Of a stretch of 64,000 bases of DNA, positions 1-64,000 are shown one piece after another. A program made the translations under genes and the position numbers. The number at the start of each line of letters is the position of its first letter. Positions within the stretch are counted from its first letter, which is position 1. Source of the DNA: Octopus vulgaris. Its lineage: Eukaryota. Location of the stretch: the NCBI GenBank assembly GCA_951406725.2, contig OX597815.1:6572001-6636000 (forward strand), read 5' to 3'. Below the pieces are notes generated by a model. The model worked only from the letters and a program-made list of their open reading frames with translations. It was not told the origin of the DNA and did no database searches.

Positions 1-636
1 AGATAGATAGATAGATATCAAATAGATAGACAGACAGACTAACGAGCAGACAGATAGACAACCAGACAGACAGACAGAAGACAGGCAGACCGACAAACAT
101 ATGTACATAGGAACATAGACATATGTGTGTGGGTGGAAGAGCTAACATTGCAGACGAGTATATATCAATGTCATTCGGTACAGTTATGTTCCTGTGTCAC
201 CAGGTATAGCGATGTATGTGTGTGTGTGTGTGTGTCTGAGTAGCTCTATGTTGTATGAGTATCATTCGGTACAGATATATATGAGCGAGACTAGATCTAT
301 TTATGACTGCCACAACGTAAGGTTTGGGTGTCAGACCCTCTCTGCGGCACTTTGCGCAAATGTCGTCTGCTATAACATGGGGGCAACCAAAGCCTTGTGA
401 GTGGATTTGGTAGGCAGAAACTGAAAGAAGCGGTGATGGTGGGGGGGGGGACAACCGGTGTAGGTTTGTTTAGGTCCTCTAAAACGTAGTGGTTCGATGA
501 AAGAAACCGATAGAATAAGTACCAGAGAAATAAAATAAAAAATAAGTCCTGGGGTCGATTCGTTCTTTAAAACCCCTTCAAGGCGGTGCCCCAGCATGGA
601 CCCAGTCCAGTGACTGAAACATGTAAAAGTTAAACA

Positions 637-1050
637 ATCATCATCATCATTGTTCGACGGTGGTGGAGACAATGGAATTTACCATGCTACGCCAGACTTC
701 ACGGTCCATCATGGCATTACGGAGGTTCTGTTGCTGGATGCCTGTATCCCTGGAGATTACATCAGGGTAGGAGAGTGTGCGCCCTCTGGTATCGCGAGCA
801 GATGGCTTCCAGAGGAGAAGAGGAGAAATTACCTCTTTTTCAGCTCTACAACAATGTCCAGCAAACTGGACTCTCCTACCTTTCACAAGAGATGATACAG
901 GTGGTAGTTTCCCATATATTTGTACTTTGGTTGGATGACGCTTCCACGAGACATTTTGAGCTCTCATAAGGAGGCGAGTGTAGGTTCCATCCAACTGCCT
1001 CTTAAGCTTGTTTGATAATGTCCAGGTTTCTGAGCCATATAGTAGAATTA
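637..1050 (-). mobile_element. 3' fragment of an RTE-type non-LTR retrotransposon
   Basis: ILLYGSETW...LDGTYTRLL...RRVQFAGHCCR...DREVWRSMV (ORF 647-994), with a short (GAT)n tail. Confidence 0.85.
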
Positions 1051-1566
1051 GTTAAACAATAAAGATTAGTAAATACTCAGTGAAACTGTATACCAATATC
1101 TTTTTTATCTCTGATTCATTCACCACGGTGCACTTAATTGTGAACCATGTTACACTTATCACGGATTGATCTGTGTTAACACGGGTCGGCGGTCAGTCAA
1201 AGATTCCACTTGGACCTTATAAACGCACCCCATCAACCAACCACAATTCTCAGCTACCCAGAGTACACTAACTTATGTTTACATGACCATACAGCAAGGC
1301 TGCGTCTTTTTTTCTTATTTTTTTTTTCTTATACGAATTTAACATGGGACCAAGGAACAGAAACATTACGAAGGCACCAGATTCTAACAAAACGACGCGG
1401 ATGAGCGGCAAAGGTAAAAATGATCAACAAACTACGTGAAGGTGGAAGCTTCGTTGTCGCAGAACACCATTTTGGTGACGATGAATCTAATATTCTCTCC
1501 GTTTACTAAGTGCGTAGAGACGACTCATTCATCACTGCTTTTCGTTTTGTTTTTGACGTTAATAAA

Positions 1567-1599
<33 letters not shown>

Positions 1600-2277
1600 T
1601 AGACACAATCCAAGTTAACTACGATAACTCGTTCCCAAATATCATCTTACGCCCACCATACTTACATACCATAATCATTCGACGAGTAATTCTCCAGGCT
1701 CTCCCATAACAACTTAGCAAATTTATCATAACATATTCACGCAAAACAACGTACAAAGCAATAACTCTTTTACAAACTTCAAACGAGCCCAGTGGAACCA
1801 GTTCCACTAGGAAACCCAGATACTTCAGTACATTCAACAAAATAATTATAGACGTAATCAAAAGAATACATACATTTTATTCTACAAGGGAACATATAAA
1901 AATATATACGACTCCAATTACACATCAGAAAAAAGCAGCTTAATAAAAACCGAGCGGGGACAACCTCAAATGTAATACATGAAAACCACACACAGTAGAA
2001 ATGAACGTCAACAGCAAAAAACTAAAGAAGGAAATTACAAGGGAAATAAATCATGGATAATGTTTCAATTAGTAAACGTATACATCCAACATGAACCGTT
2101 GGACTAAGTGTAAAAACACGATAGATAGTAAATAATGATTACTTTTATTAACCACAAGGGCACAGATGAAGAAGACATCACAAGAGCAGACGATAGTTAG
2201 TGGGAGGATTTGCGTAAAGGATGAGGAGAAAGAAATGGAAGAGACAGTGAAATGCGATGTAAGTCGACATAGTAAAC

Positions 2278-2487
2278 CTTTTCTACTATAGGCACAAGGC
2301 CTGACATTTTGGGGGAATGGGTAAGTCGATTACATCGACCCCACTACTCAACTGGTACTTAATTTATCGACCTCGAAAGGATGAAAGGCAAAGTCGACCT
2401 CGGCGGAATTTGAACTCACAACGTAACGGCAGACGAAATACTGCTAAGCATTTCGCTCGGCGTGCTAACGACTCTGTCAGCTCGCCG
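2278..2487 (-). mobile_element. tRNA-derived SINE, family B
   Basis: Reverse complement of the ggcgagctggcagaa...gagttcaaattccgccgaggtcgactttgcctttcatcc consensus. Confidence 0.8.
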
Positions 2488-2689
2488 ACATAGTAAACGA
2501 AGAATGTGATAACATGAATGATTCGGTCCTTCTGATATACGAGAGAAACTCCAACTAGATTTCGCCAGTTTGCTGCCTTATGTCACAATAATAACCTGAA
2601 ATAATACGACGACACACTCTAAATGAACGCAAATGCTCTGATCAGGCATTCTTCTAAAATCAGTCGCCATAAACAAAAGAAGACAGAAA

Positions 2690-2976
2690 TTGGCGCTCCA
2701 TCGGTTACGACGTGGGTTCCAGTTGATCCGATCAACGGAACATCACCCCACAGACACATACTCTTAAAGTAGATCCCATGGAGATTCAGCATGACACAGA
2801 ATGTAACAAGGCTGACCCTTCGAATTACAGTTACGACTCATCTTTGACAGCCGAGTGGACTGGAGAAGTGTGAAATAAAATGTCGTGCTCAAGGACACAA
2901 CGCGCCGCCGTAATTCGATCTTGCGGCCTTAGGATCGTGAACCGAATACACTAACCACTATACCACGCACCTTCAC
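2690..2976 (-). mobile_element. tRNA-derived SINE, third family (related copies about 4800-4960 and 6170-6300)
   Basis: Minus strand reads gcgtggtatagtggttag (A box)...gatcgaatt (B box)...gttgtgtccttgagca. Confidence 0.7.
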
Positions 2977-3239
2977 AAAGAAGACAGAAACACAACGGAA
3001 AATAGACATTTCCCGTATAGATTCGCAGTTTCTCAGATGATCAACAAACTACGTGACGGTGGAAGCTTCGCTGTTGTAGGACGCCATTTTGGTGAATCAA
3101 ACATTCTCTCCGTTTACTAAAGAGCGTAAAAATGATTCAGGGGCGAGATGAGCAAATTGCTGTTTAATAAGAAGACTAATGTGGTTTCCAATCATTTTGA
3201 ATTTGTCCAACGTCGTTGAGGAAGGAAAAAGACTTATAT

Positions 3240-3360
3240 GGATGCATGTCTGTGGGATTAAGAAGTTCGATCTCCAAGCGCGTGGTTTCAAGTACCTAGG
3301 GTGAATGCCTTCTGCTATGGCCCTGGGACCACCAATGCCTTTTGAATGAATTTGGTAGCC

Positions 3361-3451
<91 letters not shown>

Positions 3452-3660
3452 TTTATGGTTGTGTTTGTCCAGCTCCCTGCTTGATAACCAGTGTTAGTTT
3501 GTTTATATCCCCGTAACTTAGCAGTTCGGCAAAAGAGACCAATAGAGTAATTACCAGACTTAATAAATAATGACTGGGGACGATTTGTTCGACTAAACCC
3601 TTCAAGATGGATACACCAGCATGGCCGCAGTCCAATGACTGAAACAAGTAAAAGATTGAA
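3240..3660 (+). mobile_element. SINE family A, diverged, with internal (GT)n
   Basis: ccccgtaacttagcagttcggcaaaagagacc body and ccagcatggccgcagtc...gactgaaacaagtaaaag tail. Confidence 0.8.
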
Positions 3661-4384
3661 AATACTCTAAAATGAGGGTGGATCGACAGCTATTTCCATC
3701 TATTCTAAACTTGTCCGACATCGTGGTGGAAGAAAGAAGAATTGCGTGGACAAATCTCTATTTTGTTTTCTCCTTCACAAAGAGAGAGAAATGGTACCAA
3801 AATATTCCTCTAATATTTTTAAGTGGGTTGGAATCCATCAGTTTAAGAACTGCAAACGTAGACAACGATTGTGACCCCATCCTTCCATCAAACACTTAAA
3901 AAAATGGAAAATCTAGAAATTTGAAACAAAATTAGGCCTTAGGGACTAACAATATCTACAATTACTCGCATTCACATTTGCTACAAGTGCTTGTACCAAA
4001 CATTTTATAAATCCTCAGGATTTGGGAAGTGGACAAAATCATAACGATTCTAAAACTCAACAGAAATTCAAGTAAAGTAGCATCGCATAGGTTCCATTGA
4101 CCTTCAAATATTTCAGAAAGGGGTATTCGTTACAACGTTAATCAACAATTTCCGTCTCTCAGTAATCACATGACTTCAGACCATTACACTGAACCACCAC
4201 GCCACTCACAGACCTAACACATGACGGCTTCAACAACAGTAAAAGCTGTCACACGTTCCTTCCCTTTAAATACTCGACATCTCCTTAAGACACAACACAA
4301 AACCTTGGCCTGCAATCAATTTAATTGTTGGATCACCAACCCTATGTAGGACAATAGGACAAACAATATTTCCAAAACATAAAT

Positions 4385-4800
4385 GCGGTGAGCTGGCAGA
4401 AACGTTAGCACGCCGGACGAAATGCTTAGCGGTATTTCGTCTGCCGTTACGTTCTGAGTTCAAATTCCGATGAGGTCGACTTTACCTTTCATCCTTTCGG
4501 GGTCGATAAATTAAGTACCAGTTACGCACTGGGGTTGATATAATCGACTTAATCCCTTTGTCTGTCCTTGTTTGTCCCCTCTGTGCTTAGCTCCTTGTGG
4601 GTAGTAAAGAAATAGGTATTTCATCTGCCGTTACGTTCTGAGTTCAAATTCCGCCGAAGTCGACTTTACCATTCATCCTTTCGGGGTCGATAAAATAAGA
4701 ACCAGTTATGTACTGGGGTCGATCTAACCGACTTAATCTCTTTGTCTTCCTTGTTTATCTCCTCTGTGTTTAGCCCCTTGTGGGCAATAAAGAAATAAGT
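4385..4800 (+). mobile_element. SINE family B, dimeric
   Basis: A box tggcagaaacgtt, B box gagttcaaatt. The B-box/body unit is repeated twice. Confidence 0.85.
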
Positions 4801-5099
4801 ACCTGAATTACAGGTACTACTCATTTTTGCCAGCTGAGTGGAATGGAACTATGTGTAATAAAGTGCCTTGCTCAAGGACACAACGCGTCGCCGGGAATCG
4901 AACTCACGACCTTGTGATTGTGAGTTGAAGGCCCTTACCACTAAGTCACGCAGCTTCACTTGATGCAGTTCTGGACACCCAGGGAAGACAAAGCTGTCAA
5001 GGCTGTAATGTCTTTGTCCTTGGATCTACTCGATCTGAGCTGACCTGGGGCTAAACAACAGCAGTGAATTTGGCTGAGTCGTTAGGGCCCCTTTGAAAT

Positions 5100-5308
5100 A
5101 CAGGTGCAACAGAAACAGGAAGGAAGAGTGAGAGAAAGTTGTGGTGAAAGAGTACAGCAGGGTTCGCCACTCATCCCCTGCCGGAGACTCGTGGAGCTTT
5201 TAGGTGTTTTCGCTCAATAAACACTCACAACGCCCGGTCTGGGAATCGAAACCGCGATACTACGACTACGAGTCTGCTGCCCTAACCATTGGGTCATTGT
5301 GCCTCCAC
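5100..5308 (-). mobile_element. tRNA-derived SINE, further family
   Basis: Minus strand reads ggaggcacaatgacccaatggttagggcag...ggtttcgattcccagaccggg, a tRNA-like head. Confidence 0.7.
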
Positions 5309-5641
5309 ATGTATGTGTGTGTGTGTGTGTGAGTGTGTGGCTTTGTCTTTGAGTGCTTTCGTTTCCCACCACCGCTTGACAACTGGTGTTGGTGGCTCCG
5401 TGACTTAGCGGTTCGGTGACGGATGGAATAAGTACACGGCTTAAAAAAAAAGTACTGTGTTCGATTCACTCAACTAAAAACTTTTCAAGATGGTACTCCA
5501 GTATGGCCGCGGTCTAAGACTTAAACAAGTAAAAGATAAAAGATATTTGAGATTAAAGTGAAGTGCCGTTCAGTCACTGGAGAGCAACTATGGCTGGGGA
5601 CAGACGTACCATACTTTCGTTTATTGTTTTAGATGCTTATA

Positions 5642-5812
5642 GGCGCAGTAGTGGCTGTGTGGTAAGTAGCTTGCTAACCAACCACATGGTTCCGGGTTCA
5701 GTCCCACTGCGTGGCATCTTGGGCAAGTGTCTTCTGCTATAGCCCCGGGCCGACCAATGCCTTGTAAGTGGATTTGGTAGACGGAAACTGAAAGAAGCCT
5801 GTCGTATATATG

Positions 5813-5843
<31 letters not shown>

Positions 5844-6020
5844 TTGTGTGTCTGTGTTTGTCCCCCTAGCATTGCTTGACAACCGATGCTGGTGTGTTTA
5901 CGTCCCCGTCACTTAGCGGTTCGGCAAAAGAGACCGAAAGAATAAGTACTGGGCTTACAAAGAATACGTCCCGGGGTCAAATGACTGAAACAAGTAAAAG
6001 AGTAAAAGAGAGAGTAAAAA
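5642..6020 (+). mobile_element. SINE family A (tRNA head, CORE-like segment, internal TA/TG microsatellite)
   Basis: gtggctgtgtggtaag (A box), gggttcagtccc (B box), gtggcatcttgggcaagtg, (GTAAAAGA)n tail. Confidence 0.9.
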
Positions 6021-6404
6021 GAGTATATAATCGCGAGGAGACATAGACACCTTCTTTTAACCCTCGCTCTTGGACCCGGGGGCTCATCCAGGATGTGACA
6101 GCTACAGATGAACGAGAGATAGAAAGGAGAGGAAAGTGATGCCCCAGTTCTCGCCTGTCACACATTTACACCAAATTTGGCTGAACCAACGTGAAATGAA
6201 GTACTGTACTCAAAACACGCAATGCTCCACCCGGTCCGATGATACGAACCCACGGCTTTATGATCGCGAAGCGAACAGCCTTAACCATTGGGCCACGGAC
6301 CATCACAACATACGTGGGTATTTTGTGGTTAGAACAATATCCTTCTGAAGTTCAAAAATAAATTTACAAAACCACCTGAGTCATCACTACCCTCTTTAAT
6401 CCTT

Positions 6405-6787
6405 ACTCTTCACTCTTTGTTTGTTTCAGTCATTTGACTGCGGCCATGCTGGAGCACCGCCTTTAGTCGAGCAAATCGATCCCAGAACTTATTCTTTGTA
6501 ACTTAGTACTTAATCTGTCCGTCACTTTTGCCGAACCTCTAAGTTACGGGGACGTAAACACACCAGCATCGGTGTTAGGGGGACAAACACACACACACTC
6601 ACACAATCACACACACATATATATATACATATATACGACGGGCTTCTTTCAGTTTCTGTCTACCAAATCCACTCACAAGGCATTGGTCGACCCGAGGCTA
6701 TAGTAGAAGACACTTGCCCAAGATGCCACACAGTGGGACCATGTGGTTGGTAAGCAAGCTACTTACCACACAGCCACTCCTGCACCT
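6405..6787 (-). mobile_element. SINE family A
   Basis: Reverse complement of the family A consensus. Confidence 0.9.
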
Positions 6788-6837
6788 AAGTGAGTTTCAC
6801 TCACCAACTCCATTCATTCCGCCATCATCGTCATTTC

Positions 6838-7030
6838 TAAACCCTTTTGATACCAACCTGGCTGAAACCGGCTCTGGCTCTGTAGTACAAATGTCTTGTT
6901 TTCATGAATTTTAGATTAGAATCTTCCACTAAACCTTAGTCACAGTTTATGTTCCTAACACTAGCTGAATGATAACCAAGTTATTTTACTAAATTCTTCC
7001 TTATATTTAAAGTAATTAAAAGAAACACAG
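6838..7030. mobile_element. piggyBac-like non-autonomous element (related copies 42690-43075 and about 45760-45980)
   Basis: aacccttttgatacc terminus. Homologous copies end in aaagggttaa and start ttaaccc. Confidence 0.55.
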
Positions 7031-7622
7031 GTAAGACAACCTGTTAGATTTCACCAAATGTCATCAAATAATTTAGGGTTTCCTCATTTTTTTTTACCAT
7101 TTTTAAAAATGAAAACCCATTTTTCTTTTATTTTACGTTCGTCGTCGTCGTACACGTTGCTGTCATCGTTATTGCTCTTGTTATTGTGCTTCTTGTTGCA
7201 GTTGTTGTCATCACTGACGCTGCTGCTGGTGCTGCTGTTGTTGTTGTTCCTGTGAAGTATTTTATTTGTCATCGAAGCATGTGATAGGAAACATGAAAGA
7301 GGAAGGGAGAAAAAAAACGTGAAAGAGTTTCGGAGAGTCGAGGGGAGGTTGGATGGGGAGAGGATGTTGTGTATTGATGAAACGGAAGCTTACGTGTGAG
7401 TCAGTGGATCAACAACTTCCAGCATTTAACAGTTTCCCTTGCTGCTGCTGATGGTGCTCCTGATGCTGTTCCCGCCATACTCCACCCAACCACCGACTCC
7501 TCATCCTTTTCCTTCTTCATCTCTCTATTCAGTTGCACCTAAACAATATATCCTTCGAAACCTGACGCACGACATACATTTCTACATAGCAGTCATTATC
7601 CAGCACCACCACCACCACCCCA

Positions 7623-7708
<86 letters not shown>

Positions 7709-7766
7709 AGGAGAGACAGATTCTCCTCTTTACTTACATTCCCTTTCTTTCTTTGCTCCTGTCTCT

Positions 7767-7814
<48 letters not shown>

Positions 7815-8089
7815 GTACACACACACACACACACACTCAAACAAACACAGGTTCCTAACTACAATATATCAAACAATTACGAGAGAAATTCTTTACTGAC
7901 ACCCCCCACCCACACACACAAACACACACACACACATTTCTATTAACCCACCACCACCACCGCCACCACTACCACTCATTTTCACTTGAAATATTAAACC
8001 CCAGTCGACCGGGGAAACTATTTCAATCAATTACAGACGATAAAAACCTCATGTAATACGCCTCCTCCTACTGCTACTACTACTACTAC

Positions 8090-8272
8090 TCTTTTACTTG
8101 TTTCAGTCATTTGACTGCGGCCATGCTGGAGCACCGCCTTTAGTCGAGCAAATCGACCCCGGTACTTATTCTTTGTAAGCCTAGTACTTATTCTATCGGT
8201 CTCTTTTGCCGAACCGCTAAGGTACGGGGACGTAAACACACCAGCATCGGTTGTCAAGCGATGTTGGGGGGA

Positions 8273-8313
<41 letters not shown>

Positions 8314-8494
8314 ACACACATATATATACATATATACGACGGGCTTCTTTTCAGTTTCCGTCTACCAAATCCACTCATAAGGCTTTGGTCAGCCCGAGGC
8401 TATAGTAGAAGACACTTGCCCAAGGTGCCACGCAGTGGGACTGAGCCCGGAACCATGTGGTTGGTAAGCAAGCTACTTACCACACAGCCACTCC

Positions 8495-8495
<1 letters not shown>
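8090..8495 (-). mobile_element. SINE family A, near-consensus copy
   Basis: Full head-to-tail match with CpGs intact. Confidence 0.9.
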
Positions 8496-8537
<42 letters not shown>

Positions 8538-9179
8538 CCTTTCTATTATTGGCACAAGGCCTGAAACTTGTGGGGAGGGGACTAGTCGATTAGACTGATC
8601 TCAGTACTCAACTGGTACTTAATTCATCGACCCGAAAGGGCGAAAGGCAAAGTCGACCTCAACGGAAGTGTCGCTAAGCGTTTTACTCAGCGTGTTAACG
8701 CTTCTGCCATCTCGCCACGTTTACGTCAACGTTAATACTAAGAAACAAAATGGTGGCGAGCTGGCAAGTTCTCCCTTACATTTGTCTTTTTCCAGCCTAC
8801 AAGCACAAGTTCAGTATGTGTCCATTTTACAATTCCTGAACAGAGATGTGGTTCTCGAAATAGTCCGTGGATAATTTTAGCTGAAGAATAGCGCCCATCT
8901 GTGAAGTGATACGGTTATATGGCCAAGCCTTCATCATATAAGTATTTCCCAGTTTTACTGCTTTTGCAGACGTGAGGATTTTATTGGTTACAAGTCTTAC
9001 TATCCCCTTCCTCTTCCGAGAAGTTTGTATTTCTGGTTTTCTAAAATCAATCTTGACTTCAATATATTTATTTTTAATAATAATTTCACCTTCCTAGCTT
9101 AATTTGATTTCGCCGACGAAAGACTTTATGTTGCCTGAAGAAATGGTGAGGTTATGCAATAATGTGAAATTATGTAATA

Positions 9180-10550
<1,371 letters not shown>

Positions 10551-10717
10551 AGAGAGAAAAAAAACACAGAAAGAAGGAGAGAAAAAAATGCGTGCAGTAA
10601 CTAACGAATCAACATGGCGATCTGATTTCGGCCAGAGGTCAAAGATCAAACATGAGACGCGAGAGCGAAATAAGGGGAGATAATAGGGTTGATAATAGGG
10701 TTGAATGACCAGCTATT

Positions 10718-10918
10718 AGTGCGTAGGAGAGGTCTGGACGTGTGTATGTATAGGGTTGGTGTATGTATTAGTATGTATTAGTATGTATAAGGGTGTGTGT
10801 GTGTGTGTGTGTGTATGAGAGAGTATTAGTGCGTATGAAAGGTCTGGACGTGCGTATGTATGGGGTTGGTGTATGTATTAGTATGTATTAGTATGTATTA
10901 GTACGTATTAGTATGTAT

Positions 10919-10957
<39 letters not shown>

Positions 10958-11075
10958 TATAAGTGCGTATGAGAGGTCTGGACGTGTGTATGTATAGGGT
11001 TGGTGTATGTATTAGTATGTATTAGTATGTATTAGTACGTATTAGTATGTATTAGTTGGTGTATGTATTAGTATG
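10718..11075 (+). repeat. About three tandem units of 110-135 bp with an internal (TATGTATTAG)n sub-repeat
   Basis: aggtctggacgtg occurs at about 10730, 10840 and 10974. Confidence 0.85.
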
Positions 11076-11573
11076 GCACATCATATATGATGTGATGTGT
11101 AAAGTCGTGTGGTGTAGTGTGGATAGAGGAGAAGAGGGGGAGGGGAGAGGGGAGAGGGGGGCGAGAGGAGGGGGAGAAGGAAGGGGAGGAGGAGGGGAGG
11201 AGGAAGGAGGAAAGAGGGATATAATTATTATATGTAGAAAAATACAAACTGAGACAAGAACGCAGAACACTTAGAAGACGACACAAAAAAAACACGGACG
11301 GGACATTCGAAGGCCTCAATCTTCAGTCAAGAACCGGATCATCCTAGCAATTTCGGCTGATTAATCTTGAGATCGCTCCGATCCGGCCAGCCCCAAGGAA
11401 AAACTAAGCTGCGAGCATTAGAAAAACTAAGCTACGAGCATTAGATTTCTTGGAAGAAAGATCGAATGTATACGAAACAGGGACAGAAAACGGACGATGC
11501 CACACGAATATGAAATACAAAAAACAATAATGGTAAAAACAGGACAAAAACAGCGGGTGTCTTACGACTAATA

Positions 11574-11706
<133 letters not shown>

Positions 11707-12314
11707 ATATATATATATGTATATATGTATGTATGTATATATATATGTGTGTATATATATGTATATATATAATAATAATATTAGTGAGTAAATCCAAACT
11801 TACGGGGAAAAATTAGATTTAGGATTAAATCAAATTTCACAGTATAAATATAAATTAAATTAGAGATAAAACCACTATTAGGCAAATTAAACAGTGAAAA
11901 ACATAAACCAAAACATAAAAATAAATATAATTAATATAATATACAAAATATATAAAATATAAAATTTAAATTATTTAAATTTTAAATTTTAAATCTATAT
12001 TTATATATTTTTATATAAAAATATATAAATATAAATTAAAAATTGATTTGCCTAATAGTGGTTTTATCTCTAAATTAATTTATATATATTATATATATAT
12101 ATGTATAGCAAAAGCAACAGAGTGAGTGAAGAACCGAGAGTTTCGTGTACTGGCACTTACCAAACTTAGGTAAGTGTCAAAGCACTAAACTCTCGGCCTT
12201 TGAGCCTCTCTGTTGCTTCAGTTAAATATTTAAAAAATTATACATACGCTCATATTTTGAGTTCTATTTCATCTTGTTTGCATCACCATTCCTACACACT
12301 CACACGCACACACG

Positions 12315-12352
<38 letters not shown>

Positions 12353-12563
12353 CATGCATAGATTCATTTATGGGTTAACAAAGCAATCAGTGGTTTCATA
12401 GGAAAACATCTTCCATGGGGTAGCTTGAACAATTGTGAAGGTCTTTTCGCATGAAACCATTGGTTGCCTTGTTAACTCGGAAATAAAATCTATGTATCCA
12501 CGAACGTTGTGTTGAGCACTCATTCTCCATTGTTGAACATTAGATTATACATACATACACACG

Positions 12564-12621
<58 letters not shown>

Positions 12622-12784
12622 GTATTCAGAGATTAATGTGACTAAAAAGTAAGAAATGTCTTTAATACTGTATATTGATTGAAGAGGATTTATATGGTAG
12701 GAGATTATTGAAAGTAATTAGCGCCTTTTTATTGCAAATACTTATTCCCTGCGAGGTAGCCAATAGTAACCAGTATCAATGATG

Positions 12785-12869
<85 letters not shown>

Positions 12870-12871
<2 letters not shown>

Positions 12872-13235
12872 GCTTTCTAATTGATGCATCAATACAAGCA
12901 GATGACAACATGTCTCTAAAAGAAATGGAGAAACTTTCAAAATACAAAGACCTGGAAATAGAGGTAACCAGAATGTGGAATCTAAAAACAGAAACAATTC
13001 CTATCATAGTAGGTGCATTAGGCATGATAAAAAAATATTTAGACAAATACATAACAAAAACACCTGGACTAACAAATATATATAACCTGCAGAAAATTGC
13101 ATTACTGGGCACTGCACACATCCTACGCAGAACACTTTCCATACAATAACCATCAGAGCATCACAACAAATCACAGCACATACCCAAGGCACACAGAGCT
13201 GTGCTCGGTAGTGCAATGAAAGCCCGTGATAAAGA
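12870..13235 (+). mobile_element. Dong/R4-clade LINE 3' fragment (restriction-like endonuclease C-terminus)
   Basis: IDASI...KEMEKLSKYKDLEIEVTRMW...IPIIVGALG...LQKIALLGTAHILRRTL, flanked by (TAA)n and (AAG)n. Confidence 0.85.
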
Positions 13236-13236
<1 letters not shown>

Positions 13237-13266
<30 letters not shown>

Positions 13267-13392
13267 AAGAAGAAGAAGAAGAAGAAGAAGAAGAAGAAGA
13301 AGAAGAAGAAGAAGAAGAAGAAGAAGAAGAAGAAGAAGAAGAAGAAGAAGAAGAAGAAGAAGAAGAAGAAGAAGAAGAAGAAGAAGAAGAAG
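13237..13392 (+). repeat. (AAG)n microsatellite
   Basis: About 50 perfect repeats. Confidence 0.95.
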
Positions 13393-13589
13393 GTTTTGCT
13401 GGTCTGCCCAACTAGCAGCAATTTCAAGTCCTCCATCCTTTGGGGGGAATTTTTCATGTTGGGATTTTTTTGTTCTCTTGCTGTTATTTTTATTCCTTGC
13501 ACAACCCCACATGACGCCATATTGTACACCGTCCCCGATATCGTTTATCAACAATCAGTGGTGAATAGCAAAGAAGCATTTTATTATTA

Positions 13590-14100
13590 TTCTCTCCCAG
13601 AGAACCTTCGGGTCGAAGATCGTGGACAATTTCCAAAAGTTTTGGGCTCGGCTTGGCTTTGCTACAGAGGGGCACTGCCCGTTCGAGACCAGCTCTTCAG
13701 GCATGAAAGCGCCAACAGCCGAACCTGCCCGAGATGCTTGCAGGGCGACGAAACCGTCCAGCGGGTAATAATTCAGTGTCCGTGCATTAGAGAATTGTGG
13801 GATTGTGTGGAGCAGCTGTTGTCACATGTAAAGAACAATTCAGCTGTCTGTCGAGTGTATAGTGAATATCGACGCACCCACCTTCCCTTAGCAGAGAAGG
13901 AAGGCAGATCTTTCTCTGCTAAGTAACTGTGGCAAAACCCGTCTGAAAGGTTTGAAAACAGGCCATTCCTATCTGGCCAAGCCCTCATCAATTTCTTCTT
14001 GAGGGTAGAGAGAGTGAGGTGCTACCTTCTAGTGTGTTTGTCAAAAGGTGGTCGACAGTGGCAAGACTGGTGAGATTAAATGGATATGCCATGAGAGATC
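13590..14100 (+). mobile_element. L1/Tx1-clade LINE C-terminal zinc-knuckle fragment
   Basis: AWLCYRGALPVRDQL...CPRC...ETVQRVIIQCPCIRELW, a zf-RVT-like motif. Confidence 0.7.
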
Positions 14101-14439
14101 GTTAGCCTCTACACACATTTTTTCTCGCCTTGTTTCTCTCCTTGTTTTTTGTGTCACTTTCTGTAGAAGAGCGTAGGCTCGAAATGTAAAAGACTTTTAC
14201 TATTCCTGAGCGTTATACTAATACATCTGTTTGTTTCGTACACCACCTGTCTTAGTCTTTTGTGTTTTTTTCTTAAACTCTCCGTACTCTGATTATATTT
14301 TTCTAAGCAGGAGGAAAGAAACTGGAAGAGGGCACTTTCCCATGCCTTGAAGATGGCAGAGTAATCTGGGATTTTTGTGTGGGGTTTACCCCCGATTACC
14401 CTAAGTGGACTACCCTGCTATGGGGGATTCTCTTTTATT

Positions 14440-14853
14440 CTTTTATTCTTTTACTTGTTTCAGTCAGTTGACTGTGTCCGGTGCTGGAGCACCGCCTTTA
14501 GTCGAGCAAATCGACCCCAGGACTTATTCTTTGTAAGCCTAGTACTTATTCTATCGGTCGCTTTTGCCGAACCGCTAAGTTACGGGGACGTAAACACACC
14601 AGCATTGGTTGTCAAGCGATGTTGGAGGGGGGGGGTCAAACACAGACACACAAACATATACACACACATACATATGTACATATATATACGACGGGATTCT
14701 TTCAGTTTCCGTCTACCAAATCCACTCACAAGGCTTTGATCGGCCCGAGGCTATAGCAGAAGACACTTGCCCAAGGTGCCACGCAGTGGGACTGAACCCG
14801 GAACCATGTGGTTGGTAAGCAAGCTACTTACCACACAGCCACTCCTACGCCTA
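14440..14853 (-). mobile_element. SINE family A
   Basis: Reverse complement of the consensus. Confidence 0.9.
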
Positions 14854-15112
14854 TTTATTCTATTTATTTATTTACTTATTCTTTACTTCTCTACTTTCTA
14901 TTGTATATCCTCTGTAATATCGGCATTATCTCCCCTTGATTGATGTTAACCCACCACCACCACCACCACATATTTTTGTAATCTGTTTGTGCTGCAACTC
15001 GTCCTTCGATATTGTTCTCTACGACTTGGGCCCTTGTGGCCAATAAAAGAAATCATCATCATCATCATCATCATCATTATCATCATTATTATTATTATTA
15101 TCATTATTATCA

Positions 15113-15183
<71 letters not shown>

Positions 15184-15423
15184 GTTCTGTTTCACTTTTG
15201 CTTTACATTTGCACAAGTTGGCTCCAAGTCTCACCCAGAGACCTCAAGAGACAACAAGTTGGAAGTTCATGTTGGTGTTATGCCTAGGGTGCCATATATT
15301 TAGTTTTGTACTTAGTGTTGTACTAGTGAATGTCTAAAAAAAAACATACGAAAATTATGTTTGTTTTAAAACTTGAGATTACATAGAAAGTATTTTGCGT
15401 AGGATATGAGCCAATTCCCATGA

Positions 15424-15499
<76 letters not shown>

Positions 15500-15500
<1 letters not shown>

Positions 15501-15790
15501 GACAAAACGAAGAGGAGAGCGATGCGATTGCAAAAGATGTTTTATCGGTTTGAACGATATTTCGACAGCTTGCCTGTCCTTGTCAAGTTCAAAATGAAAA
15601 GTGATACATAGAAAAAAAAAGATGTCCTCGTTCAAGCTTTCGAGTTTAAATTTCTACAATTTTGAATTTCAGTGTATCACATTTCATCTTTGAATTCGAC
15701 AAGGACGGGCAAGCTATCAAAACATCGTTCAAACCAATAAAAATATCCATTACAATCGAAATGGCGTTCTTCGCTTTCTCTATTTTACCT
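15500..15790. mobile_element. MITE-like inverted-repeat element
   Basis: ggtttgaacgat...agcttgcctgtccttgtc is mirrored by gacaaggacgggcaagct...atcgttcaaacc. Confidence 0.6.
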
Positions 15791-15862
15791 TTGTGAGGAA
15801 TTACGTCAATCTTTTTCAAACATCAACATCAGGTAGAGTGAGATGATTGATTTTATCATCAC

Positions 15863-15954
<92 letters not shown>

Positions 15955-16156
15955 GGCTGGCAGAAACGTTATCACGCCGGGCGAAATGCTTTGCGGGATT
16001 TCATCAGTCTTTTCGTTCTGAGTTCAAATTCCGCCGAGGTCGACTTTGCCTTTCATCCTTTCGGGGTCGATGAATTAAGTACCAGTTGTGTACCGGAGTC
16101 GATCTAATCGACTGGCCACTCCCCAAAAATTTTGGGTCTTGTGCCTAGAGTAGAAA
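15955..16156 (+). mobile_element. SINE family B
   Basis: Consensus match. Confidence 0.85.
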
Positions 16157-16159
16157 TTA

Positions 16160-16242
<83 letters not shown>

Positions 16243-16787
16243 GAGTGAGAGAGCAGTGCATGCCATCAAAGTGACAATGGGGTAAAAAATACGAAGCCCA
16301 GTATACCCGTCTGATAAGGGTACACAAGGCACATGCATCACAACCATATGTGCGCAACATGGTGATCTCATATCAAGATAAACATTGCATGACCTTGAAG
16401 GTGGGGCCCAGTTAGAATTTTCTTCTTGTCGAGTAACCCATCCTGCTTAAAAGGTGCCTGAATAAAGATTGTTTAAGGATGTTGAAAGAACCACCCATGT
16501 TTCCAGAGGTGAATTATTCAAACCTCTAAGAATTCCTCTCAACACATGGCTATGATGCTCCCCCACTACTTCTGCTCGTGATCAGAGATGCACATATCGT
16601 CAGCCACTAAGGAACATGGTCAACTGGTTAAGGTCAAACAACTGACAAGCAAATCTGTGGTATTGAGCAGAATATTTGCTGTAGACCATCTTTTATACCA
16701 AGACAAAACAATGTACATGATAACACTTGCAATCAGTTAAGATCAGAAGCCATGAGAGCCACTGCCTGGTACTGCATCAGGGCTTTT
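16243..16787 (-). mobile_element. (TAA)n-tailed non-coding retroelement 3' end (also 63630-64000 on +, and about 19040-19070)
   Basis: Minus strand ends cactgctctctcactcaa-(TAA)n. Homologous pieces occur elsewhere in the window. Confidence 0.65.
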
Positions 16788-17166
16788 ATCATCATCATCG
16801 TCATCATCATCATCATCAAGGTGATGGATTAATAGAATCATTCGAGCGTCGGAAAAAATGTTATGTTTATTATTTGGCTGTTTAGACTTAAATCGTTTTT
16901 AGTTGGCGTAATTTGCCTGTTTTCTACAAATGGTCACATGACCAAATCCCTTTCGTGCCGATTGGATGTTTTAAGTTATCCAGTCAGACCAGCAAAAGTT
17001 TGGTGTGTTTTGAGCTTACCCGTAGCTATAAATAGGGAATTTCCGCCATGCATTCTCAGAAAGGAGAGAATTGTTAGCAGAAATCTTTGACGCCATGTTT
17101 TGTGTTTTTTTCTCGCGAGCATCATCATGCAAAAGCTGCACGAGGAAACCATGTATTTTTGTTAAC

Positions 17167-17382
17167 AGGCGCAGGAGTGGCTGTGTGGTATGTAGCTTGC
17201 TTACAAACCACATGGTTCCGGGTTCAGTTTCACTTCGTGGCATCTTGGGCAAGTATCTTCTACTATAGCCTCGGGCCCACCAAAGCCTTGTGAGTGGATT
17301 TGGTAGACGGAAGCTGAAAGAAGCCCGTTGTATATATATATATGTATGTATATATATATATATATATGTATGTATATATATG

Positions 17383-17453
<71 letters not shown>

Positions 17454-17483
17454 CGTGCGGTACCTATGAATAATAGTACCCTC

Positions 17484-17543
<60 letters not shown>

Positions 17544-17725
17544 ATATGTTGGTGTGTCTATGTTTACGTCCCCGTAACTTAGCGGTTCGGCAAAAGAGAC
17601 CGATAGAATAAGTACTAGGCTTACAAAGAATAAGTCCTGGCGTCGATTTGCTCGACTAAAGGCGTTGCTCCAGCATGGCCGCGGTCAAAATGACTGAAAC
17701 AAGTAAAGGAGTAAAAGAGTAAAGA
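17167..17725 (+). mobile_element. SINE family A with expanded internal (TA)n
   Basis: Consensus head and tail. Confidence 0.9.
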
Positions 17726-18246
17726 GAGAGAATTATTCATGTTGTACCAGTTTGCTGTATCTTCTGTTAGCTGAGAAATAATAAGTATGGCCGTCAATTT
17801 TAACCTGTGTCCTTGTTTTTCTTGACACTCCTCATCATGACCCGTTTAAAACCAAGAGATTATAAGATTACCAGGGCCGTAGCCACATCACCTTTTCACT
17901 CGCTAAACACTATTTGTTCTGGATCATAGCTTTGTATGTTCAAATCCCATCTGGATGGAAACGCTTACCCTTTCAAAATGGCAGCGTGTCATATAAAAGA
18001 AGGCTCGACTGCTTTTTGTAGCAGTTCGGCCCCTTCAACATGTTGGCTCTATTGTTGTTGTGTCTGCCTGCGTGGATGGACTTTATTGTGTTGTCTGCTA
18101 CGAACTTCATTCGGTTTTAATTCTGTTTATTAAAACACTCGAAAGGTAATCTCTGACTGGAGAGTTTCCTGTTGAAAGAAGGTCAAGTTGATAGCGGTGG
18201 CTTTTATCTCAAACAATCGTCTCGAAATACAATGTTTAGCTACTGA

Positions 18247-18276
18247 ACAACAACAACAACAACAACGACGACGACG

Positions 18277-18311
<35 letters not shown>

Positions 18312-18325
18312 CAACCACCACCACC

Positions 18326-18378
<53 letters not shown>

Positions 18379-18411
18379 CACTACTAAAATCAGCACCCCA
18401 CCACCACCACC

Positions 18412-18472
<61 letters not shown>

Positions 18473-18506
18473 ACTACACCACCACCACCACCACCACCAC
18501 CACCAT

Positions 18507-18542
<36 letters not shown>

Positions 18543-18700
18543 CACTACTAAAATCAGCACCCCACCACCACCACCACCACCACCACTACTACTACTACTA
18601 TTACTACAACAGTAGCAACAATAACAACAGCGGCAACAACATGGACAACGGCAGCAGCAGCCACAACAGCAGCAGTAGTAGTAGCAGCGGCAGCAGCAGC
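18247..18700 (+). repeat. Compound trinucleotide microsatellite (CAA/CGA/CTA/CCA/CAG)
   Basis: Direct inspection. The island ccactactaaaatcagcacccca is duplicated. Confidence 0.9.
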
Positions 18701-18757
18701 GGTCGTAAGTCAGGAAACAGAACATGGCGAAAGAGTTTAATTATAAATAATAAACAG
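18690..18757 (+). promoter_or_regulatory. Candidate 5' non-coding exon end with a YY1-like aacatggcg motif
   Basis: Consensus donor CAG|gtgagt at 18757/8. The ATG opens only an 8-codon ORF. Confidence 0.3.
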
Positions 18758-19067
18758 GTGAGTTTTCTTTGCACGTAACATATCTTAGATGGAGGGGGGG
18801 ATTTGATTACAGGTGTGTTAAATAGCGTCGTCATTTTCTTACGTTTCACCCAGAATTTTGTAAACAAATGTCTCTTTATTTTCGATTATAAGCGAAAGAA
18901 GAAAAAAAAATCATCGTCGTACTTTCGGTCTCTGAACGTAAAATGGCTGACAAGCTAGTAGAAAATGAATTCATTTGCTGCTGGTCGGAACACCGTGTTT
19001 GATTTTGAAAGCATCATATACTTCCAAGTTATGTTGACGGCTGATGGCATGCGTTGCTCTTTCACTC

Positions 19068-19123
<56 letters not shown>

Positions 19124-19166
19124 GCTACCGTTGTATATCTTCAGCGTTAGGAGCTGTGCAAAGGCA

Positions 19167-19200
<34 letters not shown>

Positions 19201-19543
19201 GAAGAAGAAGAAGAAGAAAGAGAGGGAGAGGAGGAGGGGGAGGAGAAGGAGGAGGAGGAGAAGAAGGAGGAGAAGAAGAAGAAGGAGAAGAAGAAGAAGA
19301 AGAAGAAGAAGAAGAAGAAGAAGGAGAAGAAGGAGAAGTAGAAGAAGAAGAAGAAGAAGAAGAAGAAGAAGAAGAAGAAGAAGGGGAGGGGGAGAAGAAG
19401 AAGAATAAGAAGTTAATACTATGTCTTACGCTTTCGTGTTAGCAGTGCGATTCAGTCACTTTTAAGTTTATCTCTATAGGTATTCTATAGTTTTTAGAGC
19501 CAGCACTGAAAGTTACGACGTTTCATATACGAACACGTCTATG

Positions 19544-20439
19544 TACGTGGTCTGATCAATAAGTATCCGGACTGTTGCCATAGTAACGAAGCTAAAGCAC
19601 GCAGAGTGAAGTTGCTTGGCACAGATTAACCTTGAACTCTGCTGTCCATGTTCCATAAGTTCTAACGTTCTCAGCTCACTTCCGCTGTTTACAGCAATGC
19701 TTGGAAGAAAGGTGTGTAGCTGTGTGATCTCTGCATTGACCATCACAGAGACAGTTGAGCAGAGATTCTGCAGTAAATTTCGCCAAAAGCTTGGCGATAC
19801 CAACTCAGAGACCTACGCAAAGTTTTCAAAAAGTTTCCATCATTCTTGACACAATCAAGGAGATCTTGTGCAATTGGAACCCGAGTGTCTTTTTGGTCAG
19901 CTGAAAGCAGTTTTAGCACAAACTTGGCAGACACACGTCTCGTACCCAAATCTTTACTGATAACGGACTGAACTGGACCGTAACTAATCTGCACATCCTC
20001 TGATAACTCATGGATGGTGAATTGACGATTTCCCTTCACAGCTACATGCACATCTGCAATGTTTTTCTCACTTCTGCTGATTGCGGGTCTCCCAGAACCT
20101 TCGTCTCTATCGATATTTTTCGGCCATCTTGGTAACGTCAGAACCACTCGTACACTTGTGTGCGGTTCATACACTCCTCTCCATACACTTTCTGCAACTT
20201 TGCCTAGGCCTCTGAGCAGGTATCGCCATGACAACTTTGTCATTGTCAATGCAATGATCACACGCTACACTTCTTCCTTCTAAGCACATCTGTAAACAGC
20301 AGAAGTGAGCTAGATCGTTAAAACTTAGTGTGCATGCACAGCAGTGTTCGAGGTTAATCTGTGCTGAGCGGCTTCACTCTGCCTGATTTAGCTCCGTTAC
20401 TATGGCAACAGTCCAGATACTTATTCATCAGACCGCATA
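19544..20439. mobile_element. Defective mariner with TA target duplication and about 40-bp TIRs, built from two inverted 5' ends
   Basis: TA-cgtggtctgatcaataagtatccggactgttgccatagtaacg at left and cgttactatggcaacagtccagatacttattcatcagaccgca-TA at right. Mariner HTH motifs (SGRP, RRVSAKFV). Confidence 0.9.
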
Positions 20440-21176
20440 AATATTGCAATAAAAGAGAGAAAAATTGCCAACGGGTGTTTATACATATTTCGGGAGTTCT
20501 TGAGTTCTGAAGAAAGAGCAAGCACTCCTGAAATATGTATATACACTCATTACTAACTTTTTCTATCTTCGATCGCAATATTTACATAGATGTGTTCGTA
20601 TACGAAACATTGTAACTTTCATTGCTGACTCTAATTTCCATAGAAAGCCTATAGAGATAAATTTAAAATAAATTGAATGGCTTAGAAGTGAGACTCCGAT
20701 CTGTCAAGATCGCTAGAACTCATGCGGCTGGAGCTTAAACTAGTTTCCATAGTGTATAAGTGAATGAGATCGCAACACTTCCATCCCTGGACGGGACGCG
20801 AGTCCATCGCAGGTTTAACTCCCCCAACTATTGCTGGAACCTGTTTACGGCTGAGTATTAACGCTATGGAAACTAGATTAAGCTCCAGCCGTATAAGTTC
20901 TAGCGATCCTGACAGATCGGAGTCTCACATCGAAGCCATTCAATTTATTTTAGAATTATCTCTATAGGCTTTCTACGGAAATTAGAGCCAGCAATGAAAG
21001 TTACGATGTTTCGTATACGAACACATCTATGTAAATATTGCGATCGAAGATAGAAAAGTTAGTAATGAGTGTATATACATATTTCTGGAGTGCTTGCTCT
21101 TTCTTCAGAACTCAAGAACTCCCGAAATATGTATAAACACCCATTACCAATTTTTCTCTCTTTTATCGCAATATTT
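20439..21176. repeat. Long inverted repeat / foldback element (about 315-bp arms, about 105-bp spacer)
   Basis: 20439-20755 is the near reverse complement of 20860-21176. Confidence 0.9.
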
Positions 21177-21199
21177 TCGCTATCAACTTGACCTATCAG

Positions 21200-22620
21200 T
21201 AAGCAGGTGTTTTTTCCTCAGTCCTTGATTATTATGTCTGGGCGATTAGCTTTTATTTCTTTGTCGGTTTGAACCGGCCTATCCCAGATGATTGTGGCCT
21301 GGTCGTTGTCTTGTACCTTGTTAGGCACACGTTTGTACCACCTGTTGTCAGTTTTAATGTTCTAATGTCGACATGTTGTCCAGTGTATATATCTGCTTAC
21401 TCAGTTGTGCCTGTGTACATATTCAGACCTGGCAAGGACTGGGCAGCCCGAGATCATGGGGTCAACTGTCTCATTGTGCTGGCTGCACATTCTACATTTG
21501 GTGCTGAGGCCTATTTTCATTATTTTGCTTTTATAATTGTTTGCAGTCAGGCATTGGTCTTGTGCAGCGAGGGTCAGTCCTTCGTTTCAGCTTTTAGGCC
21601 AGAGCTTTCGAGCCATTGTTGGCTTTTACTTAGGCTCACTTCTTCTCTGTCAAGCTTTGCAGGGTATTGACCATGGAGGGATTTTTCTCTCCATTTCTTC
21701 TTCAGCATGGTTTGCAATTTTATTTTCATGTTTTTCTCTCCTTGACCATTTCTGTTATGTTCTCATCCGAGATCAGTGTATCAGTGTAGTTTGTTTATGT
21801 TTTGTATTTTGTCGCTTCCTTGTGTGTAGAGAAAAGCGTTTTCTTTTCCTCGTGTTGCCTTACTACACGCAGTAGTCTTCCATTCTTGGTTTTTAAGTAC
21901 TTTCTTAGTCCAACTATAGTTTTCTATCTTTATCAGGCCATGACCTCCTTCTGAGCGGGGCAGATATATTCTGTCTGTATCTGCTTTAGGGTGATGACTT
22001 CGGTTCGCTGTTAAAAGTTTTCTAGGTTTATTTTTCTAAGTTTCTCAATTCATTGATCTTACAATTTATTATGCTAAAGCTGTAATTTATGACTGGTACG
22101 GCTAGTGTGTTTATCCCTATTATTTTGTTTTCAGCATTGAATCCAGTGTTTAATATTAGTCTAATTCTTCTGTAATCCTCTCTCCTAATTTTCTCTTTCA
22201 TTTCTGTGTGTTATATTTTAGCTGTTTCGTCTATTCCTAGACATTTGTATGGGCGATTGTGGTCTAATGCTCTAACTTCTGTGTCTCTGTCTAGTGCAGT
22301 GTTTTTGGTGCTGATTAATTTGCCTCTTTTCAGTGTGACTTCGGCGCATTTGTCCAGCCCCATGCTCATTCCGATGTCCTTGCTGAAACTATGGACAATT
22401 TTGAGAAGGTTCCTCTGTTCCATGGTGCATTTAGCGAGAATTTTTAGGTCATCCATGTACAGGAGATGGTTTATTGTTTGTCCATAGCGCGTATAACCTA
22501 TGGTTGTTTCGTTTAACAAGTTTGTTCGCGGGATCAGAGAAAGGAAGAAAAGCAAGGGTGACAGTGAGTCTCCTTGGAAAATCCCCTTTCTTATGGATAT
22601 AGGGTAGGTTTTAATGATTT
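21200..22620 (-). mobile_element. Dong/R4-clade LINE, degraded RT fragment
   Basis: ISIRKGIFQGDSLSPLLF...INHLLYMDDLKI...FSKDIGMSMGLDKCA. Confidence 0.9.
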
Positions 22621-22711
22621 GCGAATCATTTTTTAATAAAAACCAGTATGACATTAAAAAATGACTCACAAGTTGTTGTTGTTGTTGTTGTTGTTATTGT
22701 TGTTGTTGTTG

Positions 22712-22742
<31 letters not shown>

Positions 22743-22764
22743 TGTTGTTGTTGTTGTTTTACTA

Positions 22765-24237
22765 CTCAGAACGTTCGGTCTTGTTTGTTCTGGTAGATTC
22801 TGTGAAAGTAGACAGCATCCTACCGCCAGAGGTCTCACAGGGTCTCTTTCCGCACATTATAAGCTTTGAAACTAGGCTGTTAATTATCGTGGGAGACATT
22901 CAACATCCAAGCACCAATCTAAAAATCCTAGCTGTCCCCAGCAGAGCAGTTTTTGGGGGACTTGCTCTGCTCTCATATCAATTCCGATTTCTTTGACATT
23001 TTTCTCGAACTTGGTTCCTAGTGCTCCGAGTGCCCCCACAATTACTGGAATGACAGATACTCTCCTCATACTGCACATTCTTGCAATTTCGTCTTTTAGT
23101 AGTCTGTACTTTTCAATCTTTTCTAGTTCTTTGTCACTTATGCGTGCATCCCCAGGCGTTACAATATCTATTATCTTGATTTCCTTTTTGCTTTTATCTA
23201 CTGCAACAATGTCTGGTCTCCGAGCCTTGATTAGGGAGGCACATTGGATTGTAAAATCTCACAGTATTTTATGCTCCTTGTTCTCGGTGACTCCTTCTGG
23301 TTCATGTTTGTACCATTTCTATGCTCTCTTCAGGCCGTGCTTTTCATATAACCTCCAGTGGATGACCTTAGCCACATTATCGTGCCTCCTTTTGTAGTGC
23401 TTTTGGGTCAGCTTGCTACAATCACTCACAATATGTCAGACTGTTTCATTTCTGCTGCCACACGTCCTATAAAGGGGTGATTCGCTGCTCTTATCTATTT
23501 GGAACTTGGTGTAATTAGTTCTCAGAGCTTGTCCCTTGGCGCTGCATATCAATGCCTCGGTGCGTCCTTTCAGATCACTTTTTCTTAGCCATCTCCAACT
23601 GTTGATCTTGTCTTTTCCTTCAATTTCTCTCAAGTATTGCCCATGCGGTGGTTTCCTTTTCCAGTTGTTTACTCTTTCTTCATCTTGTTTCTTAAACGTT
23701 TTGGGGTGCATCACATTTTCTCTGGGTATTGTATTGTCAATTCTAACAGCAGCAAGCAAGGATTCACTCTGCTGTTTGATGTACCATCCAAGACTGTTCT
23801 TCTCGTTGACAACACAGATCTTGCATCCTATGAGACCTCTTCCTCCCCTGTTTCTAGGCACGTACAGTCTGTCAGTATCCTCGTTTCAGGTTTAGTTCCT
23901 TGTTAATTCTCCTCCTTTTTCTAGTTTTCCTCTCCATTTCCTCAAGTTCGTTGTTCGTCCAACCAAAAACACCAAATCGCATAAAGGAAACATCCAATGT
24001 ATTCTTTGCCCTCATTTTGTTTTATTCCATTGAGTCTTCTTCCCATAATTAACTTGGTTCTTCTGAGATATTCTTGCTTAATGAGATATTCTTGCCTAAA
24101 GCTTTCCTTCATTTCACTTTCCTTGATTTTGTCGTATTCTAAAATCCCCAGATATTTACATCCATTAGACTCAATATCTTTGATTTTCTCGCCATTGGGT
24201 AGCTTTACACCATCAGACGACACTACTTTGCCTCTTT

Positions 24238-24238
<1 letters not shown>
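22765..24238 (-). mobile_element. Second Dong/R4-clade LINE 3' fragment
   Basis: PRNRGGRGL, HGQYLRE, TEALICSA..QALRTN, VIPVIVGALG. Its 5' end abuts a (TAA)n run. Confidence 0.9.
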
Positions 24239-24277
<39 letters not shown>

Positions 24278-24279
24278 AT

Positions 24280-24982
24280 TGTCTTTGCACAGCTTCTAAC
24301 GCTGGAGATGTACCACGGTGTCAGCTGTTCACTACCAGTGAACTAAGGTAACACCTCTTATTTTTCGAGCACCTTCCGGAGTATTCGAGTGGTTCCAAGC
24401 AGTGCTGTTTTCTGCAAGTTCTCCGTCCTTATTGCAGCCCCTATTTGTTCCACGTACTTCTCGAGATTTTTGCTCACTGTTCCCAGGGCTCCGACAATTA
24501 TTGGTACTACTACCACCTTTTTCATTTACTACAACTGCTTAACTTCCCAAGCTAACCTGTCATATCTATCGTCTTTTCTTTCTTTATCACATACCTTGTT
24601 GTCAGCTGGGCATGCTATATCTAAAAACAAGCATCGTTTGTTTTCTTTCTCAATTAAGACTATGTCCAGCTTCTTATTCTCTATCTCATGGTCGCACTGA
24701 ATCATAAAATCCCAATTCTATTTTCGACGATGTCTTCAGGTTTATGGTCGTACCAATTTTTTTTGCTCTGTCAAGTCCATACTTGTTGCAAAGTGTCCAA
24801 TGGCGTCTCTTATACTCCTTCTGGGCTAGTGGCGTACATTGGCTGGTAATACGCCATACGGTTTCACCATTTTGTCCGCAGATTCTGCACTTAATACTCT
24901 CTGTTTTCTCTATTCTGTATTTTATGTAGTTTGTTCAAAGTGCTTGCTCTTGGGCAGCACAGATTAGAGCTTCCGTTTCCGG
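24280..24982 (-). mobile_element. Third Dong/R4-clade LINE 3' fragment
   Basis: The minus strand encodes ETEAL.CAAQEQAL-like and IIVGALG/LQKTALLGT motifs. Bounded by (TAA)n runs. Confidence 0.8.
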
Positions 24983-25066
24983 TTATTATAATTATTATTA
25001 TTATTAATATTTTTATTTTTATTATTATTATTATTATATTAACATCATCATCATCATCACCATCAC

Positions 25067-25111
<45 letters not shown>

Positions 25112-25132
25112 TATTATTATTATTATTATTAT

Positions 25133-25187
<55 letters not shown>

Positions 25188-25189
<2 letters not shown>

Positions 25190-25820
25190 CGAGCTGGCAG
25201 AATCGTTAGCGCGCCGAACAAAATGCTTAGCGGTATTTCGTCAGGCTGTTTACATTCTGAGTTCAAATTCCGCCGAGGTTCACTTTACCAATCGGGGTTG
25301 ATGAAATAAGAACTAATTGAACTCGGAGGTCGATGTAATCGACTAATCCCCACCCGACACCCACAAAATGTCAGGCCTTCTACCTGTATTCTACCTATAT
25401 TATAAAGAATTATCATTCATATTGGCGGCGAGCTGGCAGAAACGTTAGCGCGCCGGGCGAAATGCTAAGCGGTATTTCGTCTGCCGCTACATTCTGACTT
25501 CAAATTCCACCGAGGTCGACTCTGCCTTTCATCCTTTCGGTGTCGATTAAATAAGTACTAGTTACACACTGGGGTCGATATAATCGACTTAATCCGTTTG
25601 TTTGTCCTTGTTTGTCCCCTCTGTGTTTAGCCCCTTGTGGGTAGTAAAGAAATAGGTATTTCGTCAGGCTGTTTACATTCTGAGTTCAAATTTCGCCGAG
25701 GTCGACTTTACCTTTAATCCTTTCGGGGTCGATAAAATCAAGTACCAGTTATGTATTGGGGTATATTTTATCGACTAACTAACCCTTTCACCTATAAATT
25801 TCTGGCTTTCTGCCCCTCTT
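25188..25820 (+). mobile_element. Adjacent SINE family B copies, including a dimer
   Basis: Three B-box/body units. Confidence 0.85.
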
Positions 25821-26011
25821 AGAAGTCGGGAGCGGAGGGGGAGATGATGGGGGGGGTGACGTCACTAAAATTAGGAGCAAGGTTTCATTTTCAGTGTTAA
25901 GAATCCCTGGTGTCCGGTCGATGATGTCCAGTTATTGACCACTTCACAACCAATCATGATCAGAGCAATAAAGTTGCCTTAACAGCCTTGATGCTGTTGG
26001 TGTTGTCGCTG

Positions 26012-26043
<32 letters not shown>

Positions 26044-26275
26044 GGTGGTGGTGTGATAGTGGTGGTGGTGGTGGTGGTGGCGGCGACGGTGGCAGTGGTG
26101 ATGTTGTTCGACATCATGTCAATCCAGATTGAGAAGATATATAACCAAAGGCGTTCCAGGCGTGACAAACTCGTCTTTTTCCTTTCAATACAATACACCC
26201 AGGATCACATATTTCACTTCGTGTGTGAGTGTGTGTGTTTGGGCGTGTTTGTATATGTGTGTATATGTGTGTGTG

Positions 26276-26327
<52 letters not shown>

Positions 26328-27646
26328 CGAAGTGGTTCGTGGGACAAAAATATGGTCGAAAAATACTGGACAAAATTAATTTCGAGACAATTTCTCTTCT
26401 GACTAAAGGGAGACAACTTCCAATAAACCTTCAATTCATTCGCATCGTCTGTTTCTTAAAATATTGTCACAAAGGCAAAAAATTCGAGGGAGTGGGGAGA
26501 AATCGATCACATCGACTCCAGTGCATAACTGGTACTTATTTTATCGACCCCGAAAGGATGAAAGGCAAAGAAGCCGCCTTTGCTTTTCGGCTTTTCAGGG
26601 TTCATAAAATAAACTGCAGTGTGAACCGTTGCAGAAGACTTTGTCCAAAAGACCGCGCGGTGGAACGGAACCCGAAACCAGTCGACTGCGAAAGGAACTT
26701 CTTGAGGACACAGCCGTAATAAGAACTGGGTTGATGTAATCAACTGTATTCTCTGCCTCAAAACTTATGCTTTAACGTCAGACGTCAATACACTCGCGTT
26801 ACGGAATCGCTGCAGTCCTGAAAATCTTGCCGCAACATAGAATTCTGTGATGCGAAACATATTTTCCATGTAATAGCGAAGTCACTGAAATATATATTTC
26901 ATGTTACGGAATTTTACGTTGCGGCTTTAAACGGTTCTGTAACCCGAGGGATGCTTATTTTTATAATCTATCAAGGAATAATATTATAAAGTTTGTTGGC
27001 GGGTATCAGTCAAAGGGACGTAACTCTGGTTCAATAATGCGTCAAAGCTTTTAACTTGATCTTTGAAAAGCAAAATGCAAATTTTGTGCTTCTTTCAGCT
27101 CTTCGTGTTCTGAGTTCGAACTCCGCCCAAGTCGCCTTTATCTTTCATTTTCTCGAACTACTTTCTCTTTTGAAAAATCATTTAATTTCATCGCTGATTT
27201 CAGATACAAATTAACCATGAAATTAAATGATTTTTCAAAATTAACAGATTGTCATAAAGATTAATACTTTTTACTTACCTTTAAAAAAGAGTAATTTATA
27301 GCCGCTAATTTTATGCAGAAATATAAAAAACCTAGAATTACTATAAAATAAAATAAATGAAAATGAAAGCACAACACCCAAGACTTCCAGAACCGGTTTT
27401 TCGTGATTAGATTAGTCAAAGCATTTGAGTAAACTCAGTCTTGACGTATTTATACATCTTTTCCTGTTTATGGTTCTTTTGATGTTCACTTTTCTATCCT
27501 TTTGTGTTTTGCACTTTTGATTTTTATTGCTGTCTCTCTTTACTTGACTTGTGGTTACTTTCTGTCCCTTCTTTTAACCTTATCCAAAATGTTGTAGTGC
27601 ACCTGAGCACTGAATAAGCTTTATTATAGTTATTAAATCGTTTAAG

Positions 27647-28445
27647 GCAGCGAGATGGCAGAAACGTTAGCACGCCGGGCGAAATGCGTAGCGGTATTTC
27701 ATCTGCCATTACGTTCCGAGTTCAAATTCCGCCGAGGTCGACTTTGCCTTTTATCTATTCGGAGTCGATTAAATAAGTACCAGTTACGCACTGAGGGTCG
27801 ATGTAATCGACTTAATCCGTTTGTCTGTCCTTGTTTGTCCCCTCTGTGTTTAGCCCCTTGTGGGTAATAAAGAAATAGGTATTTCATCTGCCATTACGTT
27901 CTGAGTTCAAATTCCGCCGAGGTCGACTTTGCCTTTCATCCTTTCGGAGTCGATAAATTAAGTACCAGTCACGGACTGGGGTCGATATAATGGACTTAAT
28001 CCGTTTGTCCCCTCTGTGTACAGCCCCCTGTGGGCAGTAAAGAAATAAGAAACGTTAACACGCCGGGTGAAATGCTTAGCGGGATTTCGTCTGCCTTTAT
28101 ACATTCTGAGTTCAAATTCCGCTGAGGTCGACTTTACCTTTCATCCTTTCGGGGTCGATAAATTAAGTACCAGTTGCGTACTAGGGTCGATCTAATCGAC
28201 TGGCCCCTCCTACCCTCAAAATTTCGGGCCTTGTGCCTAGAGTAGAAAAGAAACGTTAGCACGCCGGACGAAATGCCCAGCGGGATTTCGCCCGTCGCTA
28301 TGTTCTGAGTCCAAATTCCGCCGAGGTCAACTTTGCCATTCATCCTCTGAGCTCGATTAAATAAGTACCAGTTACGCACTGGAGTCGATGTAAACAACTT
28401 AATCCCCTCCCCCCACCAAGCTGCCCTTAGGCAAAAATTTGAAAT
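27647..28445 (+). mobile_element. Tandem array of SINE family B units
   Basis: gagttcaaattccgc.gaggtc at about 27718, 27903, 28108 and 28307. Confidence 0.85.
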
Positions 28446-29119
28446 CATTATTATTAAATCATTTGTAGCGAGTTGGCAGAATCGTTACTGCAGACTGGAC
28501 ACGATATTCAATTTCTTCCAGCTCTTCACGTTCTGAGTTCGAACTCCGCCCAAGTCGCCTTTATCTTTCATTTTCTCGAACTACTCGTCTTACCCCTTCC
28601 CTAAAATCGCTGTAGCAAAATTTGAAGCAGTTATTATTACCTTATATCAGGGACCCTCGAGCATAACACACACACACACACACACATTCAACATGCTTCC
28701 ACACAGTGTGTGTGTCTTTATCTCTGTGCTTGTTCCTCTCCACCGCCGCTTGACAGCCATGTTGATGTATTCATGTCCTCGTAGCATAGCGGTTCGACAA
28801 AATACGCCGATAGAATAAGTAACAGGCTTCTACTTAAGAAGAGTGGTCCCGGTGCGCGCACACGCGTATTCGCGCATCCACGCTAGCTAGTCGTGACTAG
28901 TCGATCCTACAACGACTAACTAGCAAAGTAAATCAAACACAAAAATAAATAATTCTTTAAACAAAGTAAATAAAACACAAAAACACAAAGCAAGGATCGA
29001 CTAGTCACGACTAGTACCCAGGTTTTTAAAAAAAGTAAGAACTGGGGTCGATTCATTCAGCCAAAAGCTCTACGAGTCGGTGCCCCAGCTTGGCCGCAAA
29101 CTAAAACAAGTAAAAGATG

Positions 29120-29365
29120 GCCGATAAGAGGTACGGACGACTCTTTACTGGTGATTCCTTTCCTTTCCCGCTATTTTCCAACCTAAACCCAACGAACTTC
29201 TCCCGTCGACTTCTCCCGTCGAATTAACGTTTCCCTTCTGTCAAGGAAACAAAATCTCGAATCGTTAATGTTTACTTTTAATCTTGCTGATTTAGCCGAC
29301 ACAGGATGGCTCTAAGCAGATTATCTTGTTTTAAGAAGAGATTTTTAATTAATAAAAGTGTCAAG
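29120..29365 (+). promoter_or_regulatory. Candidate promoter / non-coding first exon, possibly of the PDZ gene
   Basis: CpG-retaining unique sequence with a 13-bp direct repeat (acttctcccgtcg x2) and donor AAG|gtaaga at 29365/6. It sits at the onset of CpG depletion. The start is approximate. Confidence 0.35.
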
Positions 29366-29539
29366 GTAAGATATAACGTCTAGTGCACTGTGCTCGGCTA
29401 AACTATACTCCATTCTATACGGTAGAGTTAAGACAGGAACTCCGGTACTCTTGACCTTTAGAGTCCCTTTTAAACTATCAGGATTAAAGAAGTAAGAAGA
29501 AATTTTATGCAGAATGTTGAAATATGTACATTAACCTAT

Positions 29540-29900
29540 AGGCGCAAGAGTGGCTGTGTGGTTAGTAGCTTGCTAACCAACCACATCGTTTTGGGTTCAG
29601 TCCCACTGCATGGCACCTTGGGCAAGAATCTTCTACTATAGCCTCAGGCTGACCAAAGCCTTGTGAGTGGATTTGGTAGATGGAAACTGAAAGAAGCCTG
29701 TCGTATATATATATATATGTGTGTGTGTGTGTATCGGTCTCTTTTGCCAAACTGCTAAGTTATGGGGACATAAACACACCAATACTATTATAATAGTATT
29801 ATAATAGTACTAGGCTTACAAAGAATAAGTCCTGTGGTCAATTTGTTCACCTAAAGGCAGTACTCCAGCATGGCCGCAGTCAAATGACTGAAACAAGAAA
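29540..29900 (+). mobile_element. SINE family A, CpG-decayed, with an internal inverted segment
   Basis: Consensus head and tail. 29735-29785 is reversed relative to consensus. Confidence 0.8.
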
Positions 29901-30439
29901 AAAATATACATTTGTGACCAGGCAAACACATGAGTAAGAGTCAATGCTATGGAATATTAAGTCGTAGATTAGCATAATCAGTAGAGCATCTGACAAAAAT
30001 GCTTTGTGATACTTGTTGCAACTCTTTATGTTCTGAGTTCAAATCCTGCCATGGTTAACTTTGTCTTTCATCCTTCCAGGGTCGAGAGTAATGTACCAGA
30101 GAAGTGGTGGAAGTGGTTTGATCAGTTGCACCCTCCTCCGCCCCACCCCCAACTTCTGGCCTCGTGCCTCTGTCAGAAAGGCGTGGCTGGATGGTTAGGA
30201 AGCTTGCTTTCAAACCTCATGGGTTCAGGTTGAGTCCTACTGTGCAACACCTTGGGCAAAGCATCATCAAGAACAGCCCCAGGCTAATGAAAGTCTTGTG
30301 GCTGGATTTGGGAGACAGAAACTGAAAGAATCCCATTGTGTGTGTCTGTGTGTTTGTGGGAATGAAGCTTTAAATGTCCAAAATGATTTGGCCAGTTTTG
30401 CTTACTATCATTGAGTAAATATATACACGTATATACATA

Positions 30440-31010
30440 TATGTTGGGCTTCACAGAGACAATGACGAAAGACCAAGACCTCTGGAGATATGCTGTGACT
30501 GTGAAGACCTGGCGAATAAAGTGAGTTCACAGTTGTAACCCCTACACCAGCATCGCATAACCAGCCCACTCAAAAGTACCTTGGATCGTAGGGTGACATG
30601 CTGCGCTTGAGGAGACCTATTGAGTCAAGTACTTCAACAGCAATATCAAAATCAAATCAAATCAATTAGAAATTGTGCTGGTGGCACATAAAAAGCACCA
30701 TCCGAATGTGGCCAATGCCAGTGCCGCCTTGACTGGTTTCCCTGCCAGTGGCACATAAAAAGCACCATTTGAGCATGGCCATTTCCAGCCTCCTCTGGCC
30801 CTGATGCCAGTGGCACGTAAAAAGCACCCACTACACTCTCAGAGTGGTTGGTACCAGGAAGGGCATCCAGCCATAGAAACGCTGCCAGATCAGATTGGGG
30901 CCTGGTGCAGCCTCCTGGCTTCCCAGACCCCGGTCAAACCGTCCAACCCGTGCCAGCATGGAAAACGGACGTTAAATGATGCTGATAATGATGATGATGA
31001 TGATGATATA
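30440..31010 (+). mobile_element. RTE-associated 3' element (family C) with (GAT)n tail
   Basis: Sub-repeats tggcac(g/a)taaaaagcacc, then ggaagggcatccagc and ccagcatggaaaacggacgttaaa-(TGA)n. Confidence 0.8.
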
Positions 31011-32242
31011 TAAATATATATATTTATATAATAAATCTTAGGGTAGCAAAAAAGTTTAGAGAAATTCTTTGCTGCCAGTGGTCTAGCAAGAAAAAATTAG
31101 TCAATAGACTATATATTATTCATATAAAAATAGTGTACATTTAAACACACAGGACATCTGACACGCTAGAAAGAGTAGTTAAACTACAAACCACTAATTT
31201 TTCATTCCCTTTCAGAATTACAACTATTAGTGGTTTATAGTTTAACTACTCTTTCTAGCGAGTCAGATGTCCTGTTATGTTCATCTCATGTGTTTAAATG
31301 TACACTGTTTTTTATATATATATATTTATATATGTGTGTATATGTGTGTGTGTGCGTATATCTATATATCTATCTACATACATGTATGTATGTATGTGTT
31401 TATGTAAGTAGATATTCTAAAGGAAGATGGATGAGGCAGAAAAAGGGAAGTGAGGCTTACAAAAGTGATGTGTTTGCACAATTTGATTGCTGTCAACCAC
31501 AAAGTATTTTATACTAAACAGACACAAACACAAAGAAGCCGAGAGCAAAGTGCTAGTAGCAGCATTAATCCCTCTACAGTGGATTAACAAAAAAAGTGTT
31601 TAAAATTCTTAACAAATAAATAAAAGCAGTAATCCCAAACAATAATCCCACAACATAATACTGATTGATAATGTATTTGGACAGATTAAGGAAATCCACC
31701 ATGAATTAAATACAGTGTTTAGTTATATTTAAGAAGTCACACATGTCCAGTAGATACGGAGATAACTGTGCTGAATTATATACAAAGAAAAACCTGTTGT
31801 TTTAGGGGCCACTGGAGTTGGATTTCTGAATGTCCTAGTCTAATTTTCTTTATGACCCTAACACATCGGTCCTGAATATAAAATTATTCAGATGACAAAT
31901 TGAGGAAGAAATCGATGAAGATGTGATGTCTGCCGTTCACTCAAGCAGTTACTACATGTTTCTGGACTCTCGTATTTTAAATACTGTTTTCTGTTCTCTT
32001 GTTTCGTTGATGACACTTTATAAGATAACAATGCAACAACCCACCAAAGGATTTTGGAAATCTATAAAGGACTAAGACACTGTTGTTGGGGATTTTATCA
32101 AAGGTCTGTATCTTCTTCGTAAATTATTGTCTTTCCTAACATTAGCCCTCCACACGGGGCCTCTTCAAAACAGCAATCGTACACACTCAGCAACAGTACT
32201 TTCCCATGATAGCAACTTTTCCTGACAACACCTCATCACAGC

Positions 32243-34090
32243 AGTACATCTCTCCACAATGCTACATCCCTATAATAGTACCTCTCTATCACAGTACCTC
32301 TCTCTACAATGCAACATCTCTGTAATAGTACCTCTCTACCACAGTACCTCTCTCCACAATGCTACATCTCTATAATAGTACCTCTCTACCACAGTACCTC
32401 TCTACCACAGTATCTCTCTCTACAATGCTACATCTCTATAATAGTACCTCTCTACCACAGTACCTCTCTACCACAGTATCTCTCTCTACAATGCTACATC
32501 TCTATAATAGTACCTCTCTACCACAGTACCTCTCTCTACAATGCTACATCTCTATAATAGTACCTCTCTACCACAGTACCTCTCTCTACAATGCAACATC
32601 TCTATAATAGTACCTCTCTATCACAGTACCTCTCTCTACAATGCAACATCTCTATAATAGTACCTCTCAACCACAGTACCTCTCTCTACAATGCTACATC
32701 TCTATAATAGTACCTCTCAACCACAGTACCTCTCTCCACAATGCTACATCTCGATAATAGTACCTCTCTACCACAGTACCTCTCTCTACAATGCAACATC
32801 TCTATAATAGTACCTCTCTACCACAGTACCTCTCTCTACAATGCAACATCTCTATAATAGTACCTCTCTACCACAGTACCTCTCTCCACAATGCAACATC
32901 TCTATAATAGTACCTCTCTACCACAGTACCTCTCTCCACAATGCTACATCTCTATAATAGTACCTCTCTACCACAGTACCTCTCTCCACAATGCAACATC
33001 TCTATAATAGTACCTCTCTACCACAGTACCTCTCTCCACAATGCTACATCTCTATAATAGTACCTCTCTACCACAGTACCTCTCTCTACAATGTAACATC
33101 TCTATAATAGTACCTCTCTACCACAGTACCTCTCTCTACAATGCAACATCTCTATAATAGTACCTCTCTACCACAATATCTCTCTCCACAATGCTACATC
33201 TCTATAATAGTACCTCTCTACCACAGTACCTCTCTCCACAATGCTACATCTCTATAATAGTACCTCTCTACCACAGTACCTCTCTCTACAATGTAACATC
33301 TCTATAATAGTACCTCTCTACCACAGTACCTCTCTCTACAATGCAACATCTCTATAATAGTACCTCTCTACCACAATATCTCTCTCCACAATGCTACATC
33401 TCTATAATAGTACCTCTCTACCACAGTACCTCTCTCTACAATGCAACATCTCTATAATAGTACCTCTCTATTACAGTACCTCTCTCCACAATGCTACATC
33501 TCTATAATAGTACCTCTCTACCACAGTACCTCTCTACAATGCAACATCTCTATAATAGTACCTCTCTACCACAGTACCTCTCTCTACAATGTAACATCTC
33601 TATAATAGTACCTCTCTACCACAGTACCTCTCTCTACAATGCAACATCTCTATAATAGTACCTCTCTACCACAATATCTCTCTCCACAATGCTACATCTC
33701 TATAATAGTACCTCTCTACCACAGTACCTCTCTCCACAATGCTACATCTCTATAATAGTACCTCTCTACCACAGTACCTCTCTCTACAATGTAACATCTC
33801 TATAATAGTACCTCTCTACCACAGTACCTCTCTCTACAATGCAACATCTCTATAATAGTACCTCTCTACCACAATATCTCTCTCCACAATGCTACATCTC
33901 TATAATAGTACCTCTCTACCACAGTACCTCTCTCTACAATGCAACATCTCTATAATAGTACCTCTCTATTACAGTACCTCTCTCCACAATGCTACATCTC
34001 TATAATAGTACCTCTCTACCACAGTACCTCTCTCCACAATGCAACATCTCTATAATAGTACCTCTCTACCACAGTACCTCTCTCTACAAC
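32243..34090 (+). repeat. 50-bp minisatellite, about 36-37 copies
   Basis: Unit tctataatagtacctctctaccacagtacctctctctacaatgcaacatc. Confidence 0.97.
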
Positions 34091-34750
34091 GGTACCTTTG
34101 TAGCACAGTACCTCTCCACAAACGCAGCGCTTTGTAACTGTACCCCTCCACAGCTGTACCACTCCAAACAGCACCTCTCTGCTCAGTAAGACCCCCGCCC
34201 CACAACACGTGACAGTACCTTCCCAAGGCAGTACCTCTGCACAGCTGTACCTCTCCATTATTGTATCTCTTCCACAGCAAATGATTGATAACACCAATGT
34301 CTGTATCAACAACAACCACAACAACAACAACAACATCAGACAAAAGCAGTTTCAACATTAACAACGTCAATAACAACAGCAACAACATTAACAGATTACA
34401 GTGAATGCTGTCGCAACGATAGAAACATTGACAAAAACTACTACTACTACTACTACTACTACTACTGCTACTACCACTACTACTGCTACTACTACTACTA
34501 CTGCTGCTACTACTACTACTGCTACTTCTACCGATGCTGCTGTTGTTGTTGTTGTTGTTAAGCAACAAGACGGATAAGGGTGATTAGGTGATGGTCTAGG
34601 GCTTAGGGGCAGGAGACCCCAGACCTTGGGGGAAAAAAATACTTTGGTCGTCTTGTTGTAGTCAAGGGCTCTTCGTTGATGCCCGACACCACTGGGAAGT
34701 GACCCTCGAAGTCGCTGGAAATAGAGATCTCCAGGTCCAAATTCTGCTGC

Positions 34751-34794
<44 letters not shown>

Positions 34795-35038
34795 AGTGCG
34801 GTGGGTGCTTGAATTTGAAATGTCAGTCATGTCACGCATCAAACACAGATTTCCTTGATCTCATGTAATATTTATTCTTTCTTGCATTGCAAGGTTCATC
34901 GTTGTCTGCAGACTTCCAGAACATTCCTTGTGGACATTCTGAACAGAGGATCAGACTCGTCTCTCATTCAAGTTGCACAGAAGGATCTGTCTGGAACTCC
35001 CACCTTTGCACTTTCACTCTCGACTAAATTTCCTTTGT

Positions 35039-35083
35039 TCAAAGCTTAATGTGGCTCCCTTTATTATTTCTAGCATATTCAAT
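35039..35083 (-). CDS. Candidate start of a terminal exon (IEYARNNKGSHIKL* if phase 0), followed by UTR-like unique sequence
   Basis: Acceptor cttaactttcatcactttccag. Unique sequence continues to about 34790. Confidence 0.35.
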   Translation of the reverse strand: MEYARNNKGSHIKL

Positions 35084-35136
35084 CTGGAAAGTGATGAAAG
35101 TTAAGTAAATTACCAGATGTTAAAGTTTTTCAAACA

Positions 35137-35830
35137 GTATGCATGTATGCATGTGTGTATGTGTGTATGTATGTATGTATGTATGTATGTGTGTATGTAT
35201 ATATGTATGTGTGTATGTATGTATGTATGTATGTATGTATGTATGTATGTATGTATGTATGTATGTATGTATGTATGTATGTATGTATGTATGTATGTAT
35301 GTATGTATGTATGTATGTGTGTATGTATGTATGTATGTGTGTATGTATGTATGTATGTATGTATGTATGTATGTATGTATGTATGTATGTATGTATGTAT
35401 GTATGTATGTATGTGTGTATGTATGTATGTATGTGTGTATGTATGTATGTATGTATGTATGTATGTATGTATGTATGTATGTATGCATGTATGTATGTAT
35501 GTATGTGTGTATGTATGTATGTATGTATGTATGTATGTATGTATGTATGTATGTATGTATGTATGTATGTATGTATGTATGTATGTATGTATGTATGTAT
35601 GTATGTATGTATGTATGTATGTATGTACGTATGTATGTATGTATGTATGTATGTATGTAGGTATGTATGTATGTATGTATTTGTATGTATGTATGTATGT
35701 ATGTATTTATGTATGTATGTATGTATGCATGTATGCATGTATGTATGTATGTATGTATATATGCATGCATGTATGTATGTATGTATACATGTATGTATGT
35801 GCATGTATGTATGTTTTATGTATGTATTCT
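35137..35830 (+). repeat. (TATG)n tetranucleotide microsatellite
   Basis: Direct inspection. Confidence 0.97.
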
Positions 35831-36100
35831 CATGCATATAGTTGCATATCTAGACATGATCATATATATTTAAATGATAAACTTCTGGAAAGTTTTACAG
35901 ATTTTTACAGTTCCATTGATGGATTGGATCTGTAGTCTTTGAATTAGCTTTCTCCTTTCTGGTTTTGAGAAGCCTAACTTCTCAAAATTGGTATTTAGAC
36001 AGTGTGTTACATATCCCAGGACCCCAATAATTACAAGTATAAAGATGTATGTATGTATATGGATGGATGGATGGATGGATGTATGTATCTTCTATCTATC

Positions 36101-36139
<39 letters not shown>

Positions 36140-36950
36140 TCTTTTATTCTTTTATTTGTTTCATTTATTTGACTGCAGCCATGCTGGAGCACTGCCTTTA
36201 GTCGAACAAATTGACCCCAGACCTTATTCTTTATAAGCCTAGTACTTATTCTATCGGTCTCTTTATGCCGAACCGCTAAATTATGGGGACATAAACACAC
36301 CAACATTGGTTGTCAAGCAGTGATGGAAGACAAACACAGGCTCAAAGATACACACACACACACACACATACACACACACATACATACACACATACATACA
36401 TACATACATACATAAATACTGTGTGGTAAGAAGCTTGCTTCCCAACCACATGGTTCTTGGTTCAGTCCCACTGCATGGCACCTTGGGTAGGTGTCTTCTA
36501 CTATGGCCTCAGGCCGATCAAAGCCTTGTGAGTGGATTTGGTAGATGGAAACTGAAAGAAGCTTGTGTGTGTGTGTGTGTGTGTGTTTGTGTCTGTATTT
36601 ATCCCCCCACCATTGCCTGACAACAGATGCCAGTGTGTTTACGTCCCCGTATCTTAGCTGTTTGGCAAACAAGACCAATAGAATAAGTACTAGACTTACA
36701 AAGAATAAGTCCTGGTGTCAATTTGTTCGACTAAAGGCAATGCTCCAGCATGGCCACAGTCAAATGACTGAAACAATTAAAAGAATATAAATATATATTC
36801 TTTCACTTTCCATCTACCGAATCCACTCACGAGGCTCTGGTTAGCCTGAGGTAATACTAGAAGACACTTGCCCTAGGTTCCAAGAAGTGGGACTGAACCC
36901 AGAACCATGTGGTTGGAAAGCAAGCTTGTTACCACACAGATACGCCTGCA
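36140..36950. mobile_element. Three SINE family A pieces in alternating orientation
   Basis: 36140-36370 (-), 36418-36790 (+), 36800-36950 (-). Confidence 0.85.
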
Positions 36951-36959
36951 CTTATATAT

Positions 36960-37500
36960 AGCCAAGTGAGACCATAACTATAGCCTATACCAGTGTAGCA
37001 TAACTGGTCCATTTAAGAGTATCCTTCGATCATTTGGCAATATGCTATGCTTCAGAAGACCTATTGATTCAAGTGAAACCATTGTCGTGGCCGATGCCAG
37101 TACTGCCTGATTGGCACGTAAAAAGCACCATTGGAGAGTGGTCAATGCCAGTGCTGCCTGAGTGGTTCTGTGCCAGTGGTATGTAAGAAGCACCATTCAA
37201 GCGTGTTTGTTGCCAGTACCACCAGACTGGCTCTTTTGCTGGTGGCATGTAAAAAGCACCATTCAAGTTTGGTCATTGCCAGTGCCGCCTGACTGGCCCT
37301 CATGCCAGTGGCATGTAAAAAGCACCCACTACACTCTCGGAGTGGTTGGCGTTAGGAAAGGCATCCAGTTGTAGAAACCATGCCAGATCAGATTGAAGCC
37401 TGGTGCAGCCTCCTGGCTCACTAGCCCTCAGTCAAACCATCCAACCCATGCCAGCATGGAAACTGGACGTTAAATGACGATGGTGATGATGATGATGATA
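36960..37500 (+). mobile_element. Family C element
   Basis: Repeated taaaaagcacc units and the canonical 3' end. Confidence 0.8.
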
Positions 37501-38059
37501 TATATATATATATATAATAAACTGAAGAATAAGCTGACCTTTAATCCTTTGGCATTACAGATTACTCTGTCAAAATTAATTATTTAATCAAATTGTTTTG
37601 AATTAATCCTGCATTATCTCACAGATTTTAGATTTTGATGAGGTAACTGTTAATTTTAGAATGACATTGTAGGTTAGGTGTAAGAGGCCAGATCTGGCCA
37701 GTTAACCCCTTTAGCATTCAGATAACTCTTCAAATGTAATGCTTATCTATTCATGGTGAAGATCTTTGAACTGTGGGCCTCACAGAGGCAATGACTAGTG
37801 TTGAGACCTTTGGCGATATGCTATGTTTGAGAAGAGCTGTCAAACCAAGTGAAATCATTGTCTTGGCAGACACTGGTATCACATGCCAGTGGAATGTAAA
37901 AGTACCCATTACTCTCCTGGAGTTGGCGTTTGGAAGGGCATTCAGATGTAGAGGCCATGCCAAATCAGACTAGAGTCTGACACAGCTTTCCAGCTTGCCA
38001 ACCCTGGTCAAACTGTCCAATCCACAACAGCATGGACAACAGATGTTGAATAATGATGA

Positions 38060-38093
<34 letters not shown>

Positions 38094-38104
38094 ATATCAC
38101 TCTA

Positions 38105-38332
38105 CGGCGAGCTGGCAGAAACGTTAGCACACCGGGCGAAATGCTTAGTGGTATTGCATCTGTCGTTGCGTTCTGAGTTCAAATTCCGCCGAGGTCGACT
38201 TTGCCTTTCATCCTTTCGGGGTCAATAAATTAAGTACCAGTTACGCACTGGGGTCGATGTAATCAACTTAATCCATTTGCCTGTCCTTGTTCGTCCCCTC
38301 TATGTTTAGCCCCTTGTGGGCAATAAAGAAAC
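38105..38332 (+). mobile_element. SINE family B
   Basis: Consensus match. Confidence 0.85.
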
Positions 38333-38339
38333 AGATATA

Positions 38340-38992
38340 TCACTCTACTGTATGGCAGTGAGACCTGGATGCCATACACACGCCAAGAGCGTCACCTAAA
38401 TATCTTTCACCTGCGATGCCTCCAGAAAATCCTTGGCATCAAATGGCAGAATCATGATGTCCCCAACAAAGATGTCCTCAAGCAAGCAGGAATACCAAGC
38501 ATGTTTGCACTCCTCATACAAAGACGTATGAGATGGCTTTGACATTCTAACCATATGGAAGATGGCAGAATCCCCAAGGACATACTCTACGGAGAGCTTG
38601 CTAGGGGCACTAGGTCTGTGGGAAGACCGTTCTTACGATACAAGGATGTTTGCAAAAGGGACATGAATGCCTGTAACATCAATATTACCAACTGGGAAGC
38701 ATTTGCCAGCAACCGTGGAGATTGGCGACGTACCGTAAAAGAGGGAACACAAAGGAGTGACATAGAGAGAGGGGGGAGAAATGGAAAGACAAGAAAAGAC
38801 GTCAACAAGAAAGTATGACATTACAACCATCCAGGCAAAGTCTTCGCTACATTTGCAGCCAGAGGGAGTGTTTGTCTAGGATAGGACAACACAGCCACAG
38901 CAGGAAATGTATCAGGACATGAAATGTAAAAGCCGGACTAGATTATTTTATGCGCAACTCCATTGTCTCCTGAGACAAAAGGATGCCAACAA
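38340..38992 (+). mobile_element. RTE (BovB-like) LINE 3' fragment
   Basis: TLLYGSETW...FHLRCLQKILGIKWQ...MEDGRIPKDILYGEL..G.R..GRP.LRYKDVCKRDM. Confidence 0.9.
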
Positions 38993-39006
38993 CATATATA
39001 TATATA

Positions 39007-39213
39007 CAGGGTGTCCCAGAAGTCGTGCACTATTCTGGTTTTCATTTAAAATAATTGAAGTATTTTATTTTATTATATTTTTTTTGGCATGTTTTATTGT
39101 AGACGGTGCTCAATTTGAGCATTTGTTAAGATAAATTTCAATAAAGTGTTTTTGAAATCAGTAAGATTGTATTCTTTTAAAAAACTACAGTGGTGCACAA
39201 CTTCTGGGACACC

Positions 39214-39216
<3 letters not shown>
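39007..39216. mobile_element. Tc1/mariner-type MITE inserted in (TA)n
   Basis: TIRs cagggtgtcccagaagtcgtgcac and gtgcacaacttctgggacaccctg, flanked by TA. Confidence 0.9.
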
Positions 39217-39267
<51 letters not shown>

Positions 39268-39668
39268 GGATTCAATTGGATTGCCCATGTTTAGTCCACT
39301 GCAGGTCAAGAGCCTCAGTATATTCTCTCCACCAAAGAAGGGCTTGAGATCTTACTGGTTTCATGAGCCCTCTCTGCCACACTGGTTCAACATGGCCTCT
39401 TTTTTTGTACTCATACCCAGGAATAATAAAATCCATTACATCAACCCCCACCCTGGCATGCTAATGATTCTGTCATATCATAGAAAGAGAGGAGGTCACA
39501 GTTGGATTGGTGTCCAAAAGGCTAGGCCCCACCTCACAGCAATGAATGAGTATTCGAGAATGTTTTGAAAGTATTTCATGGTCTAAACTTTCTCCTTTTA
39601 GATCAACAGAAACAATCTGCAGCTGAAGAAAGGGTCAAAGGACAGTGCTGACCTTTGACCCTGGGTCA

Positions 39669-39728
39669 ATGGGAAATAACATCTGTTCCTGTACGACTAA
39701 ATTCCTTGATAAACGTCCAGAAACTAAG
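39669..39728 (+). CDS. Coding exon 1 of a single-PDZ whirlin-like protein (MGNNICSCTTKFLDKRPETK); the exon starts at 39602 with 5' UTR
   Basis: Acceptor tctccttttag ends 39601. In-frame TGA at 39624-26 lies upstream of the ATG at 39669. Donor AAG|gtgagt after 39728, phase 0, joins in frame to the next exon. Confidence 0.75.
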
Positions 39729-39854
39729 GTGAGTTCCTAGAATGTGTCTTTTTTTTCTTTTTTTATCATCAATCATTAATCATCATGGTTTTACATCCAC
39801 TTTCCCATGCTGGCATGAGTTGGACAGTCATCACAATCATTCATTCATTAAGAA

Positions 39855-40920
39855 ATACATACGTGTACGTACCTACATACATTCATGCATACATACAACA
39901 TACATACATACATGCATGCATGCATGCATACATACATACATAGAACATACATACATACATACATACATACATGCATGCATACATACAAACACACATACAT
40001 ACATACATACAACATACATACATACATGCATGCATACATACATACATACATACATACATGCATGCATACATACATACATACATGCACGCACACATACTTA
40101 CATACATACATGCATGCATACAAACACACATACATACATACATACAACATACATGCATACATACATGCATACATATATACATGCATACATACATACATAC
40201 ATACATACAACGTACATACATACATACATACATACATACATGCATGCATACAAACACACATACATACATACATACAACATACATACATACATACATACAT
40301 GCATGCATACGTACATACATACATACATACATACATACATACATACATACATACATACAACATACATACATACATACATACATGCATGCATACGTACATA
40401 CATACATACATACACACATACATACACACAGGCACGCACACACACATATATACATGCATGCATACATACATGCATACATACATACATACATACATACATA
40501 CATAAATGCATACATACATACATACATACATACATTCACACATGCATACATAAATGCATACATACATACATACATACGTACATGCGTACATACATACATA
40601 CATACATACATACATGCATACATACATGCATACATACGTACATGCATACATACATACATACATACATACATACATAAATGCATACATACATACATACATA
40701 CATACATACATTCACACATGCATACATAAATGCATACATACATACATACATACGTACATGCGTACATACATACATACATACATACATAAATGCATACATA
40801 CATACATACATACGTACATGCGTACATACATACATACATACATACATACATGCATACATACATGCATACATACATACATACATATATACATGCATACATA
40901 CATACATACATACATACATT
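39855..40920 (+). repeat. Degenerate (CATA)n/(CATG)n microsatellite in a PDZ-gene intron
   Basis: Direct inspection. Confidence 0.95.
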
Positions 40921-41130
40921 TGTTATAAGTTGTTATAAGTCCAAAAGAAAGCAAACTCTAATAAATTGTTTTGACCAGTAATATCTAAAGTGGTCATTGA
41001 TTATGACCAGTCAGAAAGTTAACATTGATCTCACATCTATAATGGCTCTTAGCAATATAGACAATTTGCCAGATCTGCTGGCCTCGGAGCATTTTATCAC
41101 AGCCATTGCTAACCATGACTGCAGTCTTAC

Positions 41131-41187
41131 CTTCATTAGTGAAGAGGGGTTATGTGCCTCCATTCTGCAGCATATCTGACAAGTCAC
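41131..41187 (-). CDS. Candidate 57-nt exon (VTCQICCRMEAHNPSSLMK in phase 0, or GDLSDMLQNGGT* in phase 1)
   Basis: tatacag acceptor and AAG|gtaaga donor, in unique non-repeat sequence. Confidence 0.4.
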
Positions 41188-41241
41188 CTGTATATCAGTT
41201 TGGTAAGAAAGTTCTTGGACATTTTTAGCATATCACTTCAT

Positions 41242-41422
41242 TAACACACTCACCGGTAAAATTTCCACTTTTTTCTTATTTTTATTTTCCTAAAATTTTC
41301 GCTGCATCTTGCAACCTTTTCAATAGAGTCAAAACTATTGAAAAGGTTGCAAAAGCACATAATGAAAAGTTTAGGACAATAGAAATAATAAATAAGTGGA
41401 AATTTTACCAGTGAGTGTGTTA
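41242..41422. mobile_element. MITE with 29-bp TIRs and an internal hairpin
   Basis: taacacactcaccggtaaaatttccactt and aagtggaaattttaccagtgagtgtgtta (one mismatch). Confidence 0.8.
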
Positions 41423-41566
41423 CATTATAAGGTACAAAAAGAAAATTACTCTCTGCAGACACAACAGAATATGCTTCAACACACAAACTCATATTAAGAA
41501 TCTTGCAAACCAAATCCAAAAACAAAATACTTTATTAACAATTAAAAAAACAACAACAAAGAACAA

Positions 41567-42190
41567 TCAATCCAAAAGGTAATCACCCTTGTTATTGATC
41601 ACCTTTTGCCATCTTTCAGGTAAAGTTTTGAATCCTTTTATCCAGAAATCACGTGGCTTTGAATCAGTAAAGTCGTTAAGGAACGATTTCACATCTTCTT
41701 CGTTTTCAAACTCTGTAACGCCAATCGCACATTGCAAGGTAGAGAATAAGTGGTAGTCAGAAGGGGCAAGATCAGGAGAATACGGTGGGTGCACCATAAT
41801 TTCCCAGTCCGCCTCCTTCAGCTTCTCTGACGTCTTCTTTGCACGATGTGCTGGCATGTTGTCTTGGTGGTAAATTATCTTCTTCAAATTTGAGCGGTTT
41901 TTCTGGCCAGCGCAATCTTTAGACGGTCAATTTGTTCACAGTAGATAAAACAGTGGTATTATGTGGGAGAAGGTCCAAAATGATCACACCATGGCAATCC
42001 CACCATGGCAATCCCACCAAACTGAGATCATAACCTTCTTTTGCACAAGCGGTCCTTTTGGTAAAGGTTTTGGTTGTTGACCTTTGCTACACCAGGATCG
42101 TCTGCACCTCACATTGGAGTACAATACCCACTTTTCATCCATAGAAATTACTGACTCCAACCAATCGAATCTTCGGCTTTGATAACAGAT
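41567..42190 (-). mobile_element. Mariner transposase catalytic-domain pseudogene
   Basis: MDEKWVLY, KKVMISVWWD, HQDNMPAH and HPPYSPDLAPSDYHLF motifs, frameshifted. Confidence 0.92.
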
Positions 42191-42288
42191 GTACATTTAC
42201 TTGACCAGGGCTGACCTGGGGCTAAACAACCACATTTTTAATGCTAAGAAAGTATTTGTCGCTTAAAAAATCCATTTTTCAATTTCAG

Positions 42289-42435
42289 GAACAGAAAGAG
42301 AAAAGATTAAAGAAGACCTATGGCAATATCCCACTGCAAGAAGTTGTCATTTATAAAGTGATGCCGACTTTAGGTTTGGCCATTGAAGGTGGCATCAATT
42401 CCAGTCAGATGTTTCCTCGGGTCTTTGCAATCCAG
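42289..42435 (+). CDS. Coding exon 2: N-half of a PDZ domain resembling whirlin/PDZD7 PDZ3 (EQKEKRLKKTYG...KVMPTLGLAIEGGINSSQMFPRVFAIQ)
   Basis: Acceptor tttttcaatttcag, donor CAG|gtaaga, 147 nt, phase 0-0. TLGLAIEGG matches the whirlin PDZ3 carboxylate-binding loop (TLGIAIEGG, recalled). Confidence 0.9.
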
Positions 42436-43190
42436 GTAAGACATTCTCTACTGTAACTATTTGTTTAATCCAAGTTGAATTTAACTTTGACTCAGTCTTG
42501 ATTCCAAAGAAAATGGTAATGGTGCCAACATCAGTGGAAGCAATAATATACCAAACAGAAGGCGGCAGACTGGCAGGAATGTTAGCACACTGAGTGAAAT
42601 GCTTAGTGGTATTCCGTCTGTCTTTACGTTCTGAGTTCAAATTCTGCCAAAGTTGACTTTGCCTTTCATCCTTCCGGGGTCGATAAATTAAGTAAAATAA
42701 CTTAGTTATCATTAAGGTAGTGTTAGGAACATAAATTGTGACTAAGGTTTGGAGGAAGATTTTAATTCAAAACTTTTGAAAAACAAGACATTTGTATTAC
42801 AGAGCCAGAGGTGGTTTCAGCCGGATTGGTAATGAAAGGGTTAAGAATTGCTTCTCTATTATATATTTTAACCCTTTTGTTACTGTATTTATTTTGAGAT
42901 GCTCTGTGTTTCCTTCAATTAATTTTAAATATAACAAAGAATTTAGTAAAATAACATTCAGCTAGTGTTAGGAACATAAATTGTGACTAAGATTTGGTGG
43001 AAGATTTTAATTCAAAACTTATGAAAACAAGACATTTGTACTTCAGAGCCAGCTGGGTTGGTATCAAAAGGATTAAGAATCAATTTGTTCCTCGTATTTG
43101 AGATGATCTGACTTTGAAATTAATCTTTTTTTAGCCTCACTCATTTTATTTTTTATTTACTTTTTTTTTTTTTTTTGGTTTCTTTTGCAG

Positions 43191-43391
43191 CCAAATGGTT
43201 CCACATTTTACTCAAAGACTGACCTGAAGGTGGGCAACATACTGTTGGAAGTGAATGGCACCTGCCTGGTGGGACTTCAGCACAGTGAGGTGGCAGCAAA
43301 CATTGCCAACGCCTTTTTGGATGAAACTCAAGATTACCTGACATTCTTGGTTACTGAGGATGGATGGCAGCCAAAGACTAGCAGCCTTTGA
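43191..43391 (+). CDS. Terminal coding exon 3: C-half of the PDZ domain and C-terminus -KTSSL*
   Basis: Long poly-T tract and ttttgcag acceptor. LKVGNILLEVNG...H.EVA..IA.AF....DYLTFLVTE parallels whirlin LKVGHVILEVNG...DYIDFLVTE (recalled). TGA at 43389-91. Confidence 0.9.
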   Translation, partial: PNGSTFYSKTDLKVGNILLEVNGTCLVGLQHSEVAANIANAFLDETQDYLTFLVTEDGWQPKTSSL

Positions 43392-43619
43392 ATGGGTACA
43401 AAGAGGGTATGAATGAGGGAGGAAGAGGGGGAGGATGAGAGAGAGGGGGAGGATGCGAGCTGAGGAGGATTTTTTTTCTTTTACTTGTTGCAGTCATTTG
43501 ACTGTAGCCATTCTGGAGCACCACCTTTAGTTGAACAAACTGACCCCCAGGACTTACTCTTTGTAAGCCTAGTATTTATCGGTCTCTTTTGCCAAACTGC
43601 TAAGTTACAAAGACATAAA

Positions 43620-45297
43620 CACCTGCACAGGAGCCAAGTCCAGTGGCACTGGCAACGACCTCGCTCGAATGTTGTCTTTCACATGCCACCAGCACAAGTG
43701 CCAGAAAGGCGATGCTAGTAACGATCACGCTCGAATGGTGCTTTTTACATACATGGGAGCCAGTCAACAGCCCTGGCAACGATCACACTTGGATGGTGCT
43801 CTTAGTGCTCCACTAGCATGGATGCCAGTCATCAAATTTGATTTTGATTTCACTTGCCTCTGCAGGTCTTCACAAGCAGAGTTTAGTGTCCAATGAAGGA
43901 AAAGGTACGCATAGGTGGGCTGGTTACACCACTGGCATAGGCCATGAGGTTATGGTCTCACTTGGCTTGCTGGGTCTTCTCAAGCACAGCATATTTCCAA
44001 AGGTCTCGGTCACTAGTCATTGCCTCAGTGAGGCCTAATGTTCGAAGATCATGCTTCACCACTTCATCCCAGGTTTTCCTGGTTCTACCTCTTCAACAGA
44101 TTCCCTCAACCGCTAGGGTGTGGCACTTTTTCACACAGCTATCCTCATCCATTCTTGCCACATGACCATACCAGTGCAGTTGTCTCTCTTGCACACCACA
44201 ACTGATGCTTCTTAGGTCCAACTTTTCACTCAAAGTACTTACACTCTGTCAAGTATGCACACTGACATTACACATCCATCAGAGCATACTTGCTTCATTC
44301 CTTGCGAGTTTACGCATGTCCTCAGCAGTCACGGCCCATGTTTCACTGCCATGTAGCATGGCTGTTCATACACGTGTCATACAGTCTACCTTTTACTCTG
44401 AGCGAGAGGCCCTTTGTCACCAGCAGAGGTAAGAGCTCTCTGAACTTTGCCCAGGCTATTCTTATTCTAGCGGATACACTTTCAGTGCACCCTCCCCTGC
44501 TACTGTCTTAGTCACCTAGGTAATGGAAGTTGTCAACTACTTCTACTTTTTCTCCCTGGAATGTGGCGGAAGATGGTCTCTGCACATTTTCAATGTTTAT
44601 TGCTCCCGAGCATCTGCCACATACAAAAGCTATCTTCCCAATTAGCCTTCGTTTGATATTATTGCATCTCTTATGTGTCCATAACTTATACTGGGTACAT
44701 CTTATAGAGTTTCTACCTACGCGCTTTCTACAGATGTAGGACCATCTACCTGAAGAGATTTGTGGATTGTCTGCCTTCCTACTTTGGTTTTAGCTAGGTT
44801 GACTCTAAGGCCCTTCAATTCTAACCCTTGTTTCCACACTTCAAATTTCTCCTCTAGTTCTGATAGTGACTCAGCAATTAGAGCAAGGTCGTCAGCATAG
44901 AGGAGCTCCCAGGGGCATCCTGTCTTGAATTCCTCTGTTATTGCCTGGAGGACTATGATAAATAGGAGGGGGCTGAGGACCGAACCTTGGTGGACCCCTA
45001 CTTCTACCCGGAATTCTTCACTGTACTCATTGCCAACCCTCACCTTACTGACAGCGTCCCTGTATATGGCTTGCACAGCTCTCACTAACCATTCATCTGT
45101 CCCTAGTTTCCTCATCGACCACCAGATAAGGGATCGGGGGACCCTGTCAAAGGCTTTCTCCATGTTAACGAAAGCCAAGTACAGGGGCTTATCTTTGACT
45201 AGGTATTTCTCCTGCAGCTGTCTTACCAGAAATATAGCATCAGTGGTGCTTTTCCCTGGCACGAACCCAAACTGCATTTCATCTAAACTGACTCTCT
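43620..45297 (-). mobile_element. RTE-clade LINE, 5'-truncated, RT domain plus family C-type 3' end
   Basis: QFGFVPGKSTTDAIF, AFVNMEKAFDRVPR, GVHQGSVLSPLLF, LLYADDLAL (ORF 44717-45379). Confidence 0.92.
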
Positions 45298-46273
45298 CTG
45301 GGTTGGACAATTTGATCAGAGCTGGCAAGCCAAAGAGCTGCATCAGCATCATCATCATCATCATCATCATCATGAACATAACGCACAGCTTTGAATGTGC
45401 TTCCTTTCATGATCCAATGAAATCAAACAACACCATTTTTTATTGCTTTGGGGAACCAGAACAAAACATCTACCAAAACAAAACATACACTATCAAAACA
45501 CTACAAAATTTGGGGGATTATTCTGCCCTGACCCCGACTTCATCGTTAATTATGTAATTCTGTTGAAGACTAAGAGGTCATTCTAGTAGTTTTATTGGTT
45601 AACTTGTCTCTAGCAGACTCTGGCCGAGAAAACAGGTCTGAACAAAAGTTTGGCAGCAGGCAAGTTTATTTACTCATTGATAAAATGAAATACTAAGGTA
45701 TACTCATCCCTTTTTCGCTTCAATATGGTTTGTAGCCATTGTTACTGTGAGGTTGTTCATTAAGCTTTTTTGGTTCCAATATGCATGAGACGAGCCATGA
45801 TTCTATCAAACAAATTCCTTATTTTAAACTGATCTAAATTAAACCTTCCATCAAGATTCTGTCCCAAATTTCTGTCCCAAAGAACCAGCTTAAGAATGAC
45901 AAAGTATTTTACAAAATTCTTCATTATTTTTTCAAACTTAACTGGAACAAATGCAGCATATTTCAACAGAAATATGGTAAAAAAAAAAAAAAGAAATTTG
46001 AATAAAAACAATGAAAACATAAGAATCTGTGTTGATAAATTCTTTAATCTGCTGTGCTTCTGTGAACTCACAGAAGCAGAAGACACATTTGTACATCGGT
46101 CGGATAAATTATGAGTTTGGAGGAGGAATGGAACACTTTGTTCTTCTCCTTGCAAAGATTTGAAGTTGTCATGCTTGGAACTGCGTAGTTAGTCTGACAC
46201 TGCCAACTCCAGCTTCTTTTCAGCATCCAAGGAAATGTGTTGGTAAATTTAAATGCAAGCATCATGTCCTCAC

Positions 46274-46327
46274 TTGGAATTTACCAGCTTTCGTTACGTA
46301 CTTGACCCCTTTAAATGGTTTGTATTT
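46274..46327 (-). CDS. Candidate exon (KYKPFKGVKYVTKAG...) of an unidentified minus-strand gene
   Basis: Strong acceptor ttttcattttctttttatttccag. Alternative donors gtaaat (exon end 46285) and gtgagg (exon end 46274). Read-through stop at 46262-64. Confidence 0.5.
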
Positions 46328-47789
46328 CTGGAAATAAAAAGAAAATGAAAATAAATAATACAACACACTAGAACGGCCTGCTAATAACAGCACGTTTCTC
46401 TGAACACTTTGATTATTTTCTTTCTTCTATTTGAAAAGGGGAATCTTTTCCAAAATATTGTAGGATCATTAAACAACTATTGTAAGGTGCTACAATATCT
46501 TTTCTCTTTGTTTTCATTTATTGATATTACCTTACATATTTTGTCACAACTCCTCACCTGCAATGCTCAGAATTTCCAAATATTTATCACATTAACACAT
46601 ATTACAATGTTTCACCGAAATTACAAATATTCTTTAATATAATATAAATATATATTATCAGGAAGCTCTAGACTTGTAGATGAGGGTCTCGCTCTGTCCT
46701 CAATAAGAACCCGTCTTTACTGTTACCATATTAAAATGCAGATCTTGTTGATTGTGTCTCATAATTATAGAAATATTTATGTTGACAAAACCATGGAGCT
46801 ATCTGTGTGAAATATACTTACTCATATATTTTCTGTAATAAATCTCAGATAATAAATTAATAACAATCAATAATATTAAATAATCAACAAAATAGATTTC
46901 AAACATAAATTTTATCTCCATCAAATGAAAAAGAACCCCAAATGAAATTTGTATTTTCACAGAATAAAAATAGCAGCATTAGGAAGGGCATCCAGATCAG
47001 ATTGGAACCCGGTGCAGCCTCATGGCTCTCCAGACCTCAGTGAAACTGTCCAACCCATGCCAGCATGGAAAACGGATATTAAATGATGATGATGGTTGTG
47101 CATCATTGGCTCATTAGGGATTAAATGAAATTCAATTAATATTTCCAAATGTTTCGTGATTAAACTGATGAAGAAAAAAAAAACAAAGATTTCATGAATT
47201 GGTTAAATGTCGTTCAAAATACCCCCAGAAAACAAAAAGAATGCTTTCGATGGCTCGTGTGTCTTAGTTTACAAACTAGAAATGTAAAAATGAAGGGATC
47301 CTCCTCCTCATCATCATCATCATCATTTAATGATCACTTTTACATGCTTCTCATGGCTGGGATAGAATTTGATGTGGCAGATTTTCTACAGCTAGCTGGT
47401 CATCCTGTCACCAACGCCTCACCTGCTTCTAGGAAAGGTAATGTTTCCTTGTGGTTAAACAGAAGATTAGAAATGAAGGACACCACATGTATGACAATGA
47501 CACTCGTTTACAACTATCACATGATGTCCAGGCAAGGAGACAGCAACACACACACACACACACACACATTTTGCATCCTATCAGACTCTTAGCGCCAACC
47601 GTTTCCAAATTTCTGAACAATCATTAAACTCTTAGAGTGACAACCCTTCTATACCTTCACTGAATATAGTAACAAAGGAACACCTATGTGGTTACTCAAA
47701 TTACTAAAAATAACAGCCAGATCTCCCTCAACACATACTGTTTTCAAATAGGAAGGACATATTGGATAATGTGGTGCTAGATAATCCAT

Positions 47790-48150
47790 TTATCTTTTAC
47801 TTGTTTCAGTTATTAGACTGCGACCATGCTGGGGCACCACCTTGAAGGGTTTAGACAAACAAATCAACCCCAGGACTTTTTTTCATGTCTGATGCTTAGT
47901 CTGTCAGTTTCCTCTGCCAAACCACTAAGTCACAAGGATACAAACAAACCAGTTGTTGAGCAGTGGTATGGGACAAACACACACACACACATGCATATAT
48001 GATGGGCTTCAACATAGTCTCTGTCTAATGAATTCACTCACAAGGCATTGGTCAGCCCAGGGTTATAGCAGAAGACAAGGGGCTTCACAGTGGGACTGAA
48101 CCTGAGACCATGTAGTCGCAAAATAGGCTGCTTAACCACACAGCCATGCT
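47790..48150 (-). mobile_element. SINE family A, old and CpG-decayed
   Basis: Diverged consensus match. Confidence 0.75.
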
Positions 48151-48223
48151 TGCTAAGATGAATATTTGATCAACAAAAATAAAAAGAACAGATCATATAC
48201 AGGTGTATATTAGTAAATATCAA

Positions 48224-49130
48224 TGAGTGGCTGTGTGGTAAAAAGCTTGCTTACCAACCACATGGTTCTGGGTTCAGTCCCACTGTGTGGCACCTTGGGC
48301 AAGTGTCTTCTACTATAGCCTCGGGCCAACCAAAGCCTTCCAAGTGGATTTGGTAGACGGAAACTGAAAGAAGCTCATTGTGTGTGTGTATGTATATATA
48401 TATATATATATATATCATCATCATTATCATTGTTTAACATCCGCTTTCCATGCTAGCATGGGTTGGACGATTTGACTGAGGTCTGGTGAACCAGATGGTT
48501 GCACCAGACTCCAACCTGATCTGGCAGAGTTTCTACAGCTGGATGCTTTTAGTGGGTGCTTTTAGGTGCCACCGGCATGAGAGCTAATCAGGCGGTACTG
48601 GCAACGGCCGTGCTCAAATGTTGCTTTTTATGTGCCACCTGCACAGGAGCCAGTCCAGCGGCACTGGCAATGACCTCGCTCGAATATATATATATATATA
48701 TATACAGTAGTACCTCCATTTTTGAACAACTCTGATCATGAATAAATCATGATTTATATATATATGTATATATATATAGCACAATTTATTCGTGATCAAA
48801 GGTGTTCATAAACCAAGGTACTACTGTATTAAATATGAGAAAAACAGGAGATAAATTATGATTTATCCGTGATCGGAGTTGTTCAAAAACCAAGGTTCTA
48901 CAGTATATATGTATGTATTTGTGCATCTATGTTTATCTCTCCACCATTGCTTGCCAACTGGTGTGGGTGTGTTTACATCCCCATGACTTAGCAGTTCAGC
49001 AACAGAGACCGATGGAATAAGCACTAGGCTTACAAAGAATAAATCTGAGGGTTGATTTGTTCAACTAAAGGTGGTGCTCCAGCATGGCCACAGTCAAATG
49101 ACTGAAACCAGTAAAAGAATAAAAGAAGAA
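48224..49130 (+). mobile_element. SINE family A split by a nested family C fragment (48415-48685, -) and a TA-flanked MITE (about 48703-48905)
   Basis: Head at 48224-48390, tail at 48910-49130. MITE arms tttttgaacaactctgatcatgaataaatcat and atgatttatccgtgatcggagttgttcaaaaa. Confidence 0.75.
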
Positions 49131-49509
49131 CCGTAATTATCTTACCTTAAAATTAATTATCTTACCTTAAAACGATTTAATGTAACGGATGTTTTGAAAT
49201 TAATACACCCAGTGTGAAATTAATTGCCACCAACACCAAACATGCAAATTGAAAAAGATTTCAACCGATTGTTAAGTTCCCTAAAACAATGTTTCTAGTG
49301 GTGGGTGGGCCTGTGAGAATTGAAAAGAGGCGGGGGTGGGGAGGCAAATTACCATATTTGATAAAATAAAATGAAATATAATAAAATAAAATAATTTTAA
49401 ATTCCTCCAACACCATGGAGGGAGAAAGAAAAACCACACAAACACAAATTCTGTTTTAGTTTCACTTTAAAAAAGTAAGGAAGAAGTAAGAAGGAAAATT
49501 ATCCCTAAT

Positions 49510-49905
49510 AGGAGCAGGAGCAGCTGTGTGGTAAGAAGCTTGCTTCCCAACCACGTGGTTCTGGGTTCAGTCCCACAGCGTGGCACCTTGGGCAAGTGTC
49601 TTCTACTATAGCCTCCGGCCGACCAAAGCCTCGTGAGTGGATTTGGTAGACAGAAACTGAAAGAAGCCCTCCTATGTATGTGTGTGTGTGTGTGTGTTTA
49701 TGTTTGTCCACCCCCCCCCGCCCGCCAACATCGCTTGACAACTGATGCTGGTGTGTTTACGTCCCCATAACTTAGCGGGTCAGCGAAAGTGACCAATAGA
49801 ATAAGTACTAGGCTTACAAAGAATAAGTCCTGGGGGTCGATTTGTTCGACTAAAGGCGGTGCTCCAGCATGGCCACAGTCAAATGACCAAAACAACTAAA
49901 AGAAT
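49510..49905 (+). mobile_element. SINE family A
   Basis: Consensus match. Confidence 0.9.
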
Positions 49906-50276
49906 GTTTGTAGAGGTGCAGTTACTCTCTTATCTGAAAACCACAGCAACAAAGAGATTCCCAAAAAGAATATAAGGGGAGCTAACTCTATTCCCCCCTA
50001 GTCTCCTTGAAATTATATTAATTGGTCGATAATTCTACATCATCATCATCAACAACATCTAATGTCCACTTCTCCATTCTTGCATGGGTCAGATGCAATT
50101 TGCCGAGACAGTGAGATAAATTTTTTTCTACGGTGGGATGCCTTTCCTGTTGCCAAGCCTCACCCATCTCCAAATAAGGAAATATTTCTCATTGACTGGA
50201 CATGTTTTTTCACAGAAGAATGAAGATGATGGTCATTACAATGATGATGATGTGACGGTAGCAGTAATGATGATGG

Positions 50277-50308
<32 letters not shown>

Positions 50309-51804
50309 GTAGTGGTGGTGGTGGTGGTGGTGGTGGTGGTGTATATATGTGTGCACACATTTAAGAGTGTGTTTTGTGTGTAACCCACTGCACCATCCCA
50401 AGTGTGTTAGCATATTTTTGTTGTTTAACCCCAGGTCAGCGCTGATAAAGCAGACCTATGATCAAAGAGGTTCTAACCATGACTATCCTGCCTTTCCCTC
50501 AAACGTTGTGTATCTTGGACAACGTATCCTTTCCAAAGATGGTAATAAAATATTAGCTAAGGAAGGATTGGCTGTTATTTCTAACAGCTCAAATGACCAG
50601 GTAGAGGCTCCATTAGTTGTTCAAATTGTTACGCTGCTGTTAGTTCAGGAAGCAATTAGCAGTCAAACCTGTGATCAAGGGCATTCCAGCCATGACCATC
50701 CCATCTATCATTTAAACAGTAGAAACTACATCATTCAATGTTTCATACAGTAGAGCGTTATTTGAGGGAGATTTGCCTGCTATTTCCAGCTGGTTCAGTG
50801 ACCACATAAAGGCTAGCTCATTGGCTTAGGCACCCTAATGTTGGTCCACCAGGTGACTCCAGGAAGATCACCAACTGTTCTGAGCTGAAACAGCATGCAA
50901 GAGAATAATATTTAACTATACACCAGGTATTGAGTTCTTTCTTCAGTTAATATTTGCTGCTTTAAAAAATTTTAAAACACTATATCACCTGTCAAAGGTC
51001 AGTGACAGGTGACCAAGACCTTTGGGGATATACTGTGCTTGTGTGTCAGTGGAACGTAAAAAGCACCATTTGAGCATGGCCAATGCCAGTGCCACCTGAC
51101 TGGCCCCCGTGCCGGTGGCATGTAAAAGCACCCACTACACTCTCGGAGTGGTTGGCGTTAGGAAGGGCCAAATCAGATCAGAACCTGGTGCAGCCCCTTG
51201 GTTTACCAATTTTCAGTCAAACTGTCCAACCCATGCCAGCATGGAAAAGCGGATGTTAAACGATGATGATAACATTATGATTATCATTATTTGTAGTATT
51301 TACACACACAAACACACACAATCAGCAATTTCAAATCACAACGCCAGGACTATGGAGGCATGAAACTACATCTCCAAAGAGCATTGCAATACCAACTAAA
51401 AGATTCTCTACAGCAGACAAACAAGCCAAGAAACTGAACATATTTTAAGAAGCTGAGAATTGGGAGGTGTCCTTCTTTGACAAAAGTCCATGCCATTTGC
51501 TTCGGTTTTAGTTTTAAGTCAAGCAAACATTCCCCAAAAGATTAAGATTCGAAGAGGATTTAACTTAAGCTTGTAAAAAATGTAGTAATCTATAATAATA
51601 GATTCCAGAGCACGCTGGCATAATTCTTGCATGTCTTCTAAAACTCTTCTGTGTTCATAAAAGCAAACAAATCTAAGCAAAGAAAACTATGAGACCAACA
51701 GACATGTCTGTAGTAAATTGCTATCAGACGTCGAAGACCTGTGGAAAAAAACCTAGCTCTAGAATGAATAACAATCTCGATGGTATCAAGGCAAAACACA
51801 GAGA

Positions 51805-53290
51805 TCATCATCATCATCATCATCATCATCATCGTTTAACATCCGCTTTCCATGCTAGCATGGGTTGGATAATTTGACTGATGTCTGGCGAACCAGATGG
51901 CTGCACCAGTCTCCAGTCTTGATCTGGCAGAGTTTCTACAGCTGGATGCCCTTCCTAACGCCAACCACTCCGAGAGTGTAGAGGGTGCTTTTTACGTGCA
52001 ACTGGCATGAGGGGCAGTCAGGCGGTACTGGCAACGACCTCGCTCAAATTTTTTTTGTTTTTACACATGCCAACGGCACAGGTGCCAGTAAGGCGATGCT
52101 GGTAACGATCACGCTTGAACAGTGCCTTTTATGTGCCACCGGCACGGAGGCCAGTTTGTTGGTCTGGCAACAATTATGCTCAGATGGTGCTCTTAGCACC
52201 CTACTAGCATGGGGCACAAGTGCCTGTAGGGCGACACTGGTAACAATCACTCGAATGGTACTTTTTATGTGCCACCGGCACATAGGCCAGATAGCCACTC
52301 TGGCAATGATCACACTCAGATGGTGCTCTTAGCGCCCTACTAGCACGGGGCACAAGTGCCAGAAAAGCCAGTTAGGCGCTCTGTCAACGATCACACTTGT
52401 ATGGTGCTCATGCCCATAACATCTAATTTAAACAACTGAAATATTCTGTACGTGAGAAGACCAGGCAGGACAAGTGAGCCCAGCCCACTTATGAATGCCT
52501 TTCCTCCCTTGGACGCAAAGACCGGTTGAGGCAAGCGAAGTCGATATAGAACCTCACCCGATGACAGACACCCATGCCAACCCCCCATGCTTGCGAAGAC
52601 ATGTTGGGGCAATCGAAATCGAAACCGAATTGAACCAGCCAGGATCCCTGGCCTGGTGGTACGTAAAAAGCACTATCCGACTCGTGGCCGTGGCACGTAA
52701 AATACTCCAATGCGACCGTACGACAGGCACCCATGCCAACCCCCTTTGCTTGTGAAGACATGTTGGGGCAAGCGAAATCGAAATCGAATTGAACCAGCCA
52801 GGATCCCTGGTCTGGTGGTACGTAAAAAGCACTATCCGACTCGCGGCCGTGGCACGTAAAATACTCCAATGCGACCGTACGACAGGCACCCATGCCAACC
52901 CCCTTTGCTTGTGAAGACATGTTGGGGAAATCGAAATCGAATTGAACCAGCCAGGATCCCTGGTCTGGTGGTACGTAAAAAGCACTATCCGACTCGTGGC
53001 TGATGCCAGCACCGCCTCGACTGGCTTCCGTGCCGGTGGCACATAAAATACACCAATCTGACCGTGGCCGTTGCCAGCCCCGCCTGGCACCTGTGCAGGT
53101 GGCACGTAAAAAGCACCCACTACACTCACGGAGTGGTTGGCGTTAGGAAGGGCATCCAGCTGTAGAAACATTGCCAGATTAGACTGGAGCCTGGTGCAGC
53201 CTTCTGGCTTCCCAGAACCCTGGTCGAACCGTCCAACCCATGCTAGCATGGAGAACGGACGTTAAACGATGATGATGATGATGATGATGA
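51805..53290. mobile_element. Divergently oriented pair of family C elements; the + copy contains a 159-bp tandem triplication
   Basis: (CAT)n tail at the left end and (GAT)n tail at the right end. cacccatgccaacccc at 52569, 52728 and 52887. Confidence 0.85.
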
Positions 53291-53673
53291 AGAGAATGTG
53301 TTAGTAGCTCAACTGTATAACAGATATGGCCATTAGCAAGCAGGCTTACACAGTCCAACATAGTAGAATACAACCCATAGAACTGAAAATATATTCTGTG
53401 GCAAACACTATAACATAATCTCAGAGCCCAAAGCTGATATAATAATGAATGCCAGAACATCACAGTTGCTTAACAACAATTGCTACTGAGAGATGAAAGA
53501 CAGCTTGTTTGAGGTTCCCATGAGTAGCTTTGATAGAACAAAGATCACTGATCCTGTGGATCTGTGTAGTCCAGGACGGTGCTTCTCAACCTTTTTGCTA
53601 TTTGGGTCAGATCCCAAACCTGGATTTTTTTATAGGGGGCCACACCAAAAAAAAAAAAAAAAGACAAGTAAAA

Positions 53674-54088
53674 CAGGAGTGGCCGTGTGGTAAGTAGCTT
53701 GTTTACCAACCACATGGTTCTGGGTTCAGTCCCACTGCGTGACACCTTGGGCAAGTGTCTTCTACTATAGCCTCGGGCTGACCAAAGCCTTGTGAGTGGA
53801 TTTGGTAGACGGAAACTCAAAGAAGCCCGCCGTATATATGTATATATATATGTATATATATATATGTGTGTGTGTATGTTTGTGTGTCTGTGTTTGTCCC
53901 ATCCAACATCGCTTGACAACCGATGCTGGTGTGTTTATGTCCCTGTCACTTAGCGGTTCGGCAAAAGAGACCGATAGAATAAGTACTAGGCTTACAAAAG
54001 AATAAGTCCCGGGGTCGAGTTGCTCGATTAAAAACGGTGCTCCAGCATGGCTGCAATCAAATGACGGAAACAAGTGAAAGAGAAAGAG
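53674..54088 (+). mobile_element. SINE family A, near-consensus copy
   Basis: Consensus match with most CpGs intact. Confidence 0.9.
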
Positions 54089-54441
54089 AAATCAATTGAA
54101 CAAAAATGTATGTGTATAGAGGGGAAAACCATCGAGAGCTGTTGGAAGGATGCTTGAGGGCCACATGAGGCCCTAGGAGCCATGGTTAGGAGCTGCTGGT
54201 CCAGGAGGTTATGCAGGGAGATAGTGGGTTCTCTTTAGTCTTGTGACATAAGGACACCTATCTGGTGCCAGTGACATGATGAAATGGATCTGGTCCACAC
54301 TGTAAGATAGACACAAAAACAAAGTTGGCTGGTTTTCTTTGTTGCTGAATGAGATGGGTAACACACACCATGACAGAAGACAGTGGGATTCATCTAACCC
54401 ATGCCAGCATGAAAAGATCGATGGATGATGATAACAATGTG

Positions 54442-54474
<33 letters not shown>

Positions 54475-54709
54475 TATGTATGAGTGTGTGTGCATGTGTG
54501 AGTATGTGTATACACACACATACACACACCCACACGAGCACACATTAGACTTCCACACAGTTTCCATCTACCAAATCCAATCTCAAGGTTTTGGTCAACC
54601 TGAAACTATAGTGGAAGTCACTTGCCCAAGGTGTCACGCAGTGGGACTGAACCTGAAACCACACAACTGCAAAGTAGACTTGTTAACTACCCAGCCAAGC
54701 CAGCACCAG

Positions 54710-55620
54710 TATCATCATCATCATCATCACCATCATCACTGAACGTCCGTTTTTCCATGCTGGCATGAGTTGGACAGTTTGAGTGAAAACTGGTAAACCG
54801 GGGAGCTCCACCAGGCTCAATCTGATGTGGCAAGGTTTCTACAGCTGGATGCCCTTCCTAATGCCAACCACTCCGAGAGTGTACTGGGTGCTTTTTACGT
54901 GCCAGTTATGAAACACCAGCGTCGGCCACATCTATGATCTCACTTGTCGAGCCAAGTGAGATGGTAGTCATAGGAAATCGATAACTCTTTGATGACAGTG
55001 GTGGCTAGATAAGGAATCCAAGAAAGAATTTGTTAAGGTAACAACTGCAAAACAAACTAGAAAACACTGACATAGAATTAGTGACAGCAAATATGCAGTG
55101 AAGTGCACCCAGCTGCAATGTGTTGCACAAAATAACTGTAAAGTGCTGCACTCAATCATTGCAAAATGGTGCAAATAAACAAGCCAGGTTTCCATCAGCA
55201 ATAGAAAATATTAAATACTTCTCATAATTAAATTATCATTATCATTATTATTATTATTGTTGTTGTTGTTATTACCTCTGCCTTAGTGAAGGTGGGGGGG
55301 GAGCATTGTTTTCAGTCACGTTTGTTTGTTTGTCTGTGGACAAGATATCTCAAGAACCATCATCATCGTCATCATCGTCATTGTTTAATGTCCATTTTCC
55401 ATGCTAGCATGGGTTGGACGGTTCGGCCGGGGTCTGGGAAGCCAGGAGGCTGCACCAGGCTCCAGTCTGATCTGGCAGTGTTTCTACTGCTGGATGCCCT
55501 TCCTAATGCCAACCACTCTGTGGGTGTAGTGGGTGCTTTTTACGTGCCACCGGCACAGGTGCCAGGGGAGGTTGCCAAATGGCCACGATCAGTTGGTACT
55601 TTTTACGTGTCACCGACACA
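54710..55620 (-). mobile_element. Two family C 3' fragments (54710-54950 and 55358-55620)
   Basis: (CAT)n followed by ttccatgct(g/a)gcatg(a/g)gttggac...ctggatgcccttcctaatgccaaccactc. Confidence 0.8.
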
Positions 55621-55904
55621 GACATCGAAACTTTCAGGGATGTTTGGCCTCACGACTGGCACAAACTGATTAGATTTTGGGATCAATCCAGTACCAGACA
55701 AGGATTCTTGATTATTTTTCCTGTTTTTTTTCTGCTTAATTTTTGAGAGCAGTCAAGTTCATTTTTAGTATTCTTGTTTGTGAGAGCAGTCAAGTTTATT
55801 TCAGATATTCACATTTCAAAAATCATCTCTGGCTAATCATTGAGAGATCATTGGTGTTGCCTTGGCAGAGGTTTGCACTCTCTGAGTGCCCTTGTTATTA
55901 TTAA

Positions 55905-56169
55905 GGTGACAAGCTGGCAGAATCATTAGCACAACGGACAAAATGCTCAACGGTATATTGTCTGCCACTACGTTCTGAGTTCAAATCCTACTGAGGTCAA
56001 CTTTGCTTTTCATCCTTGGGGGGGGGGGGGCAATAAATTAAGTACCAGTTATGCACTGGGGTCAACGCAATCAACTCATCTCATCCCCTCCCTCCAAAAT
56101 TTCTGCCCTTGTGGCAAAATTTGAAACCATTATTATTATTATTGTTACTATTATTATTATTACTGTTAC

Positions 56170-56205
<36 letters not shown>

Positions 56206-56660
56206 TGTTACTATTATTATTATTATTATTATTATTATTACTGTTACTATTATTATTATTATTATTACTATTGTTATTATTCCAAGGTCGACTTTGCCTT
56301 TCATCCTTTCAGGGTCAATAAATTAAGTACCAGTGAAACACTGGGGTCGATGTAATCGACTAGTTCCCTCCCCCAAAATTTCAGGCCTTGTGCCTTTAGT
56401 AGAAAGGATTATTATCATCATCATCATCATCATCATCATCACCACCACCATAATAAAAGGAGGTGAGCTGGCCTAATCAGCAACATGTCAGACAAAATGC
56501 TCAACAGCTTTTCAAATCCTGCTGAAGCTGACTTTGTCATCCTTTTGGGGTTGATGAAACAAGTACCAGTTGTGCGCTAGGGAGTGGGGAGGGTCAATGT
56601 AATCAACTAGCAACCTGCCCCTAAATTTCAAGTTTTGTGCCTCGAACAGAAAAGGTTATT
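55905..56660 (+). mobile_element. Cluster of SINE family B copies separated by (ATT)n/(CAT)n
   Basis: Diverged consensus matches. Confidence 0.75.
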
Positions 56661-57008
56661 AGTTGGAATATGAGCAGCTCCTTGCAAGCCAGCCCCGTGT
56701 CAAACCATCCAACCCATGCCAGCATGGAAAGCAGACATTAAATAATCATCATCATCGTAATAATAATAATATTATTAATAATAAAAGGCACAATTGTTAG
56801 TAGGTTGGATAAAATGATTAGTGACATATCTTTGGAATCTTCACATTTTGAATTCAAATCACACCAAAGCCTTTCATTGTTTCAGGGGTCAATAAAACAA
56901 GACCCAGTCGAGTACTGGAGTCGAGGTTATTGCCTAAGCCCCCTCACCTAATAGTTCAGGCCCGATGCCTATAGTAGAAATAATTTTTTATTCTAGTAAT
57001 TGTTATCA

Positions 57009-57625
57009 TTGGAGTAAAGATTGTTTTCTAACATAACATGGCAGTCCTGGTTTAGGACGAATGTTGCTGTAATTTAGCCCCAGGAGACATCGTCTCCAGC
57101 TGGCTATAGGACATGATCTGTGTCCTTATATTTTTCAAACAAGGGAATCTAGCACCCCAAATCAGCTCAAAACAATATCTGTGTATCGCGATTTTTTAGC
57201 TGAGTTGGGGTGTTAGATTGCCTTGTTCGAAAAATATAACCTTATATTTTTGAACAAGGGAATCTAGCACCCCAACTCAGCTCACAACAATCTCGTTGTG
57301 AGATTTACAAATAGTAATTTTCTAATTTATAAATCAGTGACTAGTTGTCACTTAAAAAACTACATATTTTGAACGGGAATTTGGTAGCACCACCTCTAGC
57401 TAAACAATTATTCTGTGCTGATGAAGGGAAATAACCTGGAAATTGCAATACACAGATGTTATTTTGAGCTGAATGGGGGGTGCTAGATTCCCTTGTTCGA
57501 AAATATAAGGACACAGATCATGTCGTATAGCCAGCTGGAGACAATGTCTCCTGGGGCTAAATTACAGCAATATTTGTTCTAAACCAGGACTGCCATGTTA
57601 TGTTGGCAAACAATCTTTACTCCAA
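57009..57625. mobile_element. Foldback/MITE with about 170-bp terminal inverted repeats and internal alternating sub-repeats
   Basis: ttggagtaaagattgttt...cagctc at left is mirrored by gagctg...aaacaatctttactccaa at right. Confidence 0.85.
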
Positions 57626-60335
57626 AGTACTGTTGCTGGATATCTCTTGCCGTGGGATTTTAAAATAGTAATTTTCTAATTGTCATCGTTATCATAATCC
57701 AAGATAAATTTGAGATGCAAAGAAATCGAAATAGCAATGGAAATTCTAGAAAAACAAAAAGAATAAGAAAAAAAAAAGAAGGAAGATATTTGTGGCAGAT
57801 GAAATGTGCTGAAATAATCTAGTTTCTGAAGATGGTGTGGAAGACATTATTAACCAGAAACAAAAGAAAGAAAACAGATGAAAATACTGATGTTGACTAT
57901 TTCGTTAAAGCTCACTGAATAATGCACCTTTAATTATATCTCTAGAATGTTCATAACAATCTTGCTTCCATTCTCTTGAAATTAGCAGAGTTTTCTTCAG
58001 TTATTAAATTCCTCAACATAATCCCAACTAAAAACAGTCTGACAGCCAACATTTACTCCAGAGGGCGTCTACCAACTCTCTTGTGAGTTTCAGAAAGTCT
58101 TCAATGGGTTTCTATTTGAAAAAAAGGCTTCTAGTTTAGTCTGGCTATATATTTCTTGTTTCCTTTCTTTTTTTCTTTTTTTTTCCCACAAAATCTTGTG
58201 TAGAATTAAATACTCTATTTCTTAGCAATTAACCCAATTAATACCAGAAAGGAATCTTAGTAATTAATTTAAATTTCTTTTCTTTTATCTTCAATAGACA
58301 ACTACCCCAATAGCAGTATGGAACAGAATTTTATCGATTCCCTTGTCTGACGATGAAAGCAGTAACAAACTTGGTTAGAACTAGGCAGAGAAGCATATTG
58401 TGGAAGAGGTGTAAAAGTTAGTTGCTTCGTCAGGAAAAAATTACAGAAAAAAATAGCAAGCAATGTCATTCAAACATAGCTACATTTAGATTTCCAGCAC
58501 AATTTACTAATCCATAAAAATGCTTATTTCGAAAACATTTGTAACTGTTACACTACAATTGCTGGTAAGGACATCATATTTCGTTTAGTAACCATTATAC
58601 ACTACCAACTATATTAAAGGTTTAGAGGTCAATACTGTGTCCTACCTGTGTTAGCAGTGCAAACCATTTTTTAAAGTTATCTCTACAGATATTATACTGA
58701 ATTTAAAGCCAGTACTGAAAGCGGCAACATTTTGTATACAAATACGTCTATGTTTGTAACTGTTGTTTATTTTCCTTTGATTATCCTCATTAGAATTAAT
58801 TAATTAATTAATCGGTTAATACATCCACATAAATATTCCAGCATCAAAGAGCCACAAAACTATTTCTGTCTGTTCTGCTTCTATAATTCTATAAAAATAT
58901 GTTGGACCCATTCTCTCTGGCTGTCTATTTTGAGATGAAAACATGGAGATTATTCATCATGTCCTCTAAGTTTTCCTCCGTCAGAGGTCAATTACTGACC
59001 GAAATCATACCATATCAAACAGCAAGGCACCAGTTCCTGTCCTTCTATTTATACTTTAACCTCTCCTCAGCTGGCATAAAGCTACCTCCCTCCATACTAC
59101 ACCTTGCTTCAGTTGAAGGGCCTTGCCTTGCAAGACAAATCGTGTCCTCACTAGTGCTGGTGCCACATGAAAAGCACTGTAAAATGGTTAGCAATAAAAC
59201 CATGTCAAAGCAGACACTGGAGTTTGGCAAGGTCCTGTGGTTTTCATCTGTCTATGTTCTGAGTTCAATGTTTGGCTGTGTCGTATGAAAGCCACATCTA
59301 CCCAAGGTCTGTGGAAAATGATCATCGTCCGACAGTCGTTTGGGTAAAGGGTCAAAGCCAGACACATCCAGTAGCACCCTCCACCTGTCCCCGTCACCTC
59401 TATACCTATTATCACTGGACTCAAAATGGATAATGGCACCGGTATTGTGGTTTGCTGTGCAACCTGCACGATAAATATTATTGTCATGAGGATGGTTTGT
59501 GCAGAGCCAGTACCATCCTCCTGTCCGTCAAACTTGGATTGGTCTGGTACAACAAATGCCACAAGTCCAGTAGTTATCAAAATGCAACATTTGTATGAAG
59601 TTATCTTCTCTTAGATGAGCAGCTAAAGAGACGAGGGGCCCATCTGCTTTGGGTCCATTAGGGAGTTTGTGAGTGACTTCCTTCTGGATGCAGTTCCATG
59701 ACATGCTAATGAACCCATAGGCAGGACCCTGACATGGGCTGTTACTCCAGGTCAGAGTAGACCTAGGGACAATAGAGGCTAAGAAGGGGTTCCACACTCC
59801 TCAGGAACCCTGGATTTCCCATACCAGGGCCTCATTACTGGATGCTCTTCATAGTCTTACCCAGGACAATTTGTATGGAGAACAATATTACAAGCTGTAA
59901 GTTTCCAAATGAAGTCGATAATTTCATGTTAATTTCTTTTTAATCATTTGGTCAGGAGCAAAGGTAGGACCCATGACCCTTTAAGGGGCCTCTAAAACTG
60001 GTGGGAAGGAAGGAGGGAGGTACCTACAAACCAGAAACCTAGCTCAAATGTTTGTAAACCGAGTGGACTCTGATAAAGATACTCAAAGGACCAGTTGGTG
60101 GATGTATTAAACTGAGCCATGGAATAAGTCTACTCCTCGTTGAATCAGCCAATCAATGATTGATAACAATCAAGGCTGTCTTCGAAAGAAATCTACAGAA
60201 AAATTAATCGTTACTTTCTTCCTTTTATAAACTATACCATACTGATTTAATTAATTCAAATTGGTTTCTTTCAGTTTAAAAAGTTGAAAATGCTTCTTAC
60301 ATCCATTTAAGTTAAAAAACAAAAATTATTTTCAG

Positions 60336-60740
60336 AGGCACAGGAGTGGCTGTGTGGTAAGGATTTTGCTTCCCCACCACATACTTCCAGGTTCAATCCC
60401 ACTGCATGGCACTTTGGGCAAGTGTCTTCTATTATAGCCTGGGGCCAAACAAAGCCTTGTGAATGGACTTAGCAGATGGAAACTGAAAGAAGCCCATCGT
60501 GTATTTACACACATGTGTGTGCCTTTGTGGATGTGTTTGTCCCACCACCACCATAGTTTAACAACCAGCGTTGGTGTGTTTGCATCCCCATAACTTAGCA
60601 GTTCATCAAAAGAGATCAACAGAATAAGTATTAGTCTTAAGAAAATAAGTCCTGGGGTCAAATCATTCTCCAAAAATTCTTCAATGCTGTGCTCCAGAAT
60701 GGCTGCAGTCTAAGGACTAAAGCAAGTAAAAGATTAAAGA
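60336..60740 (+). mobile_element. SINE family A, heavily CpG-decayed
   Basis: Consensus match with CG-to-TG/CA changes. Confidence 0.85.
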
Positions 60741-60849
60741 CACCAAATTCTTACTTTGTAACTAATTCTCATCCCTGTTACCAATATTATCTACGACATT
60801 CTCATCTCTGTTCATTTCATCTCTCTTCCACAATATCGAATTTGAACTA

Positions 60850-61063
60850 AGGCGGCAAACTGGCAGAAGCGTTAGCACGCCAGGCGAAATGCTTAGCGGT
60901 ATTTCATCTGTCTTTACTTTCTGAGTTCAAATTCCGCCGAGGTCAACTTTGCTTTTCATCGTTTCAGAGTTGATAAATTAAGTATCAGTTGCATACTGGG
61001 GTCAATCTAATCGACTAGCCTCTTCCCCCAAAACTTTGGGCCTTGTGCCTAGAGTAGAAAAGA
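60850..61063 (+). mobile_element. SINE family B
   Basis: Consensus match. aatatcgaatttgaa before and aatatctaatttgaa after resemble a target-site duplication. Confidence 0.85.
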
Positions 61064-61676
61064 ATATCTAATTTGAAGTGTTTCTTTTTCAAATCTTAAC
61101 AGCATTACTAGATTTTTGTCAGGTCTAAATTTTTCTTCCAGTCTTATCACTGTCCGGTCCTCGCAGCCAAACTATTTTATCTTTGTCATATCTTAACTTT
61201 TTCATAAAACTTCATACTGACGTAGCCTAACATACTAATTGATTTATAATTGGTACATCCCAACATCTTCATTGATTAATCCCTAGGGTATTTTAACATG
61301 CTTATTGATTTATTATTGGATTATCCTTTGTCATGTCATAGCAATGATCTAAATCCTGTCACCTAACTCGAAGTTGGTAATTTTTTTAATTCATTTAAAA
61401 CAACAAATTACAACCATGACTAAATTTGTCTTCCCTTGCCCTGAAGTTGGAATTAATTAATTATATCTAATTACAATTTATCTCAGTATTAATGATTCTA
61501 TTGAGTCTATGAATGGTTTGGTGTACAGTTTCACCATCTAGATTCTGAAGAAGTGCTGAATTCTAATAGAATGTGCCAAATAATAAAAAATGAAAAAAAA
61601 GTAACTGCACTCACACAAGTCTTCTAGGAGACCAGCCATAGCCAGAAGAGAGTAAAACAAACGAAAACAAACTTAC

Positions 61677-61721
61677 CCCAGTCACAGCCAGTTCAAAGTT
61701 GCCAAATTTGGGGATTTTATC
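61677..61721 (-). CDS. Candidate internal exon (DKIPKFGNFELAVTG) of an unidentified minus-strand gene
   Basis: ttgttctag acceptor and GGG|gtaagt donor. 45 nt, with only frame 0 open. Confidence 0.5.
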
Positions 61722-62477
61722 CTAGAACAATGTGTTCACAGATGTAAAGAAAATGCAGTTTCAAACAACACAACCCACCTGACTTAGGGAGGTAAAAGGC
61801 ACACAAGTCTGAGAATGGAAATGGAAGCCGAGGGGCAAATACCATTCTAAGAATTACCAGATCAGAACTTGTGCTGTATGAATGAATATGTGAAGTGGTT
61901 TTAGAATCAAGTTTTGACTGGTATCTCTAGCATGGTGGTATATATATATATATCAATGTTTTTAATCTTTGTCTCCATAAAAAAAGAGGCAAAAATTATT
62001 TTTTGTCATATATATATATATATATACTCAACATGCTCAAACTCACAAGAGTAAATAAGAGAGACAGAGACAAGCAGAAACAAGGAAAATTCCCCTTGTA
62101 TTTGAACACTATACAAATATTCTTTAATAAAAACTTTTCATTTAATTTTTCCAAAATTTAATTGTTTTCCATACTTACAGTTGAAAAAGTCTCAATGACT
62201 GAAACCGGTACGGAAATGTTTTTTATAAAATTATTTTAGCATTTTCTATCTTGACTATTTTCCCATATATATATATGTTAGTTCATTAGTATTGAGTTTT
62301 ACACCAGAGTGGCGTGAAATTTAAGTGACATGATAAAAATTCAGATTCAATATTCAATATACTCTACAACTACCAAACACATCTCTCTCAACACAATTCA
62401 ACATTTGTATATTCATATGCATGCATATCATATCTATATGTATATATTTATGTATATATACAGACATACATATATAT

Positions 62478-62900
62478 GTCATCATCATCATCATCATCAT
62501 TGCTTAACGTTCATTTTCCATGCTGGCATGGGTTGGATGGTTCGACTGGGACCTGGGAAGCCAGGAGGTCGCACCAGGCTCCAGTCTGATCTGGCAGTGT
62601 TTCTACAGCTGGATGCCCTTCCTAACGCCAACCACTTTGAGAGGGTAGTGGGTGCTTTTTTATGTGCCATCAGCAGAAGGGCAAGAAGGGGGCTGGCATC
62701 GACCTCAATCAGATAGAGCGTTTTACGTGCCACAAGCAAGGGAGCCAGTCAAGGCAGCGCTGGCATCAGCCATGTTTGGATGTTGCTTTTTACGTGCCAC
62801 CGGCACAGGGACCACAACTACAATTTCCATTTGACTGTAATTTGATTTTGATGCACTTGACTCAATAGGTCTCCTCAAGGATGGCATGTTGCCCTACGTA
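62478..62900 (-). mobile_element. Family C element
   Basis: (CAT)n tail and canonical 3' end. Confidence 0.8.
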
Positions 62901-63544
62901 ACATACACATTAGCTTCATACAAACACATATGCCAAGGTCACCATTGACCCTCCCCCCCTTGGCACCCATGCCACTAGTGCCCTCTTCCTTTTCCGGTCA
63001 TTTTAGCATGTAGTGATCATCTGGTTGAGACACATTTGTCCCTTTTTTCTCTCCCCCTTTTTTTTCTCTCCTCATCTGTTTCTTTCTGTAGGAAAACATA
63101 TGCTTGAAATGTAAAAGAGTTTGAATTTTCTTGAGTGTAAACCTAACATACCCTGACTGTTTGCTTTTTATCTGTTTTTGTACCACATCTTCATGTTTGT
63201 TTCTTTTTTTTTTCATACCACACACACACACACACAGGTAAGTATTCATATTTGTAAGTGTGTGTGTGTGTGTGTGTGAATGTGTATGTTAATAATGAAC
63301 TAAAAGGTAAATAAATAAATAAACATTCTTTTTTATCAGAACTTTTTGTTACTTTTCTGGTACCAAAGGTTTCCTGCTGACAGAGAAGGTTTTTTTTTTT
63401 TTATCTCTCAACCAAAATTCAAAATACAAAAGACTTTCCACCATTAATAATAGTAGAGACTCAGTCATGTTTTGAATTCTGCTTGAACAAAAGTTAATCT
63501 CTGTTAACAGGAAACTTTTGATGCCAGAGAAGTAACAAAAATCT

Positions 63545-63582
<38 letters not shown>

Positions 63583-63826
63583 GTAATGATAATAATGATG
63601 ACGATGATGATAATAATAATATTCTGAAATTTTGAAAATTCTAACTGGGCCCCACCTGCAAGGTCATGTGCTGTTTATCTTGATATGAGATCACCATGTC
63701 GCGCACATGTGATTGTGATGCATGTGCCTGGTGTACCCTTATCAGACGGGTAGTCATGATGGGTATACTGGGCTTCGCATATTTTACCCCAGTGTCACTT
63801 TGATGGCATACACTGCTCTCTCACTC

Positions 63827-63869
<43 letters not shown>

Positions 63870-64000
63870 GATGGGCTACAGCAAATATTCTGCTCAATAC
63901 CACAAGTTTGTTTGTCAGTTGCTTCACCTTAACCAGTTGAGCATGTCCCTTAGGGGCTGATGATATGTGCATCTCTAATCATGAGCAGGAGTAGTGGGGG

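Follow-up and report, generated by a model that had tools for sequence, protein, structure and literature searches.

What is a 135-residue, single-PDZ protein with a whirlin-like domain doing as a gene of its own in Octopus vulgaris, and where did its two parts come from? The locus lies in a stretch of 64,000 nucleotides, which was analysed as a whole (the window). The preferred answer, for and against which the chances look evenly balanced, is a conserved coleoid gene made of the PDZ3 end of whirlin and a new first exon, its product likely a single-PDZ adaptor that lipids hold against the cytoplasmic side of the plasma membrane.

Gene structure, transcripts and orthologues

The coding sequence was joined from the letters of the window. 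Three phase-0 exons give a spliced product of 135 aa (MGNNICSC...KTSSL*):

39602..39668, plus strand: 5' UTR part of exon 1, with an acceptor AG at 39600-39601 and an in-frame TGA at 39624
39669..39728 (60 nt), plus strand: coding exon 1, residues 1-20 (MGNNICSC...), with Gly2, Cys6 and Cys8
39729..42288, plus strand: intron 1, GT..AG, phase 0, containing a (TACA)n array from 39866 to 40919
42289..42435 (147 nt), plus strand: coding exon 2, residues 21-69, with a basic helix (20-31), the YG[NDE][IVA] motif and PDZ strands A-C
42436..43190, plus strand: intron 2, GT..AG, phase 0, skipped by contigs of three of four runs
43191..43391 (201 nt with stop), plus strand: coding exon 3, encoding residues 70-135 plus the stop codon, with the remaining PDZ, helix-B His100 and the tail KTSSL
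43392..43579, plus strand: start of the 3' UTR by contig coverage, which marks a minimum extent only

The donors of the two introns are GTGAGT and GTAAGA, and their acceptors are pyrimidine-rich AGs (13/20 and 17/20 pyrimidines). The phase-0 model with canonical splice sites proposed in the initial annotation is confirmed, and its product is identical to the annotated Octopus proteins CAI9716897.1 (O. vulgaris) and XP_036356703.1/XP_036356704.1 (O. sinensis). The 135-aa protein is the product of three real exons. The in-frame stop ahead of the ATG in the same exon was also found as described, at 39624, and 39602-39668 contains no upstream ATG. The acceptor at 39601 (15/20 pyrimidines) implies a probable further upstream non-coding exon or start; between the TGA and the ATG the sole frame-keeping AG, at 39631, has just 7/20 pyrimidines. 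Intron 1 also carries, on its minus strand, the decayed remains of a mariner-type transposase (~41567-42196), and 62% of intron 2 is repeated elsewhere in the window.

Exons 2 and 3 stand back to back, with intron 2 gone, in a single contig each from runs X1, X5 and X11. The junction 42435-43191 is therefore spliced in contigs of three of the four runs, which are probable RNA by a tool's guess. These contigs extend 328, 293 and 155 letters 5' of exon 2. Past the stop codon, contigs continue to 43393 (X1), 43498 (X5) and 43444 (X6), while the match of the X11 contig ends at 43372 with 31 letters left over. The contigs were compared over a stretch excluding exon 1, and the exon 1-2 junction (39728-42289) rests on the database gene models and on orthologues with the same N-terminus. 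All seven coding variants listed are synonymous. A sequencing-run search found the sequence in 14 runs guessed to be RNA and in none that is RNA on record; in three runs of the same species almost none of the search words occurred.

The gene is already known to RefSeq under the generic name 'whirlin-like'. Orthologues of 133-135 aa were found in O. bimaculoides, Argonauta and cuttlefish, and the gene is conserved across four coleoid lineages. The model from Sepia pharaonis has 55 extra residues ahead of the MG, an N-terminal extension that counts against the preferred explanation. Logan forms of 175-224 aa with a longer tail were rejected as stop read-through or intron-retaining calls, because the named cuttlefish protein and a 135-aa form (10 contigs) both end in KIGTK. 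A metagenome scan for related loci gave 133 pattern matches, none of them confirmed. In the ESM Atlas the mini protein hit generic PDZ clusters only, and the N-terminal half of abalone whirlin hit chordate whirlin/PDZD7/harmonin clusters, neither search returning anything on cephalopods. No paper on this gene was found in the open-access literature (most subscription journals lie outside this coverage).

A PDZ3 of molluscan whirlin

The initial annotation derived the domain from the third PDZ of whirlin, which the comparisons bear out: in sequence, fold and tree, whirlin PDZ3 is the closest relative. The protein contains one PDZ domain, and its AlphaFold model has a pLDDT of 84.9. Among solved structures the best match in a sequence search is whirlin PDZ3 (E 3e-19). 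The top matches of a fold search are all whirlin PDZ3 (6kz1, 6y38, 6y9n-q) at 44-48% identity, and the superposition has an rmsd of ~1 A over 90 columns. PDZD7 PDZ3 is a paralogue, likewise class I and part of the Usher 2 complex according to an excerpt of PMC9317961. It reaches only 27-28% identity in the fold search, and its E value of 3.5e-5 compares with 3e-19 for whirlin; PDZD7 is therefore not the parent. A sub-threshold Pfam match to PT-HINT (E 0.0024) was dropped because the fold is that of a PDZ.

Within whirlin the domain is molluscan. A motif ahead of the PDZ, YG[NDE][IVA] (YGxIP), is present in all four coleoid proteins and in 18/18 further molluscs that yielded a PDZ3 (of 21 examined), but in 0/16 non-molluscs (of 19 examined). 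The coleoid proteins form a clade (100/100) nested inside a molluscan group (88/84), and mollusc monophyly was not rejected (p-AU 0.12). A separate 65-row tree was no more than a quick tree; 8 rows without a scoring PDZ3 match were dropped from it. The coleoid stem is fast-evolving, at 0.71 changes per column, and the coleoid PDZ is 40-54% identical to that of other molluscs, against 68-83% among the non-oyster molluscs themselves. Such a stem would be expected of a duplicate also and counts against the preferred explanation.

By sequence and in the model, the class I groove is intact. Its parts are K43, L48-G49-L50 and His100, which opens the helix 100-112; exon 2 encodes the carboxylate loop (K43/PTLGL), and Leu48-Gly49, His100 and Ile107 are invariant in 43/43 aligned sequences. 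The borders of exon 2 are also exon borders in two molluscan-type whirlin fragments. A 936-position whirlin profile run over the 3084 open stretches of the window matched exons 2 and 3 only, and these two exons are the counterpart of molluscan whirlin's 3' end.

That correspondence would also be seen if a whirlin gene, intact and very large, ended at this locus and exon 1 were an alternative first coding exon giving a short anchored isoform from an internal promoter. In mammals, short whirlin is produced from alternative starts (PMC2873905, in excerpt). Exon 1 has its own upstream acceptor, and the O. vulgaris entry carries the name 'isoform X2', which hints at a sibling isoform, though none was found. 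The linker exons immediately upstream of PDZ3 are too divergent to detect, and the window spans just 39.6 kb upstream. Against this, no whirlin N-terminal exon (HHD, PDZ1-PDZ2, HHD2, linker) was found in the window over those 39.6 kb, and in two Octopus species alike the pair of RefSeq accessions is one and the same 135-aa protein. Among the 150 matches listed of 363 (from 1.84 billion representatives) no protein longer than 224 aa contains this PDZ variant. An internal promoter is judged quite unlikely.

The first exon and the C-terminal tail

Exon 1 supplies the first 20 of the 36 residues ahead of the first PDZ strand and is apparently unrelated to whirlin, with no consistent similarity to sequence upstream of PDZ3. 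It was considered as a remnant of the upstream whirlin linker and rejected, as local scores fell in the shuffle range in 55/57 comparisons; the remaining two, both with cuttlefish, beat 99 or all of 100 shuffles and were treated as weak. A 155-aa chiton piece starting MGQNMD was likewise tried as an older anchored form. It fails the myristoylation pattern and lacks an early Cys, and it is more likely a broken gene model because its 544-aa partner ends just before it, in whirlin order.

The conserved MG/Cys N-terminus anticipated in the initial annotation holds among orthologues: all four coleoid proteins have Gly2 and a nearby Cys. An N-myristoylation pattern (PROSITE-type and loose) is matched by 4/4 coleoid proteins and by 0/120 long whirlins. 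Gly2 and Cys persist while residues 3-16 otherwise diverge, and exon 1 probably tethers the protein to the membrane by lipids. It is very improbable that the MG/Cys start of this real gene is no anchor at all and the protein a soluble PDZ remnant. The looseness of the pattern would fit that, as would the shift of the Cys positions (6 and 8 in octopods, 5 and 13 in cuttlefish) and the one cuttlefish gene model that begins further upstream; yet 4/4 proteins retain Gly2, a small sixth residue and a Cys among residues 1-8, whereas the neighbouring residues are not retained.

If the anchored form is correct, Met1 would be removed, Gly2 myristoylated and a nearby Cys palmitoylated, and the basic helix would add electrostatic grip at the membrane. 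The PDZ would capture C-termini of the S/T-x-hydrophobic type and hold such partners there. Ligands of vertebrate whirlin PDZ3 include peptides of myosin 15a, CASK, harmonin a1 and taperin. Long whirlin is tethered by PDZ1-2, which binds the tails of usherin, ADGRV1/VLGR1 and protocadherin-15; the lipid would stand in for this tether.

The claim that the protein has its own PDZ-binding tail is weakened. An S-x-L/I ending is present in 3/3 octopods and absent from the cuttlefish protein, which ends KIGTK. Class I endings occur in 3/22 further whirlin entries from molluscs (some are truncated), and the S-x-L/I tail appears to be an octopod feature. It would pass the protein to another PDZ scaffold or oligomerise it in trans; a two-copy homodimer prediction made without an alignment gave two scores of 0.01 each, where the mark is 0.32, and is uninformative either way.

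Origin and relation to known whirlins

The PDZ3 had initially been called duplicated, with a full-length whirlin to be sought at another locus. Long whirlins (504-1605 aa) were searched for in a collection that includes five cephalopod proteomes, and among the best 120 of 384 matches 22 other molluscs and no cephalopods are named. Oysters and mussels are likewise missing from these 120, so whirlin loss in cephalopods is unproven and the absence may reflect insensitivity. Broken whirlin gene models are common among molluscs: the pieces of Liolophura (544 + 155 aa) and of Lottia (551 + 106 aa) lie in each case on scaffolds of equal length, and PDZ3-only pieces occur in Tegillarca and Saccostrea. 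In an HHD phylogeny (PMC8048344) the text contains no octopus, molluscs or cephalopods, and one supplementary file (1,813 characters) gave no matches.

In the preferred account of its origin, the orthologue of whirlin underwent truncation or fission on the coleoid stem lineage, its N-terminal half being lost or now forming a separate gene. No surviving full-length gene would then be the source, and truncation or fission would take the place of copying. It fits somewhat better than duplication, because the best 120 long whirlins include no named cephalopod and a second PDZ3 from a cephalopod was not identified among the matches listed. On the same evidence the word 'duplicated' is weakened. A duplicate would mean that full-length whirlin is kept elsewhere and that the gene is a partial copy of the last two exons, which gained a lipid anchor and serves as a competitor or specialised adaptor. 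A long stem branch followed by conservation is what a neofunctionalised copy would show, and the long-whirlin searches were incomplete, as the oysters and mussels illustrate. The five cephalopod proteomes nonetheless yielded no long whirlin named among the best 120, and the 14 molluscan-motif matches among the 150 listed comprise 3 of the mini type, 8 named non-cephalopods and 3 gastropod- or oyster-like sequences. Duplication is considered unlikely. Truncation or fission may have gone further: possibly, though with less than even probability, coleoids lost long whirlin altogether and kept PDZ3 only, re-tethered by lipids, which would make it a natural minimal whirlin with acylation replacing the receptor-bound PDZ1-2 module.

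The deaf-blindness gene whirlin gives long and short isoforms that perform different tasks in photoreceptors and hair cells, and coleoid cephalopods have elaborate microvillar photoreceptors and hair cells. The mini protein may be the last remnant of whirlin in these animals. The gene model is in databases, and mammals are known to have whirlin isoforms with PDZ3 alone; a lineage-wide PDZ3-only form with a predicted anchor would add a natural test of PDZ3 alone at the membrane. It bears on whether cephalopod sensory cells are built without the Usher-2 scaffold, and is a compact case of a 20-residue targeting exon placed before an old domain to make a new protein.

Whirlin PDZ3 (WHRN/DFNB31; Drosophila dyschronic) shares the carboxylate loop and the helix-B His with the mini protein, and molluscan whirlin shares its mollusc-specific pre-PDZ motif. 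Unlike whirlin, the mini protein lacks HHD1, PDZ1-2, HHD2 and the proline-rich linker, has 135 aa in place of ~900-1200, and begins with a new N-terminus bearing Gly2 and Cys. Its PDZ is changed in the loop between strands B and C and around helix A, and ligand preference may therefore have shifted. Src-family kinases and G-alpha-i subunits have myristoyl-plus-palmitoyl N-terminal anchors, with Gly2, Cys in the first eight residues and basic residues further on as in the mini protein; the resemblance is one of motif without homology, and lipidation of the mini protein is predicted. The nearest parallel in mammals is S-whirlin, which likewise has PDZ3 without the N-terminal PDZ pair and whose role, in an excerpt of PMC7532178, is that of an adaptor linking myosin XV, EPS8 and p55. 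In excerpts of PMC2873905 and PMC7532178, one gene makes both S-whirlin and the long form, and S-whirlin retains the proline-rich region, which the mini protein lacks before PDZ3. A long form is known there, whereas none was found here among the matches listed. The same excerpts mention no lipid-anchor motif for S-whirlin, whereas the mini protein has a predicted one.

Gene model of mini-whirlin and its surroundings

Mini-whirlin lies in animal DNA rich in repeats. As the initial annotation had read it, the gene comprises three exons with GT donors and AG acceptors preceded by a pyrimidine-rich tract, and the joined translation has 135 residues.

Coding exons of mini-whirlin
39669-39728, plus strand, coding exon 1 (60 bases, phase 0)
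42289-42435, plus strand, coding exon 2 (147 bases, phase 0)
43191-43391, plus strand, coding exon 3 (201 bases, phase 0)

Exon 1 has an acceptor at 39601 and the previously noted in-frame TGA at 39624, with no upstream ATG in this first coding exon. The single AG that keeps the frame between this TGA and the ATG has pyrimidines at 7/20 positions, compared with 13-17/20 at the three true sites. No repeats of exons 1, 2 or 3 were found elsewhere within the 64-kb window. Searching with exon 3 showed that the spliced product has an identical annotated counterpart, labelled 'whirlin-like' for both Octopus vulgaris and O. sinensis, and also gave an O. bimaculoides orthologue with 98% identity and an Argonauta orthologue of 133 aa. 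With the full protein as query, a model from Sepia pharaonis and near-identical proteins without a name came up as well; among the latter is one of 135 aa present on 10 contigs.

Splicing was checked by aligning contigs of four sequencing runs, whose 'RNA' status is the tool's guess, to 40930-45300. In three of the four a single contig spans exons 2 and 3 back to back, in agreement with the proposed 42435-43191 junction. These contigs extend 155-328 letters 5' of exon 2, against 60 coding bases in exon 1; the join read in them is that of exons 2 and 3. All seven coding differences among the table rows listed are synonymous and at third positions; the listing stops short of 36 further rows, and a few more differences were counted in these contigs. 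We conclude that the mini-whirlin gene is real. Its model was already known from RefSeq.

Other elements were also seen. Intron 1 holds a decayed mariner-type transposase in pieces (41567-42196, minus strand; Transposase_1 E 3e-12, DDE_3 E 1e-5), and a LINE-type reverse-transcriptase fragment (44717-45406, minus strand; RVT_1 E 8e-25) lies 1.3 kb past the stop codon. A tandem array at 32242-34116 has about 33 copies of a 50-base unit (95% identity, strong C skew). The unique segment 59190-59650 (minus strand, 44% GC) contains two open frames that overlap, of 91 and 140 codons. It has no Pfam match and may be either a decayed element or an exon belonging to a different gene.

Origin of the PDZ domain

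The mini-whirlin domain is whirlin PDZ3, as first suggested from its resemblance. Among solved structures whirlin PDZ3 was the best match by sequence (E 3e-19), with PDZD7 far weaker (E 3.5e-5). In the AlphaFold model (mean pLDDT 84.9) residues 37-124 adopt a PDZ fold and residues 20-31 a basic helix predicted with confidence; confidence is low at both ends. A fold search with this model ranks whirlin PDZ3 complexes first (rmsd about 1 Å, 44-48% identity, versus 27-28% for PDZD7).

A YG[NDE][IVA] motif ahead of the first PDZ strand was found in all four coleoid proteins, in 18/18 other molluscs with a locatable PDZ3 (21 examined) and in 0/16 non-molluscs (19 examined). Residues 20-35 of P0001, the annotated O. 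vulgaris protein, comprise the basic helix and YGxIP, a phylum-specific N-terminal PDZ3 extension of molluscan whirlins whose helix is confidently modelled here. It may act as a PDZ extension that tunes binding.

Two unnamed fragments, P0136 and P0148, resemble single exons read into introns, and their borders match exon 2 by eye. Because they start and stop as exon 2 does, exons 2 and 3 probably correspond to the final two exons of whirlin in molluscs, retained as genomic DNA and not as a retrocopy. A tree of 28 rows groups the coleoid proteins in a single clade (100/100), which has a long stem (0.71) and sits within a molluscan group (88/84). Core identity is 40-54% between coleoids and other molluscs, versus 68-83% among the latter, with oyster set aside. 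The coleoid history is thus one of change in a burst, then conservation. Oyster PDZ3 (P0024, Saccostrea, 149 aa, considered together with the unnamed P0136) is likewise divergent, at 57-63% to other molluscs, and is annotated as short and stand-alone, and the best 120 long whirlins include no oyster or mussel; a second whirlin reduction among molluscs is possible.

N-terminus and tail

N-termini read MGNN(I/S)CSC in octopods and MGTSCS in the cuttlefish type. A PROSITE-type N-myristoylation pattern was matched by 4/4 coleoid proteins and 0/120 long whirlins. All four also carry a Cys inside the first eight residues. Retention of this MG/Cys signature across orthologues, on which the proposed anchor had been made to depend beforehand, favours the predicted anchor; given the Gly2-type pattern and early Cys in all four coleoid proteins, a mini-whirlin without a lipid anchor is very improbable. 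Comparison of exon 1 with the whirlin linker found no consistent similarity.

The proposed PDZ-binding tail held in part. The three octopod proteins end in S-S-L, S-S-I and S-T-L, which fit the class I consensus, but the cuttlefish protein ends KIGTK; the tail therefore does not belong to the core of the protein.

Relation to long whirlin and putative role

The initial annotation called the PDZ3 duplicated. No protein longer than 224 aa with the coleoid PDZ variant was found among the matches listed (150 of 363; 1.84 billion representatives), where 11 other matches carry the molluscan motif (8 named non-cephalopods, 3 unnamed resembling gastropods or oysters). The best 120 of 384 matches to abalone whirlin (504-1605 aa) include 22 named molluscs, no named cephalopod and 4 unnamed proteins. 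These two results favour truncation or fission, and a duplicate is rather unlikely. Caution is needed: oysters and mussels are likewise absent from the best 120 of 384 long whirlins, the abalone search would miss an N-terminal half that is shorter or fast-evolving, chiton and limpet have broken whirlin gene models, and the O. vulgaris record is labelled 'isoform X2'. This label also speaks for an internal-promoter product; against it, a profile of 32 long whirlins and tblastn with 275 proteins both gave no match in the window other than exons 2 and 3, and we regard that origin as unlikely. A whirlin orthologue truncated or split in coleoids, with a working lipid anchor, has in our judgement about an even chance. 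That coleoids have lost long whirlin is somewhat doubtful; if true, it would raise the interest of the finding. Mammalian PDZ3-only whirlin isoforms are already known; literature searches, at the level of listings and abstract openings, gave no account of a PDZ3-only protein that spans a lineage, carries a predicted lipid anchor and has no detected long form.

The annotation of the chiton Liolophura sinensis splits whirlin into a 544-aa and a 155-aa piece (P0012 and P0246) on scaffolds of equal length. The 155-aa piece begins Met-Gly, yet fails the myristoylation pattern.

The ligand groove, as judged from its residues, is intact: Lys43 and the Leu-Gly-Leu loop are in place, as is His100 where helix B begins, and Leu48, Gly49, His100 and Ile107 are invariant in 43 aligned sequences. 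PDB titles list vertebrate whirlin PDZ3 in complex with myosin 15a, CASK, harmonin a1 and taperin peptides. According to the respective papers, myosin 15 ends in a type I motif (PMC9317961), whirlin PDZ3 binds the cadherin-23 tail with an affinity of about 4 micromolar (PMC7532178), and long whirlin is anchored on usherin, VLGR1 and protocadherin-15 through its N-terminal PDZ domains (PMC2873905, PMC7532178). In the coleoid protein the predicted myristate, palmitate and basic helix would take the place of this receptor tether, and the membrane-held protein would recruit putative class I ligands to the membrane. In fly neurons the whirlin homologue, dyschronic, acts on Slowpoke channels and requires its C-terminal PDZ (PMC3330124); whirlin PDZ3 is the sole PDZ of the coleoid protein. 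By analogy with this neuronal action, a neuronal role for mini-whirlin would be as plausible as a microvillar one.
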